Of a stretch of 64,000 nucleotides of DNA, positions 1-64,000 are shown one piece after another (position 1 is the first letter of the stretch; the number at the start of each line of letters is the position of its first letter). The stretch lies in the IMG/VR virus record IMGVR_UViG_3300009000_000003. One strand, 5' to 3'. Source of the stretch: a virus. A program made the translations under genes and the position numbers. Under the pieces are notes generated by a model. It ran no database searches. It had not been told where the DNA came from and worked only from the letters and a program-made list of their open reading frames with translations.

Positions 1-1
1 C

Positions 2-1018
2 TTTGATCAATATAAAGATCATTTTATTAATTTAGTTAGCAACCCAAGAAGTGATGAGGAAAAATTTCTTTCAATAAATTTTAATAAAATTTTATCTTTT
101 TTAGATGAAGAAAGTTTAAATTCTTTAGAAGAACTTCAAAAAGAATACAAAGAATTATTTAAAGAAAGAAAAACAGAATTACAAAATAAAAAATCTGAAT
201 CTTTAGAAAATAAAATGGCTTCTAATAGAACTTCGATTGAAGTGGTAGGAGAAAACTCTAGATATATATCAGAAAATACTTCTGCTGGTTTTTGGGAAGG
301 TAAATATAAAATTAACAGTACTCAAAATTTACTTAATAACAAAGGTAAAAAAAGAGATATGAGGGCAGGTAGATACTCTTCTAATGCAAATTATAAGAGA
401 CCCGCTTCTGAAGAATTCACACTGTCAGATAAATTATTTGCTAGGTACGGAATAGATATAAATCAAAATTACACAAATTATGAATATGGTTGGATTAGCG
501 GCAGTAAAAAATTTGTTAACGACAAAACTAAAAGTTTTAATCAAAGTTTAAGTAATATTGAAAATATAATTGTTAAAAATCTAGAAGCAGCAAAGCAAGC
601 AATACTAGATATTACTAATAAAATAATTTTAACTTTTAAAAACTTAGATGCGTTTTTATCAGAAAATGTAAATGCTCAATTTAAAATTTTAGGAGAAATT
701 CAAAATTTATTACATTTAATTAGATTGTTCAGAGTAATAAATGAATTAATTCAAAATGGTTTTTCTGGATGCGATGAAGCAAAAACAAATAAAGATTATT
801 TTAAAAATTTAATTGTTACTTCTGCAAAAAAACAAGGATTAAATTTAGAAGCTTCTTCTAGTGATAAACCAGAAGATTATTTGTTAAATCTTACTTATAA
901 AAATATTGATATTGATATTGACTTAAATGAGTGCTCTGAAATATCTACTCAATTAAAAAAGCCAGAAATTAATTTAGATGAAATATATGGGGTAATTAAA
1001 TATGGCTTCTCCACTTAA
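2..1018 (+). CDS. Hypothetical phage protein, 5' truncated (frame open from window start; first ATG at 215)
   Basis: The frame of ORF 215..1018 has no stop back to base 2. Helical-looking C-terminus. Overlaps the next gene by 17 nt. Confidence 0.7.
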   Translation, partial: FDQYKDHFINLVSNPRSDEEKFLSINFNKILSFLDEESLNSLEELQKEYKELFKERKTELQNKKSESLENKMASNRTSIEVVGENSRYISENTSAGFWEGKYKINSTQNLLNNKGKKRDMRAGRYSSNANYKRPASEEFTLSDKLFARYGIDINQNYTNYEYGWISGSKKFVNDKTKSFNQSLSNIENIIVKNLEAAKQAILDITNKIILTFKNLDAFLSENVNAQFKILGEIQNLLHLIRLFRVINELIQNGFSGCDEAKTNKDYFKNLIVTSAKKQGLNLEASSSDKPEDYLLNLTYKNIDIDIDLNECSEISTQLKKPEINLDEIYGVIKYGFST

Positions 1019-3242
1019 TAAAAATAAAGAAGAATTAACTTTATATTTAATAGAAGAATCTTACAAAGTCTATAAAGCAAATTTTGCTGGTAGTAGAGAT
1101 TTTGAAGCTCCAATCCCAAGATACAGAGATAGAAACCCACCATTAGAAAGCTTGCCTCCAGGAACAGATTTTTTTTCACGTAACCCAGATATTCCACCTC
1201 CACCACTTCCTCCACCACCTCCTTCACTGCCGGATCCTATAAAAACTCCAGCAAAAAAAATATATTCTTCTGTTGGAGAATGGAAGGAAGATAATCTTTA
1301 TCCACCAGCAAGAGAAGGGTATATTTGGAAATTAAGTGAAGATGGAACACATGCTAAAGAAGTACCAACTCCATGGACTGAATATTATATTCAATCATCA
1401 CAAGAACCTAGAGAAATAAAAGAAAAGTCAAAACAAGTTATTCTCAAGCCTGTTGCTATTCCAAAAGAAACACTAAAAAAGAAAAAAGCTTTCTTTGATT
1501 TTAACCCAGAAAAAGCTCAAAGACAGGAATTAGCAAAAGAACAAAGTCTTTTATTGTCAGTAGAAACTCAAAGAAAAAAAGAAAACATTGAATCTACAAT
1601 AGAAACTATAGAAATAGAAATCGCTGAGCCAATTGTAAATGAAGAAAATGTTTATAATTTATTAAATTATCTAAATGAAGAGTTTAGTAAAATAAATTTA
1701 TTTCCAAAAGCTTTTATAGAAAATATTTCTTCTGAAATTCCAAATGAAAGACAGCTTGTACTACCTGAAGAAAAAGAAAAAATTGTTGAAAATATAAGTT
1801 TAGCTAAAAAAGAATTTATATTAAGCGAAGAAAATTTTGTTGATTTATTAAGTTCAAAAATTAATCAACTAGAAAATGTAGAAGAATTATTTGAATTAGA
1901 AGAAAATGAATTTTTAAGAAACGATTTAGTTAACTACAAATTATTTAATGACAAAGAATTATATTCTTTAACAATATTGTTGTACTCTTTAAATAGTGAA
2001 TTAAGTTTACTAACGTTAAATAACATATTACAAATAAATTCTTATTATTATATAAAAGAAGAAAAAACTGAAAATTTATTTTTTCTTTCTGAAATAGTAA
2101 TTAAAGAAGAAGAACTTCTTTCTGGAATAAAATATAAACCAATTATTTTAAAAGATAACACAACTAATAAAGAAATAAATTTAAGTTTATTAATTCAAGA
2201 ATATATTACTGATTTATTAAAATCAGACTTTAAAATTATCAGACAAGCAAATATTAAAAATAATTTATCTGATGATGAAAAAAAAGAAGCTATAAAAACA
2301 ATATTAGATGAAATAGTTGAAATTGGTAAAAAAGAAGCTGCATACAACTTAAAAACAGTTTCTACAGATATAAATAAAATAAATCTTACTAAAGGAAGAA
2401 TAAAAACAATAATAGAAGAAGGTATCCTTTGGGAAGATTCTTTATTATTTACAATCGAAGAAAAGCAATTAGTTAAAGATGTTTTCCTTAATGAAGAAAA
2501 TGAAATTGTAATTGAAAATTATGAAAATAAACATTATTTTTTAGATAATTATTTTATAACAGATAGTTATTATTTTAATTGGTGTGGTTGTTTTATTGCT
2601 TATTGTTATAAAGATTTTATAAAAAAAGAAATAAGAAAAAAGTTTTTAGCTTCTACTTATAGATTTGCTTCTTTTTGCAATAACACAAAAAGAAGTACAA
2701 AAATAAATTCAATAGTTTTAAATGCTACAAAAAATATTAATTTAGAAATATTTAAAATAAAAAATTCTAAACTTCAAACAGAAGAAGAAAAAAATAATTT
2801 AATTAATAAAAAAATTAACGAAGAAAAAGAAAAATTAGATCCTTTTTTTAAAAAGGGAACAATTTTAACTTTAAATCCTACTGCAGAAAAATGGTATGGA
2901 ACTCATTTTGCTTTATTAAAAAATAATGGAGTAAAAATAAAATATATTGATTACTATTCAGATGATATTAAATCTTATGAAGAAAAAATATTATCTTTTT
3001 TTGTAGACACAATAGAAGGAAACACAGTAGTAGAAGAAATTGAAGTATGGGAAAAAGATGAAGAAAATTCTTGGATTGAATCATCTATAGATGTTGTTGG
3101 CGTTAAAGAAAAAGAAAGAAATTTAATAAATGCAGTTGCAGTACATATCTTTCTTCCAGAAGATTATAATTTAGAATTTCAAGGAAAAGTTAAGCAAGAA
3201 TATAACAATGCAGAAATTATTATTAAGGACCCACTAACATGA
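1002..3242 (+). CDS. Protein with Pro-rich N-terminal segment, E/K/N-rich middle and C-terminal CHAP/NlpC-P60-like Cys-His hydrolase domain
   Basis: FNWCGCFIAY (Cys codon 2583), YGTHFALL (His codon 2904) and TIEGNT (3012-3026) match the WCxxF...GH...IEGNT pattern of phage CHAP domains. Lies directly upstream of the portal. Confidence 0.55.
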   Translation: MASPLNKNKEELTLYLIEESYKVYKANFAGSRDFEAPIPRYRDRNPPLESLPPGTDFFSRNPDIPPPPLPPPPPSLPDPIKTPAKKIYSSVGEWKEDNLYPPAREGYIWKLSEDGTHAKEVPTPWTEYYIQSSQEPREIKEKSKQVILKPVAIPKETLKKKKAFFDFNPEKAQRQELAKEQSLLLSVETQRKKENIESTIETIEIEIAEPIVNEENVYNLLNYLNEEFSKINLFPKAFIENISSEIPNERQLVLPEEKEKIVENISLAKKEFILSEENFVDLLSSKINQLENVEELFELEENEFLRNDLVNYKLFNDKELYSLTILLYSLNSELSLLTLNNILQINSYYYIKEEKTENLFFLSEIVIKEEELLSGIKYKPIILKDNTTNKEINLSLLIQEYITDLLKSDFKIIRQANIKNNLSDDEKKEAIKTILDEIVEIGKKEAAYNLKTVSTDINKINLTKGRIKTIIEEGILWEDSLLFTIEEKQLVKDVFLNEENEIVIENYENKHYFLDNYFITDSYYFNWCGCFIAYCYKDFIKKEIRKKFLASTYRFASFCNNTKRSTKINSIVLNATKNINLEIFKIKNSKLQTEEEKNNLINKKINEEKEKLDPFFKKGTILTLNPTAEKWYGTHFALLKNNGVKIKYIDYYSDDIKSYEEKILSFFVDTIEGNTVVEEIEVWEKDEENSWIESSIDVVGVKEKERNLINAVAVHIFLPEDYNLEFQGKVKQEYNNAEIIIKDPLT
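1194..1223 (+). repeat. Poly-proline coding CCA/CCT low-complexity repeat (PPPPLPPPPP)
   Basis: ccacctccaccacttcctccaccacctcct seen directly. Confidence 0.85.
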
Positions 3243-4894
3243 AAAATGAATTAATTTTAAAAGCATATGAAAGCTTAGCATTGAAAAAAGAAATGTCCTT
3301 AATAGACAGGAATGTACCTTTATTAGGAGAAAGTATTTCTGGAGCACGAGTTAAAAAAGTAAACGCTCGAGTAATGCCTTATGCTGATCGACATAGAGGT
3401 AATTGGTTTAAACCAGAATACGATCTTACTGAAATACAAATTGCTCAAGATACAGATGCATTCCTTTATAAAGCTATACAAAAAAAAGTACAGCGCTTTG
3501 TATTGGCTGGTTGGGAAATAGTTGGTAATGATAAAGAGCGAGTTGAATATATTAAGCGTAGGCTAAAAGAAATCGAATACGTTTCAGGCCAACCATTTAA
3601 TTTGTTAATGACTGATCTTGCACACGATCTTATTAGATACTCAAACTGTGCATGGGTTAAAGTAAGAAATAATGATGCTTCTACGGGTAAAAAACGAACT
3701 TGGATGGGTAAAGAAATAGATCCAGTTGCTGGTTATTATATTCTTCCGTTTGAAACTCTTTGGTTTAAAGTAAAGAAAAATGGTGAGCTTAAAAAAGTAA
3801 TGCAGGAACAACCGAATACAGGTGAATGGAAAGAGTTCGCGCCTCAAGATGTAATCCATTTCTATACTAATAGAAAACCTGGATTTACTATGGGGACTCC
3901 AGAGATCTTACCTGTACTAGAGGATCTTGCTTTATTAAGAAGGCTAGAAGAGTCAGTAGAAAATATGATTGATTCCAATCTACATCCTTTATTTCATTAT
4001 ACTGTAGGTAACGACAATATGCCTGAAAGGTACTCACCTGAAGGTATTAAGGAATCAGATCTAGTAAGGCAAACGATTGAATATATGCCTTCTGGAGGAA
4101 TCTTTGTATCTGATCACAGACACAAAATAAATGCAATTGGATCAGAAGGTAAAGCTCTAGATATTAGAGATTACTTAGAATACTTCAAAAAAAGAGTTTA
4201 TGCTGGGTTGGGTGTCTCACCTATGGATATGGGAGAAGCGGACTCTGCAAATAGGTCAACTGCTAATACTTTATCTAAAATTGCAATTCAAGATGTAGAA
4301 GCATTACAAAGACATATTAAGACCTTTATAGAAACTTATATTATTAATGAATTACTTCTTGAAGGTGGATATGAAGATTCATTGTTTGAAAGTGATAAAG
4401 CGGTACAAATTAAATTTGGAACTGTAGATAAAGAAGAAAAATCAAAAGAAGAAAATCAAACAATTCAACTTTGGTTAAACAATCTTATATCAGAACAAGA
4501 AGCTAGAAAACGTTTAGGTGAGCAACCTGTAGATCAAACTTATAGAGATCAAACGAACTATAAATTATATACAGAACCTTTAGCTTTAATCAAAACAATG
4601 GGGCCATTTAGCGCAGGCTCAGATGCATTAGCTAAATCTGAAACTTCTTCTATTACTCCAGAAGCAGTTAAAAAAGAAGAACAGGCTCAACAAAGAAAAA
4701 CAAATAAAAATATACCTGAAAAAGAAAACAATCCTGCAGCCAATTTATCAGAAAATATTAGTAGACCCGCAAATCAAAATGGTTCAAGAAATGCGCCTAA
4801 ATTTTCTAATGATGTAGAAAGCTTGTTTTTTGAAATAAAACAAGGTAAAAAGATCTTAGATCTTTTAAACTCTTTAAAAAAAGATGCATTTTAA
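3239..4894 (+). CDS. Portal protein
   Basis: 551 aa. Portal-like segments (DLIRYSNCAWVKVR, DVIHF...GFTMGTPEILPVLEDL, YFKKRVYAGLGVSPMDMGEADSANRSTA, ISEQEARKRLG). Position before protease and capsid. Confidence 0.85.
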   Translation: MKNELILKAYESLALKKEMSLIDRNVPLLGESISGARVKKVNARVMPYADRHRGNWFKPEYDLTEIQIAQDTDAFLYKAIQKKVQRFVLAGWEIVGNDKERVEYIKRRLKEIEYVSGQPFNLLMTDLAHDLIRYSNCAWVKVRNNDASTGKKRTWMGKEIDPVAGYYILPFETLWFKVKKNGELKKVMQEQPNTGEWKEFAPQDVIHFYTNRKPGFTMGTPEILPVLEDLALLRRLEESVENMIDSNLHPLFHYTVGNDNMPERYSPEGIKESDLVRQTIEYMPSGGIFVSDHRHKINAIGSEGKALDIRDYLEYFKKRVYAGLGVSPMDMGEADSANRSTANTLSKIAIQDVEALQRHIKTFIETYIINELLLEGGYEDSLFESDKAVQIKFGTVDKEEKSKEENQTIQLWLNNLISEQEARKRLGEQPVDQTYRDQTNYKLYTEPLALIKTMGPFSAGSDALAKSETSSITPEAVKKEEQAQQRKTNKNIPEKENNPAANLSENISRPANQNGSRNAPKFSNDVESLFFEIKQGKKILDLLNSLKKDAF

Positions 4895-4918
4895 TTTAAT
4901 TTAAAAACAGGTCAAAAT

Positions 4919-7615
4919 ATGTCTAAAATTATCAGATACAATGATTTTATACAGATAAATCCTGATAACAAGATTCTTTCTTTAGATAAAGAAAAGAAAA
5001 TTTTGCTAACAGATAGTTTGCTTTCTTCTGCATATAATACTGGCAAAGGCTTAGTTATCACTTATGATTTGTCTCACTCTGGACGTAGAATAAATAATAG
5101 AATTTATTCTACGAAAGGACAGCAAAGAGGAATTGATTCTCTTACTAGCCCTTATCCAAAACCTATTCTTAAAAATCACGATCAAATGAGTGAGCCTATT
5201 GGTCGCTTCATTGGTGGTGAGTGGCAAAATTTGTATGACGAAGCAAGTAATTTTCTACAATCTTCTCAATCTACATTAGACATTCATAATGCTTTTGCTT
5301 CAGATGAACCTGAAAGAATTTATAAAACATTAAAAAGCTTTGATTTAATTGATAATAAAAATTGGCCTGGACTTGGTAGAATGAGAGTGCAAGCTAATAT
5401 TAATGATGAAGAGTCAATTAAAAAATTCTTAGACGGTAGATACATTACTTTTTCTGCTGGCTCTACAACGGATCGTCACGTTTGTTCAATTTGTGATACA
5501 GATTGGGCTACTGATGGAATGTGTGAACACAAGCACGGGAAAAAATATGACGGAGAAACATGTGTATTCATTACTGGAGACTTCATTGTTTTAGAAGGTT
5601 CAGTAGTTAATACGCCAGCAGATGATCTATCTCAATTAGTTTCAATGGAAATTAAAGATTCAGAAGATACATCTAATATTAAAGATGAACAAATCCCTTA
5701 CGAACTTATTTTAAGCGATTCAATATTTACTATGGAAAAACAAAATGAAGCACAGCGGTTACAAGACTCCGAGCAAATCGACGCCTATGAAAAAGAAACC
5801 AAAAAAGAAGAAGGTTCCAAAAAAGAAGTAGAAAAGAAATATGATCATGAAATGTCTATTTCTGAATCTGCAATGATGGAACTTCATCAAAAAGGTGAAA
5901 CTTATATTACCCAGCGCGGTGATAATGAGACTATGATTATCAAAGTTAAATATTCAGGCTCAATGCGCAAAGATTCAATTGAAGACTTTGAAATCAATGA
6001 AGAAGAACTAGCTTCTTTAATTGAAGAGCTTGAAGATGAAAAAACTTTTAAAGTTCCTGCAGGAGCAAAAGGTAACGCTCAAAAAGTTCTTAAATGGAAA
6101 GCTGAAAAAGGTTCAGAAGTTAAAGGAATGACGCCTGTAGGTTGGGCAAGAGCAAGGCAGCTTGCTACTAAATCTGAGATTGGTCTTTCTACTGTTAAAA
6201 GAATGGCAGCATTTAATCGTCATAGAAAAAATGCAGCAGTAGCTCCAGAGTACAAATCTGAGCCATGGAAAGATCGTGGTTATGTAGCTTGGCTTGGTTG
6301 GGGCGGAACATCTGGTATTGACTGGGCTGTTAAAATTAGCGCTGCCAATGATTCAGAAAATGACTTAGAGATGATAGGTGATTTTGATAAAGATGCTTAT
6401 CGCTCTTCGCCAAAAGGTAAGGGAGCTAAAACTCCTGCAAAACCTTCTGAAAGAATTAAGGGCTCCAAAAAGAATAAAGAAGGTTCAGCTTCAAAAGCTA
6501 ATTCTAAAATTGAAGTTGGATCTGTATTAGAGTCTTTAAAAGAAAAAGTTTCTTCACATAATAAAAAGTATGGAAAAGATAAAGGAAAACGAGTAACTCT
6601 TGGTATGCTAAAAGCAGTATATCGCAGAGGTGCAGGAGCTTTCTCTAGTACTCACAGGCCTGGAATGTCTAGATCTGGGTGGGGTGTTGCAAGAGTAAAT
6701 GCTTTCCTTAAACTTGTTAGAAGTGGTAGCCCATCAAACTCCAAATATAAACAAGACAATGATTTGTTACCTGCAGGTCATCCAAGAAAATCATCAAATA
6801 AAATGAAAAAGGATTTTATTATGGAAAATGAAGAGTTAGAAATTCTGGATACAGAAGTAGATTCTAAAGATGAAGATTTAGAAATCGAAGCTGTAGAGCC
6901 AACTGAAAAGCAACAAGAAGAGCATGACGAAAGTCTCGGAGAAGAAGAAACTTTAGATGCAGAAGATTCTGAAGAGCTTGTTGATTGGGAAATTTTAGAT
7001 CTTGCTTTGCAAAGTATTCTTCGAGGAGAAGATGCGGAACTGTCTACAGAAGCTAGAAATGAATTACCTGATTCAGCTTTCTGTGGCCCCGAAAGATCTT
7101 TTCCAATTCCTGATTGTGCGCACGTAACTGCTGCAAAACGTTTAATTGGTAGATATAAAGGTTCTGATGCAACTAAAGCTAAAATCATGGCTTGCGTTAA
7201 TAAAAAAGCAGAGTCCATGAAATGCGACTCTTCCGAAGATGCAAATTCTTTAAAAGCAGAGCTTGCTGATCTTCAAGAAAAATACAATACATTAGAAGAC
7301 AAATTTAAAGAGCTTCTAGAAATAGTTGTAATTAAAAGTAAAAAAAATAAAGATTCTATTGAAATAGAAGATAATGTTGTTGTAAGTGATAAAAAAGAAA
7401 CAATTCTTGACAAAGAAATTGAAAACCCTTCTAATCATGCAAATGAAGAAGTAATCGAAAATAAAAAGCAAGAAGACTCACTTCCTAGCTTTGAAAGAAA
7501 TGTAGTAAATACTTACAGAACTATCAAAGATAGCGAAGGCGAGTTAGCTGCTAATATTTATTTAAATAGCAAAGCTCAATACTTACCTCGTGGCTTCAAC
7601 CCAGAAAAATTTTAA
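4919..7615 (+). CDS. Prohead maturation protease fused to several small head-associated domains and a C-terminal scaffold-like coiled coil
   Basis: N-terminal HSG.RINNRIY, PILKNHD...PIGR, FSAGS..CSIC..CEH, EGSVVNTPAD protease-like motifs. Acidic linkers and a C-terminal coiled coil. Lies between portal and capsid genes. Confidence 0.75.
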   Translation: MSKIIRYNDFIQINPDNKILSLDKEKKILLTDSLLSSAYNTGKGLVITYDLSHSGRRINNRIYSTKGQQRGIDSLTSPYPKPILKNHDQMSEPIGRFIGGEWQNLYDEASNFLQSSQSTLDIHNAFASDEPERIYKTLKSFDLIDNKNWPGLGRMRVQANINDEESIKKFLDGRYITFSAGSTTDRHVCSICDTDWATDGMCEHKHGKKYDGETCVFITGDFIVLEGSVVNTPADDLSQLVSMEIKDSEDTSNIKDEQIPYELILSDSIFTMEKQNEAQRLQDSEQIDAYEKETKKEEGSKKEVEKKYDHEMSISESAMMELHQKGETYITQRGDNETMIIKVKYSGSMRKDSIEDFEINEEELASLIEELEDEKTFKVPAGAKGNAQKVLKWKAEKGSEVKGMTPVGWARARQLATKSEIGLSTVKRMAAFNRHRKNAAVAPEYKSEPWKDRGYVAWLGWGGTSGIDWAVKISAANDSENDLEMIGDFDKDAYRSSPKGKGAKTPAKPSERIKGSKKNKEGSASKANSKIEVGSVLESLKEKVSSHNKKYGKDKGKRVTLGMLKAVYRRGAGAFSSTHRPGMSRSGWGVARVNAFLKLVRSGSPSNSKYKQDNDLLPAGHPRKSSNKMKKDFIMENEELEILDTEVDSKDEDLEIEAVEPTEKQQEEHDESLGEEETLDAEDSEELVDWEILDLALQSILRGEDAELSTEARNELPDSAFCGPERSFPIPDCAHVTAAKRLIGRYKGSDATKAKIMACVNKKAESMKCDSSEDANSLKAELADLQEKYNTLEDKFKELLEIVVIKSKKNKDSIEIEDNVVVSDKKETILDKEIENPSNHANEEVIENKKQEDSLPSFERNVVNTYRTIKDSEGELAANIYLNSKAQYLPRGFNPEKF

Positions 7616-7640
7616 TCTAACTCTTTTAGGAGAATAAAAT

Positions 7641-8933
7641 ATGGCTATTAGTAGATTCCAAAGCCGTTTTAAAACACGCACTGATCTAATGGATCACATT
7701 ACTCCAAATAACACCGTGCAGATGAACGCTTCTGTTCCTCACGGTGAGTGGGCTCCAGCTAACTGGCTCCCAGTTGTTTGGCAAAACGAAAAAAGCAAAG
7801 ATTACTTTGTTATGTCTGCAGGCAAAGTTGTTTCTTTAGATAGAAGTGGCCGTGTAGTTCCTGCTGGTCTTCTTCGCCGCGCACTAGATGCAAATGCTGC
7901 TGCTGATACAATACTTACTTATACAAGTAATGACGTTGAAGCTAGAGTTGTTGATATCCGCACTGGAGCTTTTGTTGATGCAGCTGCTGTTTTAGATCTT
8001 GAGGCTTTTACAGACGCATTAGTTGCTAACGGCTGGGTTGCTGGTTTTGATGCTAGTAATTTTGGAGACGCTGATCCAGCAATTGACCTTGCTGCTCGCA
8101 AAGCTTGCGTAGAATTCTTTATTTCTGCTCCAGTAGGTATTCTTGCTTACGATGTCTACGTTTGGGCTGGTGACGATCCTGCAAGCTTGCACTTTAGTAA
8201 TTATCAAAAACAACACTTGATTCAGTTCTTTACTGATATTCAGATGAAAGTAGCACACGTTTGTGCTGACGCTTCTGCAGTTGCAGTTGCAGGTTTAACT
8301 CGTGTTGATGGGGCTGCACTTGCAGTTATGCCACGCTATGCTGGTTTGGATATGAGCAATGTAGTTGCTTTCGATCTTGAGCTTGGAAAACTTGCTTCTA
8401 GCGTTAGCCGCACTCCTGTAAGCTTTAGCGCTTTTGCAGGACGCCAACGTAGTGACATTTCACTTCTTGCAAAAGCTGGAGATTGGTATCTTGACGCAGA
8501 TGGAGGAATGATTCTTTTCTTTGAAGATGGTGGAAATGCTGATCCTGTTGGAACTGACGCTGTTGCTCTTGCTGGTACTATTTCAGTATTCCCTTACGAC
8601 GGAGCTGCTTCTGCACAAGAAAGAATGGTTATGATGGTCGGTGATTGCCGCCCTGGTGACTTTGTTTCTTTTGATGAGATGAGTAACTTCAAAGTTGCAA
8701 GCTCTGGTGATCACGATGCACACCTTGTTGTTGGTCGTCTTCTTGCAATGTATAAAGAGCCACGCGGCCTTCTTGAAAGAGTTCGTACTGGTTGGAAGGG
8801 TGACGAGTTTGACGCTACTTCTAAAATGCCTGGTAGCGCAACTGAAGGATTCTCTGATCTTATCACTCTCTCTTCTCATCACGGTGAGAATGTTGCAGAC
8901 GAGATCGCTGTCATTAACGTCAAACTTCAATAA
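7641..8933 (+). CDS. Head structural protein (capsid decoration/cement-like)
   Basis: Strong RBS (AGGAG), high-expression codon bias, Ala/Asp-rich, immediately upstream of the major capsid gene. Confidence 0.6.
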   Translation: MAISRFQSRFKTRTDLMDHITPNNTVQMNASVPHGEWAPANWLPVVWQNEKSKDYFVMSAGKVVSLDRSGRVVPAGLLRRALDANAAADTILTYTSNDVEARVVDIRTGAFVDAAAVLDLEAFTDALVANGWVAGFDASNFGDADPAIDLAARKACVEFFISAPVGILAYDVYVWAGDDPASLHFSNYQKQHLIQFFTDIQMKVAHVCADASAVAVAGLTRVDGAALAVMPRYAGLDMSNVVAFDLELGKLASSVSRTPVSFSAFAGRQRSDISLLAKAGDWYLDADGGMILFFEDGGNADPVGTDAVALAGTISVFPYDGAASAQERMVMMVGDCRPGDFVSFDEMSNFKVASSGDHDAHLVVGRLLAMYKEPRGLLERVRTGWKGDEFDATSKMPGSATEGFSDLITLSSHHGENVADEIAVINVKLQ

Positions 8934-8958
8934 TAGATAATTTAAAGGAACTTAAAAC

Positions 8959-10293
8959 ATGGCTATTAAATTTACAGACGGAACTGAACTAACACTCCCA
9001 AGTAGCAAGAAAGCTGCTGCTCGTTATATGGCTGACATGATCCGCAACCGCGGTCAACTTCCTGATAGCGAAGAGTCAATCAGCTGGGAGACTTTTGCTA
9101 ATACAATTTCTCCTAAGAACAGAGACGCAATCTCTTCTTCTGAGATTTCACCTCTCCTCCAAGAGTCAATGGAAATCCTCATTCGTGAGCCAGTTGAGCC
9201 ATCAATGACCATTACTCCTCTTTTCACTCGCGTTCAGGCTAAAGGCCTCAACACTCAAATCCTTGCTGGTGCAATGGGTGCTGTTTACGCTGGTGATGTT
9301 CAGGAGTCAGGTACTTACCCTGAGGTTAATTTCCAAATGGGTGGCGCTGTTTCTACTGCTTACATTGGAAAGAGCGGTATTGCAGCTTCTTTCACTGACG
9401 AAGCTCTCCGTTACAGCACCTTTGATATCATGGCTAAAAACCTAGAGCTCATGGGTAACGCTATGGTTCGCCACAAGGAGCAGAAGGCTGTTGCTTTCCT
9501 TAAGCAACTCGGTACTTCTCTTTTTGATAACCTTAACCCCGCGCAGTCTATTTACGGTGTACTTAGCGGTCGTGGTCTTGAAGGTGGGTCACTTGTTGCT
9601 AATGGCTCAATGACTATGGAAAATCTCATGCGTGCTATGGCTCACATGAGCGAAGAGGGTTTCACTCCTGATACCCTTCTTATGCACCCACTCTTTTACT
9701 ACACCTTTGTACAAGATCCAGTTCTCCGCACTATGATGCTCGCTCATGGCGGTGGCTCAATCTTTAATCCTTACAGTGGTAATCCTGGTCCTCTCGACCC
9801 TTACAGCAATGGTGCTCTTGGCGCACGTGGACCTAGCAATGGTACTCGCGTTGTTAATCCTCGCGGCATTGGTAGCTCTGGTACTGGAAGCAGCAGCGAG
9901 TCCGTTACCTCTGTTCTTGAGCGTAACCAGAACATGACTTCTGCTCCTAATCTCCCAAGCTACTTCCCATTCAACTTCCGTATCATTGTATCTCCTCTCT
10001 GCCCATACGATCCAGAGTCAGAGACTGGTGATATCTTCCTTCTTTCAAGTGGTAACGTTGGTTTCCACCTTGTTGACGAGGATGCAACTACTGTTGAGTG
10101 GCGCGACGAGAACACTGAGACTGTTAAAGTTAAAATCCGTGAGCGTTATGGCTTTGCAGTTGCTCACGAGGGTCAAGGCGTTGGCGTCTTCAAGAATGTT
10201 AAGCGTGCAGAGAATCGTTGGGACGGCTCTATTGATGCTGCTCCTAGCGATATTGCTGACCTTGATGAAGCAGACGTAAAAGCTAATCTCTAA
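8959..10293 (+). CDS. Major capsid protein (HK97-like fold)
   Basis: 444 aa, RBS AAAGGA, strongest codon bias in the window. VQESGTYPE, KSGIAASFTDEALRYS, FTPDTLLMHP and KIRERYG patterns are typical of large-phage MCPs. Followed by a terminator. Confidence 0.88.
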   Translation: MAIKFTDGTELTLPSSKKAAARYMADMIRNRGQLPDSEESISWETFANTISPKNRDAISSSEISPLLQESMEILIREPVEPSMTITPLFTRVQAKGLNTQILAGAMGAVYAGDVQESGTYPEVNFQMGGAVSTAYIGKSGIAASFTDEALRYSTFDIMAKNLELMGNAMVRHKEQKAVAFLKQLGTSLFDNLNPAQSIYGVLSGRGLEGGSLVANGSMTMENLMRAMAHMSEEGFTPDTLLMHPLFYYTFVQDPVLRTMMLAHGGGSIFNPYSGNPGPLDPYSNGALGARGPSNGTRVVNPRGIGSSGTGSSSESVTSVLERNQNMTSAPNLPSYFPFNFRIIVSPLCPYDPESETGDIFLLSSGNVGFHLVDEDATTVEWRDENTETVKVKIRERYGFAVAHEGQGVGVFKNVKRAENRWDGSIDAAPSDIADLDEADVKANL

Positions 10294-10323
10294 TACTACT
10301 TTACTCTAGTAAAGAGATTTAGT

Positions 10324-10357
10324 AAAAAGGCAAGTAGAAATACTTGCCTTTTTTATT
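10324..10357 (+). terminator. Rho-independent terminator after the major capsid gene
   Basis: AAAAAGGCAAGTA-GAAA-TACTTGCCTTTTTT: perfect stem, GNRA loop, T tract. Confidence 0.9.
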
Positions 10358-10369
10358 AGGAGCTTTTTA

Positions 10370-10663
10370 ATGGGTGTTTTCAAAACAGAAAAAACTGATA
10401 TTGAATTATATATAGAAGAGAAGTTTTCTGAAGAAGAAGAAATTTTATATAATTTTGATGTAGAAATAGAAGAAGATAATTTTATTGAAGTTAAAATAGA
10501 AACAGGAGAGGCAAATGGCGATAACATTCAAACCGGAGAACAGTTACCCCCAAAACCAAGAGGATGGATTTCCAGTCGGGCAGAGTTTTTATTTAATATT
10601 CTCGAACGCAGTAGATTTGAAAAAGTTCAAAGAGTGTTGCGTTTTATTCGGAAGAGACTTTGA
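10370..10663 (+). CDS. Small hypothetical protein with acidic N-half, overlapping the next gene by 149 nt
   Basis: AGGAG 7 nt before the ATG. Fills the otherwise empty 10370-10514 gap. Confidence 0.4.
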   Translation: MGVFKTEKTDIELYIEEKFSEEEEILYNFDVEIEEDNFIEVKIETGEANGDNIQTGEQLPPKPRGWISSRAEFLFNILERSRFEKVQRVLRFIRKRL

Positions 10664-11702
10664 TAGAAGCTATGGCCCTGACAATTCTTTATGGTTGAAC
10701 ACTAGCGATGCAACTAATCCTTTTTTCTTACGTTCTCCTGGTTTTGGTGGTTTTATTGATTATGATATTGAAGGATATTTAATTGATGACTATGAGTTAA
10801 AAAATGTTTTAGAAGTTCAAACTACAATTGAAAAAGTAGCAGAGCAAAAAACTTTAATAAAAATTACTCCTAAAATAATATTGCCTGAAAATAATAAATT
10901 TTATCTTTATATTATTGGAAGCAATGCAGACGAAAGCAATGACTTGCCTGAATTCGTAAAAGGTTACGGAGAAGGTAAAAGTATATCAGTTCGAACTGTA
11001 TATGATGTAATGGGTGACAATAATGAAGTTGATTCGAGAATTCGAAGCTCAGGTTCTTTTGAACCAAAAAATAATGAGTCTTCTAATGTGCTTTATTTTA
11101 AAATTGTAACTGCAGGTGAAGGATCGCAAGCTAAATACATTTGGTGGTTTGATGACGAAAGTGAACCTGCTCCAGCAGATGACAGGTATAAAGAACGTTT
11201 GTCTCGCTGCGTACAAAGGTGGCGTTTAACAGATAGAGGAGTAATGTTACGTTTCTCTGGTAGTACTTATGAGCTGAATGAATTGTTCAAAGTTTTTTGT
11301 TATGAAGAAGAACTATTAGAGCAGAGTTATTTAATTACATTTCAAACAAGCACAGATTCAGTATATGAGTACCCTGAAAATGTTTCAGCTTCACCCATTG
11401 GTTTAGATAACAATGTCATTCCAGACGTAAACAGCTTTTTACCTTCATCAGAAAATGAATTAAAAGTAATCTCAATTGAACCTTATAATGGGGCAGTTAA
11501 TGTAAATTTAGATTTAAAACAAATAGTAATTACTTTTAATAAAAATTTAAATCCAGAAACAGTAACTCAAGAAAATGTAAAGTTAACTTCATATCCTGTA
11601 AGTGGAAGTTTTGATGGACCAAATGGTACAAGATCAGACAGGGAAAGAATTATTTATAAAATAATTTCTGTAATTGATAATAAGATTATTTTAGAAATTT
11701 AA
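10515..11702 (+). CDS. Virion structural protein with bacterial Ig-like (Big_5/SbsA-like) domains
   Basis: N-terminal SYPQN..GFPVGQSFYLIFSNAVD and C-terminal LKVISIEPYNGAVNV..KQIVITFNKNLNPETV patterns. RBS AGGAGAGG. Confidence 0.65.
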   Translation: MAITFKPENSYPQNQEDGFPVGQSFYLIFSNAVDLKKFKECCVLFGRDFDRSYGPDNSLWLNTSDATNPFFLRSPGFGGFIDYDIEGYLIDDYELKNVLEVQTTIEKVAEQKTLIKITPKIILPENNKFYLYIIGSNADESNDLPEFVKGYGEGKSISVRTVYDVMGDNNEVDSRIRSSGSFEPKNNESSNVLYFKIVTAGEGSQAKYIWWFDDESEPAPADDRYKERLSRCVQRWRLTDRGVMLRFSGSTYELNELFKVFCYEEELLEQSYLITFQTSTDSVYEYPENVSASPIGLDNNVIPDVNSFLPSSENELKVISIEPYNGAVNVNLDLKQIVITFNKNLNPETVTQENVKLTSYPVSGSFDGPNGTRSDRERIIYKIISVIDNKIILEI

Positions 11703-11711
11703 GGAGTTAAA

Positions 11712-12797
11712 ATGAGTTGCTCTAACACAAATAGCAAATATTGTGGTCCTCCTACTAAAATAAAAAGAAAAGGAGATTACAGAAAAAATTGTTACAATTT
11801 AAATGAAAGTTTTAAATTTAAAGTTATATTTAAAGATAACTGTAATAATAATTATGATCCCGATGATTTAAGTATACAGTTAAATTTAACTGCTCCAAAT
11901 GGAGATTTAATCTCTCCAATAGATTATATAAAAGTAGATACAGGGTTTTATTATACTGAATATACTTTCTTGCAAGAAGGAAATTGGAGTGGCTTCTGGA
12001 GCTCTGAAAAAGATGGAATAGCAAGAACAGAGTCTGTTTTCACTTTTACAGTACAAAACAATTTATCTAGTGAAAATATAATAAGTGGATTAACTTTCAA
12101 TAGTTTAATTGTAATAGAGCTTAGTCAAAATATTGAATCAGAGCATGGACATAAAACATTAAAAGAAAATGAATTTTATTCTTTTAGTAGTGAGTATAAT
12201 CCGTTTTATTGTTCTGTTGAAATGTTGCGAATGGAAATGGGTTCTTGGATTGACTTAGTGTCAGATGATACATTAGCGTTAGCTATACATTGGTCTTCTT
12301 TAGAAGCAAATAATATAACTGGAGTACCACCTACTTCAGAAAGATATTTGTTTGCACGTACAAGATTTGTAATGTACGATGCAGCAATTAAATTGTTTAG
12401 TATGCCTGTCGGCATATCTTCTCCAGGTTCAGGTAAATCTAAAACGCTTGGAGATTTAATGATAGATAATGGTTCGTCTTTAGATTTTGCTTTAAAAGAT
12501 TTAGTATCTGAATTAAAAGCAGAAAGAGATGAATGGTGGAGAGTTGTCAATGCAGGGGGCTGCATTGTGCCTGGTCAAGGTTTAGGTCCCTCTTCAGCAG
12601 TTCAAGGGGGAGCCAGATCTGATAAAATGCAAAGATCAAGAGAATGGCACGACCCATGGACTGAATACTATATTCAACCTACTCAAAACTCTCTTTATCG
12701 CAAACCTGGAGAAAAGAAATACAAGCATGGTTACTCAGGTTGGACTGAGTATTACTATGGTCAAAACGTAGTAAACGTAAGGAAAGGTAGAAGATGA
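11712..12797 (+). CDS. Putative head-tail adaptor/neck protein with N-terminal Ig-like domain
   Basis: TGFYYTEYTF..EGNWSGFW beta-sandwich pattern. PFYCSVEMLR...SKTLGDLMI resembles head-tail connector proteins. Synteny and RBS AAGGAG. Confidence 0.5.
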   Translation: MSCSNTNSKYCGPPTKIKRKGDYRKNCYNLNESFKFKVIFKDNCNNNYDPDDLSIQLNLTAPNGDLISPIDYIKVDTGFYYTEYTFLQEGNWSGFWSSEKDGIARTESVFTFTVQNNLSSENIISGLTFNSLIVIELSQNIESEHGHKTLKENEFYSFSSEYNPFYCSVEMLRMEMGSWIDLVSDDTLALAIHWSSLEANNITGVPPTSERYLFARTRFVMYDAAIKLFSMPVGISSPGSGKSKTLGDLMIDNGSSLDFALKDLVSELKAERDEWWRVVNAGGCIVPGQGLGPSSAVQGGARSDKMQRSREWHDPWTEYYIQPTQNSLYRKPGEKKYKHGYSGWTEYYYGQNVVNVRKGRR

Positions 12798-13348
12798 TAC
12801 CTCCTAGTCGTAGAAAAACAAAAACAGATTGTGAAATAGATCTTCGTAAAGAATTTGATGATATTGTTTTTGGTATCGGTGGTTGTAAACCACATAATCA
12901 CTTAGTTTTGTTAAGAGTACCAAGGCAAGATTCTACAGGCAATTTGATTAAATGCGATTGTGTATCAGAGCTAACGGATGAACCAGATAATGAAAATGAA
13001 TGTAGATTCTGTTTAGGAGAAAAATACATTTGGGACGAAAGTTTTATTAGAGTTTATTCATCTATAGTTGGTGCTGACGGAGGTAAAGCAAATAGAAATC
13101 GTCGCTTAAGTCCTGGTGAGCTCAGAACAGACTATAAAATCTTTTACCTAAGATATGATCAAAAAATATCTTATAATTATAAAATAATAGAATTAAGTCT
13201 TGATTTAGAAGGAAATTTAGTTGTACCTTACAAAAGAGAAACGATCTATAGACCTGAAACTATTCAAAAATATAGAGCTGATTATGGACGAGTAGAGTAT
13301 ATCGCAGTATATGCTCGAGAAGAATCTTCAATAAGAGAGAATATTTAA
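12794..13348 (+). CDS. Putative neck/head-closure protein with Cys cluster
   Basis: KCDC...ECRFCLGEKY motif. Lies between capsid and sheath genes. ATGA overlap with the previous gene. Confidence 0.5.
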   Translation: MIPPSRRKTKTDCEIDLRKEFDDIVFGIGGCKPHNHLVLLRVPRQDSTGNLIKCDCVSELTDEPDNENECRFCLGEKYIWDESFIRVYSSIVGADGGKANRNRRLSPGELRTDYKIFYLRYDQKISYNYKIIELSLDLEGNLVVPYKRETIYRPETIQKYRADYGRVEYIAVYAREESSIRENI

Positions 13349-14068
13349 ATGGCAAGAAATCTAGACGAAGCTGTGGTTATCAATGTAGTTGATTCCAACG
13401 GAGATATCGTTAATGTACTTAACGCTAGAGATTTTGTTATTAACAACCCTTATAATGTTAATATAGATTCTGTATTTTTACCAAATACAAAACCAATGGA
13501 TTTAGATACATTTTTTACCGTATCTAAAATGTTAATCGAAGATGCTCAATTAAGAGAAGGTATTAATGAAGACTCTTTTATTAAATTAATAGAAGAATAC
13601 CCACCAGAAGATATTAATAAATATGGAAACGAAGTAATTACTTGGAAAGTGGTAGAGCGAAAACCAGGTATGATGAATACAAAAGGCACTGGTAGGCCGC
13701 ATAGAAAAGCTACTTATTCGCATCAAGAGCATCGACCAGATTTACCTAATAAAATCATAACAGTTGAATCTAGACCAGTAGACCATGTAATAGAATTTAA
13801 TTGCTGGGCCGTTAATAATAAGTTAGCTAACAAAAGAGCTATTTGGCTTGAAAAATTATTTGTAAATTCTGCTTTTGCTTTCGAAGTAAAAGGAGCTGAA
13901 AGATTTTATTTTAAAGAAAGACTTTCAGATAATTATTTAACTACTAATGGTCAAAGAATTTTTAGCAGACCTTTAAGGTTCTTTTTAAGGTTCCGAGAAT
14001 TTGATGCTAAAGCAGATACAATGATTAGAAATATTTTAGTTGATATCGGTATATTACCAAAAAATTAA
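13349..14068 (+). CDS. Putative tail terminator/completion protein
   Basis: DHVIEFNCWA.NNK.A...A.WLE pattern. Directly upstream of the sheath gene. Confidence 0.5.
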   Translation: MARNLDEAVVINVVDSNGDIVNVLNARDFVINNPYNVNIDSVFLPNTKPMDLDTFFTVSKMLIEDAQLREGINEDSFIKLIEEYPPEDINKYGNEVITWKVVERKPGMMNTKGTGRPHRKATYSHQEHRPDLPNKIITVESRPVDHVIEFNCWAVNNKLANKRAIWLEKLFVNSAFAFEVKGAERFYFKERLSDNYLTTNGQRIFSRPLRFFLRFREFDAKADTMIRNILVDIGILPKN

Positions 14069-14098
14069 ACTTACATTATTTTCTCTTAAGGAGACAAA

Positions 14099-16681
14099 AT
14101 GGCATACCAAAACCTTACATTAAGAAACATTGCGGGTGAAATGACAGCCACCTTCAATGATAATAGAATGAGAGCTTCTTTGCCGCCAGAACCGGAAGTA
14201 GGTCCAAGACTTTTTGTTACTGGACTTGCTAAAAGAGGTTTGGCTTACGAAGTTTTTAGACACAGAAACGTGAGTGAAACTTTTCTTGAGTTTTCACCTA
14301 ATTCTGAAATTGCAAGAATTGTTTCTGCAGCTAAAGATGCAAATGGATCTATACCATTATTAATATCTCGAATTGCTTCTAAAGCTGACCACTTTATGAT
14401 CAAAAGAGAAATTGACAATTCTTTTGAAAAAGAAAATTATATTGTTATAAAACCATTAATTTTCCAAGAAGCAGATGATACAAGAAATATCCGCTCAAGT
14501 GCAGAACAGCTTAAAATGGTTTTAATGCCATATGTAGAAGGAAGCGTTGTTCGTCAAAGAGTACTTCTTGCAGCAGATTCAAATACAAACACTTTTTCCG
14601 TTGTTTATGATTCAGAAAGAATTCTAAGAACTGAAGGAGATCTTTTATTTGATGTAGAAATTAATGTTCCAGTTGGAGAATTCTTGTTAACTCCAGGAGC
14701 TTTTGAAGATTTAGAAATTGCAAGTTTTGTATCTGGTGGATCTTACGATTTAGCTGCAATTAAAACATTATCAGAGCTTACTCCTAGCTTTAGAGCAGTA
14801 GAAGCATTATCAAAATGGGAAGATACTACAAATTCAAAAGACATTTTACACAAAACTGTGCTTGTAGATATTTTTGAGTCTGATAACACAGACGTTTTAG
14901 ATACACTTGGATTTTTCAAAAGTGAAGTCATTCAAGGTAGCGCTAAAGAAGCGATTAACAATTGCGAAAGATACGCTAGCAATGAAATCGCTTATGATAA
15001 ACTTGAATTTGAAAATGTAGACTTTATTTATTGTGAAAAATGTTATGCAGATACTCCTGCGGTTTCTTTGTCTATTTCAGATTCTCTTGGTGAACAACTC
15101 CAATGGGTAGAAAAATCATTAGGTTACTTTTGGAAATATATTTTTAATGGTAAACCTTATATGTTTATGTTTAATGAAAGCGCTCCTTTTACTAGTAGTT
15201 TAGTTGCAGATTATTCTAGCAATGATATTGCATATAGCTTTTCTGTAGATCAGAAAAAAGTAGGAAATCTTTTAAATTTAGTTCAAATGAACATTCATGC
15301 AGTAGCTGGAACCGCAGAAACTGAAGTAGAATCATTCTTTAATGAAAAAGGTTTAATTGAATGCCATGTTACAATTGCACCAGTAGGTGCCAGTAATGTA
15401 ACTGTAGAAACACCATTTTGTACTATAACAATCACTGCGAATCATACAGATCTTAATACTGCTGGAGATTTAGTTTCTGTAAGATTGCGTCCGTCTTTAG
15501 TAGATGGAGGCAATGCTCTTTCTACATATTGTTTGGATTCTCAAGAAAGTTTAAATACAGATCCTTTTGTATTGAGCCACTATGAGCTTGTTGGAGATCT
15601 TATCCCTGAAGCAGTTATGACTAGGTTGTTAACTTTCCCAGAAAGTGGGGCTGATACAAGTGTGAGCCTTGTCGCCAGCAATGAAGAAATTAGAGAAGTT
15701 TCTTTCTTGCAGCAAGCTGCTCAAGCGGCTTATAAAGCTTCTACAAATTATAGTCAAACAATCGCATTAGTACCAACTAGCCCTCCTCCAAGTTCACATA
15801 CAGGTGTATCTACTTGGGCAGGTAACCCTGCTTCTTATGAAGTAGATCGCAGTGGAAATATCGTTGTTATTAAAGATGGTACTGGAATTTTAGGTACTAA
15901 ACTTTTAGCGGGTTCTACAACGTATAGAGATGGCACTGCATTTGGTGGTGTAATTCTTACAAATGGAACTAATTTGCCAAACGAAATTCCTTACGGAATT
16001 GATGATACTGACGAAGCGCTTGATGGATTTGGAAATCCTATTGATCTTGGCAAACACGCTGTAGTTATTGGAGCTTGGGGATTCATTGAAGACCCACAAA
16101 ATGCTCAAATTAACAGAGGTTCTAGAATTAGAACGGGGCAAAGAACTTCTGCTTTCGTAAATGCAGCACCACTTATTGCAGGGGTTTTAGCAAACCTAGC
16201 TCCTGGTGAAGAGCCTATTGGGCCTATTCGTGGAGTGATTCCTGGAATTCTTCCACAGCAACGCACACCTAGAGCAGTGCTTGACAATCTTGCAGCATTA
16301 CGCATTGCAATGATTGATCAAACTGGCGTGCTTTCTTCAATTTATACTGCAGCCTTAAGAACTTCTGATTATTCTAAGATTAGCTCTATTATGTCTGCCA
16401 ATGCAATTCTTCAACAAGTAAGAGCTCTTTGTGGAGGAGTTATTGGTACAGCATACAAAGATGAGCAAATTGCTTCTCTTAGTCAGCAAGTAGACGGTGT
16501 TATGCGTTCTATGGTGCGTGATGGTTATGCACAAAGTATTGACGTTAGTTTTTCTGCATCTCGTTTTGATAGAATCAATGGTGTACTTCGCACTTCAGTA
16601 CGATTTGTTCCGCCACTAAGCTTAGAAGCTGTAACCATTGAACTAACCCTTGAAGCTCCTGCTTCAGGAATCAACGCTTAA
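14099..16681 (+). CDS. Contractile tail sheath protein
   Basis: 860 aa. N-terminal LFVTGLAKRG; C-terminal SDYSKISSI..., RINGVLRTSVRFVPPLSLEAVTIEL sheath-type end. Precedes the tube gene. RBS AAGGAG. Confidence 0.82.
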   Translation: MAYQNLTLRNIAGEMTATFNDNRMRASLPPEPEVGPRLFVTGLAKRGLAYEVFRHRNVSETFLEFSPNSEIARIVSAAKDANGSIPLLISRIASKADHFMIKREIDNSFEKENYIVIKPLIFQEADDTRNIRSSAEQLKMVLMPYVEGSVVRQRVLLAADSNTNTFSVVYDSERILRTEGDLLFDVEINVPVGEFLLTPGAFEDLEIASFVSGGSYDLAAIKTLSELTPSFRAVEALSKWEDTTNSKDILHKTVLVDIFESDNTDVLDTLGFFKSEVIQGSAKEAINNCERYASNEIAYDKLEFENVDFIYCEKCYADTPAVSLSISDSLGEQLQWVEKSLGYFWKYIFNGKPYMFMFNESAPFTSSLVADYSSNDIAYSFSVDQKKVGNLLNLVQMNIHAVAGTAETEVESFFNEKGLIECHVTIAPVGASNVTVETPFCTITITANHTDLNTAGDLVSVRLRPSLVDGGNALSTYCLDSQESLNTDPFVLSHYELVGDLIPEAVMTRLLTFPESGADTSVSLVASNEEIREVSFLQQAAQAAYKASTNYSQTIALVPTSPPPSSHTGVSTWAGNPASYEVDRSGNIVVIKDGTGILGTKLLAGSTTYRDGTAFGGVILTNGTNLPNEIPYGIDDTDEALDGFGNPIDLGKHAVVIGAWGFIEDPQNAQINRGSRIRTGQRTSAFVNAAPLIAGVLANLAPGEEPIGPIRGVIPGILPQQRTPRAVLDNLAALRIAMIDQTGVLSSIYTAALRTSDYSKISSIMSANAILQQVRALCGGVIGTAYKDEQIASLSQQVDGVMRSMVRDGYAQSIDVSFSASRFDRINGVLRTSVRFVPPLSLEAVTIELTLEAPASGINA

Positions 16682-16697
16682 TTGAAAGGAATTTAAC

Positions 16698-17627
16698 ATG
16701 GCAACATCATTAGATTTAGCTAGAACATATACATCATACTCAGGCGTTGATATTCGTGTTATTATTAACGGCGCACAAGTTGGCTCTATGCAAGCGCTTT
16801 CATACGCTATCCAACGTGAAAAAGCACCCATCTATGTTATGGGTTCAGTAGACCCTATTTCTTATTCTCGTGGTAAACGTGGTATTGCAGGTACAATGAT
16901 TTCACTCATGATGGATACTCATATCCTTATGAGCCCTTCATTTACTGGCGAATATTACCTCGGTGATGCAGATGAAATTTTTGCTATGGTTGGGAAAGGA
17001 GATGATGAAAGCAACAAAGTTACTGGAAGCAATAGCACTCAAAGTTTAAATAATGTAGCAAATGAAAGTTTAGCAGGAGGTGTAGGTTTAACAAGTTTAG
17101 GTTTATCAACATCAGCACGCGGAGGAGTTAGTGGTACAGGGATTGGATCAACCAATGTGTCAAATTCTGGTGGAGCAGGGCAACCCGGAGCAAATGCTTC
17201 AGGTGCTTATCAAAGAAATGATACTAATTTTAGAACATTAGATGTTAACGCATTAGGAAATAATTATCGTATTGCACCAGTATTTTATGTAGATCAAATC
17301 CTTCCATTTGATATTGCTATTGTTGCAGCTAACGAATATGGCCAATCAGCTCAAATGCGCCTTTATGGTTGTGAGATTCTTAACGAAGGATCTGGTTTTT
17401 CAATTGATGACATCGTTATTGAAAACCAGATGACTTATGTTTGCCGCACTATTCTCCCATGGCGTAGTTTTGATTTACAAGACGTAAGAGCAGCAGAAGG
17501 TGGTAGTAAACCAGTATCAGGGTCTGCAAGAGATGCTCTTTACAGCAGATTAGGAAAGCCAGCGAATAGAGGTGCAAACACTACAAGTACTGGTGGAGAC
17601 GCTACAATTAAATATCAAAAAGCTTAA
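16698..17627 (+). CDS. Major tail tube protein
   Basis: YTSYSGVDI..QALSYAIQREKAPIYVMGS...RGKRGIAGT and DQILPFDI...CEILNEGSGFSIDD. High-expression codons, follows the sheath gene, followed by a terminator. Confidence 0.8.
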   Translation: MATSLDLARTYTSYSGVDIRVIINGAQVGSMQALSYAIQREKAPIYVMGSVDPISYSRGKRGIAGTMISLMMDTHILMSPSFTGEYYLGDADEIFAMVGKGDDESNKVTGSNSTQSLNNVANESLAGGVGLTSLGLSTSARGGVSGTGIGSTNVSNSGGAGQPGANASGAYQRNDTNFRTLDVNALGNNYRIAPVFYVDQILPFDIAIVAANEYGQSAQMRLYGCEILNEGSGFSIDDIVIENQMTYVCRTILPWRSFDLQDVRAAEGGSKPVSGSARDALYSRLGKPANRGANTTSTGGDATIKYQKA

Positions 17628-17658
17628 TATCTTTACTTTATAAGTAATCCGGTGCTAT

Positions 17659-17683
17659 AAAGGAGGCCTAGCCTCCTTTTTTT
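17659..17683 (+). terminator. Rho-independent terminator after the tail tube gene
   Basis: AAAGGAGGC-CTA-GCCTCCTTT followed by further Ts. Confidence 0.88.
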
Positions 17684-17695
17684 ATAGGTAAAATT

Positions 17696-18649
17696 ATGGA
17701 TTACACTTATTCTTACTCTGGAGCTGATTGCAGAGCATACGCTTTTTTTCCTGATAATCCAGGAAATATGGTAGATCTCTCTTCATTGGCAACTATATCT
17801 ATCTCTGTGCATGAAGCTAAATCTCCTGTAAGAAGATTAGGGGAAAGAGGCGTTAGTGGTTATACTAGAGGAATCAGAACTATTGCTGGATCAATGGTTT
17901 TCTTAGTAATAGAAGATCATCCTTTATGGAAATTAATTCATTCGAATAATAATTATTCTCCAGGGTACTCTTCTACTGATTGGAACAGAGATTCAGGTCG
18001 GAGTATCTCTAGAATTAATCAAAGAAAACTTTCTACAATGATTCGCCCGTTTAATATAATGTTAATTTATCAAACAGAAGTAGTTAAAACTGGTAACTCA
18101 AGCAAAGTTTCTTTAATGGAGATTCCAGAAAAAGCTTCTTTAATAATTGAAAATATAGATATATTAAATGAAGGTTTAGTTACATCTGTAAATGATATGG
18201 TTACTGAAGTACAAATGCAATTTGTAGCTCAAGATTATTATAGCTTAGATAAAGGAATTCAAGAATTAAAACAACAAGAAATTGTTGAAAATACTTTAAC
18301 TATGCAACCTAAACGATCAGATATTGAAAAACCAGATCCAGTTACAGAAATACAAAACAAGTTATCATTTTTTGGGTATAAAGGAATAAACGAATTAAAT
18401 ATACCAAATTTATCTGAAGAGCAAAAAGCTAAACTTAGAGAAGCAAATACTTCAATTCAACTTAAAGAACTTGCAGAATTAATAAGAGAAGTTAATAAAG
18501 ATGCTAAATATTCATATGACGATACAATGTATTGGTCTAGTCAATATGGCCAATTGACAGAAATTCAAAAAATAATTAATGAAAACAAAGCCATTCGCGA
18601 TTCTTATGAAGTGATTAATGGCAAACTTGTTATTAAAAATAAAGAGTAA
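17696..18649 (+). CDS. Tail tube paralogue (tube initiator/baseplate-proximal tube protein)
   Basis: YSYSGADC, ISISVHEAKSPVRRLG...YTRGIRTIAGS and DILNEG align by eye with the major tube protein. Confidence 0.7.
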   Translation: MDYTYSYSGADCRAYAFFPDNPGNMVDLSSLATISISVHEAKSPVRRLGERGVSGYTRGIRTIAGSMVFLVIEDHPLWKLIHSNNNYSPGYSSTDWNRDSGRSISRINQRKLSTMIRPFNIMLIYQTEVVKTGNSSKVSLMEIPEKASLIIENIDILNEGLVTSVNDMVTEVQMQFVAQDYYSLDKGIQELKQQEIVENTLTMQPKRSDIEKPDPVTEIQNKLSFFGYKGINELNIPNLSEEQKAKLREANTSIQLKELAELIREVNKDAKYSYDDTMYWSSQYGQLTEIQKIINENKAIRDSYEVINGKLVIKNKE

Positions 18650-18654
18650 AATTT

Positions 18655-19116
18655 ATGACTAATTACGAATACTTTTCTGGAGCTAATGTAAAAATATCCT
18701 TTACTCAAATTAATAAATTTGACGATAATATAATCCTTCCAAAAGAAATAATTGAATGCGCAGGTATTTCTTATTCTTATCAGAATTCAAGACAACCAGT
18801 ATACTCTTACGCATCGAGTAGATTTGATGCAGTGCTACCAGGTAGGGAAATTATTCAAGGAACTTTTTTAGTTAACTATGTTTCGCCAAATTATGTAATT
18901 AACAAAATAAAAGAAACTGAAACTAATGAATTTACTTTTGATGAATTATTTACACCACACTTTGACATAACAATTAACTTTGGTAATGATAGTAATAAAA
19001 ATAGAGTAATAGAAAATTGTTTTATTATTTCCATGGGGCAAACAATCCAAATAAGTGAGCAAGTAATTATAGAAGAATATGGATTTATTGGACGCAATAT
19101 TAAAGGATCTAATTGA
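18655..19116 (+). CDS. Second tail tube paralogue
   Basis: YFSGANV, ISYSYQNSRQPVYSYAS...GREIIQGT and FDITINF are similar to the tube motifs. Confidence 0.65.
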   Translation: MTNYEYFSGANVKISFTQINKFDDNIILPKEIIECAGISYSYQNSRQPVYSYASSRFDAVLPGREIIQGTFLVNYVSPNYVINKIKETETNEFTFDELFTPHFDITINFGNDSNKNRVIENCFIISMGQTIQISEQVIIEEYGFIGRNIKGSN

Positions 19117-20024
19117 TGGGACTAGAAGGTCGAAAAATAGAAGATAACAAAGTTGTTTTTGGAGAACCTGCTACTGGAAAAGCTTTACAAGCACTACAAA
19201 GAAATTCTCCTACAGCTGAATCTATATTAAGCAGTTTACCACCAAGTGCTTTTATACCTATTCAACAAGAAACAACTTTAGTCGAAGAAGATATAGAAAA
19301 AAAAGAAAAAGCTAAACAAGAATTAGATGAGAAAGTTAATATGACAAAATATAGAAGAGAAAGAAAACGTAAACAAAGCTTACTTAAAGAAAAGAAAGAA
19401 AGTCATATTAAAAAAAGTTTGGAAGAACCAAAAGAAGAAGCTACTGTAGAAAAAACTTCTATAGAAAAAATTATAGAAACTTCTAATAAAGAAGAGGAAC
19501 TTATGAATTTAGAAGATGAATTGGCAGCTTTAGAAAAAGAAGTAGCAGCAAAAAAAGCTGAAAAAGAAAAAGCTGAACTTCAAAAAATGTCAGAAGAAAT
19601 ACAAGCAGCTCCTCAAGAAGAGCAACCTGAAATGAAAGACCAGATTTTAGAATTATTAAAGTCTGATCCAAACGCGCCAGGTATTGAAACAATTAATGCT
19701 TGGAAAGAACGTTTTGGAAAAAACGGTTTGCATGTAATGGCTTTTGGAGAAGATGATGTATACATTTACCATCACCTTACAAGAGGCGAATGGAAGAAAA
19801 TTAAAGAGCTAATGACACGTTTATCAGAAACAGATGAACAAGAAGAAATTGAAGAAAAACTAAAAGAAAAAGTTGTTCTTTATTGTGTACTTTATCCATC
19901 AGTAGATGAAAACTGGTTGGAGTACTGCAAAGCAGGAATCCTCGACTCATTATATCAAATGATTCTTTTAAATAGTGGTTTCTTAACCCCCCAGCAAGCG
20001 ATGTTATTGACTACCCAGCTATGA
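19113..20024 (+). CDS. Tail assembly chaperone-like protein (alternative internal start at 19503)
   Basis: INAWKERFG...YIYHHLTRGEWK...CVLYP...AGILDSLYQMILLNSGF chaperone-like pattern. Lies between tube and tape-measure genes. GAGGA precedes ATG 19503. Confidence 0.65.
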   Translation: MMGLEGRKIEDNKVVFGEPATGKALQALQRNSPTAESILSSLPPSAFIPIQQETTLVEEDIEKKEKAKQELDEKVNMTKYRRERKRKQSLLKEKKESHIKKSLEEPKEEATVEKTSIEKIIETSNKEEELMNLEDELAALEKEVAAKKAEKEKAELQKMSEEIQAAPQEEQPEMKDQILELLKSDPNAPGIETINAWKERFGKNGLHVMAFGEDDVYIYHHLTRGEWKKIKELMTRLSETDEQEEIEEKLKEKVVLYCVLYPSVDENWLEYCKAGILDSLYQMILLNSGFLTPQQAMLLTTQL

Positions 20025-20701
20025 GTTTATTAAGAGCATTAGAATCTAATTCTGAGCTCTACAGTACAATTTATGAAGATGTAGTTTTAAAATTCAGATT
20101 ATTAAAAATCAAAGAATACAACTACTTCAATAAAATAATTACGGGCGGTCGAATACCGCCTTTTTTAGTTTTTGAAGAAATCTTCAATTTATGTAGTTTT
20201 GATCCAGTAGAGTTCTTTCCTAAAGAGTTGCCTGTAGGATATTTTATATCTACTGGGCATTTAATTTATTATTTATCTGGAGGAAAAGAAACTAAAAATT
20301 TCTTATTAGAGATTGCTCAAACAAGAACAGAGCATCCACCTGATAGTATTTTCGAACACATGAAAAGTATTATATTTACTGCTTTTCCTTCTTTATGTTT
20401 AAAAGACATAGATGAAATGACGGAAAAAGAATTTGTTCGTAATTTTGTTACTGCTGAAAACAAATTAATTAAAACAATGCAAGGATATACGCCGCTCGAT
20501 TTAAAGAAAATTTACGAAGAAATTTATGAATCAAAAACTGAAGAAGTAGAAAAAAAGAGCGAAGTAGTACATAATGTTAAGAATATGGAACAAGAGCTTG
20601 GTTATTGGGAAGTACAAGAAGCAGAAGCTAAATTTATTGAAGAAGAAAAAGCAAGATTAACAAGAGAGCATTTAGCAAAGCTAGATCAAAGAAAAGGTTA
20701 G
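20021..20701 (+). CDS. Second tail assembly chaperone-like protein
   Basis: FRLLKIKEY...EEIFNLC and LKDIDEMTEKEF patterns. Synteny. Confidence 0.5.
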   Translation: MSLLRALESNSELYSTIYEDVVLKFRLLKIKEYNYFNKIITGGRIPPFLVFEEIFNLCSFDPVEFFPKELPVGYFISTGHLIYYLSGGKETKNFLLEIAQTRTEHPPDSIFEHMKSIIFTAFPSLCLKDIDEMTEKEFVRNFVTAENKLIKTMQGYTPLDLKKIYEEIYESKTEEVEKKSEVVHNVKNMEQELGYWEVQEAEAKFIEEEKARLTREHLAKLDQRKG

Positions 20702-20704
20702 TTT

Positions 20705-23700
20705 ATGTTTGCAAGCCAAGGGCCGGGAGGCATTTACTATTCTGCAGTACAGCAAGAACCAGAGATGCACCCCTTGATTGAAATGGGAGCTTCTTTAGCA
20801 CCTTATGTGACCCTTGGTATGGGAGCAAACTATCTTGCTAAACTTAAATATAAAAATAGTAAAGAAATAACAGCTTATGATGTAGCTTTAACAAAAACAC
20901 GTAACCTTTTAAATAAAGGTTTAGGAGGATTTTTTAATACATTTCGTATAGCAGAAATGGGATCGTTTAATTTAAGTGGAGAAGCTTTAGGTTTAAATTT
21001 AAAACAATCAGTATTGGATCCTTCAAAACAAGTAAGGCAACAAGTTTTTGGAAGTGAATACTTTAATAAAAATACAAATAAGTTATTAAAAGAAATACTT
21101 GGTGAAAGTGATTACGAAAAAATATCTGCGCACTTAATTGGTGGGCAAGATAATTTTGAATTAATCTATGAAATGGGTACTGAAGATAAAAGAAAAGGTA
21201 ATTTAATATTTAGAGAACTACAATCTGAATTTGTAGATACAGTAGACAGTACAGGCAAACCAATAAAGCAAAAAGTTTACAAACCAAAAACAGGAACTGA
21301 AAGATTAATTTCTCAAAATGTTGCTTTACAATATGGTGTTTCAGGAGCTGATACTTTAGATCTTTTAGAAGGGGGAGACTTTCAAGGAAGAATAAATCCC
21401 ATCACTCAAGGTGTTTATCAAAATCTTGTTTCTGGAGAAGATGTAAATTTTAAAGAAGTTTTTAAAAGTAGCATTAGTGGGCAACAATCAAGAGTAATGC
21501 TTGTTCCTAGCGTAAGTGGATCGTTAGATAATGTAGGAGATTTAAAAAGACGTACAAGCGTTTTAACAGGGCATTTGTCAGCAGGTATTGATAGATTTAA
21601 TAGACTTATTGATGCAACTACAAATCAAATACCTATGTTTAACCAAATAAAAGAAAAATTATTTGGTGATCAAGATTTTGGTTTAAGTTTAAAAACAACT
21701 CCAGATGCATTTTATAAGCAATTCTTTAGTATAGGTTTAAAAGCTTCTAAAATAGGTGGAGCTTACATGGGGCTGCAAACTATAGATCACTATAGAGAGC
21801 AGTTTGGATTTTTAGGAAATGTAGTAGCATCAAGTGCAGTTTCTGGAGGACTAGCGCTAGCTTATACTAAAATTGCAAAAAAAGCTGATACAGCTTTTGC
21901 TACTAAACTAGGATTAGGAAGCTTAGCAATTCAACTAGCAATGCCGGGGTTTGATAAAGGCGTTGTAGAAGGCTTAGCGACTACTGCAGTAAATGTAGAT
22001 ATAGGAAGATCCTATATAGGTCAATTCACAGGATTATCGTATGTAAGAAGAGGGATCGAAGGAATACTTCCTGGATTTACAGAACCTGAAATGGGGATTG
22101 CTTTAGGATTAGGAGTAGCTGGTTTATCTTACTCTGAATATCCAAAAAGATTTGCTGAAAGATTAGCAAGCGGAAAACTACATACAGGAGATAAAATATT
22201 CCAAAGTATAGATAACTTTTTGTCTCCTAAGTTTGGAGCTTTAGTAGGAGAAAGCTACTCACCACCAGCATCTAAAAAAGATATTATCTCACAAAACTTA
22301 ATTGATATCTTATATCCAGGCAAAGATCCAGCAACTAAAGAATACAGTGAAAAATTTATATCTAAAAATCCATTAGCTCAAACTTTGATGGGAATGGATG
22401 AAACCAATCCTTTATTTAAAGAATATAAAACAAAAATTGATGATATTTTACAAGGCAAAGGATTTGACGAGTTAGATAAAGATCAAATTAAAAATTTAAA
22501 ATCTTTTTTTAAAGATAATAAAGATTTAATTAAACAAATGATTCCTGGAATTGACGCAGGCCAATTAGAATTAAAAGTAGATGATTTTGATTATACTTTA
22601 AAAAATATAGAAAGAAGCGAAGTTTATAAAGCATATACACAAAACAATGAAATTAACGCTTCTTTATTAAAAAGAATAAATTACATTAATAATAAATATT
22701 CTAGCGGAGAAGGAGTTTTAAATAATATTTCTAGAAGAATAGAAATATTTGGTGCCGAAATGTATCACAGTTTTTATGGTGCATCTATGACTGGAGAAGT
22801 AGATGTAGACATAGACGGCATAGAAACAAAAACTAAATTAGCTGATGGAACATTTAAAAATTTAGATTATGAAACTGTAGCTAAAAGTTTAAAAGCTTCT
22901 CCAATTATGAAACGTTTAGGTACTCTTACTTTAGGTACTGCATTTTTGCATCAAATGGTAACTTCTGGATTTTTTGGAATGATGGAAAACCCTGATGAAT
23001 TAAAAGAAATATATTCAGGAGAAAAGCTAGTAGAAGTTAAGAAAGGTAGATGGTGGGAAGCTGGAGCTACTCCTTATGAAGGTGGGGAAACTAGATATTT
23101 TAGACCGCACGCTTATGTTCAGATGATGACTAAAGCAAAAGATAGATCAGTTTGGGGAGATGAAGTAGATGAGTACAACCCATTAACTAGATTCTTATTA
23201 AAGAACTTTACTTATCATTTAGAACGTAAAAATTACTATGACAGGCCCTACCCTATAACGGGTGCTGCATTTGAAGATGTGCCAGTTCTAGGAGGCATTT
23301 TGAGTGCTACTATTGGTAGAGTAATTAAACCTACTAAATTAATGCATGAAGAAGAGTTAAGGAGGGTTGGTGCTGGAGGAATAAATGAAATTGCTTATCA
23401 AACAGAATATGGATCGTCTCCAGAATTAGGACAAATTCCACCAGGAGTACCTACTAGCCCATATGGAACAATGGCTAGTTTAGGAAAAATACAATATCAA
23501 TTTAGAGAACTTGAAGGTTTGACTGGTTATGGAAAAAATGTTTTACAAAAAATGTTTACAGGTAGAGAAATTCTAGGAACTCGACAATACATCATGGCGA
23601 ATTCAAATATGATGAGTTCGACAATTAGAGATTTTTGGGATCAAGATTTGGGTGGCTTTGCTTTTATGTCAGAGCCAATTAGACGTTTACTACCTAGACC

Positions 23701-25129
23701 TAGAGCTGAAATTGAAACATACAATCCAATAATGAATTCAATGCCTTCGTATTTACCAGATAAATTTAAACAAGGAGACCCTTATCGTTTAATTGATAAT
23801 GGCGCAGTAAGACTTCCTGGCAAAGGATATGAAGCTGTAAACCCAGATGTAGCCGGAATGGACCCTGAAGATTATCCACTTATACACAAGTATAAAATAA
23901 TGGCTGATGTAGCTCCTCAATCTCGAGTAACAATGAAAATGAGAGAAGAGCTTTTAGAAAGAGAAGTAGCAGAAATATTAACTAACAGAGAAAAAGAAAT
24001 GTTAGCCAAAATATCTGAGTATCACTACAAGCGATTAGCTGCTACAAGAGATGAAACATTTCATGAGAACGCAATTAAAATTCCAGTGCTTTCTTCTTTG
24101 ATTGGAGAAACATATGCTGGAGCAACTTCATTAATGAGAAAAACTGCAGCTGCTGCAGAGAACTTAATGCCTGGTGGTTTTAGACCTCTAAGTAAATTAA
24201 CTGGACATACAAGAGATGCTATTGAAGTTTATGAAATGGAGCGTTTGTATAACACTAGTAACTCTTTTTGGGACGCCCCTATAAGAGACTGGTTTAGGCC
24301 CGCAATGTATTCTGCAGCACATGCTATGGGTTGGGATGGAAAACCTATACATGTACAAAAGAGAGAAGCTTTAGATGAGCATTTTGATAAACTTCAATTC
24401 ATGAAGTTTATGGCTTTAGCTGACCAGGCATCTAATGCAAAAGATAGAAAGCGTTATTTAGGGTTAGCTGCTAGAACAAGAACAGGTGTAAACCCTAACG
24501 GAGACGCGCTCTCTTTATACTTGTCATTACCTAGTGCAGAAAAAAGATTTTTTGATGCGTTCGCTAATGCTAGAGAATCAGATCGACAAAGAATTTTAGA
24601 AATGGTTCCAGACGATCAAAAAGCATTATATAAAACAGTTTGGTCTAGAATAGATGCTGGTCAAGAATCGGAGATGCTTGCTTCAAGTAAACCAATTATT
24701 AATGAGCAACATATGTACTCTCAATTAGCTAAAGTAAGAGAAGAGATGAAAATGATGCCTATGCCTGAAGCGGATTGGATTGGTTGGCATAAAGACGTAG
24801 ACATTAATGATATTAAAGTAAAATATGTTGATAATCTTGGTGCAGAAATACATGACTATGACATGTGGGAATCTCAAGTCAGAAAAGTCTCTAGAAGGCC
24901 CTATTTAGAAGGAAGTGACCTATTTCTATATAAGGGTAGGGGGTTTAATAGAAACAGCGCTAGACAAGAGTTTTTAAGAGGATTTGACAATTATAGTGAA
25001 TTGAACTCTGGTAAAATTTTATTAAATAGTAGCGGTGATTTTTTTGAGAATTCCAGAGCTGAAATTTATTATAAAGATTCTAGAGAAGCTGAAATACTAA
25101 ATATGATGTCTACAGCAATTAGAGGTTAA
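20705..25129 (+). CDS. Large tape-measure/ejection-type virion protein
   Basis: 1474 aa after the tail chaperones. Several Gly/Ala-rich hydrophobic segments and a conserved-looking C-half (KGRWWEAGATPYEGG..YFRPH, DWIGWHKDVD). Confidence 0.6.
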   Translation: MFASQGPGGIYYSAVQQEPEMHPLIEMGASLAPYVTLGMGANYLAKLKYKNSKEITAYDVALTKTRNLLNKGLGGFFNTFRIAEMGSFNLSGEALGLNLKQSVLDPSKQVRQQVFGSEYFNKNTNKLLKEILGESDYEKISAHLIGGQDNFELIYEMGTEDKRKGNLIFRELQSEFVDTVDSTGKPIKQKVYKPKTGTERLISQNVALQYGVSGADTLDLLEGGDFQGRINPITQGVYQNLVSGEDVNFKEVFKSSISGQQSRVMLVPSVSGSLDNVGDLKRRTSVLTGHLSAGIDRFNRLIDATTNQIPMFNQIKEKLFGDQDFGLSLKTTPDAFYKQFFSIGLKASKIGGAYMGLQTIDHYREQFGFLGNVVASSAVSGGLALAYTKIAKKADTAFATKLGLGSLAIQLAMPGFDKGVVEGLATTAVNVDIGRSYIGQFTGLSYVRRGIEGILPGFTEPEMGIALGLGVAGLSYSEYPKRFAERLASGKLHTGDKIFQSIDNFLSPKFGALVGESYSPPASKKDIISQNLIDILYPGKDPATKEYSEKFISKNPLAQTLMGMDETNPLFKEYKTKIDDILQGKGFDELDKDQIKNLKSFFKDNKDLIKQMIPGIDAGQLELKVDDFDYTLKNIERSEVYKAYTQNNEINASLLKRINYINNKYSSGEGVLNNISRRIEIFGAEMYHSFYGASMTGEVDVDIDGIETKTKLADGTFKNLDYETVAKSLKASPIMKRLGTLTLGTAFLHQMVTSGFFGMMENPDELKEIYSGEKLVEVKKGRWWEAGATPYEGGETRYFRPHAYVQMMTKAKDRSVWGDEVDEYNPLTRFLLKNFTYHLERKNYYDRPYPITGAAFEDVPVLGGILSATIGRVIKPTKLMHEEELRRVGAGGINEIAYQTEYGSSPELGQIPPGVPTSPYGTMASLGKIQYQFRELEGLTGYGKNVLQKMFTGREILGTRQYIMANSNMMSSTIRDFWDQDLGGFAFMSEPIRRLLPRPRAEIETYNPIMNSMPSYLPDKFKQGDPYRLIDNGAVRLPGKGYEAVNPDVAGMDPEDYPLIHKYKIMADVAPQSRVTMKMREELLEREVAEILTNREKEMLAKISEYHYKRLAATRDETFHENAIKIPVLSSLIGETYAGATSLMRKTAAAAENLMPGGFRPLSKLTGHTRDAIEVYEMERLYNTSNSFWDAPIRDWFRPAMYSAAHAMGWDGKPIHVQKREALDEHFDKLQFMKFMALADQASNAKDRKRYLGLAARTRTGVNPNGDALSLYLSLPSAEKRFFDAFANARESDRQRILEMVPDDQKALYKTVWSRIDAGQESEMLASSKPIINEQHMYSQLAKVREEMKMMPMPEADWIGWHKDVDINDIKVKYVDNLGAEIHDYDMWESQVRKVSRRPYLEGSDLFLYKGRGFNRNSARQEFLRGFDNYSELNSGKILLNSSGDFFENSRAEIYYKDSREAEILNMMSTAIRG

Positions 25130-25130
25130 A

Positions 25131-28100
25131 ATGAAAAAACCAAGCTTTTTAAATTTTTCAGAAGAGCAAAATCAAAACAGAAAAAATACAGTTCAAAATC
25201 TTTTAGCTGCTGGAGCAGTAGGAGGTTTAGGGTATGCTGGTTATAAAAACTTTTTAAACTCACCTGCAGAAATAACAAAAGCGTTAACAGGTTTAAATGC
25301 TCCTACAGAATTAAGGCAAGCAGGAGAAGAAATAGGTAAAGGGCTTCGCACTTCAAAAGAAGTTTTAGAAACAAGTAAAAAAATAGAGTTAGATAAATTT
25401 GTTGAAAATATCAACAACCAATTAGATGATATTTTAGATCAAACAAGTAACGTTGCTCCAGAAGAACGCAGAGCTTTTTTTGCTAGTTTTTTTGAAACAG
25501 TAAAAAATGAACAAATAAGCGCTGGAGTAAATACAGATGATTTACTTAAACAAGCTTACGATGATGTAGCTACGCTTAATGATACACAAAAAGCAGTATT
25601 AACAGACATGTTCAATATGCAAATAAAAGGTTCTGAAAAAACAAGCCGAAGATTTAATAAAGCTTATGCAAAATATAGTTCTAATATGAATTTATTTGCA
25701 GAGACTACAAAAAGAGAAATTCCGTCTGGAATTCCAACAAGTAATATTAGAAGGAATGTTAGCGTACCTAGTGATATTCAAAGCAAATACAATGAAATTG
25801 TTAATTTAGCTAGAGGAAGTAATTATAGCGTAAGTTTAGATGAAGTAGATGAAGGTGGTGTCAAAGGACTGTATGCTCGATTCACAAAAAATGGAGGACA
25901 AAGTGAAACATTAGTTTTAAGAGCAGGTACAGACACAGCAGGAAATCCAATCATAAGAGCTGGAGAAAATTTACAAACACGTTATGTAGCTCCATTAAAA
26001 GTTTTAAACGCCCCCGCTATGATTGATAGTAGAACTATGCGTTCTGTAAATGCAGGTACAGTAAAACAAGCAATGGGAAATGGAATAATTACAGATTATG
26101 CAGATTATGTATTTAATTTATTCAAATCGCAAATCGGAGGACGTAGTGGGTTTGCAAATTTAAACAGAAGTAATTTTAGCAAGTTTAATCAACTAATAAC
26201 TGCTTCTGCGATGTATGCTCCTTCAGAAGCTGGAAAACTATCTGATGCTTCTAGCAGAGCGATAGCTTCAAGCAGAAAACTATTTTCTAGTTCGTTTTTA
26301 ATTTCAGGGTTAGAGCAATTTAGTCCAGAGCAAAGAGGTCAAGTTAATAAAATTCTATTAGAAGCTTTTCCTCAGGATTTTGCAGGTGTAAGCTCTGTGC
26401 AAACTATGACTAGAGATTATGAAAATCCTTTTATGCGAGGCAGCAATCTAAGTTTTGCAAAATTAGGATATGCAGGAAAAGATATTCCAGGATATGCAAG
26501 TCCATTTAAATATTTAAAATTTTATGGTCGAGATTCTATAGACCGTGCAGTACAAAAACAAACAGCGCGTGAATACCAGATGATAGGTAGAGAAGAAACT
26601 GTACTAGGTATTGATGGTATAGATAAGTTTGGTAAGGGGGGTGTTATAAAAACAACTGGAGTTGGAAGTGATTTAATAGGAATTAATAAAGCTTATTCTG
26701 GAACAGCTACAGGTTTAAATTTAGGCGGAGTTATATTTAAGAAAAAAGCTGCTGAAAAATTAGGATTAGCTGAAGGTGTGGCTTATCTAGGAGGTACCGT
26801 CAGAAATGAAATAATATCTACTTTGACGGTTAACCCCAATATTGGAATTGCAGAAACAAACTTATTAAAAAAATTAAAGCAAGGTAGTATAACTGTAGGT
26901 GGTGCAGGAGCAAATTATAGCGTAGATGAATTTTTTCAAAAATACGCAGGAAAGGATGGAAGGGTAATTGTAGGAGAAATTGATACAGGTTTTAGTACAA
27001 TACAAAGAAGAAGCGGTTTAGAAAGCTTCCAATTAGAATTGTATGATCAGGCAGGTGGCTCTAGACCTAATTATAAAATTAGACAAACTTCTCAACTTAG
27101 AAATCCAGGAACAAAACTTTTTGGTTTTGCTACAAAAGATACAACTAATCAAATAACTGAAGAACAGTTACGCGCTAGATTAAAAAATGTTGGAGCAGAA
27201 GATTTTGGAGATTTATATTTCGGAGAAAATGTAGGAGGAAATATAAAATCAACTTTAGTAACAACTTCTGGACAATTAAAAAAATCTAGTACATATTTTA
27301 GCAACTTTATGGTTGGAGGTTTTGCTCAGATTGGAGGAGATGTTGCAAAATTAGAAAATGCAATTAGGGCTGATATCGGTGGAGATACAAATTATTTAAA
27401 CTTAATTAATAAAACTTATGGAACATCTTATGCTAATTTAAATCAAGCGCCAGATGCTTATCGAAGTGGTGTTCAACTTTTAGCTACAGCACAAAATATA
27501 ATAACATCAGGAAGAACCCAAAGATTAGGATCAAGGGAGCTTGGGCATATAGTAGGAGTTTTAGAAGATAGTATTGGTAAGTTTGGTATGGACGAAAACT
27601 TATTTAATAAAATAATAAGTAAAGGAGATGATGCTTTTCAAAAAGCAGCTAGAAGCAATATTGGCTTTGGTGTAACTTATGCAACTACTGGTGGTGTTCA
27701 TTCTGAGTTAAAAAGAAATTTGGCTAGAATGGAGCCTCGCGCATTCAATTATATGTATACTTCATTACGAAGCAATATGGGCTTAAGTGCAAATGAAGCT
27801 AAAAAATATATGGCTTCTTTTGTAGGAAGGATGGAAGGTTCAACAGAAAAATCTTTAATATTGCCAGGAATGACAGCAGCTCAATTTTCACTAAGTCCAA
27901 TGAATGAAATGGAATTTAGTAAATATGTATCTTCTGTAGGCAATATAGGAGCTATGGATGACGCAGATGTAGCTAAATTGTTTTCGCTAGGCCAAGGAAA
28001 TGAATCTGAAGTAATTGAAATACTTTCTAAGTATGGTCAAGGCAGTACAGTTGATTTAAAAAAAGTAATTTCAGATCCTAAAAAACTAACAGCTATTTCA

Positions 28101-31100
28101 GAAATGCTTGGAGGAAGAACAAGTTTATTTTTCGGAGGAGCGCAAGTTTTTGATAACTTATCAGGATTTTCATTAAAAAGCGGAGAAGAATTATTAAATA
28201 TAGAAAATGAATATAATAGATCAGTAACAGATTTAATAACTTCTATTTCGTCTATTAGAGATTCAAGATCAGACACTGAGTTAAGTAATCGTACTCAACA
28301 ATTTAAATACGCTAAAAAATACATGGCTGATATAACTGGTAAAACAATAAGGCAAAGTTTATCAGGAAGCGTAAGTGGTTCTGGATCTTATATGGGTGCA
28401 GGTATTATTTTAGGAAATTCTAAAGCAAATTCTACATTAGTATCGAATAATGTTACTGACATGGGAGAGCTAACTAATGCTTTTGAAAAAAATAAAGGTT
28501 ATGTAGTTTTTCAAGATGCTCAAGCGTTTTTAGATGGGATGTCTACATATAGAGATGGTTTGAAAGGAGAGAATAAAGATAAAGCTGTAGCAAAAAGAGT
28601 AAGGCAATTTTTTCTAGGGATGCATACTAAAGATAAAGAAGCTGTTACAGCTATGGTTATGCGTAATCCAAACATTAACTTTACTCACTTTTTACCAGGC
28701 ATGGGGTTGATGCGCTATGATTTTAATAAAGGTAATCGAGATCAATTCTTTGAAATGTTTAGAGGAAGATCAGTACCTTTAATTAATTACGACAGAGTAA
28801 ATGAAATTAATGAAAAACTTATGGGTATTTATGATCCTAAAGCAAAAAAACATAGTGGAAAAGGTTTGTTTGAAGTTTTAAATGCAGAAAATCCTGCAAA
28901 TATAAGAAGGCTCCTTTATGCACATTTAGAAGGTTTGGGAACTACAGACGGATATAGTACAGATGATCTTAAAAATAGATTTGGAAAAGATTATGATATT
29001 TTAAAAAAACATTACAAAAAAGCTGGTGCTAGCTATAAGTATTATTTAGATAAAGAAATAAAATTAAAGAAAAAAGTTCAAAAAACTCTTAAAACAAGAA
29101 TGAAAAAAGGTGAAGATCTAAAAATAGATTTAGATAACGTACAAAAAGAAATACAAGATTTATTAAAAAAACAAAAAGAAGCACGTTATAAAGAAGGAAA
29201 GCTTACAAGTAAAGCTGTACATGATTCCTTAATGGAATATTATGAAACTATTTTTAAAGATTCAAAATTTCAAATACAACAAAATTCTTTTTTAAGAAAT
29301 CTTGAACAGTTTGCTTTTTCAGAAAATTATGAAAAAGATGATGTGAGTAAAACAATATCAGATACTTTAGAAAAAATAAAAGGAATGAAAAATTACAGTA
29401 AATTAGACGTTTTTCATCATTTAATGGGAATGGATTTTGGAGAAATAAAAACTTTAAAATATGATGGAAAAGAAGAATCTAAAATTAAAAAATATTATTC
29501 TACAGAAGAAACAGATAAAGTAGCTGCTAAAATAAAAAAATTGTTAGATGAAAAAAAAGCGCTTTTAGATCCAAGTGTCTCTAATAATAAAATACAAGGA
29601 AATAAATTAAATATTTTAGAAAGACAATTAGAATTAAACAAAAACAGTTTAACTTCATTTGAAGACATAGCAAGGCTTTATGAACAAAGAAGCGATGAAA
29701 TAATTCAAACTAAGTCTGGGAAAGATATTACTGTAGGGGAACAATTAGATAAATATTTTGCATCAATGTTAAGACATCATCAAAACTTTGGAGAAGTTGG
29801 TGGAGGGCGTATTTATTTCCCTCAAATAGACGTAGAAGGAACATTAGAAAGCGGAGGAAAGTCATTTAAATTCAGCGAACGTATAGACTTTTCAAGAATG
29901 ATGATTGGTGACTTTGACGCTGATTATTATCAAGTATTTCATGATACTGATGCATTTAACAAAAATGCTGCAGACCATTTTGGTTTGTATAAAGCTGGTG
30001 GTGAGTACTTAATTCATAAACAATTACTTGGTGAAGGTATGGCTCAACTTGGAAAACGTTTAGGTGTAGGAGAAATATCTATAGGTCAAAGCGTTTTAGA
30101 TGAGTATCAAAAAGAAAAAGTAATTAAAGAAGTAGGCGGGTTAGATGTACAAGTAAAGATTGGTATGCTTGGTGCTATTCGTGCAGCAGAAGAAAATTCA
30201 TTGCGTACTGGCGGGAAAGAATATATGTCAGAAAGTATGCGTAGTGTATCTTCATTAGTTGCAGTAGCGCAGGAAGTTTTAGCTATTAAAGGTAAATCAT
30301 TACCTACCGCAGCAAATGTAGCAGAAGCTTTTACTAGCTCTTTGAAAGAATCTTATAAAACAGGTAAAGGAGATGCTATTTTTAACTTTTTCCAAGAAAA
30401 TGTTTTTAAAGGAACATTACTAGAAAAAGAAGGTAAAATTAAATTTTCTAATATTGATTTTCTCAATTTAGATGAAAGCTTAGAAACAACTAAACAATTA
30501 AAAAGTTTTTTAATGGACATCGAAATTGATACTAGTGTTTTTAGAAGACATCTAGATGAATTGGCTTCTAATGTTAAAAAATATGGACTCGATGCATTAG
30601 GTTCAGATACTCGTACTGGTAGTGCTTTGATGTCAGGTGACATAGCTTCAATTCAACTATTAAATAGACTCATGTCTGCTTCTGCAGAAGGAGGCTTATT
30701 TGATTCAAGCGGAAACTTTGATCAAAGTCAGCTTGAAAGAATTTCAAGAGACATAAGCGGTGGTTCTAAACAAGTATTTTTTAAAGCAGCCCCAAGAAAT
30801 TTTGGAGGTTTAATTGCAGGAGTTTTAGGAGGATCTTACTTGTTGGGAGCTACAAATAATGTATCTTCGCTGCAACTATCAGAAGAAAACTTTTCAGATA
30901 TTAGAGCAAGTCAAAATATAGGCAATAAACATGTATCTCAAATGTTTGCAAACAAAGATCATAATGGGTCTATTAGTAGTTTAAACAATAGTGGTTATGA
31001 TTCTACTTTTTACCAAAGACCTATTAATCAAGGGGAAACTATGGTAATTAAAAATAATAGAACTCGTTTTTATGGTGAAGCTGCAACTCAATCAGAAGCT

Positions 31101-31211
31101 ATGGGATCGGCACATAGATTTGCATCTGCAGGTGGAAAAGCTTTTGTAGGTATACAAGATAATAGAATGCCAATTTCTAATTCTTATATTGCTAATTCTT
31201 TAAGAGATTAA
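25131..31211 (+). CDS. Large tape-measure-locus virion protein with putative two-barrel (DPBB) RNA polymerase motifs; candidate virion RNA polymerase
   Basis: 2026 aa. LAEGVAYL (26772), GTKLFGFATKD (27108-27140), MVMRNP (28659-28670) and MIGDFDADYY (29910-29924) occur in RNAP order. Hydrophobic terminal segments. Confidence 0.6.
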   Translation: MKKPSFLNFSEEQNQNRKNTVQNLLAAGAVGGLGYAGYKNFLNSPAEITKALTGLNAPTELRQAGEEIGKGLRTSKEVLETSKKIELDKFVENINNQLDDILDQTSNVAPEERRAFFASFFETVKNEQISAGVNTDDLLKQAYDDVATLNDTQKAVLTDMFNMQIKGSEKTSRRFNKAYAKYSSNMNLFAETTKREIPSGIPTSNIRRNVSVPSDIQSKYNEIVNLARGSNYSVSLDEVDEGGVKGLYARFTKNGGQSETLVLRAGTDTAGNPIIRAGENLQTRYVAPLKVLNAPAMIDSRTMRSVNAGTVKQAMGNGIITDYADYVFNLFKSQIGGRSGFANLNRSNFSKFNQLITASAMYAPSEAGKLSDASSRAIASSRKLFSSSFLISGLEQFSPEQRGQVNKILLEAFPQDFAGVSSVQTMTRDYENPFMRGSNLSFAKLGYAGKDIPGYASPFKYLKFYGRDSIDRAVQKQTAREYQMIGREETVLGIDGIDKFGKGGVIKTTGVGSDLIGINKAYSGTATGLNLGGVIFKKKAAEKLGLAEGVAYLGGTVRNEIISTLTVNPNIGIAETNLLKKLKQGSITVGGAGANYSVDEFFQKYAGKDGRVIVGEIDTGFSTIQRRSGLESFQLELYDQAGGSRPNYKIRQTSQLRNPGTKLFGFATKDTTNQITEEQLRARLKNVGAEDFGDLYFGENVGGNIKSTLVTTSGQLKKSSTYFSNFMVGGFAQIGGDVAKLENAIRADIGGDTNYLNLINKTYGTSYANLNQAPDAYRSGVQLLATAQNIITSGRTQRLGSRELGHIVGVLEDSIGKFGMDENLFNKIISKGDDAFQKAARSNIGFGVTYATTGGVHSELKRNLARMEPRAFNYMYTSLRSNMGLSANEAKKYMASFVGRMEGSTEKSLILPGMTAAQFSLSPMNEMEFSKYVSSVGNIGAMDDADVAKLFSLGQGNESEVIEILSKYGQGSTVDLKKVISDPKKLTAISEMLGGRTSLFFGGAQVFDNLSGFSLKSGEELLNIENEYNRSVTDLITSISSIRDSRSDTELSNRTQQFKYAKKYMADITGKTIRQSLSGSVSGSGSYMGAGIILGNSKANSTLVSNNVTDMGELTNAFEKNKGYVVFQDAQAFLDGMSTYRDGLKGENKDKAVAKRVRQFFLGMHTKDKEAVTAMVMRNPNINFTHFLPGMGLMRYDFNKGNRDQFFEMFRGRSVPLINYDRVNEINEKLMGIYDPKAKKHSGKGLFEVLNAENPANIRRLLYAHLEGLGTTDGYSTDDLKNRFGKDYDILKKHYKKAGASYKYYLDKEIKLKKKVQKTLKTRMKKGEDLKIDLDNVQKEIQDLLKKQKEARYKEGKLTSKAVHDSLMEYYETIFKDSKFQIQQNSFLRNLEQFAFSENYEKDDVSKTISDTLEKIKGMKNYSKLDVFHHLMGMDFGEIKTLKYDGKEESKIKKYYSTEETDKVAAKIKKLLDEKKALLDPSVSNNKIQGNKLNILERQLELNKNSLTSFEDIARLYEQRSDEIIQTKSGKDITVGEQLDKYFASMLRHHQNFGEVGGGRIYFPQIDVEGTLESGGKSFKFSERIDFSRMMIGDFDADYYQVFHDTDAFNKNAADHFGLYKAGGEYLIHKQLLGEGMAQLGKRLGVGEISIGQSVLDEYQKEKVIKEVGGLDVQVKIGMLGAIRAAEENSLRTGGKEYMSESMRSVSSLVAVAQEVLAIKGKSLPTAANVAEAFTSSLKESYKTGKGDAIFNFFQENVFKGTLLEKEGKIKFSNIDFLNLDESLETTKQLKSFLMDIEIDTSVFRRHLDELASNVKKYGLDALGSDTRTGSALMSGDIASIQLLNRLMSASAEGGLFDSSGNFDQSQLERISRDISGGSKQVFFKAAPRNFGGLIAGVLGGSYLLGATNNVSSLQLSEENFSDIRASQNIGNKHVSQMFANKDHNGSISSLNNSGYDSTFYQRPINQGETMVIKNNRTRFYGEAATQSEAMGSAHRFASAGGKAFVGIQDNRMPISNSYIANSLRD

Positions 31212-31212
31212 T

Positions 31213-32619
31213 ATGTTAGATAATTTAATTAATGTTGATGCTAATCAGGAAGAAATTAATTTTTATATTAATGACGTAGGTCTATTTGTAGCACCTACAA
31301 GCATTTCTATACATAAAGAAGGAATGACATATAGTTCTAAAACTTTGCGCACCAATACAAGTGTAAAATTTGGATCTGGTAACGGAATTTACCACGTACA
31401 ATTAAGCTTAGTATTTCCTCCAGATAGCCTAGTTCAGTTACATAGAATCATTGTACAAATAAAAAATAACCCATTTGTTTACATAGAAAATGATTTTATT
31501 AAATCTTCAATAGACCCATTAGAATTAAATGAGCCTATTAAAGATAGAGACAATTCTTTATTTTTTACTTGCATGGGAATTAATGTAATCAATCACCCGA
31601 GTTCTCCCGCATCATTTATTTGTGAAGTAGATTTAAGATTATTTAATGAAAAAGCTTACTCTTCAAGATTAGAATATAAAGATGATGTAACTGAAAATAT
31701 TTACAAAGATCAAAAATTGACTGAGATATCTTTTAATATTCCGTTTGGAGACAGCGAAGAATTAAATATTATTAATGAATTTCCAATTAATCAAAGTAAT
31801 TCAATAAGAAGCTATAATAAAATTTTTGCAGATAAAAAAAATCCAACTAGAAAAGTAAGGCAACCTTACAAATCTAAAATATATATAAGGTATTCTAATT
31901 GGTTGCAAAATTATTATCTTCAAGATTGTTTTCGAATAAATATATTTGAAATATTAGAAGAAGAATATTCAAAAGATGAAATTAAAAACATTTTATATAA
32001 TTTAAAATTAGGTAATATAGGCCTACATAATCTTTTTTATACAAGTGTTAATTTAAATAAATTAAGAGATAATATAATTTATCAAATGTTATCTCATGCA
32101 ACGTTTACGCAAGTGTTAATGAGGAATTTTATAGAATTTAATTTAAATTATGAACTGTTAAAAGAAATTCAAGATTTTATAAATAAAAATGGTTTGCAAG
32201 GTAGAGCAGAGCAAGCAAAAAAATTAATGAGTTATTTTGAAAATAATGAAGCAATAGAAAATATAAGCGATGAAGAATTTTTAAATAATGAATTTACAAG
32301 TTCACTTAATTTGCCCTTAATTGATAATTTAGTTCACCCAAATATTTCTTATGATTTTGTAAGTATTCTTCCAAAAATAAGTGAAGAAACAATTTTAAAT
32401 TATAAGGAAGATGATTTTAATCTAAATATATATCATATAAAATATGCTAATATTTCAATAAATAATATAAAAGTTTTATCACCAGCAGAAGGTATAATAT
32501 CATTTAAAGATAATGTAATAGAAATACAAACAAATAATTATGGAATTATTAAATATTTAAATATTCAATGCACAGATAATTTAAAAGAATTTTATAAAAG
32601 TACAAATTATCAAGTATAA
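31213..32619 (+). CDS. Baseplate/tail-associated protein, N-terminal part of a gene interrupted by a single in-frame TAA
   Basis: Same frame as 32641..34320. The stop falls within an M23-like YQV*AGSVVG motif. Confidence 0.55.
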   Translation: MLDNLINVDANQEEINFYINDVGLFVAPTSISIHKEGMTYSSKTLRTNTSVKFGSGNGIYHVQLSLVFPPDSLVQLHRIIVQIKNNPFVYIENDFIKSSIDPLELNEPIKDRDNSLFFTCMGINVINHPSSPASFICEVDLRLFNEKAYSSRLEYKDDVTENIYKDQKLTEISFNIPFGDSEELNIINEFPINQSNSIRSYNKIFADKKNPTRKVRQPYKSKIYIRYSNWLQNYYLQDCFRINIFEILEEEYSKDEIKNILYNLKLGNIGLHNLFYTSVNLNKLRDNIIYQMLSHATFTQVLMRNFIEFNLNYELLKEIQDFINKNGLQGRAEQAKKLMSYFENNEAIENISDEEFLNNEFTSSLNLPLIDNLVHPNISYDFVSILPKISEETILNYKEDDFNLNIYHIKYANISINNIKVLSPAEGIISFKDNVIEIQTNNYGIIKYLNIQCTDNLKEFYKSTNYQV

Positions 32620-32640
32620 GCTGGAAGCGTTGTTGGTTTT

Positions 32641-34320
32641 ATGAAAAACAATTATGTTAGTGTTGAATTATTAGGAAAAATAAAAAATAAATTTGAATCT
32701 TTAAAAGAAGTAAAAAATACTTTTTTTAAAAACAGTACTAAAGATAAATTAAATTTAATGAAAGAATATACTGATTATATTAAATCTAACTTTGATTTAT
32801 ATATTGAAAGAGCTGGATTAGAAAATATATTTCAAAATGAAACAAACATAACTTTTAATTCAGAATTAACATTAGCAGATATTCAAAGACTTACTGGAAT
32901 TAAAAAACCAGTAGATTTTGAAGAACCAGAATTTAAAAATAATAATACTAGTATAACTAGTATATCTGGATCACTAAGACATATTATGTCTAGTATTCCT
33001 ATATTAGGATTAGAATATCCTACACATCAATTTTTAGGTTCAATTGAACCAGTATATCAAATAAATTTATTAGAAAATAACCGTTTAATAAATGAAGAAT
33101 CTTCTAAGATAAAAAGATTAGAAGAATTTCGTAGAAACGGAATGTTTTATATTAAAAACTTTCCAGAAATACCAGATTCAAATCAATTAATTGTAGACTC
33201 TTTTATTACTAGATTGTTTGGAAGTTATAGAGAGTTTGAAAGTTTTCAAGTACTTGATGAAGAAACTTTAAAAAAGAAAAATTTTAACATTTCATTAGAC
33301 TCTATGGATACTTTTACGGTTGATGGTTCACCAAATACTTACGGAGTGAATCTTAGATTATCTGAATCCAAGTCATACAATGACGAGAATATAAAACCGG
33401 CAGCAAGTAATAAGCTTGGAGATAATGCTAAAAAAGAAATTCAAAAATATTTTGAAAACAAAATGCCAATTTATAAAGAAAGTTTTTTTAATAGTTCTGC
33501 ACCAGTAAAAAATGCTCCAAAAGCAAGCAAAATTATACCACAAAACAATGATTATGTTTTTATGAATTGGACTTCAGAGCGAGGATTTTTTGATGCAGAA
33601 ACTTTTTACCAGAGACCACGTTCTTATAAATATAGCAATAAATTAGTTCCTTTTTTACAAAATTTTGATAATAATGAACAAGATCCAATAGGCCTGCTTT
33701 ACAGTCCAGATAAAAATTTATATGCATTAGCTAATTTATTAGATGGTATTCAAAATATTTTAAATCATTATGAATCGCCAAATAATCCTGGAAAAGTAGG
33801 ATACAGTATAAATCTTTTTTCAACATTAAGAGATTATCATATAGTTCCTAATTCTACTAGTTTTAAAAGTGCTCACAAAACAGGATCGGCAGCAGATACA
33901 GTTGTAAGTGGATTAAATGTTATGGAATTTGCTTCTATATGCAAATATTTGATAGATCACAATCATATTATACACCCTTATGCTGAAAGTAGAGGGGTTT
34001 CTCAACTTACTATTGGAATAGGGATGTATGGAGCAAATGCGCATGATATTAATGTAAAAATGTCAGATAGATATGCTGGTGTAAGAGGATTTGTACATAT
34101 AGATTTAAACCCAACTGTAAAGTTTCTTAATTTTCCAAGAGGAATGCTGTATAATTTTAATTTTAATACAAAGTGGAATAGACTCTGGTTTGGAAAAGAT
34201 GCTAAAGATAAATTTAATCCAGGAACAAGTGTATTCGGATGGTGGTCCCAAAATTATAATCAAATAATTGAGACTATTAAGCCAAAACTATTAGAAGCTA
34301 TAGAAAAATCTAAGGAATAA
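32641..34320 (+). CDS. Baseplate/tail-associated protein with C-terminal peptidase M15-like (LAS Zn-metallopeptidase) domain
   Basis: STLRD...SAHKTGSAAD (H 33874, D 33895)...GIGMY...GFVHID (H 34096): the H-x6-D and HxD zinc ligands of M15 peptidases. Confidence 0.7.
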   Translation: MKNNYVSVELLGKIKNKFESLKEVKNTFFKNSTKDKLNLMKEYTDYIKSNFDLYIERAGLENIFQNETNITFNSELTLADIQRLTGIKKPVDFEEPEFKNNNTSITSISGSLRHIMSSIPILGLEYPTHQFLGSIEPVYQINLLENNRLINEESSKIKRLEEFRRNGMFYIKNFPEIPDSNQLIVDSFITRLFGSYREFESFQVLDEETLKKKNFNISLDSMDTFTVDGSPNTYGVNLRLSESKSYNDENIKPAASNKLGDNAKKEIQKYFENKMPIYKESFFNSSAPVKNAPKASKIIPQNNDYVFMNWTSERGFFDAETFYQRPRSYKYSNKLVPFLQNFDNNEQDPIGLLYSPDKNLYALANLLDGIQNILNHYESPNNPGKVGYSINLFSTLRDYHIVPNSTSFKSAHKTGSAADTVVSGLNVMEFASICKYLIDHNHIIHPYAESRGVSQLTIGIGMYGANAHDINVKMSDRYAGVRGFVHIDLNPTVKFLNFPRGMLYNFNFNTKWNRLWFGKDAKDKFNPGTSVFGWWSQNYNQIIETIKPKLLEAIEKSKE

Positions 34321-34325
34321 AAGCA

Positions 34326-37300
34326 ATGGCTGATTTGGATCTAAATTTAAATGATTTAGAAGAAAGTGATTCTTCTGAAGTTAAAACCGAAGGAAATGAG
34401 CTATTATCTCCTGCTAAAAAAGAACCGTTAAATTTAAATGAAGATCAACGAGAACAATATTTTAAAGATTTAAAAGCACAATTGAATATAATGAGAGGTG
34501 GGAGATTTTCAAAAGGGAGCTATTATACTTATGATGATAAAATAAAAATTAGCGAAAATTATGAAGCTTCAGGTGGACCGATTTTAATTATTGAAAATAA
34601 TGAAAATTCTAGCAACGACAATGTAAATCAATTTCTTCAAGAATTAAAATCAAAAAAATTGATTTCAATACCATCTACGCAAGATATGAAAATTGTAGAA
34701 AAGAAAAAAGATGGTAAAAAAAGAATAGAAATTTATATAAAACCAAAACCATATATTAAAGAAAAAATAAAAAATGCTGAACTTTTAAAAGCATTTAAAG
34801 ATTTTGCGTCACTAATATTAACTGAACCTTATTTATATAAAGATACAATTGAAGAACAAGATCAAGAGCTAAAAAGAATTCAATCAGAATTATACAATTT
34901 AAATATTTATCCTTGTTTTTATAATTTTATAGAGGCTTCTATTTTTGGTTCAGAAAATGCTCACTACGAATCTGCAAGTTTCTTTAGAAGTATAATGGAA
35001 AACCAAGGAAAAATTGGACTTGCTACTAGTGCTGCTAGTACAGCTGGTAGTGTTACAGCAACTGGACTTGCATTAGCGAGTATATACGCAACAATAAGTG
35101 TTCCAGTCATAGTTGTAAGTGGAGCTGCGTTTGTGATTGTAGGAGGAACTGTTTATTTTGTAAGCTCTTTATTTGATAGTAGTACAGAAAATAGTGCTAA
35201 ATTAAATTATAAAAGAGTTTTATATTCTAAAAATAGCTATGATGTAAATAAATTTAATTATTATATAAATGATATTTATAAATATGAAATTAAAGAAATA
35301 ATTGGTGACATCAGTTTTGATCGAGATTTATTATCTGAATTAGCAAGCGGAAATACAGTTGCTAAAGCAACAGAAACTTATTTAAAAAAAGTAATTTCAA
35401 AGCATTCTACAATTAAAATATTTGAAGAAGAAATTTTAAAAAGTAATGTTGCTTCTAAAATAAATAATTTAATTAGTAAATCTTTACAACAAGAATTAAA
35501 AGATAAATCTGATAATAATGAATTAAGCAATATTTTTTCACAAGACGTAATCGGAAAAGAATACAATGATTATATAACTTGGTTATTTGATATACCTGCT
35601 GATTACGATTTAGATTTTAATGATTATGAAGCTGAAGAAATTTTTGATATTGAAGAAAGAGAAAAAAATAAACATTATTTTAGTGACTCTCAGTTTATTA
35701 TTAAAAACGATGAGGATTTATTTTGGACAGATAATCACAAAGTAGGAGATACAGAATCTCCTTTAGCAAAATTGTTTGATTATCAATGGGCAAATAAAGA
35801 AAAGCCTTTAGAAAGTGTAACTGTTAAAGAATTTTATTTTGACAAAAGAAAAAAAGAAATAGAATCTCAACAAAATAAAAAGCTAACTCTCCTAAAAGAA
35901 ATGTATGAAATGCTTTTGGAAGATGCTGCTATTTTAAATTTTGATAATATTCTAGAAGAAAATCCAGAGCTAGCAGAAACAATAAATGAAGAATCTGTTT
36001 TCAAATTATTAGAAGACAGCCCATATCCAGATATTATTACACCTTTTAATCCGTTACTTAAAAAAAGAAATTTAAAAGCAAATAAATACGCGCCTTGGTT
36101 TTACTATTCAGATTCTATTTCTAATGGTGAATTAAAAAAAGAAAAAACAATTTTAAATACTATTTTAAACAGAAGTGAAGAATTTAAAAACCAATTAACA
36201 AACCCAAGCAACGCTTTATTTGGAGGACCTTCAAGTAAACTTCCTCTTAAAATAGATACATGGTCTCCTGGAATATTTACTTCTGGAGATAAAAATTTAA
36301 AAACTTTTAAAGATATTCGTTATGATGAAGATGAAATAAAAGTTAGCAATTCTGGAACAATTGACATACCAGCCGATACTATTAAAGACGGTAAAAAAGC
36401 TGTCGAAACTTTTTTAGATAATTTAAAAAAACAGCATCAAGGAAATTTAAACGAAGTTAAAAGTTTTAAAAAGAATTTTGGAAATAAATATTTTAATAAT
36501 ATAATTGAAAAACCAATAACAGATAAAACTTTAAATAAATTAAAAGAAAATATAATTCCTGAAGAGTCAAATCAATCTTTAACAAAACTCTCTGACGAAT
36601 CATTTAAAGATTATAAAAAATATTCAGGTATCAAAGGAGCTTTTCCTACTTTTAGATTATATATAGTAGAAGAAGACGCTATACATAGTTCAAGATATAC
36701 TGCTTATGACGACTTCTTTAATTATAACTCTGTTATATCTTTTAGAGTCCATACAGATAAAGATATGTCTGCATCTACAGCTAATATCCAGGTGCAGAAT
36801 ATTTCTGGGATATTAGACGGAACTAAAAAGTTTGTTAAGCGAGACATTGATATACAACGATCAGATTATAATCAGAATGCAGATGATTTAATTAATGACC
36901 AAATAGAATCTATAGTTTTAAGAAAAGGTATTAACGTTCAACTAAGAGCTGGTTATGGAGCAAGTACGGAAGATTTAGATGTATTAATATCAGGGCGAAT
37001 TACTGAAATAAATTATAGTAACGATAATATGATCTGTAATCTTACTGTACAAAGCTATGGCGTTGAATTAGACGTAGTGTCTTATGGGCAAAATGCTAAA
37101 GATAATACTAGTGCAACATTTGATACGACCCACCAATTGTTAGGTTCTTTAATATTAAGCAAAGAATTAAAACATTTTGGAAGGGTTCGCACTGGAAAAA
37201 TTTTTCAAACACACGAAAATAAATCTCCAAGCTTAGATACAGAAAAATATTACGATTCAGAAGCTTTTGATTTTAATTATACTTATGGATTGTATGATTG

Positions 37301-40043
37301 GTTTAAAGAAAATGAAACATATATTTTACTTGGATCTTTATTTTCAGGAATTATTTTAAAGCAAGCAGGGACAGCATTTAAATGGTTAGGTAAAACTAAG
37401 GCAGGTAAATGGACTGCAACTAAATATAGTACAATTAAAGGAAGTAGTGTAGTAGATGCTGCAATTAAAGGAGTTAAAGATAATTTTAAAAAATTTGATG
37501 ATTATTTAAAATTTGGAAACATTACAGACGATCTTATAAGTCCCGGATATCTTGCAGATTTTAATTTAATAAGATATTTTCCTGCTGCAATTTATGCAGC
37601 AGGAAAAGGATTAATAAAAGGGGTCCGTTGGGGATTTAGTTCTGTATATAAAACTAACCCTAAGTTAAATAGATTGAGTGATCAAAGTTTAATAAACTAT
37701 TTAAATGGAAATTTAAAAAACAATCAAAAAGAAATTATAGAAAAATTTATAGATAATAAAATTATCAAAGGAGCTTATGAAACTATTGTTAATCAAGAAC
37801 TAATAGCTAGAGGGGTATTTTTAAAAAGAGCAATTAAAGGAAAAAGATTGCAAGTATTTAAAGAGTGGACAAAAGGAGCAATTACGTATGGAGGTAAAAG
37901 AGCAGTTGCTGGGTTAGCAATAAGTGCTATTGCAGGTTTAGCAGACATATTATCAAATGGAGTTTCTTATGTCTGGGAAGGTATAAAAAATACTTTTATG
38001 GAAGCTTTTTATTTAAAGAAGAACTTTAAAAGAAAAATTCTTTTATCTCCACAAGACGATAATTTATTTTGTCCGAATCCAGAAGATTATATTTTAAATC
38101 AAAGTAGCTTTTCAGAAACTATTTATAGAGCGGCTTATATCCCAGCATCATTTTTTAATTCAGAAACATTTGGTTTACCAGGAATCGTTGCTTCATTATT
38201 CGGTTTCGATATTTTTGAAAATGAAGATCAAAATTATAAAAATATAAATAAATTCTTTAATAAAAAATTTATAGCAAAGGAAGCTCAATTTAAATTAATA
38301 AATAAAACTATTTGGGATACTTTTGGAGAATGCACTTTAAGGCACCCAGGATATGTTAGAGCAGTAAGACCTTATGGAAACTCTATGGAGTACAGAGTTT
38401 TCTTTGGATTGCCATCACAAAGATATTGGTCTAAAGACATTTCATTATTAGATGTAACAAGAATAAATCGAATATTTGAAGAATCGTCAGATGATGGATT
38501 GCTTCCAATAGAGACATTAAACTTTTTATATAAAAATAAAATAGATTATTATAAAAAAATTACTAAAAAAACTAATTTGGACAATGAAGATATAAAGCTT
38601 TTCAGTAATTTAGCTTTAGAAGAATATCTGAATAAAACAAAAGAAAGATTTATTCCAATCAGAAAATTTTACAGAGTATCTTCTAAATCAAATTTAATAC
38701 AAAATGGAATAACAGTATCTGATCATAATGTTATCAACACAGCGCTGGTGCACTATTTAGATGGAAATCGTTCCGCAAAAGATAGTGATAGTGCAGATTC
38801 TGCTGTTTTAAAAAGCATAAAATTAAGTGCGCATGGAAACATTCCACCAAATTTAGAAAGAGACACTAGCGTAAAAAGTATAAATATTAGAGGTGTAGCA
38901 GCAGCCTTTAGATATGGCGTTTCTACTGTGCTTGAAGGTATGAAAAATATTTATCAAGGTAATTTATTAATACTTGGCAACTCTAAAATTATGCCTATTG
39001 ATGCAGTAGTATTAGACGACAATATAACAAAAATGTACGGGCCATTAGAAGTTAAAAGCGTTACACACATGTTTAGTCATGAAACTGGTTTTTTAACTGA
39101 TTTAGAAGTTAGAGCTATGACAACTTATGGTTCAGATGGTTTAACATACCCTATGATGAATGCATCTATTTTATATCAAGCTAAGGAAGCTATATTTAAT
39201 AAATATAGTTCTAGGAATGATTATGAAGCAGATTTAAATTCATTGTTTCCTGACTGGATTAACGATATTTATTTAAAAGACGTAATACAAGATATTGTAG
39301 ATGATGTCGTTGAAGAAATAAATGAACCAGTAAGCAATGAAAATAAAAAGAAATTAGTAGAAAAGTATGTTGAAGATGTAAAAAAAGAAATTGAAGAAAA
39401 TAAAACTTTCTTTTTACAAGATATAGTCAATCCTAATTTTGAGTTACCTCAAAGTTTAAACGATACAATAGAAAACGTAGGACTTACTTTATTTAGTACA
39501 GGAGCTTTAGCTGGGGCTGGAGGGGCGGCAATAGAGAAACTTGTAAATGAAACTGCAGCAATTAAAATAGCATCTAGAACTAGATATGGTGCAATTATTA
39601 CCGCAGCCTTAGGAGCTGCAACATATTTTGCTTCAGATAAAATTTTAGATGCTGCAAGTGATTCAATTAGTAGCGGAATGATTGGTAAAAATTTATTTAG
39701 GCCAATGATTCTTTCAAAAGCAGACAACTCTTCGTTAATAGAAGTTTACCCATTAGTAAAAGATGGAGTACCTTTATTAGCTGGAGGATTAGAAGCATTA
39801 AACGGAGACTCTCATTTCTACCAAGCATTAGGAAATGTGTTTACACAATTCTCTGACGCTTACGAAGGTTATTTAAAAAAAGAAAAAGAAATTAATTCTT
39901 TGGGAGAAGAGTCTGCATATGTAATGGGTACAGATAATATTTGGAGTGAAATAGAAACAGCTAAAATTGAAGACAGTGATGATGGAATTAGCTTTATGCA
40001 ACAAATAAATTACTTTAGATATAAAGGTGACAATAATGAGTAA
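34326..40043 (+). CDS. Large baseplate hub-like protein with inserted hydrophobic segments
   Basis: 1905 aa. STANIQVQNISG, QLRAGYG...LISGRITEI...VQSYG and YQGNLLILGN..IMP.D...EVKSVTHMFSHETGFLT are typical of gp27/gpD-type hub proteins. Confidence 0.65.
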   Translation: MADLDLNLNDLEESDSSEVKTEGNELLSPAKKEPLNLNEDQREQYFKDLKAQLNIMRGGRFSKGSYYTYDDKIKISENYEASGGPILIIENNENSSNDNVNQFLQELKSKKLISIPSTQDMKIVEKKKDGKKRIEIYIKPKPYIKEKIKNAELLKAFKDFASLILTEPYLYKDTIEEQDQELKRIQSELYNLNIYPCFYNFIEASIFGSENAHYESASFFRSIMENQGKIGLATSAASTAGSVTATGLALASIYATISVPVIVVSGAAFVIVGGTVYFVSSLFDSSTENSAKLNYKRVLYSKNSYDVNKFNYYINDIYKYEIKEIIGDISFDRDLLSELASGNTVAKATETYLKKVISKHSTIKIFEEEILKSNVASKINNLISKSLQQELKDKSDNNELSNIFSQDVIGKEYNDYITWLFDIPADYDLDFNDYEAEEIFDIEEREKNKHYFSDSQFIIKNDEDLFWTDNHKVGDTESPLAKLFDYQWANKEKPLESVTVKEFYFDKRKKEIESQQNKKLTLLKEMYEMLLEDAAILNFDNILEENPELAETINEESVFKLLEDSPYPDIITPFNPLLKKRNLKANKYAPWFYYSDSISNGELKKEKTILNTILNRSEEFKNQLTNPSNALFGGPSSKLPLKIDTWSPGIFTSGDKNLKTFKDIRYDEDEIKVSNSGTIDIPADTIKDGKKAVETFLDNLKKQHQGNLNEVKSFKKNFGNKYFNNIIEKPITDKTLNKLKENIIPEESNQSLTKLSDESFKDYKKYSGIKGAFPTFRLYIVEEDAIHSSRYTAYDDFFNYNSVISFRVHTDKDMSASTANIQVQNISGILDGTKKFVKRDIDIQRSDYNQNADDLINDQIESIVLRKGINVQLRAGYGASTEDLDVLISGRITEINYSNDNMICNLTVQSYGVELDVVSYGQNAKDNTSATFDTTHQLLGSLILSKELKHFGRVRTGKIFQTHENKSPSLDTEKYYDSEAFDFNYTYGLYDWFKENETYILLGSLFSGIILKQAGTAFKWLGKTKAGKWTATKYSTIKGSSVVDAAIKGVKDNFKKFDDYLKFGNITDDLISPGYLADFNLIRYFPAAIYAAGKGLIKGVRWGFSSVYKTNPKLNRLSDQSLINYLNGNLKNNQKEIIEKFIDNKIIKGAYETIVNQELIARGVFLKRAIKGKRLQVFKEWTKGAITYGGKRAVAGLAISAIAGLADILSNGVSYVWEGIKNTFMEAFYLKKNFKRKILLSPQDDNLFCPNPEDYILNQSSFSETIYRAAYIPASFFNSETFGLPGIVASLFGFDIFENEDQNYKNINKFFNKKFIAKEAQFKLINKTIWDTFGECTLRHPGYVRAVRPYGNSMEYRVFFGLPSQRYWSKDISLLDVTRINRIFEESSDDGLLPIETLNFLYKNKIDYYKKITKKTNLDNEDIKLFSNLALEEYLNKTKERFIPIRKFYRVSSKSNLIQNGITVSDHNVINTALVHYLDGNRSAKDSDSADSAVLKSIKLSAHGNIPPNLERDTSVKSINIRGVAAAFRYGVSTVLEGMKNIYQGNLLILGNSKIMPIDAVVLDDNITKMYGPLEVKSVTHMFSHETGFLTDLEVRAMTTYGSDGLTYPMMNASILYQAKEAIFNKYSSRNDYEADLNSLFPDWINDIYLKDVIQDIVDDVVEEINEPVSNENKKKLVEKYVEDVKKEIEENKTFFLQDIVNPNFELPQSLNDTIENVGLTLFSTGALAGAGGAAIEKLVNETAAIKIASRTRYGAIITAALGAATYFASDKILDAASDSISSGMIGKNLFRPMILSKADNSSLIEVYPLVKDGVPLLAGGLEALNGDSHFYQALGNVFTQFSDAYEGYLKKEKEINSLGEESAYVMGTDNIWSEIETAKIEDSDDGISFMQQINYFRYKGDNNE

Positions 40044-40536
40044 ATTAGGAAGAAAAAGTGAATTCGCTCAAAACTTAAGTAATTTAAATTACGAAATATT
40101 CAATAAAGAAAAAAGTAATGAAACAGCTCATTGCATAGTATTAGATATATGCGGAGCGCATAAACCAAAATCAAAGTTCGTAGAAGATGTTTTTGAAACT
40201 GGTATATATTTTATAGTAGGCTGTTACGAAACAGCATCTATAGAAATAGTATATTGGAACTGCTCTTATGATTATTTAAGAATGATTTATGGTTTAGATA
40301 GCAACATAATTGGTAGGCATTGCGTAGTGGAATGCAAAAGCTTTTCGTCTAATGATATGTTAAACGGAAATATAAGTTTTAGAGAAGGTAAAAGAAATAA
40401 ATATCAAGACGAATCAAATGGCATTTATATGTCTATATCAATGTCTTCAGGAATAAAACAAAACTATGAAAGGCAAATCAAAAATTATGAAATTAATGAA
40501 GATGAAGGCCTTGGAGAGTTTTGGGCAAAGGTATAA
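40036..40536 (+). CDS. Hypothetical baseplate-region protein
   Basis: Track ORF starts at GTG 40027; ATG 40036 follows AAAGGTGA. Translationally coupled within the operon. Confidence 0.55.
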   Translation: MSKLGRKSEFAQNLSNLNYEIFNKEKSNETAHCIVLDICGAHKPKSKFVEDVFETGIYFIVGCYETASIEIVYWNCSYDYLRMIYGLDSNIIGRHCVVECKSFSSNDMLNGNISFREGKRNKYQDESNGIYMSISMSSGIKQNYERQIKNYEINEDEGLGEFWAKV

Positions 40537-40538
40537 TT

Positions 40539-40880
40539 ATGCAAAGTAAAATACTAAAAGCACAATTTAATAAAATGTGTTTAGGAGGAATTCTTTTAGA
40601 CATGGAGACTGTTGCTTTGTTTTCTGGAGCAAATGGAATGTCTAATATTGAAGTTACTCCTAACGGTATCAACATACAACCAGGACCAGGTAAACCACTT
40701 GTAATAAACACAATGGATGTTCGAGGATTAGGATATAGATATCAAATGTCACCTACTGATTTTTTCCCACAAGTATATACTTACTTACCTAGAAAAAATA
40801 TTGATTTGCAAGTATTAGAAGATATTAAAGAAGCTTTAATAATCAGCAGTGCTTTCGCAGGAGTATCAGCACTATTATGA
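40539..40880 (+). CDS. Small baseplate-region protein (possible spike-associated)
   Basis: Beta-rich segment SNIEVTPNGINIQ. Lies between hub and gp25-like genes. Track start is TTG 40521. Confidence 0.45.
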   Translation: MQSKILKAQFNKMCLGGILLDMETVALFSGANGMSNIEVTPNGINIQPGPGKPLVINTMDVRGLGYRYQMSPTDFFPQVYTYLPRKNIDLQVLEDIKEALIISSAFAGVSALL

Positions 40881-41332
40881 TAAAAGAAACAAATACAGAT
40901 ATTTGCTTTACAGAAGACGGAGACTTTCTTTTCAAAAGAAATTCTCTTTATTTATCTAAAGAAGATAATAATGAAATTTTAATTGATACAATTATGAGGA
41001 GGCTTCAATCCTCTTCAATAGATTGGGCAAGTAATAAAATTATTGCAGCCAATTTAGATTATTATCGAGGTGAAAAAATAACAAGCAATCTTGTAAATCT
41101 GATAGGTAATGAAATATTAAATACAATTATTGCAGATAATTTAGTTCGTGAAGAATATGTAGATATAAAAGCAAACAGATTAAACCCAGAACAAATCAAT
41201 TATACAATAATTGTATATGCTAAACAAAACGCTGACACTAATATTGTAATTGGTTTAATGTATGATCAAAGAGTAAATAAAATAATTCCAAGATATCTTA
41301 ACCCAAGAGAGCTAGCGGCATGGCAAGACTAA
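40877..41332 (+). CDS. Baseplate wedge/sheath initiator (gp25/W-like)
   Basis: TDICFTEDGDF...RRLQS...DW......ANL..YRG pattern. Immediately upstream of the baseplate J-like gene. Confidence 0.65.
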   Translation: MIKETNTDICFTEDGDFLFKRNSLYLSKEDNNEILIDTIMRRLQSSSIDWASNKIIAANLDYYRGEKITSNLVNLIGNEILNTIIADNLVREEYVDIKANRLNPEQINYTIIVYAKQNADTNIVIGLMYDQRVNKIIPRYLNPRELAAWQD

Positions 41333-42561
41333 TTACAAGCGAACAATCTTATAGCATAGAAAACAATATACTTGGGAAACTTAAAGAAAGTATTCCTAAT
41401 TTATATCTTGGGGAAGATTCAGTAGTAAGAATTTTAAGTGAAGCAATAGCTAGCGAAATAAGCTTATTAAATGAAGAAGCAAAAAATACTTATTCTAATA
41501 ATCAGCTAAGTAATGCTAGTGGAGAAAATTTAGATCAAATTGCTTTTCAAAAATATGGGATTTCAAGATATTCTGAAAGTTACGCTGAATCATTAAGTAA
41601 CGAAAGAAATGTATATTTTTATAGTAATTTTGGAACTCTTGGTGAGCTAAACAATGGCCAGGGATTTGTAATTCCTGCAGGCACAATTATATCAAATAAA
41701 ATAGATGTAAATAACGCAGCAATACAATTTGCACTAACAAACGATGTACAGATATTAGCTGATGATCCATTTGTGTTTGCATCTGTAAGAGCAATCAATG
41801 CAGGATCAAGTTACAACGTAGATACTAATACTCTTGTATATCATAATTATGGAGAATATTCGGATTATTTGAATGGAAGCTTATTAGTAGAAAATAGACT
41901 GCCAATCATTAATGGATCGGAAAGAGAGTCTGACAATAACTTTAAATTTCGATTAACAAATTATTTATCGGCCAGTGTAAACAAAAGCTATGATTATTTA
42001 TTAATGCAAAGCTTAAGCTTACCAGGAGTATATGATGTATCTATCATTCCTTCTTATTATGGAATAGGAACAACAGGGGTTGTTTTATTTGGCGCGGGTA
42101 GGGAATCTAATAAAAATATAAATGATTTAGTAGATATTCGAATAGCTGAAGCGAAAACACCAGGCCAAAACATAATCGTTTCTCAAGGTATAGAAGTTTA
42201 TTTAGATATGGACATCAGAATATATTATGAGAAAACAATAAATACTTTAAACTTGGAAAAAATAAGAAAAAATATTTTAATAGAAGTAAAACAATTGGTT
42301 AAAGAAAAAGAACAATCTAAAGTAATTTCTTTTAATGAAATTTCTAATTTAATAAAAAATAATTTTACTTCTAAAGAATTTAAAGGCTTCGGAACTAAAA
42401 ATAACAGTATCTTTGAAAACATATTTATTAGAAAATCAGATAAATACAATGAATTTCCAGAAGAAAGAAAAAGTTTAGAAAGTGCTTACTTAAACATAGC
42501 AGATGATGAAAGAGTACGCTTTGGAATAATCAATATTATTATGGAAGAAGATAATAGATGA
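41320..42561 (+). CDS. Baseplate J-like wedge protein
   Basis: ASGENLDQIA...GISR, VIPAGTII, VRAINAGSSYNV, NGSERESDNNFKFRL, SLPGVYDV. Confidence 0.88.
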   Translation: MARLITSEQSYSIENNILGKLKESIPNLYLGEDSVVRILSEAIASEISLLNEEAKNTYSNNQLSNASGENLDQIAFQKYGISRYSESYAESLSNERNVYFYSNFGTLGELNNGQGFVIPAGTIISNKIDVNNAAIQFALTNDVQILADDPFVFASVRAINAGSSYNVDTNTLVYHNYGEYSDYLNGSLLVENRLPIINGSERESDNNFKFRLTNYLSASVNKSYDYLLMQSLSLPGVYDVSIIPSYYGIGTTGVVLFGAGRESNKNINDLVDIRIAEAKTPGQNIIVSQGIEVYLDMDIRIYYEKTINTLNLEKIRKNILIEVKQLVKEKEQSKVISFNEISNLIKNNFTSKEFKGFGTKNNSIFENIFIRKSDKYNEFPEERKSLESAYLNIADDERVRFGIINIIMEEDNR

Positions 42562-45146
42562 GCTATTTATCTCAATCAATAAGAAATAGATTTCCTAGCT
42601 GGTCAGCTATAAGAAGAGAAGACTCTTCTAACGGCGCTAAAATAATAGATGTATTTGCTTTTTCATTAGAAAATTTAAGAAATGATTATAAAAAATTATA
42701 TAAACAAGAACCAAGTCTTTATTGTAGCCCAACATATGAACCTGGCCACATATTTTATACTTCATTAGAAAACCAAGAAGAATTTGTAAATTACTATAGA
42801 GATAATAAAGATTTAGAAAGCATTTTTATTAATGCAAATCAAGGTATTGAATTAAACCAGTATGATACTTACGAAGAACTAGTATCGTCATTACCAGATA
42901 GAATTGATGTCAATCTTTTAAAAACTAAAGAATGTTTAATTGTGGAGACAGAAGAAAAAGAAATTGAAAGTAGTTTCTTTTTAGATAAAGAAGGAGAAAA
43001 TATTTATATAGATTTAAACTATGTAAATAACTTTATTACTTCTGTTTCTCAACCTTACTTTAATAATGAAACTTCTATAACGTTAAGAGGAAAAAATTCT
43101 CTTTTTGATGATATTGAAGAAACAATAATTATTAAAAATACGGGAATGTATAAATCTAAAAATAGGTTTACATCTTTAGAAAAAATAGAAAAACAAGAAA
43201 ATATTTCAGGAGGAAATGGAATTTCTATTGTTGGCCTAGAAGGAGCAATAAGATTTTTTTCATCTCCTAAAAAAATATTTGGTAAAGAAATAAAAGATAA
43301 AATTCTTGTTAATAAATATAATCGACTAGAAGATCGAAATGGATTAGATGAAAATTATCTTTTTGTAGAGTTAAGGGAAGAAGAAGATAATTTTTATTTA
43401 GATTACATTTATAGATACTATGAATCAGGTATAGATTATAAAAAAGAAGAATCTTTAGAAGGCATTGAACATTTTGAAGATTTATTATTTAGTCAAATAA
43501 TTTTAGATATAAATGGCGAAAAGGTAAAAGTAGAAGATTTTTGGTGGGACGAAGTAAAACAAAAAATTATAGTAATAGATGCAGAGGGAATAATTTATTA
43601 TTATAATTTAAATAAACACTTTTTTACAGAACCAAGATTCAGTAGAAGTAAAAACATTACGTTTATATTTGAGGCTATAAACCAACAAGTAGCTTTAAAT
43701 GAAACTAGTGAAATCTTTGTTTTTCTAGAAAGGCCAAAAGGTCCAATATATAATTATTGCATCTTATTAGAGAAACCTAGTGATGAAAGCAATGAATATG
43801 AAAACTTTTTATTTTTAAATGAAAATAAAGAATTTCAAAATGAGATTTCTTTTTTTAAAGCAAAAGATCATTTAGATGTATTTGAAAATGTAGATTCTTT
43901 TAAATTTGATGTAAATTATAATGAAATTGGACAATATAATTTCTATATAATATCTTTTAGAATAAAAGAAGATATGCATTATGAATTTGAAAATAATAAT
44001 TTAACAAAAAATGAATTGTTAACTCGAATTCAAAATAGAATTGAAGATAATTATGAAACAGATATTCATGTAAATCGTTTGTCAATATACTGTGAATTTT
44101 TAAAACCAGAAAAAAGCTTCAATACAAATTTACTAGAAGGTAATTATTCTTTATACAAGGAAGGTCCTGAAAATAATTTATATTGTATAAAGACAGAAAA
44201 TAATATTGATTCTTTATATGTAATCAATGAATATACAGATGGATTTTTATTTAATTATTCTAGTGGAGAATTAGCAGTATTAAACGAATATGAATCTTTA
44301 TCTATTAATATAAATTCATCTTTAAATATTGAATTTAATTTTTATGATGAAATGACCAAATATAGAAACTCTACTTCTTTAGATGAATTAGGAGTTGAAT
44401 ATAAATTATTACGAGGTCAAAACGAAAGATTAAATGATTATTATAAAAGAATTTATAAATGTGTTTTAGAAAATTATAAATACCATAAAAATTCTTTTTA
44501 CAATTCATTAGGATATGCAACAGAGCTACAAGAAAAAATTATTTGTAGAATCAAACCTATTGAAACAGAAATATTTTTATTACCAAATATTATAATTAAT
44601 GATACAAATTTAATAGTGACAGAAGGTACACAAGAAGTATTGAATGTTTCTTTAAAAGAAAAGAAATTCTTAGTAGATATTTTTGAAGAATTAAATAACT
44701 TGAATTTATTTGAAATAGAAATTCTTGAAAATAATTATGAATATTTAAAATCAGAATATTTAATTCCTTGTAATGCTTATCGAGCAATTAATAATATGTT
44801 AAGCGATGATTATGTTACTAGATTACCTAAGAAATATATAAATTCTGTAACAGATTTTAATGGTAATTTTCTTTACAACAAGAACGATGCAGAATACATT
44901 TTGAACGAAAACAGTTATGTTTTAGAAGAAAATGTTTTAACAAAATTTAATCGTGGTGAAGAAAGATTGCATGTAGAGTATTATGATTATCCGTTAATAA
45001 TTAAATGGTCACCAATTAAAAGTTATGAAATTTATAAAGATAGTTTTAATAAAATTACACATGACGGTGATGAAAACTTGACTCAAGACGGTGCTAAAAT
45101 TTATAACATGATTTTAGAAAAACAAAACACATACTGGGGTAAATGA
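42558..45146 (+). CDS. Baseplate wedge/structural protein
   Basis: 862 aa. N-terminal RFPSWS and internal LDELG...LLR..NE....Y.KRI pattern seen in J-partner wedge proteins. Synteny. Confidence 0.5.
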   Translation: MSYLSQSIRNRFPSWSAIRREDSSNGAKIIDVFAFSLENLRNDYKKLYKQEPSLYCSPTYEPGHIFYTSLENQEEFVNYYRDNKDLESIFINANQGIELNQYDTYEELVSSLPDRIDVNLLKTKECLIVETEEKEIESSFFLDKEGENIYIDLNYVNNFITSVSQPYFNNETSITLRGKNSLFDDIEETIIIKNTGMYKSKNRFTSLEKIEKQENISGGNGISIVGLEGAIRFFSSPKKIFGKEIKDKILVNKYNRLEDRNGLDENYLFVELREEEDNFYLDYIYRYYESGIDYKKEESLEGIEHFEDLLFSQIILDINGEKVKVEDFWWDEVKQKIIVIDAEGIIYYYNLNKHFFTEPRFSRSKNITFIFEAINQQVALNETSEIFVFLERPKGPIYNYCILLEKPSDESNEYENFLFLNENKEFQNEISFFKAKDHLDVFENVDSFKFDVNYNEIGQYNFYIISFRIKEDMHYEFENNNLTKNELLTRIQNRIEDNYETDIHVNRLSIYCEFLKPEKSFNTNLLEGNYSLYKEGPENNLYCIKTENNIDSLYVINEYTDGFLFNYSSGELAVLNEYESLSININSSLNIEFNFYDEMTKYRNSTSLDELGVEYKLLRGQNERLNDYYKRIYKCVLENYKYHKNSFYNSLGYATELQEKIICRIKPIETEIFLLPNIIINDTNLIVTEGTQEVLNVSLKEKKFLVDIFEELNNLNLFEIEILENNYEYLKSEYLIPCNAYRAINNMLSDDYVTRLPKKYINSVTDFNGNFLYNKNDAEYILNENSYVLEENVLTKFNRGEERLHVEYYDYPLIIKWSPIKSYEIYKDSFNKITHDGDENLTQDGAKIYNMILEKQNTYWGK

Positions 45147-45709
45147 TGAGCGAAGTTATATATACATTTTATATAGAGCAAAACATGGAGCCTCAAGTAG
45201 CTTTAACGCCTACTTTTAGCGTGTTTAAAAGTGTAGATGATGGATTGGATATGCTAGAAGAAGAATATCCAGAAATCATTAATCTTGGAAGCGGATATTA
45301 TAAATTTGTTTATACATGGAATGAAACATCACCTAGCGCCTGGTTGTTAAAAATAGCAACAACTTTAGTGCATCCTGCAGATGAGTATGTGCATCTTAAG
45401 ATAGAAAAGCATGATTACTTACCTACGCTTGCGCAATCAATTAAAGACACTGCAGACAACTTAACAACCTCGTCTACAACTTTACAAACAAGCGCTGATG
45501 AACTCTATTTAAGAGTAAACAGACTGCTTGATGTGCAAGAGGGAAGTTGGGAAATTGAAGGTACTGAACTTAAAATTTATACGCCTGCTGCAAACGAAGG
45601 CGAGCGTGTACTTATTGCTACATATCAATTATATGACTCAGAAGGTCAGCAATCAGCTTTAAATCCATTTAAAAGAACTTTAGTATCATTAGCTGAACGA
45701 GGATTCTAA
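45143..45709 (+). CDS. Virion structural protein (Ig-like N-terminus plus short coiled coil)
   Basis: INLGSGYYKFVY beta pattern, heptad segment, operon position. Confidence 0.45.
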   Translation: MMSEVIYTFYIEQNMEPQVALTPTFSVFKSVDDGLDMLEEEYPEIINLGSGYYKFVYTWNETSPSAWLLKIATTLVHPADEYVHLKIEKHDYLPTLAQSIKDTADNLTTSSTTLQTSADELYLRVNRLLDVQEGSWEIEGTELKIYTPAANEGERVLIATYQLYDSEGQQSALNPFKRTLVSLAERGF

Positions 45710-45711
45710 TT

Positions 45712-48063
45712 ATGTCTATAGTAGCAAGAGGGCTGCAACAAGGCATAGTTTCCCATGGCCTTGGTGGTGTAACACTTGGGCCAGATGAAGAAATAGTAGA
45801 ATTAGATATTCTTGCTATAGCTGTGTATGAAAAAAAAGAATATCCAACAACTGGAACTTTTAACGAAGTTGAAGGCTGGCAATGGAGTAAAAGCTTAGCA
45901 CAAGACTTGTCTAAAGAACGCCAGAGAATTAACTCTCATATTGGTGGTTATGAAAACAACCTTGAAGAAGGAACAATATATCAAGATTGGATCGGTGCAA
46001 AATTAAATGGTTTAGAAGTTTCTATTGTTGAAAAACAAGACAAAACAAAAAGATCTAAATGGTTAGCAGAAATAGATCCAGGCCAATATTCGATACTACA
46101 TAAAAAAAATTATTTGTATGGAAATAAAAGCTCATCACTTATTTTAAATGATGAATTATTTTATGAATTAGATGAGCTTGTTAAAAGTAATTTGACTATT
46201 AGTACTTATAAAAGAGATAGTTTTTTTAACAATATTCCAAACATTGTATATCAATATGATGATAATTTAGATCTAGAATTTAGTTATACTTATGATGATC
46301 AAAATAATGTACTTTTAAATCAATTGTATAAAAAAGAAATTGGCGTAGGAGAAGAGTTAGATTCTGGTAGTTGGGAATTTTGCGGAGTAAGTACGGAAAC
46401 TCGCAGCATTATTTATACTGAGTATTTCCCTGCAATCAATTTAAGATTAATAGAAAAAACTATCGAAGGTAATTTGATTGAATGGTCGAAGGTAAATAAA
46501 TTCTCTAATGAAAATAGAAGAGAGTTTATTGTAGATGAACACAGCGGAAAAATCTTTATCAATAGCAAAACAGATAAAAAGTTTTATGTTAAAAAAGATT
46601 TTGGAAACGCAATAGAAATATACGGAACAACCGACTCTTTAAAAGAGTCGGGAACTTTTAATAATAGATTTAGTTATTATAGTAAAACTAAAACTAAAAT
46701 ATTATTAAATGAAAATAGAGCTTCTGTTTACAACAAAGGTGATGTTATTACTTTTAATAAAGAAGGTAATAATTTTCAAAATGGCTCAGAATTATATATC
46801 TCTTATACAAATGTACCAAGGCTTTCTTATGAAATCACAGAAGAGAAAAGAACTTCTAATTTTAATTTAAAACCATACGAGCTTGGAACTTCTATAGGTT
46901 TAATTGAAATAGCACCGTATGAAAAAACATTATCTAAAATTAACCTTACTTCTGATTTAACTAAAGTAGGGAATGATTTATACCAAACTTTAAAAGTAGG
47001 TAGCGATTCTACTATTATTGAAGCAGAAGCATTAAATTATAAAAACAAACCGGTAAAAGAAATTAATATAAGTTTTTATACAGATAGCGGTTTGTTTGAA
47101 AACACTAGCAAAACAATTAACCAAATTACATCTGAATTGGGTACATGTTTGACTAGTTATTCTCAGCCTTATGAAAACGATGTATTAGCAGAATATGTAA
47201 ATATAGAATATGAAGGCAATAACTCTGTAATTGAATTAAATACAATTACACCTGGAACAAATGTAAATGATATAAATATTTTTCAAGTATTAAAAACAGA
47301 TCCATATTATGGATCATTAGGCACTATGTGTGAAATAGAATCTTTTGAATTAAAAAATGGCAAATATCACATAATATTAAAAGAAAAGCTTTTAGATTCA
47401 GAAGAATATATTACTTATCAAAATTATGACTTTAATGACATAGCTGAAAGATTTCCTTTGTTATGTCAAGAAGGCTATATAAACTTTGGGTGGGGTTATT
47501 TTTATTTTAATAATTCATTAGTTTCTTCAAAAGCTTTAATTGAAAATATTATTGAAGATAAATGCATTGTTGTAGATCCAGCAAATTTTGAAAATGTATT
47601 TTTTACTGAGATAAATCAAATGAGGTTATTCAAGAGAAATGAACTGTTATTTAATATTAATGATATTAAACAAACAGGAAGATCTTTTGACAGGATATGT
47701 TATTATTCAAATGGTGAAGAATATGTTTTGTTGCGTCCAGACAGGCTTGAAGGGCGCAAATTAATATTTGAAAACATACATATACCTCAAGCATCGGCTT
47801 CAAGCGTAACTAATATTATTGGAGCTTATAAAGTATTTAATAAAAAAATTAATAAAGTCTGGGCAGAAGCAGTTGATCCTGCTACTGGTAGAATTATAAG
47901 ATCAAATACTTTAAAAATAATAGTAGATTTTCCTGCTTACTTAAAAGGTAATCAAGGATTCAAATTAAAACAAGATTTGGATATTGACGAATCAGGATTA
48001 GGTGGATCTAATTTTATTACAATAAATCCATTAATTCAAAATCAAATTAACTTTATGATCTGA
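45712..48063 (+). CDS. Baseplate/tail structural protein with Ig-like (Big_1-like) domain
   Basis: DSTIIEAEALNYKNKPVKEINISF...TSELGTCLTSY pattern and FIVDEHSGKIF motif. Confidence 0.5.
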   Translation: MSIVARGLQQGIVSHGLGGVTLGPDEEIVELDILAIAVYEKKEYPTTGTFNEVEGWQWSKSLAQDLSKERQRINSHIGGYENNLEEGTIYQDWIGAKLNGLEVSIVEKQDKTKRSKWLAEIDPGQYSILHKKNYLYGNKSSSLILNDELFYELDELVKSNLTISTYKRDSFFNNIPNIVYQYDDNLDLEFSYTYDDQNNVLLNQLYKKEIGVGEELDSGSWEFCGVSTETRSIIYTEYFPAINLRLIEKTIEGNLIEWSKVNKFSNENRREFIVDEHSGKIFINSKTDKKFYVKKDFGNAIEIYGTTDSLKESGTFNNRFSYYSKTKTKILLNENRASVYNKGDVITFNKEGNNFQNGSELYISYTNVPRLSYEITEEKRTSNFNLKPYELGTSIGLIEIAPYEKTLSKINLTSDLTKVGNDLYQTLKVGSDSTIIEAEALNYKNKPVKEINISFYTDSGLFENTSKTINQITSELGTCLTSYSQPYENDVLAEYVNIEYEGNNSVIELNTITPGTNVNDINIFQVLKTDPYYGSLGTMCEIESFELKNGKYHIILKEKLLDSEEYITYQNYDFNDIAERFPLLCQEGYINFGWGYFYFNNSLVSSKALIENIIEDKCIVVDPANFENVFFTEINQMRLFKRNELLFNINDIKQTGRSFDRICYYSNGEEYVLLRPDRLEGRKLIFENIHIPQASASSVTNIIGAYKVFNKKINKVWAEAVDPATGRIIRSNTLKIIVDFPAYLKGNQGFKLKQDLDIDESGLGGSNFITINPLIQNQINFMI

Positions 48064-48071
48064 GAAGCGTT

Positions 48072-50726
48072 ATGGCAGATAGACTTAAAACATTTACTTC
48101 TAATTTAATTCGTTTTGCTGCTGGAGAAAGACCTTCTGCAGATAAATTTAATGCTGCTAATGAATATCTTGGACGAAACATTAGAGATATTTTTAAAGCT
48201 ATTGGAGATATGTATGGGCAAGGATATCCACATTTAATTGATGGCGAAACCCATTTAACTGGTAAGTGGAATCCACATCAAGTAGGTGGGGATGAAGGCA
48301 GAGCTTTAGATATAGTTAATCTTGCTAGACTTATAGGGCCGGCTTCTAATTTAAATCCAAAACAGCTTTATGAAAATTCTGTTGAAAGAATAGAAGAGAT
48401 AATTCCAGCTGGAGTCGGAGAATATCAAACTAAATTTCCTTTTAAAACTTCAGTTGGACTTGCAATCTCAATTGAAGGATATGCTGAAATACTAGGAATA
48501 AATAATTTTACAAATAACAATCAATTCAAAGTATCTTATAATAAAAATACTATTTATTTTTCAGAAATAACGACTAGTGAATTAACTGTAATTTATCGTA
48601 CAGAACCTAAACTTTATCAAGGTGGAGGAAACTATCTTTACGCTGGGTTTAATGTAATACCAGACCCTAATCAAGCTTCTAAATTAGAAATTATTTCAGA
48701 TCCAAACGATCCCACTAGTTATAGATTAAATTGGTCAGAAACAACAATAGAAGCACAACAATCAGGTTTAATTGATCTTAATACCACCAGTACTGCTGGA
48801 GAGTGGAATGAAGGTAAAACAGCAACTTTGCCGCGATGGATGTGGATTGGAGATGATCCATTATTTTCCACTGGAACCATTATTCCTGAAGGCTTTCTTT
48901 ACGTTAAAAATTTAACTACTAATGAATGCTATCTTTCTGCGACATACACATTTTTAGATCAAACTAGCATTAAGATTAGTGGAGTAACTTTATGTTTAAC
49001 AGATGAATATCAAATAGTAACAGTAGGTACTGATATCACTACAAGCATAGATGATTTAAGAAATAAGTGGTTCAATCATAGACATGATGGATCTTTTGGA
49101 GAACCAAGAATTTCTGTTAAAGACCTTGTAGGCAAATATTTAGAGTCTGCAGATTTTGAAGAATCATCTATTGCTGACAATGATTTCCCTATGTATTTAC
49201 ATAGAAAAGGTTATCAAGAAGATAACTCCAGACGTAATGCAAATAATGCAATGCTTGGAGACATTGTTATGGGACAATCATCTTTTGATGATTTAGATCC
49301 TAACAGTAATGTTTTAATTATTGAGGAAGAAGATTTAAGTCACCAAAGCATAAATTTGAATAGTATAAGTAATAAAATTTTGTTTGGAGAAACAAATTCT
49401 TTTATAAGTCAAATAAACGGATGTTTAAATTTAAAAAATAATGCATCTATAAAATTTGGTTTAGATCCAGTAGATGGGTCAAAACAATATATTCGAAATG
49501 AAAGAGAAATAAACGATGTAACAGTTACTGACTATTTGCCTAGTGTAAATATTGAAAGTAAATTTGGAGGAATTGAAATTAATTCAAAAAGATTAAAAAT
49601 AGATACACCGTCTTTATTTCTTCAAAATACTAGAAATACAAAAAGTGGTTTTTATACTAATTTAAATCTTATTCTTTCAAATATATTAGCTTTAAATACA
49701 AAAGAAAAACATATTTATTCTTATTTAATTAATGAATATGCTTCATTAAATAATGAAAATGATTTTAATAATATTAATTCAAGTAATTTAAATGAAGAAA
49801 CAATATTAAATACAAGTGAAAAAGAATTACTTACTAATCATAAAATATTTAATAAAATTGAAAGAAATATAGAAGAATACAATTACGAAAAAGTTTTAAT
49901 TCCTGTTGAATTTGATTCTAATAAAAGAAAATACAATAATTATAAAAGTTATAATAACGAAATATTTAATTTTGAAATTCAAGAAGTTTTTCAAAATATA
50001 TTTGATGGTAATAATGTTCAGGCGGATTTAATTAATCAAATTGAATCAGATGTTTCAACTTTATATGGAAATAATATTAGTTTACAAAATGAATTAAATT
50101 TACCTGTTTACTATAGAGAAGAAAATAATTACAGTGCAATAAATTTTAATTCAACAACAATGAGTAACAATTATAATTATGCAACAATAAAAAATTCTGT
50201 CAATGAAAATGAACATAATTTTATAATTGAAGATATATACGATAACAGTATTTATGATATTGATTCATTAGAGTATGATTTAAACGAATATTTAAATAAT
50301 TATAAATTTTCATTTAAAGGAAATTTAAATTTCCAAATCAATAGAATTAATAATGAAAACTTTAATATTCAAGAAACATATAATAAAGTTCAATCAAATT
50401 GTAATTTGACTTTTTATTTAAAAGACAACACAAATGGAATAGGAAAAATAAATTATAAATTATTATATGAATTTAACAGAGAAAATATTTTTTATAAAGT
50501 TGATAAAATCAATCACGTAGGTGATCTTAGTGAAGGTCATGAATATGAAACAGATTTTATATCATCTTATTCTCAAGAAATAGGAAACAAAACATTAATT
50601 GATTTAAGAACTGCATTAAATTTAAATTTTACTAATGACCCTCACATTGTTTTTATAGAAGAAAAAATTAAAGGTAAATTCTTATTTTTAAATATAGTTT
50701 ATTTAAATGAAAATCTTGATAGATAA
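48072..50726 (+). CDS. Tail fibre/baseplate-attached protein with Asn-rich variable C-terminal half
   Basis: N-terminal FAAGERPSADKFN, NHRHDG..GEPRIS..DL and DFPMYLHRKG fibre-type motifs. Abrupt shift to AT-rich, Asn-rich sequence after about 49300. Confidence 0.55.
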   Translation: MADRLKTFTSNLIRFAAGERPSADKFNAANEYLGRNIRDIFKAIGDMYGQGYPHLIDGETHLTGKWNPHQVGGDEGRALDIVNLARLIGPASNLNPKQLYENSVERIEEIIPAGVGEYQTKFPFKTSVGLAISIEGYAEILGINNFTNNNQFKVSYNKNTIYFSEITTSELTVIYRTEPKLYQGGGNYLYAGFNVIPDPNQASKLEIISDPNDPTSYRLNWSETTIEAQQSGLIDLNTTSTAGEWNEGKTATLPRWMWIGDDPLFSTGTIIPEGFLYVKNLTTNECYLSATYTFLDQTSIKISGVTLCLTDEYQIVTVGTDITTSIDDLRNKWFNHRHDGSFGEPRISVKDLVGKYLESADFEESSIADNDFPMYLHRKGYQEDNSRRNANNAMLGDIVMGQSSFDDLDPNSNVLIIEEEDLSHQSINLNSISNKILFGETNSFISQINGCLNLKNNASIKFGLDPVDGSKQYIRNEREINDVTVTDYLPSVNIESKFGGIEINSKRLKIDTPSLFLQNTRNTKSGFYTNLNLILSNILALNTKEKHIYSYLINEYASLNNENDFNNINSSNLNEETILNTSEKELLTNHKIFNKIERNIEEYNYEKVLIPVEFDSNKRKYNNYKSYNNEIFNFEIQEVFQNIFDGNNVQADLINQIESDVSTLYGNNISLQNELNLPVYYREENNYSAINFNSTTMSNNYNYATIKNSVNENEHNFIIEDIYDNSIYDIDSLEYDLNEYLNNYKFSFKGNLNFQINRINNENFNIQETYNKVQSNCNLTFYLKDNTNGIGKINYKLLYEFNRENIFYKVDKINHVGDLSEGHEYETDFISSYSQEIGNKTLIDLRTALNLNFTNDPHIVFIEEKIKGKFLFLNIVYLNENLDR

Positions 50727-50730
50727 ATAA

Positions 50731-52725
50731 ATGATTAATTTACAATTAATAAATCATCCAGGTGAACAAGAAACAGAAATTAATATTATTTCTGTAGTAA
50801 ATTCACATATAGATTCAATTGATTATTCTAAATTTATATCAAACCAAGATGTAGCTTTAGAAGCAATTGAATTTGAAGAAATTAATTCTAATGATAATTT
50901 AGAAATATTAAATCTATCTTGGCAACATCCTAAAAATAATATTAATTTTTTAAATCAAATATTTAAAGTAAAAACTAAAAGCTTTATTTTACCATATACA
51001 AATGTGTTAATTAGTGATCAGTATGAATTTGATATTGAAGGTAATGAAACGCCTTTATTTTTTAAACATAAGAAAAAATTAAAAGAAGCGCGCATAGAAG
51101 TTCGACGCTCAGGAAAAGAGCTTGAAGAATATTATGGTTATAAGTTTATAAATAATTATCTTTATACTAATTATACAAACCAATATGACTATGATACTGG
51201 CAGTTATGTACTTTATTATGTAGTTGGTACAGATCTAGAAGGTAACCCTGTAAACGAATTATTAAATGCAGAACCAGCTATAAAAGAAGCCACATGGGAA
51301 GATATTGATCTTGATTCTGGAGAGATAAGAAATAATACTTATACTAAAGAAGTATTGCCAGAAGGTACGTCTTTCAGAATTTCTGATGATGTAAAAAAAG
51401 AATGTAGCACAGAGAATAATGAGTCAGAATATTTTATTAAATTAGTAGACCAAAATCTTATACAGTTATTATCACCAGACGAGCATTCTATCAAAAACAC
51501 TTGGAATGTACGCGTATCTAATGGAGCTTTCTGGAGCAATGGTAAAAAATACTCTGTACCAGAATTTGAAAATCAAAATTTTAATCCTGAATTTGGATTA
51601 GTCAAAAAATCTTTTAAAGACTCTTATTTAGTAAATGAAAACATTATTAAATTGGCTTCAAAAAACATACGTTACAACCCAGTAAATGAATTACATTTAG
51701 ATCTTTTAATTTATTTAAATGAAGAAATTGTAGAGGCTATTAGTAGCGACCCTAATAAGATAGGAACACGTTATAAAGATTCAGAAATATTCTGGGAAAA
51801 TAAAATTTTAAATGTAGACGAACGCAATGGGTTTGTAGAACTAAATAAAAGTTTAGAATTAACAAAAGAAATTAAAAGCGATTATTTTTGTTTTGTAGAT
51901 GATTATTTAATTAAAGAAATTAATTTTAATCCTACAATTAATAAAAACATTATATACAATAAATACTTTTTCTATTTAAAACCTAACGTACAAGCTGGGT
52001 TTAAAAGTATTGAGTGGTTAATTCTAGATGAAGATAATGTTATTATTGAATGCTCTCAAGAAAATCTTAAAGTAGAATACAATAATACATTTAATGAAAA
52101 CACAATCATTAACGAAACTTTAAATACTTTTAAAAATCTATACTGCTACAACTATAATAACAATTATGAATATTTAATATTAGGAGAAGTTTTCTTAAAA
52201 GAAGATTACTATCTAGATGAAATTAATCAAGCAGAACTATCTCTTAACAATAAAATAAATATTAACTCAAGTGTAAATAGGCAATGGAAACTTTTACAGA
52301 GTGAATATGGTTATGGAGAAAAAGGCCAAGCAGTACAAAAGAATAATATTCTGTATTTAAAAGTACCTAAGATGCTATTAGATACAATGAGCCAAGATGA
52401 AATAGACAATGCTTTACGTAGAAAACTTAAAGCTGGAACTGATATTGTAATTGAGTACGATATAGAAGAAAGTTTATTAAATATAACTTTACCAGTTGTT
52501 AAAAAAGTATCTGTTAATATGAATTGGGAAGGCCCTGGTAATTATAAACTTTATAGAAGTGACTCTGAAGTAGGTATCAAAGAATTAATTTATGAAAAAG
52601 AAAGTATTGAACGAGAAACAGTAGGTTATGTAGACAACAATGTAGAATCAAATAAAAAGTACTATTACTGGTCTAGATATAATAATAATGATTTTGGAAG
52701 AACTTATGGAGTTGAAGTCAGATGA
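50731..52725 (+). CDS. Virion structural protein with C-terminal fibronectin type III-like domain
   Basis: VNMNWEGPGNYKLYRS...YVDNNVESNKKYYYW FN3 pattern. Confidence 0.55.
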   Translation: MINLQLINHPGEQETEINIISVVNSHIDSIDYSKFISNQDVALEAIEFEEINSNDNLEILNLSWQHPKNNINFLNQIFKVKTKSFILPYTNVLISDQYEFDIEGNETPLFFKHKKKLKEARIEVRRSGKELEEYYGYKFINNYLYTNYTNQYDYDTGSYVLYYVVGTDLEGNPVNELLNAEPAIKEATWEDIDLDSGEIRNNTYTKEVLPEGTSFRISDDVKKECSTENNESEYFIKLVDQNLIQLLSPDEHSIKNTWNVRVSNGAFWSNGKKYSVPEFENQNFNPEFGLVKKSFKDSYLVNENIIKLASKNIRYNPVNELHLDLLIYLNEEIVEAISSDPNKIGTRYKDSEIFWENKILNVDERNGFVELNKSLELTKEIKSDYFCFVDDYLIKEINFNPTINKNIIYNKYFFYLKPNVQAGFKSIEWLILDEDNVIIECSQENLKVEYNNTFNENTIINETLNTFKNLYCYNYNNNYEYLILGEVFLKEDYYLDEINQAELSLNNKININSSVNRQWKLLQSEYGYGEKGQAVQKNNILYLKVPKMLLDTMSQDEIDNALRRKLKAGTDIVIEYDIEESLLNITLPVVKKVSVNMNWEGPGNYKLYRSDSEVGIKELIYEKESIERETVGYVDNNVESNKKYYYWSRYNNNDFGRTYGVEVR

Positions 52726-53177
52726 GTTTTATATTTCAAAAAGCAGACGGCACTCCATTAAGTCAAAATGATTTAATTGAATCATCAAGTTTGTTGTTAA
52801 ATGGAGCTGAAGTAGATTTTTATATTTACTCAGATGCTGCTACAACAAATCCAGGGATTTATTTGAAAACTTCTAGTTTTTTAGGTGAAATAAACATGCC
52901 TGGAAAAGAGTCTGTATATAAAGACTACGCGGACTTATTGCACTGGGGGAGCGACACTAGTGTAGATGCAGGATTAGAAGTAAAAAGGACTGTAGAAGGC
53001 GTAGAAGAGTGGACTAAATTCTCTTTCATACATGGGGCTAGCTTCTCAAATAAAATTAGCTTAGAGCAAGGTATTTTGGAACAAGAAGGAGTATTTTCCA
53101 TAAGCTTAAGATATAAATCTTATCCAAATGCAGAAGCTAGAAGATTATTTATAGGAGTCGAAATAGATGATTCTTGA
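52722..53177 (+). CDS. Hypothetical virion protein
   Basis: 151-aa ORF coupled by an ATGA overlap in the structural operon. Confidence 0.55.
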   Translation: MSFIFQKADGTPLSQNDLIESSSLLLNGAEVDFYIYSDAATTNPGIYLKTSSFLGEINMPGKESVYKDYADLLHWGSDTSVDAGLEVKRTVEGVEEWTKFSFIHGASFSNKISLEQGILEQEGVFSISLRYKSYPNAEARRLFIGVEIDDS

Positions 53178-55023
53178 TCAATTATATAATTTTGATTTTT
53201 TAAAAAGAGAAGCAAGTTCTTTTCGACAAAATTTAAGACATACAAAAGGTTCGACAAGAAATGAAATCGAATCTTTTTTGTTTTCTAAAGCTTCAAATAT
53301 TAACAAGTATTCTTTTTTTAATTTAAAAAGAACAAAACCTATTTCAAGTAATGACTTTGTAAGAAATATAAACAATTTTAAATATGTGATGTATGTTCTG
53401 TTAAAAGAAAATACAGCAATAGAAAATTTATTAGAAGTATTTAAAAATAAGTCTAGCTCTTTTTTAAAGAGAGCAGATAAAGAAATAATTATTTTAGAAG
53501 ATCAAATCAAAGAGATTGATTTACAATTAAATTCTAAATACTCAAATGTTAAGTCGTTCTCTGTTTTTCAAGAAAAAGATTTTGAAGAAACTTATGACTT
53601 AATTGATTTAAAAACAAATTTGCGTTTAGAAAAAAAATATCAATGTAGTTATAAAGATGGGGTAATTAAAATTCCTAGCATAGCTAGTTTAGAAATACTG
53701 CCATCTAAAATAGAAATATTAAATGAAAAATCATTTAATAGTGACGCATTAATTTCTTTAAATAAAGAAACAAATACATCTTTTATATGGAGGGAAGAAA
53801 AATTCTTTTCATATATAGTGGGTAAAAAAGAAAACCATGATTATGGAGAACAAATAAAAAATAGAGAAGTTCAATTACAATTTGTATGCAGTTTCAATAC
53901 TGTAAGTAAATTAAATAATTTAAATATTACAATGTGTAGCGCACTACCTGTAAATATAAAAGAAATATATTATTGGGACAATGAATGGTTATTAATTGAA
54001 AACTTAGGAATAAAAGAAACTTATAAAGAAAAAAAGATTTGGTTCGAAACTTTAGAAACTAAAAAAATAAAAATTGTTTTAGAACAAAGAAAGTATATAG
54101 AGCTTTGTAAAAAAGAATCTTTAACAAATAAAGAAAACATAATTAATTCTTTTTCAAAATACTTGTCGTATGTAAACGAAGAAGAAATATTAAAAATATA
54201 TGATTTTTCTATTCAGTCTTTAAGCTTTAAATATGAAGCTTATAATAAAGTTGGTTTTTATAGAGAAGCTAACGAAATACAAGTAAACAATCCCTTAACA
54301 TTCTCTATTAAAGAAAACTTACTACTAAATACAGAGAAATGTTTTGTAGAAAAAGAAGCTCATGTAGTACTTTACGGAGACGAAAATAGAAGTGCCTTCA
54401 AGCAAGGAACAAAATCTAGTTTAAGAGTAAACTCAATTATTAAAATTCCTAATAGTAATAAAATACAAACAGAAGTTTTAATACCTATTAAAAATGAAGC
54501 AAAGCTTTCGTTCTTTCCAAAAATTAAAAAAGACTCTTTAAATGAAGAGTTACATAATGTAATTTCAGTACAATTAAATAACGTTGAATTAACAATGTAC
54601 CAAGACTTCTTAGTATCTATAGATGAAGGAAATACTTGGATAAACCAAGCTATAAGAATCGGAGAATTAGAAAAACAAATAAAAGAAAAAATTGCAGGGA
54701 GTGTTTATATTCAATTTATCAAAAGCCTCAACCCTGAAGACTTAATTACTTGTACATATAAGATAGACAATTTCTTTTATTTAAATGAAGAAAAAAATAT
54801 TTTCTTTTCTAATCTTGAAGTAGGTTTTGAAAAAAGTTTAAATAAATCGAGTGGATTTATTAGACCAAGATTTATTTTAAGAAATTTTAATTTTGATAAT
54901 GCAAGTGATATGATTAGCAACTATGTAGCTCTAATAGAAGAACTTAAAGAAGATTCTGAAAGTTATATAGAGTACGAAACATATAAAGAAAAAGCAGCGG
55001 AGAACAATATCAATGGCTTATAA
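53167..55023 (+). CDS. Virion structural protein (coiled coil plus beta-sandwich), paralogue-like to the next two genes
   Basis: Helical N-terminus followed by a discoidin-like segment (FETLETKKIKIVLEQ). Confidence 0.5.
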   Translation: MILDQLYNFDFLKREASSFRQNLRHTKGSTRNEIESFLFSKASNINKYSFFNLKRTKPISSNDFVRNINNFKYVMYVLLKENTAIENLLEVFKNKSSSFLKRADKEIIILEDQIKEIDLQLNSKYSNVKSFSVFQEKDFEETYDLIDLKTNLRLEKKYQCSYKDGVIKIPSIASLEILPSKIEILNEKSFNSDALISLNKETNTSFIWREEKFFSYIVGKKENHDYGEQIKNREVQLQFVCSFNTVSKLNNLNITMCSALPVNIKEIYYWDNEWLLIENLGIKETYKEKKIWFETLETKKIKIVLEQRKYIELCKKESLTNKENIINSFSKYLSYVNEEEILKIYDFSIQSLSFKYEAYNKVGFYREANEIQVNNPLTFSIKENLLLNTEKCFVEKEAHVVLYGDENRSAFKQGTKSSLRVNSIIKIPNSNKIQTEVLIPIKNEAKLSFFPKIKKDSLNEELHNVISVQLNNVELTMYQDFLVSIDEGNTWINQAIRIGELEKQIKEKIAGSVYIQFIKSLNPEDLITCTYKIDNFFYLNEEKNIFFSNLEVGFEKSLNKSSGFIRPRFILRNFNFDNASDMISNYVALIEELKEDSESYIEYETYKEKAAENNINGL

Positions 55024-57808
55024 TGATATCGTTATTAACGAAACTAATAGTTTATTAAAAAACCTGCTTTCAAAAAAAACAAATTCTGACTTTGCAGAAG
55101 AAAATATTAGTAATGAATTTGATTTAATTAATTATGAAATTAAAGAAAAAGATTTAAAAAAAAGTTTAACTAAAATCAATGCACTAAAACAGCTTGACGC
55201 TAATCAATTTAATAAATTAAAAGAGTTAATTGATTTTAAATTAAAAAAGATAAAACTAGAAAAAGAAAACCTAGTTACTTTTTCACAAGAATATTACAAT
55301 CAAATAGAAATTAAAAAAATAAATTTAGTTTCAAGTACAAAAGAATTAAGACAGAAAATGAGTATTCTGTCTGGATTCAGCAATGTTGTAAAATTTGCGT
55401 TTGAAGAAAACTTTAATAATTATTTTCAAATTAATACAAATGTAAAAAATTTATTAAATGTAGATACAAACAGTAATATCTGCACATTGCCAATTGAAGA
55501 AAAAACTAAATTAATTGTTAATTCAATTAAGATAAATAAAGAATCAAATTTAATTCCTGGAAATAATAGAACAGGAGAAAATAAATTAATTTTATCGTTA
55601 TTAAGCAACGATCAAAATAGTTATTTTGAATGCTTCAAATATGATTCTGGACCGGGAAAATTAATAATTTCTGGTGAATTTAAAAAAGAAGAAATTGTAA
55701 ATCAATTTGAAATTAGCGCTATACCCGTAAATGGAATTGTGTCTTTAGAAATTGAAGATATAATATATACAGATGCATTTAATAAAAGCATATCAATTAA
55801 AAAACTAATTGATAATAAAGAGCAAAAATTAAATATTAATAGCTTAGAAAATGAAGAAGCTTTAAATATTTATCATCTGCCTATAAAAGCATACAAATAT
55901 AAAATTGTTCTAAAAACAAAAGAATTTCAAATTGTAGAAAAACGAAAAGTTTTTAAAATAAGTTTAAAATCAATTAGCTTTTATAAAAACAAATACAAGG
56001 ACGAAGGGAACCTTAAATCAAAAAGTATTACTTCTCCTGAATCTATTTATCAGCTACAAGGTGTAGCAAAAGTATACCCAGATAAAAGTAATTCATATAT
56101 TCAAAAGCTTCAATTCTCTATTGACGGGGAAGACAGTTATATTAATGATAATTTCGGGACGTTTATCAATGGAGAACAAAAACAAGTAAATTATAATTAT
56201 AGTTTAACTAAAAACTTATCAAATTTAAATGTAAGAAACATTATTAAAAAAGATTTATTTTTACTAGATATTAAAACTTATTTAAAAAATTATAATAAAA
56301 AAGTTTCTCCAATATCTTACAATATAAATGAAGATAAAGAAAATTTCTTAATCTACCTACCAGATGTACTAAGAAGAAGTATAGATATAGAGGAAGCTAT
56401 AAAAATTGGAGCAGCAAGCACTGTAGGGTTGAATAGAATTTTATTACCAAAAATTCTTAGCAAATTAGATATTAAAAAAGATGAATTGATTATATTTTTT
56501 AATAATCAAAAATGGCTCCAAGTAGATCTTTTAGAAGAGGCTCAAACAGAAGGTTTCTTTTATATAGAAGACAATTTTGAAGCTATTAATGTTAATCTAA
56601 CTAATGTTAATTATTTTACTTGCAAACTTTTACTAAAACCAAAAATAATGCCTATGTTAAAAACAACAGAAGGTTATTATATTAAAATAAATGAAAATTT
56701 TGATTTAGATAAAAAGAAAATTAAATTAAAAAATTTATCTAAAAGTATTTATGAAAAAGAAGAATTTTTAGCTAAAGGCGAAACAAGTTTCTTTTTAGAA
56801 GAAGAGTATATAGTAGAAGGAAGTTTTAAATTATATTATGAAAACGAAAGTCAATGGATTGAAGATACTAGTGAAATAGAAATAGACTATTTAACTGGTA
56901 GATTATTCACTTTTGAACATGAAGAATACGAAAGAAAAGTAATTTATTCTTATTATAAAGAATCAGAAATAAAAGATTTTTCTGTATGGAACAAAGAAAA
57001 TAATTTTTTTGGTTTGTTTATAAATGAAGAAGATATTGCTTTAGAAAATATAAAGCAAAACTTAAATGAGTTACCAAATAATTTCTTTTATTTAAGTGAT
57101 GAAGCCAGATCAAGCATTAATTCAAGTAAATCTTTTGTTTTAAAAGAAGCAGGTATAATAAAAGGAAGCCTGTCTTTAGAAGAAAATATGTTTGAAGGAG
57201 ACGATTTTAAAGAAGTAGAATTTGTAAATGGGTATATAGAATTTTTAAATCTTAAAAAAATATTAGAAGACCAAGTACCTCAAATAGAAGCTAATTCAGA
57301 AAATAAAGTCACATTTACTTTAAGCGAAAAAATTTATAGTACCAATGATGTAGTTGTTTATAAAGATGATGAAATTGTATCTACGGAGATAGAATTTGAT
57401 GCATCTAAAAGAATTTGTACTTTAACTTTAGTAGATGGAGATTTAATAGCTGAGGGATACCATTTATCTTATTACTATATTGATGAAGAAAATTATAACG
57501 AAGATATTAAAAAATATAGTGTAAATTATGATAAAGGTATACTTTATACATCTGAAAATATTTTAAATCCAGAAACAAAAACAATAAATTACGAAGTAAA
57601 TAGAGTGTTATTAAATTATAGTATAGTGTCTTTAGTTGAAGATTATTTCTTTGAAGAAAATGTAATAAAAGTTTACACAGAAAACCTTCCAGAAAGAAAC
57701 AAACAAATTAAATTTGGCTTTTATCAAAGTATAGATAATTTTTCTATAGAAGGCTTAGAAGATTATTATTCTCCATTATTATATAAAATAAAAATTGAAA
57801 TGAGTTAA
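55013..57808 (+). CDS. Large virion structural protein (baseplate/fibre-associated)
   Basis: Helical N-terminus, FEENFNNY, beta-sandwich, repeated IDYLTGRL/VNYDKGIL motifs, C-terminal YSPLLYKIKI. Confidence 0.5.
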   Translation: MAYNDIVINETNSLLKNLLSKKTNSDFAEENISNEFDLINYEIKEKDLKKSLTKINALKQLDANQFNKLKELIDFKLKKIKLEKENLVTFSQEYYNQIEIKKINLVSSTKELRQKMSILSGFSNVVKFAFEENFNNYFQINTNVKNLLNVDTNSNICTLPIEEKTKLIVNSIKINKESNLIPGNNRTGENKLILSLLSNDQNSYFECFKYDSGPGKLIISGEFKKEEIVNQFEISAIPVNGIVSLEIEDIIYTDAFNKSISIKKLIDNKEQKLNINSLENEEALNIYHLPIKAYKYKIVLKTKEFQIVEKRKVFKISLKSISFYKNKYKDEGNLKSKSITSPESIYQLQGVAKVYPDKSNSYIQKLQFSIDGEDSYINDNFGTFINGEQKQVNYNYSLTKNLSNLNVRNIIKKDLFLLDIKTYLKNYNKKVSPISYNINEDKENFLIYLPDVLRRSIDIEEAIKIGAASTVGLNRILLPKILSKLDIKKDELIIFFNNQKWLQVDLLEEAQTEGFFYIEDNFEAINVNLTNVNYFTCKLLLKPKIMPMLKTTEGYYIKINENFDLDKKKIKLKNLSKSIYEKEEFLAKGETSFFLEEEYIVEGSFKLYYENESQWIEDTSEIEIDYLTGRLFTFEHEEYERKVIYSYYKESEIKDFSVWNKENNFFGLFINEEDIALENIKQNLNELPNNFFYLSDEARSSINSSKSFVLKEAGIIKGSLSLEENMFEGDDFKEVEFVNGYIEFLNLKKILEDQVPQIEANSENKVTFTLSEKIYSTNDVVVYKDDEIVSTEIEFDASKRICTLTLVDGDLIAEGYHLSYYYIDEENYNEDIKKYSVNYDKGILYTSENILNPETKTINYEVNRVLLNYSIVSLVEDYFFEENVIKVYTENLPERNKQIKFGFYQSIDNFSIEGLEDYYSPLLYKIKIEMS

Positions 57809-57810
57809 AA

Positions 57811-59808
57811 ATGGAAAACTCAATTAAAAAATATTTATTAAAAAAATATATTGAAGAAAATAATAAAGTACCTTCTAGAAATATTTTAAATTTATTATAT
57901 CAAAATTTTATTAAAGAAAATCCTGAAAGTTTAGAAGTAGGAATTTTTCCAGGAAGCAAAAGTAGTTTACCTCAAGGTGGAGAAGAATCCTCTAGTGGTA
58001 ACTTTGAAGAATTAAAAGAAAAAATATTATTAGATTTAGAAGAGTTCGAAAATAAAATAGAAGAAGAAAAATATTTATTTTATAAATATTTTAATACTTT
58101 TACTAATTCATTTAATAAAAGCATTTCTAAAATTAAAAACTTAGAAAGAAATGTTAATAAAAATTTATTAATTCATTCTAAAGATGATCCGTTTGTATAT
58201 TCAGTTGTAGAGGATTTTACTGATTATTCAAAAGTAGATTTTGATAATTCAAACATATATTTTTTTAACGGAAAAGCTACATTAGGGTTTAAAAAAGTAG
58301 CCTCTGATTCTTTTAATCAAAGCGAAATAAAATATTCTTTTAATCATCAAGACAATATGGGCGCAGGATATAAAGCTTATAATGATATATCTAATGTTTT
58401 AAAAGAAGATGGAAAGTACTTTAAAGTAGTTGCATACTCTACAAGCAAAACAGAAACTGTAAATTTTGTAATTAATATTGACTTTGATGAACCAAAAGAA
58501 ATCGACACGATTAAATATTTAACTCAAAATGTAAATAAAAATAGCAAGATAGTACAAACTTGTTTTTGGTCTCCAAATGGAAACAATTTCTACGAAATAT
58601 TTGAAAGTAAATTAGTAATACAAAACAATTCAAACTATGTAGAAATTAAACAAGAAAAAGTAAAATCAATTAAATTAGTACTTACTAAAGAAGTGTCTGA
58701 CTATACAGATGCTGGGAAATACGTTTATTTATTTACTTTAGATTTTATTGGTTATACTGAAAATTCATATAAAATAAATACTGATTCTACAATGTATTTA
58801 GGTCCATATGAAATATTAGATGAAAACGATGAGCCAGTAAACTTTAGTTTAGCAACAGTAAAGGGAGGTACTTGCTGCATCATACCAGATGAAACTTCTA
58901 TAGATATGTTTGTATCTAAAGATAATTCTAGTTGGATAAAAGCAGATTTTAAAGGTACTTCTCAACAAGTAATACAATTTTCTGAATCAGAAGAAAATGC
59001 AGAAACATATAACATCTTTAATATTTTAGATGAAAGTTCTGAAAGCAACTGGGTTGCTGAAAACTATCCAGAAGAATTAAGTTTAAAGAAAAATGAAAGA
59101 TGTTTAAATGTTTATGTACCAAAAGAAAACAAAGCGCTTATAAATTTTAATTCTTTAAACATACAAAGAAATATTTTAAAAGAAGATAAAGTAAAACTTT
59201 ATAAGGCTTACTCAGGCTGGGAATATAAAGAAGGGTATTATCACACCAATATTATCTGCAATTCAATTGAAGGTATGTATATAGATTTTGGAAATAGAAG
59301 TTGTTTTTTAAATGGACAGCAAACCAATGGAAAAACTTTTATTAGTTTTGGAAAGCATTCTTTTAAAACTTCTAAAGAGAATTGGTTACATATTAAAGAC
59401 GAACCCAATATAAATTCATTAAAATCTTTAAAAGAAAAAGATAAGCTGTATCCTTTTAATCACAAGTATTTGATAGAAGGTTTTGATTACAAAATTGATT
59501 TTAGAGGAAATAAAAAGTATAAAAAGAAATTAGATATTTTTTCATTTGATTTAAAATTACTTAGTAATTCAAAGTTTGCTTATGAAAATGAGTTAGATGT
59601 ATTTACTTTGAAAGAAGTTGACGAAAATATTTACATCATAGTAAAATGTAAAGAAATTAGTGGTGAAGAAAAAATAGAAGACTACAACATCACTTATCGT
59701 AAAAACGACACAATCAATTCAAATAAATTATATATTAAAGCAATTTTAAGAAGTGCAAATGAAAAAGTAACTCCTAAAATAGATCAAATCCAAGTCAGGG
59801 TAATCTAA
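57811..59808 (+). CDS. Virion structural protein (coiled coil plus discoidin-like domain)
   Basis: VEDFTDYSKVD, IDFDEPKEIDTI...KVKSIKLVLTK, C-terminal LYIKAILRS...TPKIDQIQVRV. Confidence 0.5.
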   Translation: MENSIKKYLLKKYIEENNKVPSRNILNLLYQNFIKENPESLEVGIFPGSKSSLPQGGEESSSGNFEELKEKILLDLEEFENKIEEEKYLFYKYFNTFTNSFNKSISKIKNLERNVNKNLLIHSKDDPFVYSVVEDFTDYSKVDFDNSNIYFFNGKATLGFKKVASDSFNQSEIKYSFNHQDNMGAGYKAYNDISNVLKEDGKYFKVVAYSTSKTETVNFVINIDFDEPKEIDTIKYLTQNVNKNSKIVQTCFWSPNGNNFYEIFESKLVIQNNSNYVEIKQEKVKSIKLVLTKEVSDYTDAGKYVYLFTLDFIGYTENSYKINTDSTMYLGPYEILDENDEPVNFSLATVKGGTCCIIPDETSIDMFVSKDNSSWIKADFKGTSQQVIQFSESEENAETYNIFNILDESSESNWVAENYPEELSLKKNERCLNVYVPKENKALINFNSLNIQRNILKEDKVKLYKAYSGWEYKEGYYHTNIICNSIEGMYIDFGNRSCFLNGQQTNGKTFISFGKHSFKTSKENWLHIKDEPNINSLKSLKEKDKLYPFNHKYLIEGFDYKIDFRGNKKYKKKLDIFSFDLKLLSNSKFAYENELDVFTLKEVDENIYIIVKCKEISGEEKIEDYNITYRKNDTINSNKLYIKAILRSANEKVTPKIDQIQVRVI

Positions 59809-61875
59809 ATGGCAACCAACTTTTTAAATAATCTAAACTATCCAATAGTAATAAATTCATCAGCAGTAACAAATGCAGATAATAAAGAGGCTATATATTT
59901 AAACTCTGTAAAGAACAGAAATGATTTAAACAATATAAGCGCTTATATTAACACTTTATTGGTACCTGCTATGCAGGGGTTAGCTAGCGGGCCAAAGTAT
60001 CCTTATGATGCCGTTGTAGATGGTATTTCAGGGCTTACTACAATTACTTATCCAGAGGAAAAAGGTAACAATCAATTTAACATTGGATTATACTGGAAAA
60101 AAGATTCAGAAACAGAACCAGGTAGACCTTGTACTATTAAGGAATCTTTTGATTATTTATTAAGCAACTTAGTAGACAGAATTGTTGAAGTACAACAATC
60201 GACTACAGACTTAACTGAAGTTTGGGAACAAATTAGATGCAACTCTTTAAATTTAGAAAGAGTTAAAAAAGACAGTTTGGGCGAACAATATATTCTTGAA
60301 TGCTTATCAAATAAGCAAAGAGAATGGGATCTTTCTAAACATATCTATGAAATTTTATTTCAACTTACAGAAGGTCATGATGAAGCTCAATTAGCTGAAT
60401 TAGATTCTGGAGCTGATTATCCGAGCTTATCTATTAAAACTTCTTTATTAATTCCTGGGCCAGAAGGTCCCGCTGGGCCAACTGGGCCTCAAGGGCCTGC
60501 TGGAGTAGACGGCGGGAATGCAATATTTTATTCTAGAGAGCAATTGGCACCTACAATTGAAAATGTTAAAGAAACTACTTTAGATAAATTAAGTAGCGCT
60601 AATAACTTTAAATTTAATTCAATTGAAAATCAATTTAATATTGTTAATGCTGGTAAAGACAGAGGATTATCTTTAGGAGAAACTTTAAATTTAACAGTTT
60701 TTGGAGATTTTCCTGGAACTGGAATACCAGATCATGGAGAAGCTAGAGCATATACTTTTTGTAGTACAGGAAGTCCCGACATAAATAGAATTATTGATTT
60801 AATTGAATACGAATCAAACGGTGTACCTTCATTAAAAAGTTTAATGCAAAATGTATCAACTTTAAATAATAATTTAAATGCAAAGTTTATCGCACCTATT
60901 TGGAATAGAAATTATTTAACAAATAAAGTAGGGGATGAAATTTTAGCTGTAGAAGAATCTTACACGCCAATCATTGGCGTATCTAGAGATGATATAACTT
61001 ATTCAGACATCACTTTTAATAGCGCATTCGTTTGGAACGAAGAAGAGTATGTTGGATTGCAAGATGATTACGAAAATGCCAATGCATTTAATTTAGGAGA
61101 AACTGCTACTTTAAAAAGACATTATTGTTCAATGGGCGAGTCACCTATAATTATGCTAGGTGAATACTTGCAAGGAGACGAAATTGTAGCAGTACCTTTT
61201 CAACTGTTAATAAATAGAGGAATACCTGTTAGATTTTTGCTTACTGGGCTGCAAGATATTGATAGTAGCGAGCCGCACCATTTTAATGCTAATGTAATAG
61301 GAATGTCTAAAAGGTATTTTGAAGAATCTATATTAGACAGTTATTTATTAGATCCAGATCCAGAAAATAATGCTCAAGAAAAAATTCAAGAACAACTTTT
61401 TAATTCTTTAAATATTATTGAAGATGATCAAGGAAATCTAGTGGGGGCCGCTTACGAAAAATTGCCTTCTTTAATGTTTAGGGAAGATGTTGATTTTGGT
61501 AGCGAAAATAGCGATGACTTGAGAATATATACAAAAGGAAATTGGGAAAAATATATCAACTTAAATACATTGGGAATTATTACTAATAAATCAAATTATG
61601 GAGAAGTAGAAGAAAATCCTAGATTGTTTAATGAAGATCCAAACCTTGGACTTTTAGATCTTGGAATTTTAAATTCTGATGCTAATAAAATGTGCAGCGA
61701 TATTTTAAATATACAAGATGACAATTTTGCTAGTGGAATAATTTATTACCCTTACATAGAAAAAGTTTGGGAACTTTTGTTTGGAGAAACAAAAGATAAA
61801 ACAAACATAACTCAAAGATTAGCTGTAGCTAAACATTCAAGACTAAGCATAGCTTATGCTAATATAAAAGTGTAA
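59809..61875 (+). CDS. Fibre-like protein with short collagen-like repeat
   Basis: GPEGPAGPTGPQGPAGVDGGN. Located at the end of the structural operon. Confidence 0.55.
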   Translation: MATNFLNNLNYPIVINSSAVTNADNKEAIYLNSVKNRNDLNNISAYINTLLVPAMQGLASGPKYPYDAVVDGISGLTTITYPEEKGNNQFNIGLYWKKDSETEPGRPCTIKESFDYLLSNLVDRIVEVQQSTTDLTEVWEQIRCNSLNLERVKKDSLGEQYILECLSNKQREWDLSKHIYEILFQLTEGHDEAQLAELDSGADYPSLSIKTSLLIPGPEGPAGPTGPQGPAGVDGGNAIFYSREQLAPTIENVKETTLDKLSSANNFKFNSIENQFNIVNAGKDRGLSLGETLNLTVFGDFPGTGIPDHGEARAYTFCSTGSPDINRIIDLIEYESNGVPSLKSLMQNVSTLNNNLNAKFIAPIWNRNYLTNKVGDEILAVEESYTPIIGVSRDDITYSDITFNSAFVWNEEEYVGLQDDYENANAFNLGETATLKRHYCSMGESPIIMLGEYLQGDEIVAVPFQLLINRGIPVRFLLTGLQDIDSSEPHHFNANVIGMSKRYFEESILDSYLLDPDPENNAQEKIQEQLFNSLNIIEDDQGNLVGAAYEKLPSLMFREDVDFGSENSDDLRIYTKGNWEKYINLNTLGIITNKSNYGEVEENPRLFNEDPNLGLLDLGILNSDANKMCSDILNIQDDNFASGIIYYPYIEKVWELLFGETKDKTNITQRLAVAKHSRLSIAYANIKV
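60457..60519 (+). repeat. Collagen-like (Gly-X-Y)7 coding repeat
   Basis: GC-rich gggccagaaggtcccgctgggccaactgggcctcaagggcctgctgga within an AT-rich gene. Confidence 0.9.
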
Positions 61876-61885
61876 GGAGAAATAA

Positions 61886-62200
61886 ATGAAAGAAGACCAA
61901 GATATAAATCTAGTTTCTTACCGCTTAAAAGAAATTGAAAATAGTTTAGACAAGCACTTAGAAAAGCTGTCTAATAAAATTGATCTTCTTTTAGAACAAG
62001 TAAATAAAACAACTATTGCTCAATCTGAAACTAAAGTAAAAGTACAAAAGTTAGAAAGTGACGTACAAAATTTAATTAAAGCAGATGAAAATTTAAAAGA
62101 AGAAATTACAAAACTAAAAGTTACGCTTGCAGAAAAATTAGGATGGGGAGCTGTAGGCGGAATTTTAAGTGGAGTAATTTTAAAAATGTTAGGACAATAA
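61886..62200 (+). CDS. Coiled-coil protein with C-terminal transmembrane helix (holin/XhlA-like)
   Basis: Heptad repeats followed by LGWGAVGGILSGVILKMLG. RBS AAGGAG. Confidence 0.6.
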   Translation: MKEDQDINLVSYRLKEIENSLDKHLEKLSNKIDLLLEQVNKTTIAQSETKVKVQKLESDVQNLIKADENLKEEITKLKVTLAEKLGWGAVGGILSGVILKMLGQ

Positions 62201-62201
62201 T

Positions 62202-62429
62202 ATGCCATTAGATCCAAATAATAATTTTGATAGAATTACTTTAAATAGAATTTCTAATCTTGAAGAAAGAATTAGAGACTTATTTACAGTTCAAAACAAT
62301 CTTGTATCTAATGCACAAGTATCAGAACTACTTACAGCTATATCAACAGAACTTAGCGTGATTAAAGAAACGCTAAGCTCATTAGAAAAAAGAGTAAGTA
62401 TTTTAGAAGATATTCCAGAAATTAATTAA
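62202..62429 (+). CDS. Small coiled-coil hypothetical protein, last gene of the + strand operon
   Basis: RISNLEERI...LSSLEKRVSILE heptads. Confidence 0.6.
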   Translation: MPLDPNNNFDRITLNRISNLEERIRDLFTVQNNLVSNAQVSELLTAISTELSVIKETLSSLEKRVSILEDIPEIN

Positions 62430-62556
62430 CATTTAAAACTGAATTAATTTTAGTAATAATATCTTTAATCTTTAATTTGCTAGACTCTAGATCATTAATA
62501 TTTTTTTGAATTTTTTTTAATGAATTAGAGTCTTTATTTCGTTTGCAATTACACAT
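62422..62556 (-). CDS. 44-aa hypothetical protein (below ORF-track cutoff)
   Basis: MCNCKRNKDSNSLKKIQKNINDLESSKLKIKDIITKINSVLNVN*. Overlaps the stop of the upstream - strand gene (ATGTGTAA) and fills the gap exactly. Confidence 0.45.
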   Translation of the reverse strand: MCNCKRNKDSNSLKKIQKNINDLESSKLKIKDIITKINSVLNVN

Positions 62557-62860
62557 CTTGCTCTAAGTCCTTCAACTTGTTTTTAAGGCGTGTATTTTCA
62601 GAACGTACTTTTTTAAGATCTGCTTTAAGATCAGATGCCTCTTCAGCAAGTTGAGTAAGCAAACGATTCAAGTCTTCAATTTTTTGATCAGAATCTTTTT
62701 GCAAAAGCTCTAACTCAGCTTCAAGCTCTGGACATCTAGTACATGCAGCTTGCTTAGTATTAGATTTGCAAGAAGCCAGTTGTTGTTTAAGAGAAATGAT
62801 TTCATTTTGAAGTTGAACAACTTTTTTAGCAGACGCTTGTCTTTCTTTAAATAAGCTCAT
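62549..62860 (-). CDS. Coiled-coil hypothetical protein with CxxC
   Basis: Likely start ATG 62860 after AGGA (track start 62911). Sequence MSLFKERQ...CTRC...coiled coil. Confidence 0.65.
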   Translation of the reverse strand: MSLFKERQASAKKVVQLQNEIISLKQQLASCKSNTKQAACTRCPELEAELELLQKDSDQKIEDLNRLLTQLAEEASDLKADLKKVRSENTRLKNKLKDLEQDV

Positions 62861-62862
62861 AA

Positions 62863-63360
62863 TTAAAATCCTGTAGGCTTGTGTGGAGTAAAAATGAGAT
62901 GAGGCTCCCAAGAATCAGAATCATTATTAAATGATTGATCTTTATCTAATACCACATGAATACCAATTTTATCTACTTTTACAGAAAGCACATTATCCAT
63001 ACTAATAACATTAGCGATTTGCTCTGCTAGCCACTTCTTACCTTGAACCTCCCATTGGGGGAGTTTTGTAGTATTATTAAAATCTACTACAGTAGCAACT
63101 TGAGTATTTTTATTAGAGTATGAATTAATTAAAGAAATTTCTACATCTTTAAAATGGCGACACCTTCTAAGCCAAGTAAAAATTGCAGTAGGCAATTGTT
63201 CAGCGCTGACTAAGTCAGTTAAATTTTTACCACCTGGAATTACCATTTTAAGTTGTTTGTTAATTTTAGGACCTTGTAGTTTTTTAACTAAAGATTCTTG
63301 ATTTGCAATAGAAGAATTAGTGCCTAATTGCTTGATTGCATCTGTTTTATTAATAGACAT
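62863..63360 (-). CDS. Hypothetical protein
   Basis: 165-aa ORF, tightly packed between neighbours on the - strand. Confidence 0.7.
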   Translation of the reverse strand: MSINKTDAIKQLGTNSSIANQESLVKKLQGPKINKQLKMVIPGGKNLTDLVSAEQLPTAIFTWLRRCRHFKDVEISLINSYSNKNTQVATVVDFNNTTKLPQWEVQGKKWLAEQIANVISMDNVLSVKVDKIGIHVVLDKDQSFNNDSDSWEPHLIFTPHKPTGF

Positions 63361-63998
63361 AAATTATCTCTTTTCTCAGATAAATTTGAAGTATATTTAA
63401 AGTTTTTGTTTTCAACGCTAGGTTTATAATAAGTAAGTTTATTATAAAGATACATTTTTAGATCATCGCCATCAAAATTATCTGGAATAGATAAGTCAAT
63501 ATATTTGAATGGCTCTATTATAAAATAATCAATTTCTTCAGTAGCTCTATAAAGTAAGTCTCTATTAACTTCTAAAATATATTTTCGTATAATAGAAAAG
63601 ATAAACATTTTAATTTCATTAACAATATAAAACCAAAATTTCTTTTCTTTTTTATATCTAGAAGCAGGTATATGAGCTTTTTTATTTAAGTGCAAAATAA
63701 AAGCCTCAATGCATATATCTAAAAAAGACATGTTGTTATTCTTTAAATATGTGTCTAGCAAAGAGAATTTTTTTTCTAAAGTAAAAGGAGTGCCATCATC
63801 TGCTTCTAGTAATCTTAATAAAGTATAGAAAGTTATATCTTTATAATAATTTCTGTTTTCGTAACAAGCTTGCCATACTAAAAACGTAGGAAGTATTTTA
63901 TTTAAAATATAACTATAACTTTTTTTACACTTATGTTTTTTAACAGCTATATACTTGCTTTGAAAAATCTCAAAATTTATATTGCTGTAAATAGGTAT
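63324..63998 (-). CDS. Hypothetical protein, 5' truncated at window end
   Basis: The frame of track ORF 63324..63761 stays open up to the window edge (IPIYSNINFEIFQSKY...). Confidence 0.6.
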   Translation of the reverse strand: MPIYSNINFEIFQSKYIAVKKHKCKKSYSYILNKILPTFLVWQACYENRNYYKDITFYTLLRLLEADDGTPFTLEKKFSLLDTYLKNNNMSFLDICIEAFILHLNKKAHIPASRYKKEKKFWFYIVNEIKMFIFSIIRKYILEVNRDLLYRATEEIDYFIIEPFKYIDLSIPDNFDGDDLKMYLYNKLTYYKPSVENKNFKYTSNLSEKRDNLCLLIKQMQSSN

Positions 63999-64000
63999 TA

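Follow-up and report, generated by a model that had tools for sequence, protein, structure and literature searches.

An uncultured phage of ~155 kb carries, among its tail genes, a single gene whose product of 2026 amino acids (aa) is very probably a two-barrel polymerase with an intact active site, to judge from its conserved motifs and the modelled fold of a homologue. If it is a polymerase, the protein is likely to be borne in the virion, and if both of these hold it would very probably carry out early transcription. Taken as a whole, a virion-delivered early RNA polymerase (RNAP) appears a reasonably probable reading, the part concerning the virion and early transcription being drawn from where the gene lies, from a C-terminal end that is shared only weakly and from analogy. 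The features discussed below are listed in Table 1; the window is the whole stretch analysed, 64,000 nucleotides of the virus record IMGVR_UViG_3300009000_000003.

Table 1. Features of the window around the putative polymerase gene; counts are homologues, out of 87 aligned, which keep the residue.
Feature	Position	Strand	Remarks
Tail sheath gene, tube-family genes (three) and a pair of genes at the tail-chaperone position	14099..20701	+	PHROG 16991, 9206; order as in 0305phi8-36 and ME3
gp145-like gene, 1474 aa	20705..25129	+	Homologue of 0305phi8-36 gp145 / ME3 gp35 (virion protein), E 2e-45 and 4e-54
Putative two-barrel polymerase gene	25131..31211	+	Single chain, 2026 aa; slot of 0305phi8-36 gp146 / ME3 gp36
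N-terminal Gly/Ala-rich, weakly hydrophobic segment, residues 24-38	25200..25244	+	Recurs in most homologues examined
Beta/Rpb2-like part, ~residues 330-862, including the lysine-bearing barrel	26118..27716	+	Homologue model 1-572 against beta/Rpb2, Z up to 12.4
E548-G549, candidate acidic motif of the beta-type barrel	26772..26777	+	E 54/87, G 82/87; putative role
K662 and K669, candidate catalytic lysines	27114..27137	+	86/87, 83/87; adjacent model strands 353-356, 359-365
Connector between barrels, ~310 residues, mostly helical	27717..28640	+	beta'/Rpb1 alignments start at model residue ~632
R1178-N-P1180, RxP of the beta'-type barrel	28662..28670	+	86/87, 87/87
Hypervariable charged insertion, ~residues 1205-1549, inside the aspartate barrel	28743..29777	+	Family alignment
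DFDAD, candidate Mg-binding loop (D1594, D1596, D1598)	29910..29924	+	86, 85 and 86 of 87
Bridge-helix-like (K1661, K1666, G1669) and trigger-helix-like (E1715, K1722) helices	30081..30299	+	81-86/87; helices in the model
C-terminal Gly/Ala hydrophobic segment (1891-1905) and terminal module	30801..31208	+	Module similar to the ends of slot proteins from cultured phages, gp146 among them
1035-aa gene and gp147-like hub gene of 1905 aa	31213..40043	+	

The gene is present as an intact, identical copy in assembly L021 and also on one 66-kb contig of run X1, from which this DNA may derive. An earlier, sequence-only reading had placed it among the tail genes of a contractile-tailed phage, and this was borne out by the sheath, tube-family, hub-like and baseplate wedge genes around it. 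Gaps of one base separate it from the gp145-like gene and from the genes downstream; of these, the 1035-aa gene is broken in the window by a single base. Every homologue locus with flanks has the same slot between gp145-like and hub-like genes. As with gp146 of 0305phi8-36, the gene precedes the hub and lies one gene away from the chaperone slot, the chaperone identity of the two genes there being assigned from position only. The gp145-like protein is an alternative tape-measure candidate: its length is nearly constant (1459-1479 aa in seven loci) whereas that of the slot family varies from 1988 to 2778 aa, which argues against the slot protein as a simple ruler.

The residues on which the sequence-only reading had rested its claim (E548, K662/K669, R1178 and D1594-D1598) are all present at those positions. 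DFDAD is the sole DxDxD in the protein, and among 36 long open reading frames checked the pattern D-hydrophobic-D-[GAS]-D occurs only in this one. In 5000 shuffles, D-hydrophobic-D-[GA]-D arose by chance 93 times and the whole ordered chain of motifs 7 times; however, we regard conservation in homologues as the stronger evidence for the motifs. Homologues were sought with a profile from the N-terminal core only, the DxDxD region being left out, which returned 102 proteins, 87 of which were aligned. The DFDxD aspartates, the RxP and the two lysines are kept in 83-87 of these and, when the downstream Lys and Glu are counted with them, the range is 81-87 of 87 at ~20% identity, with neighbouring positions varying. 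The two lysines are 7 residues apart; in bacterial beta the pair is 8 apart. Two details of the earlier description held only in part: E548 is present but only moderately conserved, and the alanine of DFDAD, although real and set among conserved aspartates, is not special to this protein, the fourth loop residue being Gly in 47 and Ala in 37 of the 87. One homologue has DFVAD in place of DxDxD.

Conventional searches overlook the family, which comprises ~100 clusters at 50% identity: no match to the 2026-aa protein was found by sequence or profile in PHROGs, the PDB or Pfam (at E 0.05), PF05183, the YonO/eukaryotic RdRP family, included, and tblastn with this protein or a distant homologue found none in cultured phages. 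ESM Atlas features all scored below 0.9 (an unnamed one 0.85, tape-measure clusters 0.76-0.83) and serve as leads only. No description of the family was found in the largely open-access literature covered. A natural split into beta and beta-prime, as locus L018 might suggest, was rejected, the split there being one extra A in a homopolymer in a cluster that has a full-length member. The L003 copy, from a polished assembly, is in three pieces, and the L013 copy has a 20-base deletion.

The fold was modelled on a short-insert homologue, P0044, with 344 of 1037 aligned residues identical (33%) and all motif residues in register. Residues 500-1699 of the window protein itself, modelled with 11 sequences, folded poorly (pLDDT 46, no structural match), and its fold is thus transferred by homology from P0044, whose model reached pLDDT 86.9 and pTM 0.87. 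With Foldseek against the PDB, RNAP subunits filled 46 of the best 50 rows for this model, no single match reaching E 0.001, and in the wide VIA-align comparison the best 12 rows were all two-barrel polymerases. Residues 1-572 of the model align to beta-type chains and 632-1200 to beta'-type chains; K662 and K669 fall inside the part aligned to beta/Rpb2, which sets the basic residues on the other barrel from the aspartates. Z-scores are moderate overall, the best being 12.4 (371 aligned, rmsd 4.9), and matches across both halves were found with QDE-1 (Z 10.2, 433 aligned, rmsd 5.4) and P74-26 gp62 (Z 8.1, 349 aligned, rmsd 4.3). The motif order is that of the multisubunit cores (beta/beta', Rpb2/Rpb1, poxvirus, ASFV, phiKZ, AR9), to which the N-half scores Z 10.4-12.4 (Rpb2/beta) and the C-half 7.7-9.2 (Rpb1/beta'), but the window protein is one chain, at 7-11% identity, without the HGNKG or NADFDGD consensus. 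The earlier claim of a divergent single-chain RNAP is therefore well supported in its polymerase part, by conserved motifs and homologue fold, whilst its details have had to be corrected. Neither of the two checks set out beforehand as able to overturn it, on motif conservation and on the predicted fold, did so.

One such correction concerns the layout. The polymerase-like regions (~residues 330-1730, flanked at either end by ~300 residues) occupy the greater part of the chain and there is no long separate tape, contrary to the tape-fused arrangement of P23-45 with which the protein had been compared. Another is an insertion of ~350 residues, overlooked earlier, which splits the aspartate barrel; the distance from R1195 to G1557 ranges from 61 to 1435 residues across the family and is 362 here. 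The insertion is charged (K+R 20%, D+E 16%), and in homologues P0010 and P0021 it contains helix-hairpin-helix matches. The conserved Lys/Glu helices beyond it are, from their order, putative bridge and trigger elements, and Rpb1 structural alignments extend over them, as far as alignment ranges tell. Gly/Ala hydrophobic segments had been noted at both ends; they do occur, there and in most homologues examined, but neither is transmembrane-like over 19 residues (15-residue hydropathy 1.2 at residues 24-38 and 1.6 at 1891-1905). The C-terminal module matches the ends of cultured slot proteins with an hhalign probability of 75% (E 2.5e-5, 53 columns).

Amongst the cultured relatives of the slot, 0305phi8-36 gp146 has been assigned as the tape measure (PMC2147016) and is the sole slot protein here recorded in the virion by mass spectrometry. 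It has no DxDxD and its similarity to the family is detectable only in the last ~55 residues; the same-slot protein of MTATph1 also has no DxDxD. Those of ME3, WH1, Edson and KLEB27-3 carry both RxP and DxDxD, and the predicted structures of ME3 gp36 (identified by its accession) and WH1 gp095 (identified by length) resemble the P0044 model. Like the 2026-aa protein, gp146, ME3 gp36, WH1 gp095 and KLEB27-3 gp034 have the same slot and a similar C-terminal end, and a common lineage is supported by capsid proteins 23-27% identical and a homologous neighbour gene. However, none is annotated as a polymerase and core similarity to the family is below significance (profile probability 2-7% for ME3 gp36, 0.7% for WH1/KLEB27-3), and from RxP to DxDxD there are ~40 residues in ME3, WH1 and KLEB27-3 as against 416 here. 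The WH1 and KLEB27-3 records label their slot proteins structural, on a basis not stated, and our literature search found no virion proteome paper for either. In addition, ME3 seems to encode another, distinct polymerase at a long distance from its tail genes.

The closest known parallel is P23-45 gp96, the tape-measure-fused virion RNAP of a Thermus phage (Chaban et al., 10.1101/2022.12.01.518664, PMC10770324), likewise a single-chain two-barrel protein with a DxDxD loop at the tape-measure position and, probably in both cases, paired with a second, non-virion polymerase. There the phage is a siphovirus and the protein, of 5002 aa, has its RNAP (327-1124) N-terminally, ahead of a long tape that includes peptidase and membrane domains; the loop is DFDGD, the connector is short and a clamp is lacking, whereas ours has a contractile tail, DFDAD, a connector of ~310 residues and a barrel split by an insertion. 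Tape domains of the gp96 type were not seen in the ~300 residues after the core (no Pfam/PHROG domain, no strong membrane segment); no sequence match to gp96 was found, and it is absent among the 50 structural matches listed. As to a clamp in the window protein, the ranges of the structural alignments begin at the N-terminus of beta'/Rpb1 chains. The crAss-like phage RNAP phi14:2 gp66, with proven virion delivery (10.1101/2020.03.07.982082), is also a single chain of ~2100 aa with a non-Gly fourth loop residue (DFDID), but belongs to a short-tailed phage, lies outside the tape-measure slot and has a connector of ~140 residues; it too shows no sequence similarity and is absent among the 50 structural matches listed. 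Whole-chain matches over both barrels (Z 10.2, 8.2 and 8.1) were given by the group of QDE-1/RDR2 and YonO-like single-chain polymerases and P74-26 gp62 / P23-45 gp64, which are not virion tail proteins.

We propose that the beta-like half, in which the two conserved lysines lie, and the half resembling beta', with RxP and DxDxD, would form, together with the long connector that joins them, an active DNA-dependent RNAP of the two-barrel (double-psi beta-barrel) type, the aspartate barrel closing around its insertion. The polymerase would be made late with the tail genes, built into the virion via its conserved ends and held with the gp145-like neighbour in or beside the tail tube. Upon tail contraction it would be ejected unfolded or as separated domains, because an intact enzyme of such size should not pass the tail tube. 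The active site would then assemble in the cell, where the first-entering phage genes would be transcribed without host polymerase, possibly including a gene for a second, non-virion polymerase.

The most serious alternative, which we nevertheless consider unlikely, is that the protein is an active two-barrel RNAP made during infection for middle or late transcription, as are SPbeta YonO and P23-45 gp64, and is not borne in the virion. Virion presence in this family is predicted from gene position, the non-virion P74-26 gp62 is among the structural matches, and a clamp, absent from the tail-passing gp96, may be formed by the connector of ~310 residues. Against this are the constant place of the gene, which lies between a gp145-like and a hub-like gene with gaps of one base, the conserved Gly/Ala ends and the C-terminal module resembling that of virion slot proteins, to which the structural labels in WH1 and KLEB27-3 (basis not stated) and the apparent second polymerase of ME3 may be added. 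Somewhat less likely still is a two-barrel nucleotidyltransferase, carried in the virion, that chiefly makes something other than mRNA, serving replication priming, end repair or a genome-pulling motor. Two-barrel enzymes do include QDE-1-like polymerases and PolD (PMC7824862), QDE-1 and RDR2 both match along the whole chain, and some insertions have helix-hairpin-helix DNA-binding motifs; however, no PolD is among the structural matches listed, and the characterised single-chain phage members make mRNA (10.1101/2022.12.01.518664, 10.1101/2020.03.07.982082). A structural tape-measure or ejection protein on a polymerase fold, making no RNA and using its metal site for DNA conduction or assembly, is very improbable: in 0305phi8-36 and MTATph1 the slot functions with no such motif, the loop Gly is replaced by Ala (in one homologue the loop is DFVAD) and a large insertion interrupts the barrel, but the candidate catalytic and downstream residues are retained in 81-87 of the 87 divergent members and phi14:2 gp66 is active with a residue other than Gly at the fourth place (10.1101/2020.03.07.982082).

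A bolder extension of the virion-delivered polymerase, which we put forward tentatively and regard as rather doubtful, is that across the ME3 / 0305phi8-36 myoviruses the slot protein is in its own right a two-barrel polymerase that passes threaded through the contractile tail. After ejection it would refold around a split barrel with a freely expanding insertion, its hydrophobic ends keeping it at the membrane, and would couple first transcription to genome entry; gp146 and the MTATph1 protein would have kept the structure and lost catalysis, ruler and polymerase being interconvertible.

Proven virion-delivered two-barrel polymerases are confined to a few phage groups, and tape-associated delivery to one group of Thermus siphoviruses. 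By analogy, the 2026-aa protein may work in the mode of P23-45 gp96, with another architecture and another type of tail. If this is true, phages with contractile tails also use the virion-polymerase strategy, and a virion polymerase is present in several cultured phages believed to have none. It also poses a physical question, as to how an enzyme of 225 kDa, its catalytic barrel interrupted, traverses the tail tube and is then activated, for which the cultured phages ME3, WH1, Edson and KLEB27-3 offer bench systems and 0305phi8-36 a natural motif-less control.

The 2026-aa product is encoded within a long operon in which all genes lie on the same strand, and all four motifs claimed for it by the sequence-only reading were located at the residues proposed, with DFDAD being the single DxDxD found in a scan of the whole protein. 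As a DFDAD-like motif alone occurred in 93/5000 shuffles and the whole ordered chain in 7/5000, the motifs by themselves are a suggestive pointer to a polymerase, not a decisive one. No match was found in Pfam, PHROGs, PDB sequences or, by tblastn, cultured phages. Word searches returned about two dozen homologues, and a search of 1.84 billion proteins with a profile of residues 470-1211, which leaves out the aspartate loop, gave 102 hits; among the long ones, the majority have a DxD[GA]D loop at about the corresponding position.

In an 87-sequence alignment of homologues, conservation was high for the lysines (K662 86/87, K669 83/87, K718 84/87), RxP (R1178 86/87, P1180 87/87), the loop aspartates (D1594 86/87, D1596 85/87, D1598 86/87) and residues downstream (K1661 82/87, K1666 81/87, E1715 85/87, K1722 85/87). 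The two lysines, RxP and aspartates of the original motif set are thus kept in 83-87/87, whilst E548, retained in 54/87, does not stand as a strongly conserved residue. At the fourth position of the loop, 47/87 have Gly and 37/87 have Ala. A midpoint-rooted FastTree of the core places the window protein in a clade of 26 proteins, all with Ala (support 1.0), next to a sister clade that is all DFDGD; since Ala is also found in other parts of the tree, it is, on this sequence evidence, a tolerated variant. A non-Gly residue here is compatible with activity in phi14:2 gp66, the crAss-like virion RNAP, and is also tied to a self-inhibited state (10.1101/2020.03.07.982082).

Modelling of window protein residues 500-1699 with 11 sequences gave no reliable fold (pLDDT 46). 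The nearest homologue with a short insert, P0044, which matches the profile at E 2e-196 and is 344/1037 identical to the window protein with every motif residue in register, was modelled instead over residues 330-1529 with 53 alignment rows (pLDDT 86.9, pTM 0.87). Foldseek found no PDB match to this model with E < 0.001 among the 50 listed, of which 46 were RNAP subunits, the best being T. thermophilus beta (E 4e-3, probability 0.94). In an exhaustive VIA-align search the best 12 rows were all two-barrel polymerases: model residues 1-572 are covered by beta/Rpb2 chains (best Z 10.4) and residues 632-1200 by beta'/Rpb1 chains (best Z 9.2), and both halves are matched by the single chains QDE-1 (Z 10.2, 433 aligned, rmsd 5.4), RDR2 (Z 8.2) and P74-26 gp62 (Z 8.1, 349 aligned, rmsd 4.3); unrelated rows were mostly helical hairpins of 60 residues. 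A further comparison gave a best Z of 12.4 (371 aligned, rmsd 4.9). These Z values are moderate; the halves match the two cognate subunits in the correct order, with the conserved residues in the matching halves. The predicted structure of this homologue supports the proposed architecture, a beta-like N-half and a beta'-like C-half, and by every feature tested here, in sequence and model, the window protein belongs to the two-barrel superfamily. The stretch from R1195 to G1557, charged and poorly conserved, spans 61 to 1435 residues across homologues (362 in the window protein), contains a helix-hairpin-helix motif in two of them (P0010, P0021), and is placed by the model between strands of the barrel bearing RxP and DxDxD.

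An identical copy of the gene lies on a 154.6-kb contig of another assembly and an unbroken copy on one sequencing-run contig, from a run that may be the source of the window DNA; runs with at least half of the words carry the labels soil, estuary and marine. Most contigs are nearly identical over the remainder of the gene outside its 5' segment, which has possibly recombined. The TAA downstream is an error or rare variant, since position 32619 is C (TAC) in all four runs examined and other assemblies call a single 1035-aa gene.

Locations of the features observed
Feature	Location	Strand	Observation
Polymerase gene	window 25131-31211	+	2026 aa
5' segment of gene	window 25131-26634		estuary and marine strains differ by ~7-9% over first 0.5-1.5 kb
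Stop codon	window 32617-32619		TAA divides 468-aa and 559-aa ORFs
Capsid gene	window 8959-10293		actual capsid gene
Composition anomaly	window 8001-10000		G+C 46% (elsewhere about 30%), AT skew reversed
PHROG 9206 matches	window 16698-19116		three successive genes, label 'major head protein'
Gene copy	L013:4629-10121		broken in a single assembly, 20-base deletion
Gene copy	L018:9996-10001		broken in a single assembly, +1 A in homopolymer; probably error
Gene copy	L003:10001-17633		broken in a single assembly, three pieces
MTATph1 (Moorella phage) slot gene	L009:30512-37868		seemingly broken by transposase-bearing insertion
ME3 (NC_041884) region with 798-aa ORF	L035:226849-222114	-	798-aa ORF matches P0044 model, E 1.8e-5; ends directly after RNP
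Ma-LMM01 gp080	L036:7701-18389	-	3562 aa; RSP at 2477, GDFDGD at 2537

The claimed location among tail genes was confirmed by sheath, tube-family, hub-like and baseplate-wedge genes, found with portal and major capsid genes around the polymerase gene. Cultured relatives of the capsid protein were only ME3, 0305phi8-36, MTATph1, WH1, Edson and KLEB27-3 (23-27%). The composition anomaly over its gene may reflect high-expression codon use, and the PHROG 9206 genes correspond by position to gp140/141 of 0305phi8-36, which are recorded as a tail tube protein and its paralogue. Because the upstream 1474-aa gene is a homologue of 0305phi8-36 gp145 and ME3 gp35, and the downstream 1905-aa gene of gp147 and gp37, the polymerase gene is, by homology of its flanks, in the gp146 slot; mass spectrometry identified gp146 in virions, and its tape-measure assignment is based mainly on tail length (PMC2147016). 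Gene order around the slot was the same in every fetched locus with flanks.

Among slot proteins of cultured phages, ME3 gp36 has K632-x-F-x4-K639, R1174-E-P and DxDxD at 1217, invariant among relatives at 30-38% identity; the chain occurred in 1/5000 shuffles, one spacing having been widened after inspection. WH1 gp095 and KLEB27-3 gp034 share RYP and ADxDGD, and the Edson protein is 94% identical to that of WH1 over the part searched. Profile comparisons of the family with the ME3 and WH1/KLEB27-3 proteins gave nothing significant. Predicted structures matching the P0044 model were A0A172Q021, which is ME3 gp36 (probability 0.99, E 1.2e-3), and A0A7R7G2L5 (E 6e-5), taken from its length only to be WH1 gp095. 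A motif check found no DxDxD in 0305phi8-36 gp146 or in MTATph1 CDS27 and CDS31, which look like the N-part and C-part of one slot gene. The family's last ~55 residues resemble the ends of gp146, gp095, gp034 and CDS31 (probability 75%, E 2.5e-5), a modest sequence link to a proven virion protein, gp146.

Further candidates came from the same model. The ME3 798-aa ORF (taken as A0A172Q0S6, from length) is followed by a 254-codon ORF and one with SDVDGD. This may be a second gene for a two-barrel polymerase, split by a homing-endonuclease-bearing intron; the putative split falls where the window protein family has its insertion, and such an interrupted second gene would fit a two-polymerase scheme. 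In the cultured cyanomyovirus Ma-LMM01, Microcystis phage gp080 (A0A7J4, from length) is a weak structural match (E 1.6e-4) and a candidate unannotated two-barrel polymerase. The best viral matches in BFVD, A0A8S5SD80 ('minor tail protein' of Siphoviridae sp. ctnpt50, E 1e-8) and A0A6J5NLU4 (uncharacterised phage protein, E 1e-14), are possible further tape-associated polymerases.

A literature search found only YonO-like enzymes described for the window phage lineage, not this family (PMC7824862, PMC2147016). The suggested likeness to the tape-fused RNAP of P23-45 holds, by analogy, for the proposed mode of working; the protein falls outside the gp96 family as defined because, unlike gp96, the window protein has no long tape, a longer connector and a split barrel, and its phage a contractile tail. 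Across the same loci, lengths run from 1988 to 2778 aa for the slot protein and only from 1459 to 1479 aa for its gp145-like neighbour; this points to the neighbour, or a slot protein with its insertion looped out, as the possible ruler.

Two-barrel polymerases synthesise RNA at a site where three aspartates hold Mg, and the family's fold and conserved catalytic residues are shown computationally, from sequence and model. The polymerase would be synthesised late, assembled into the tail or ejection complex, and delivered in a non-compact state, a route also suggested for P23-45 gp96 (10.1101/2022.12.01.518664), after which it would carry out early transcription.
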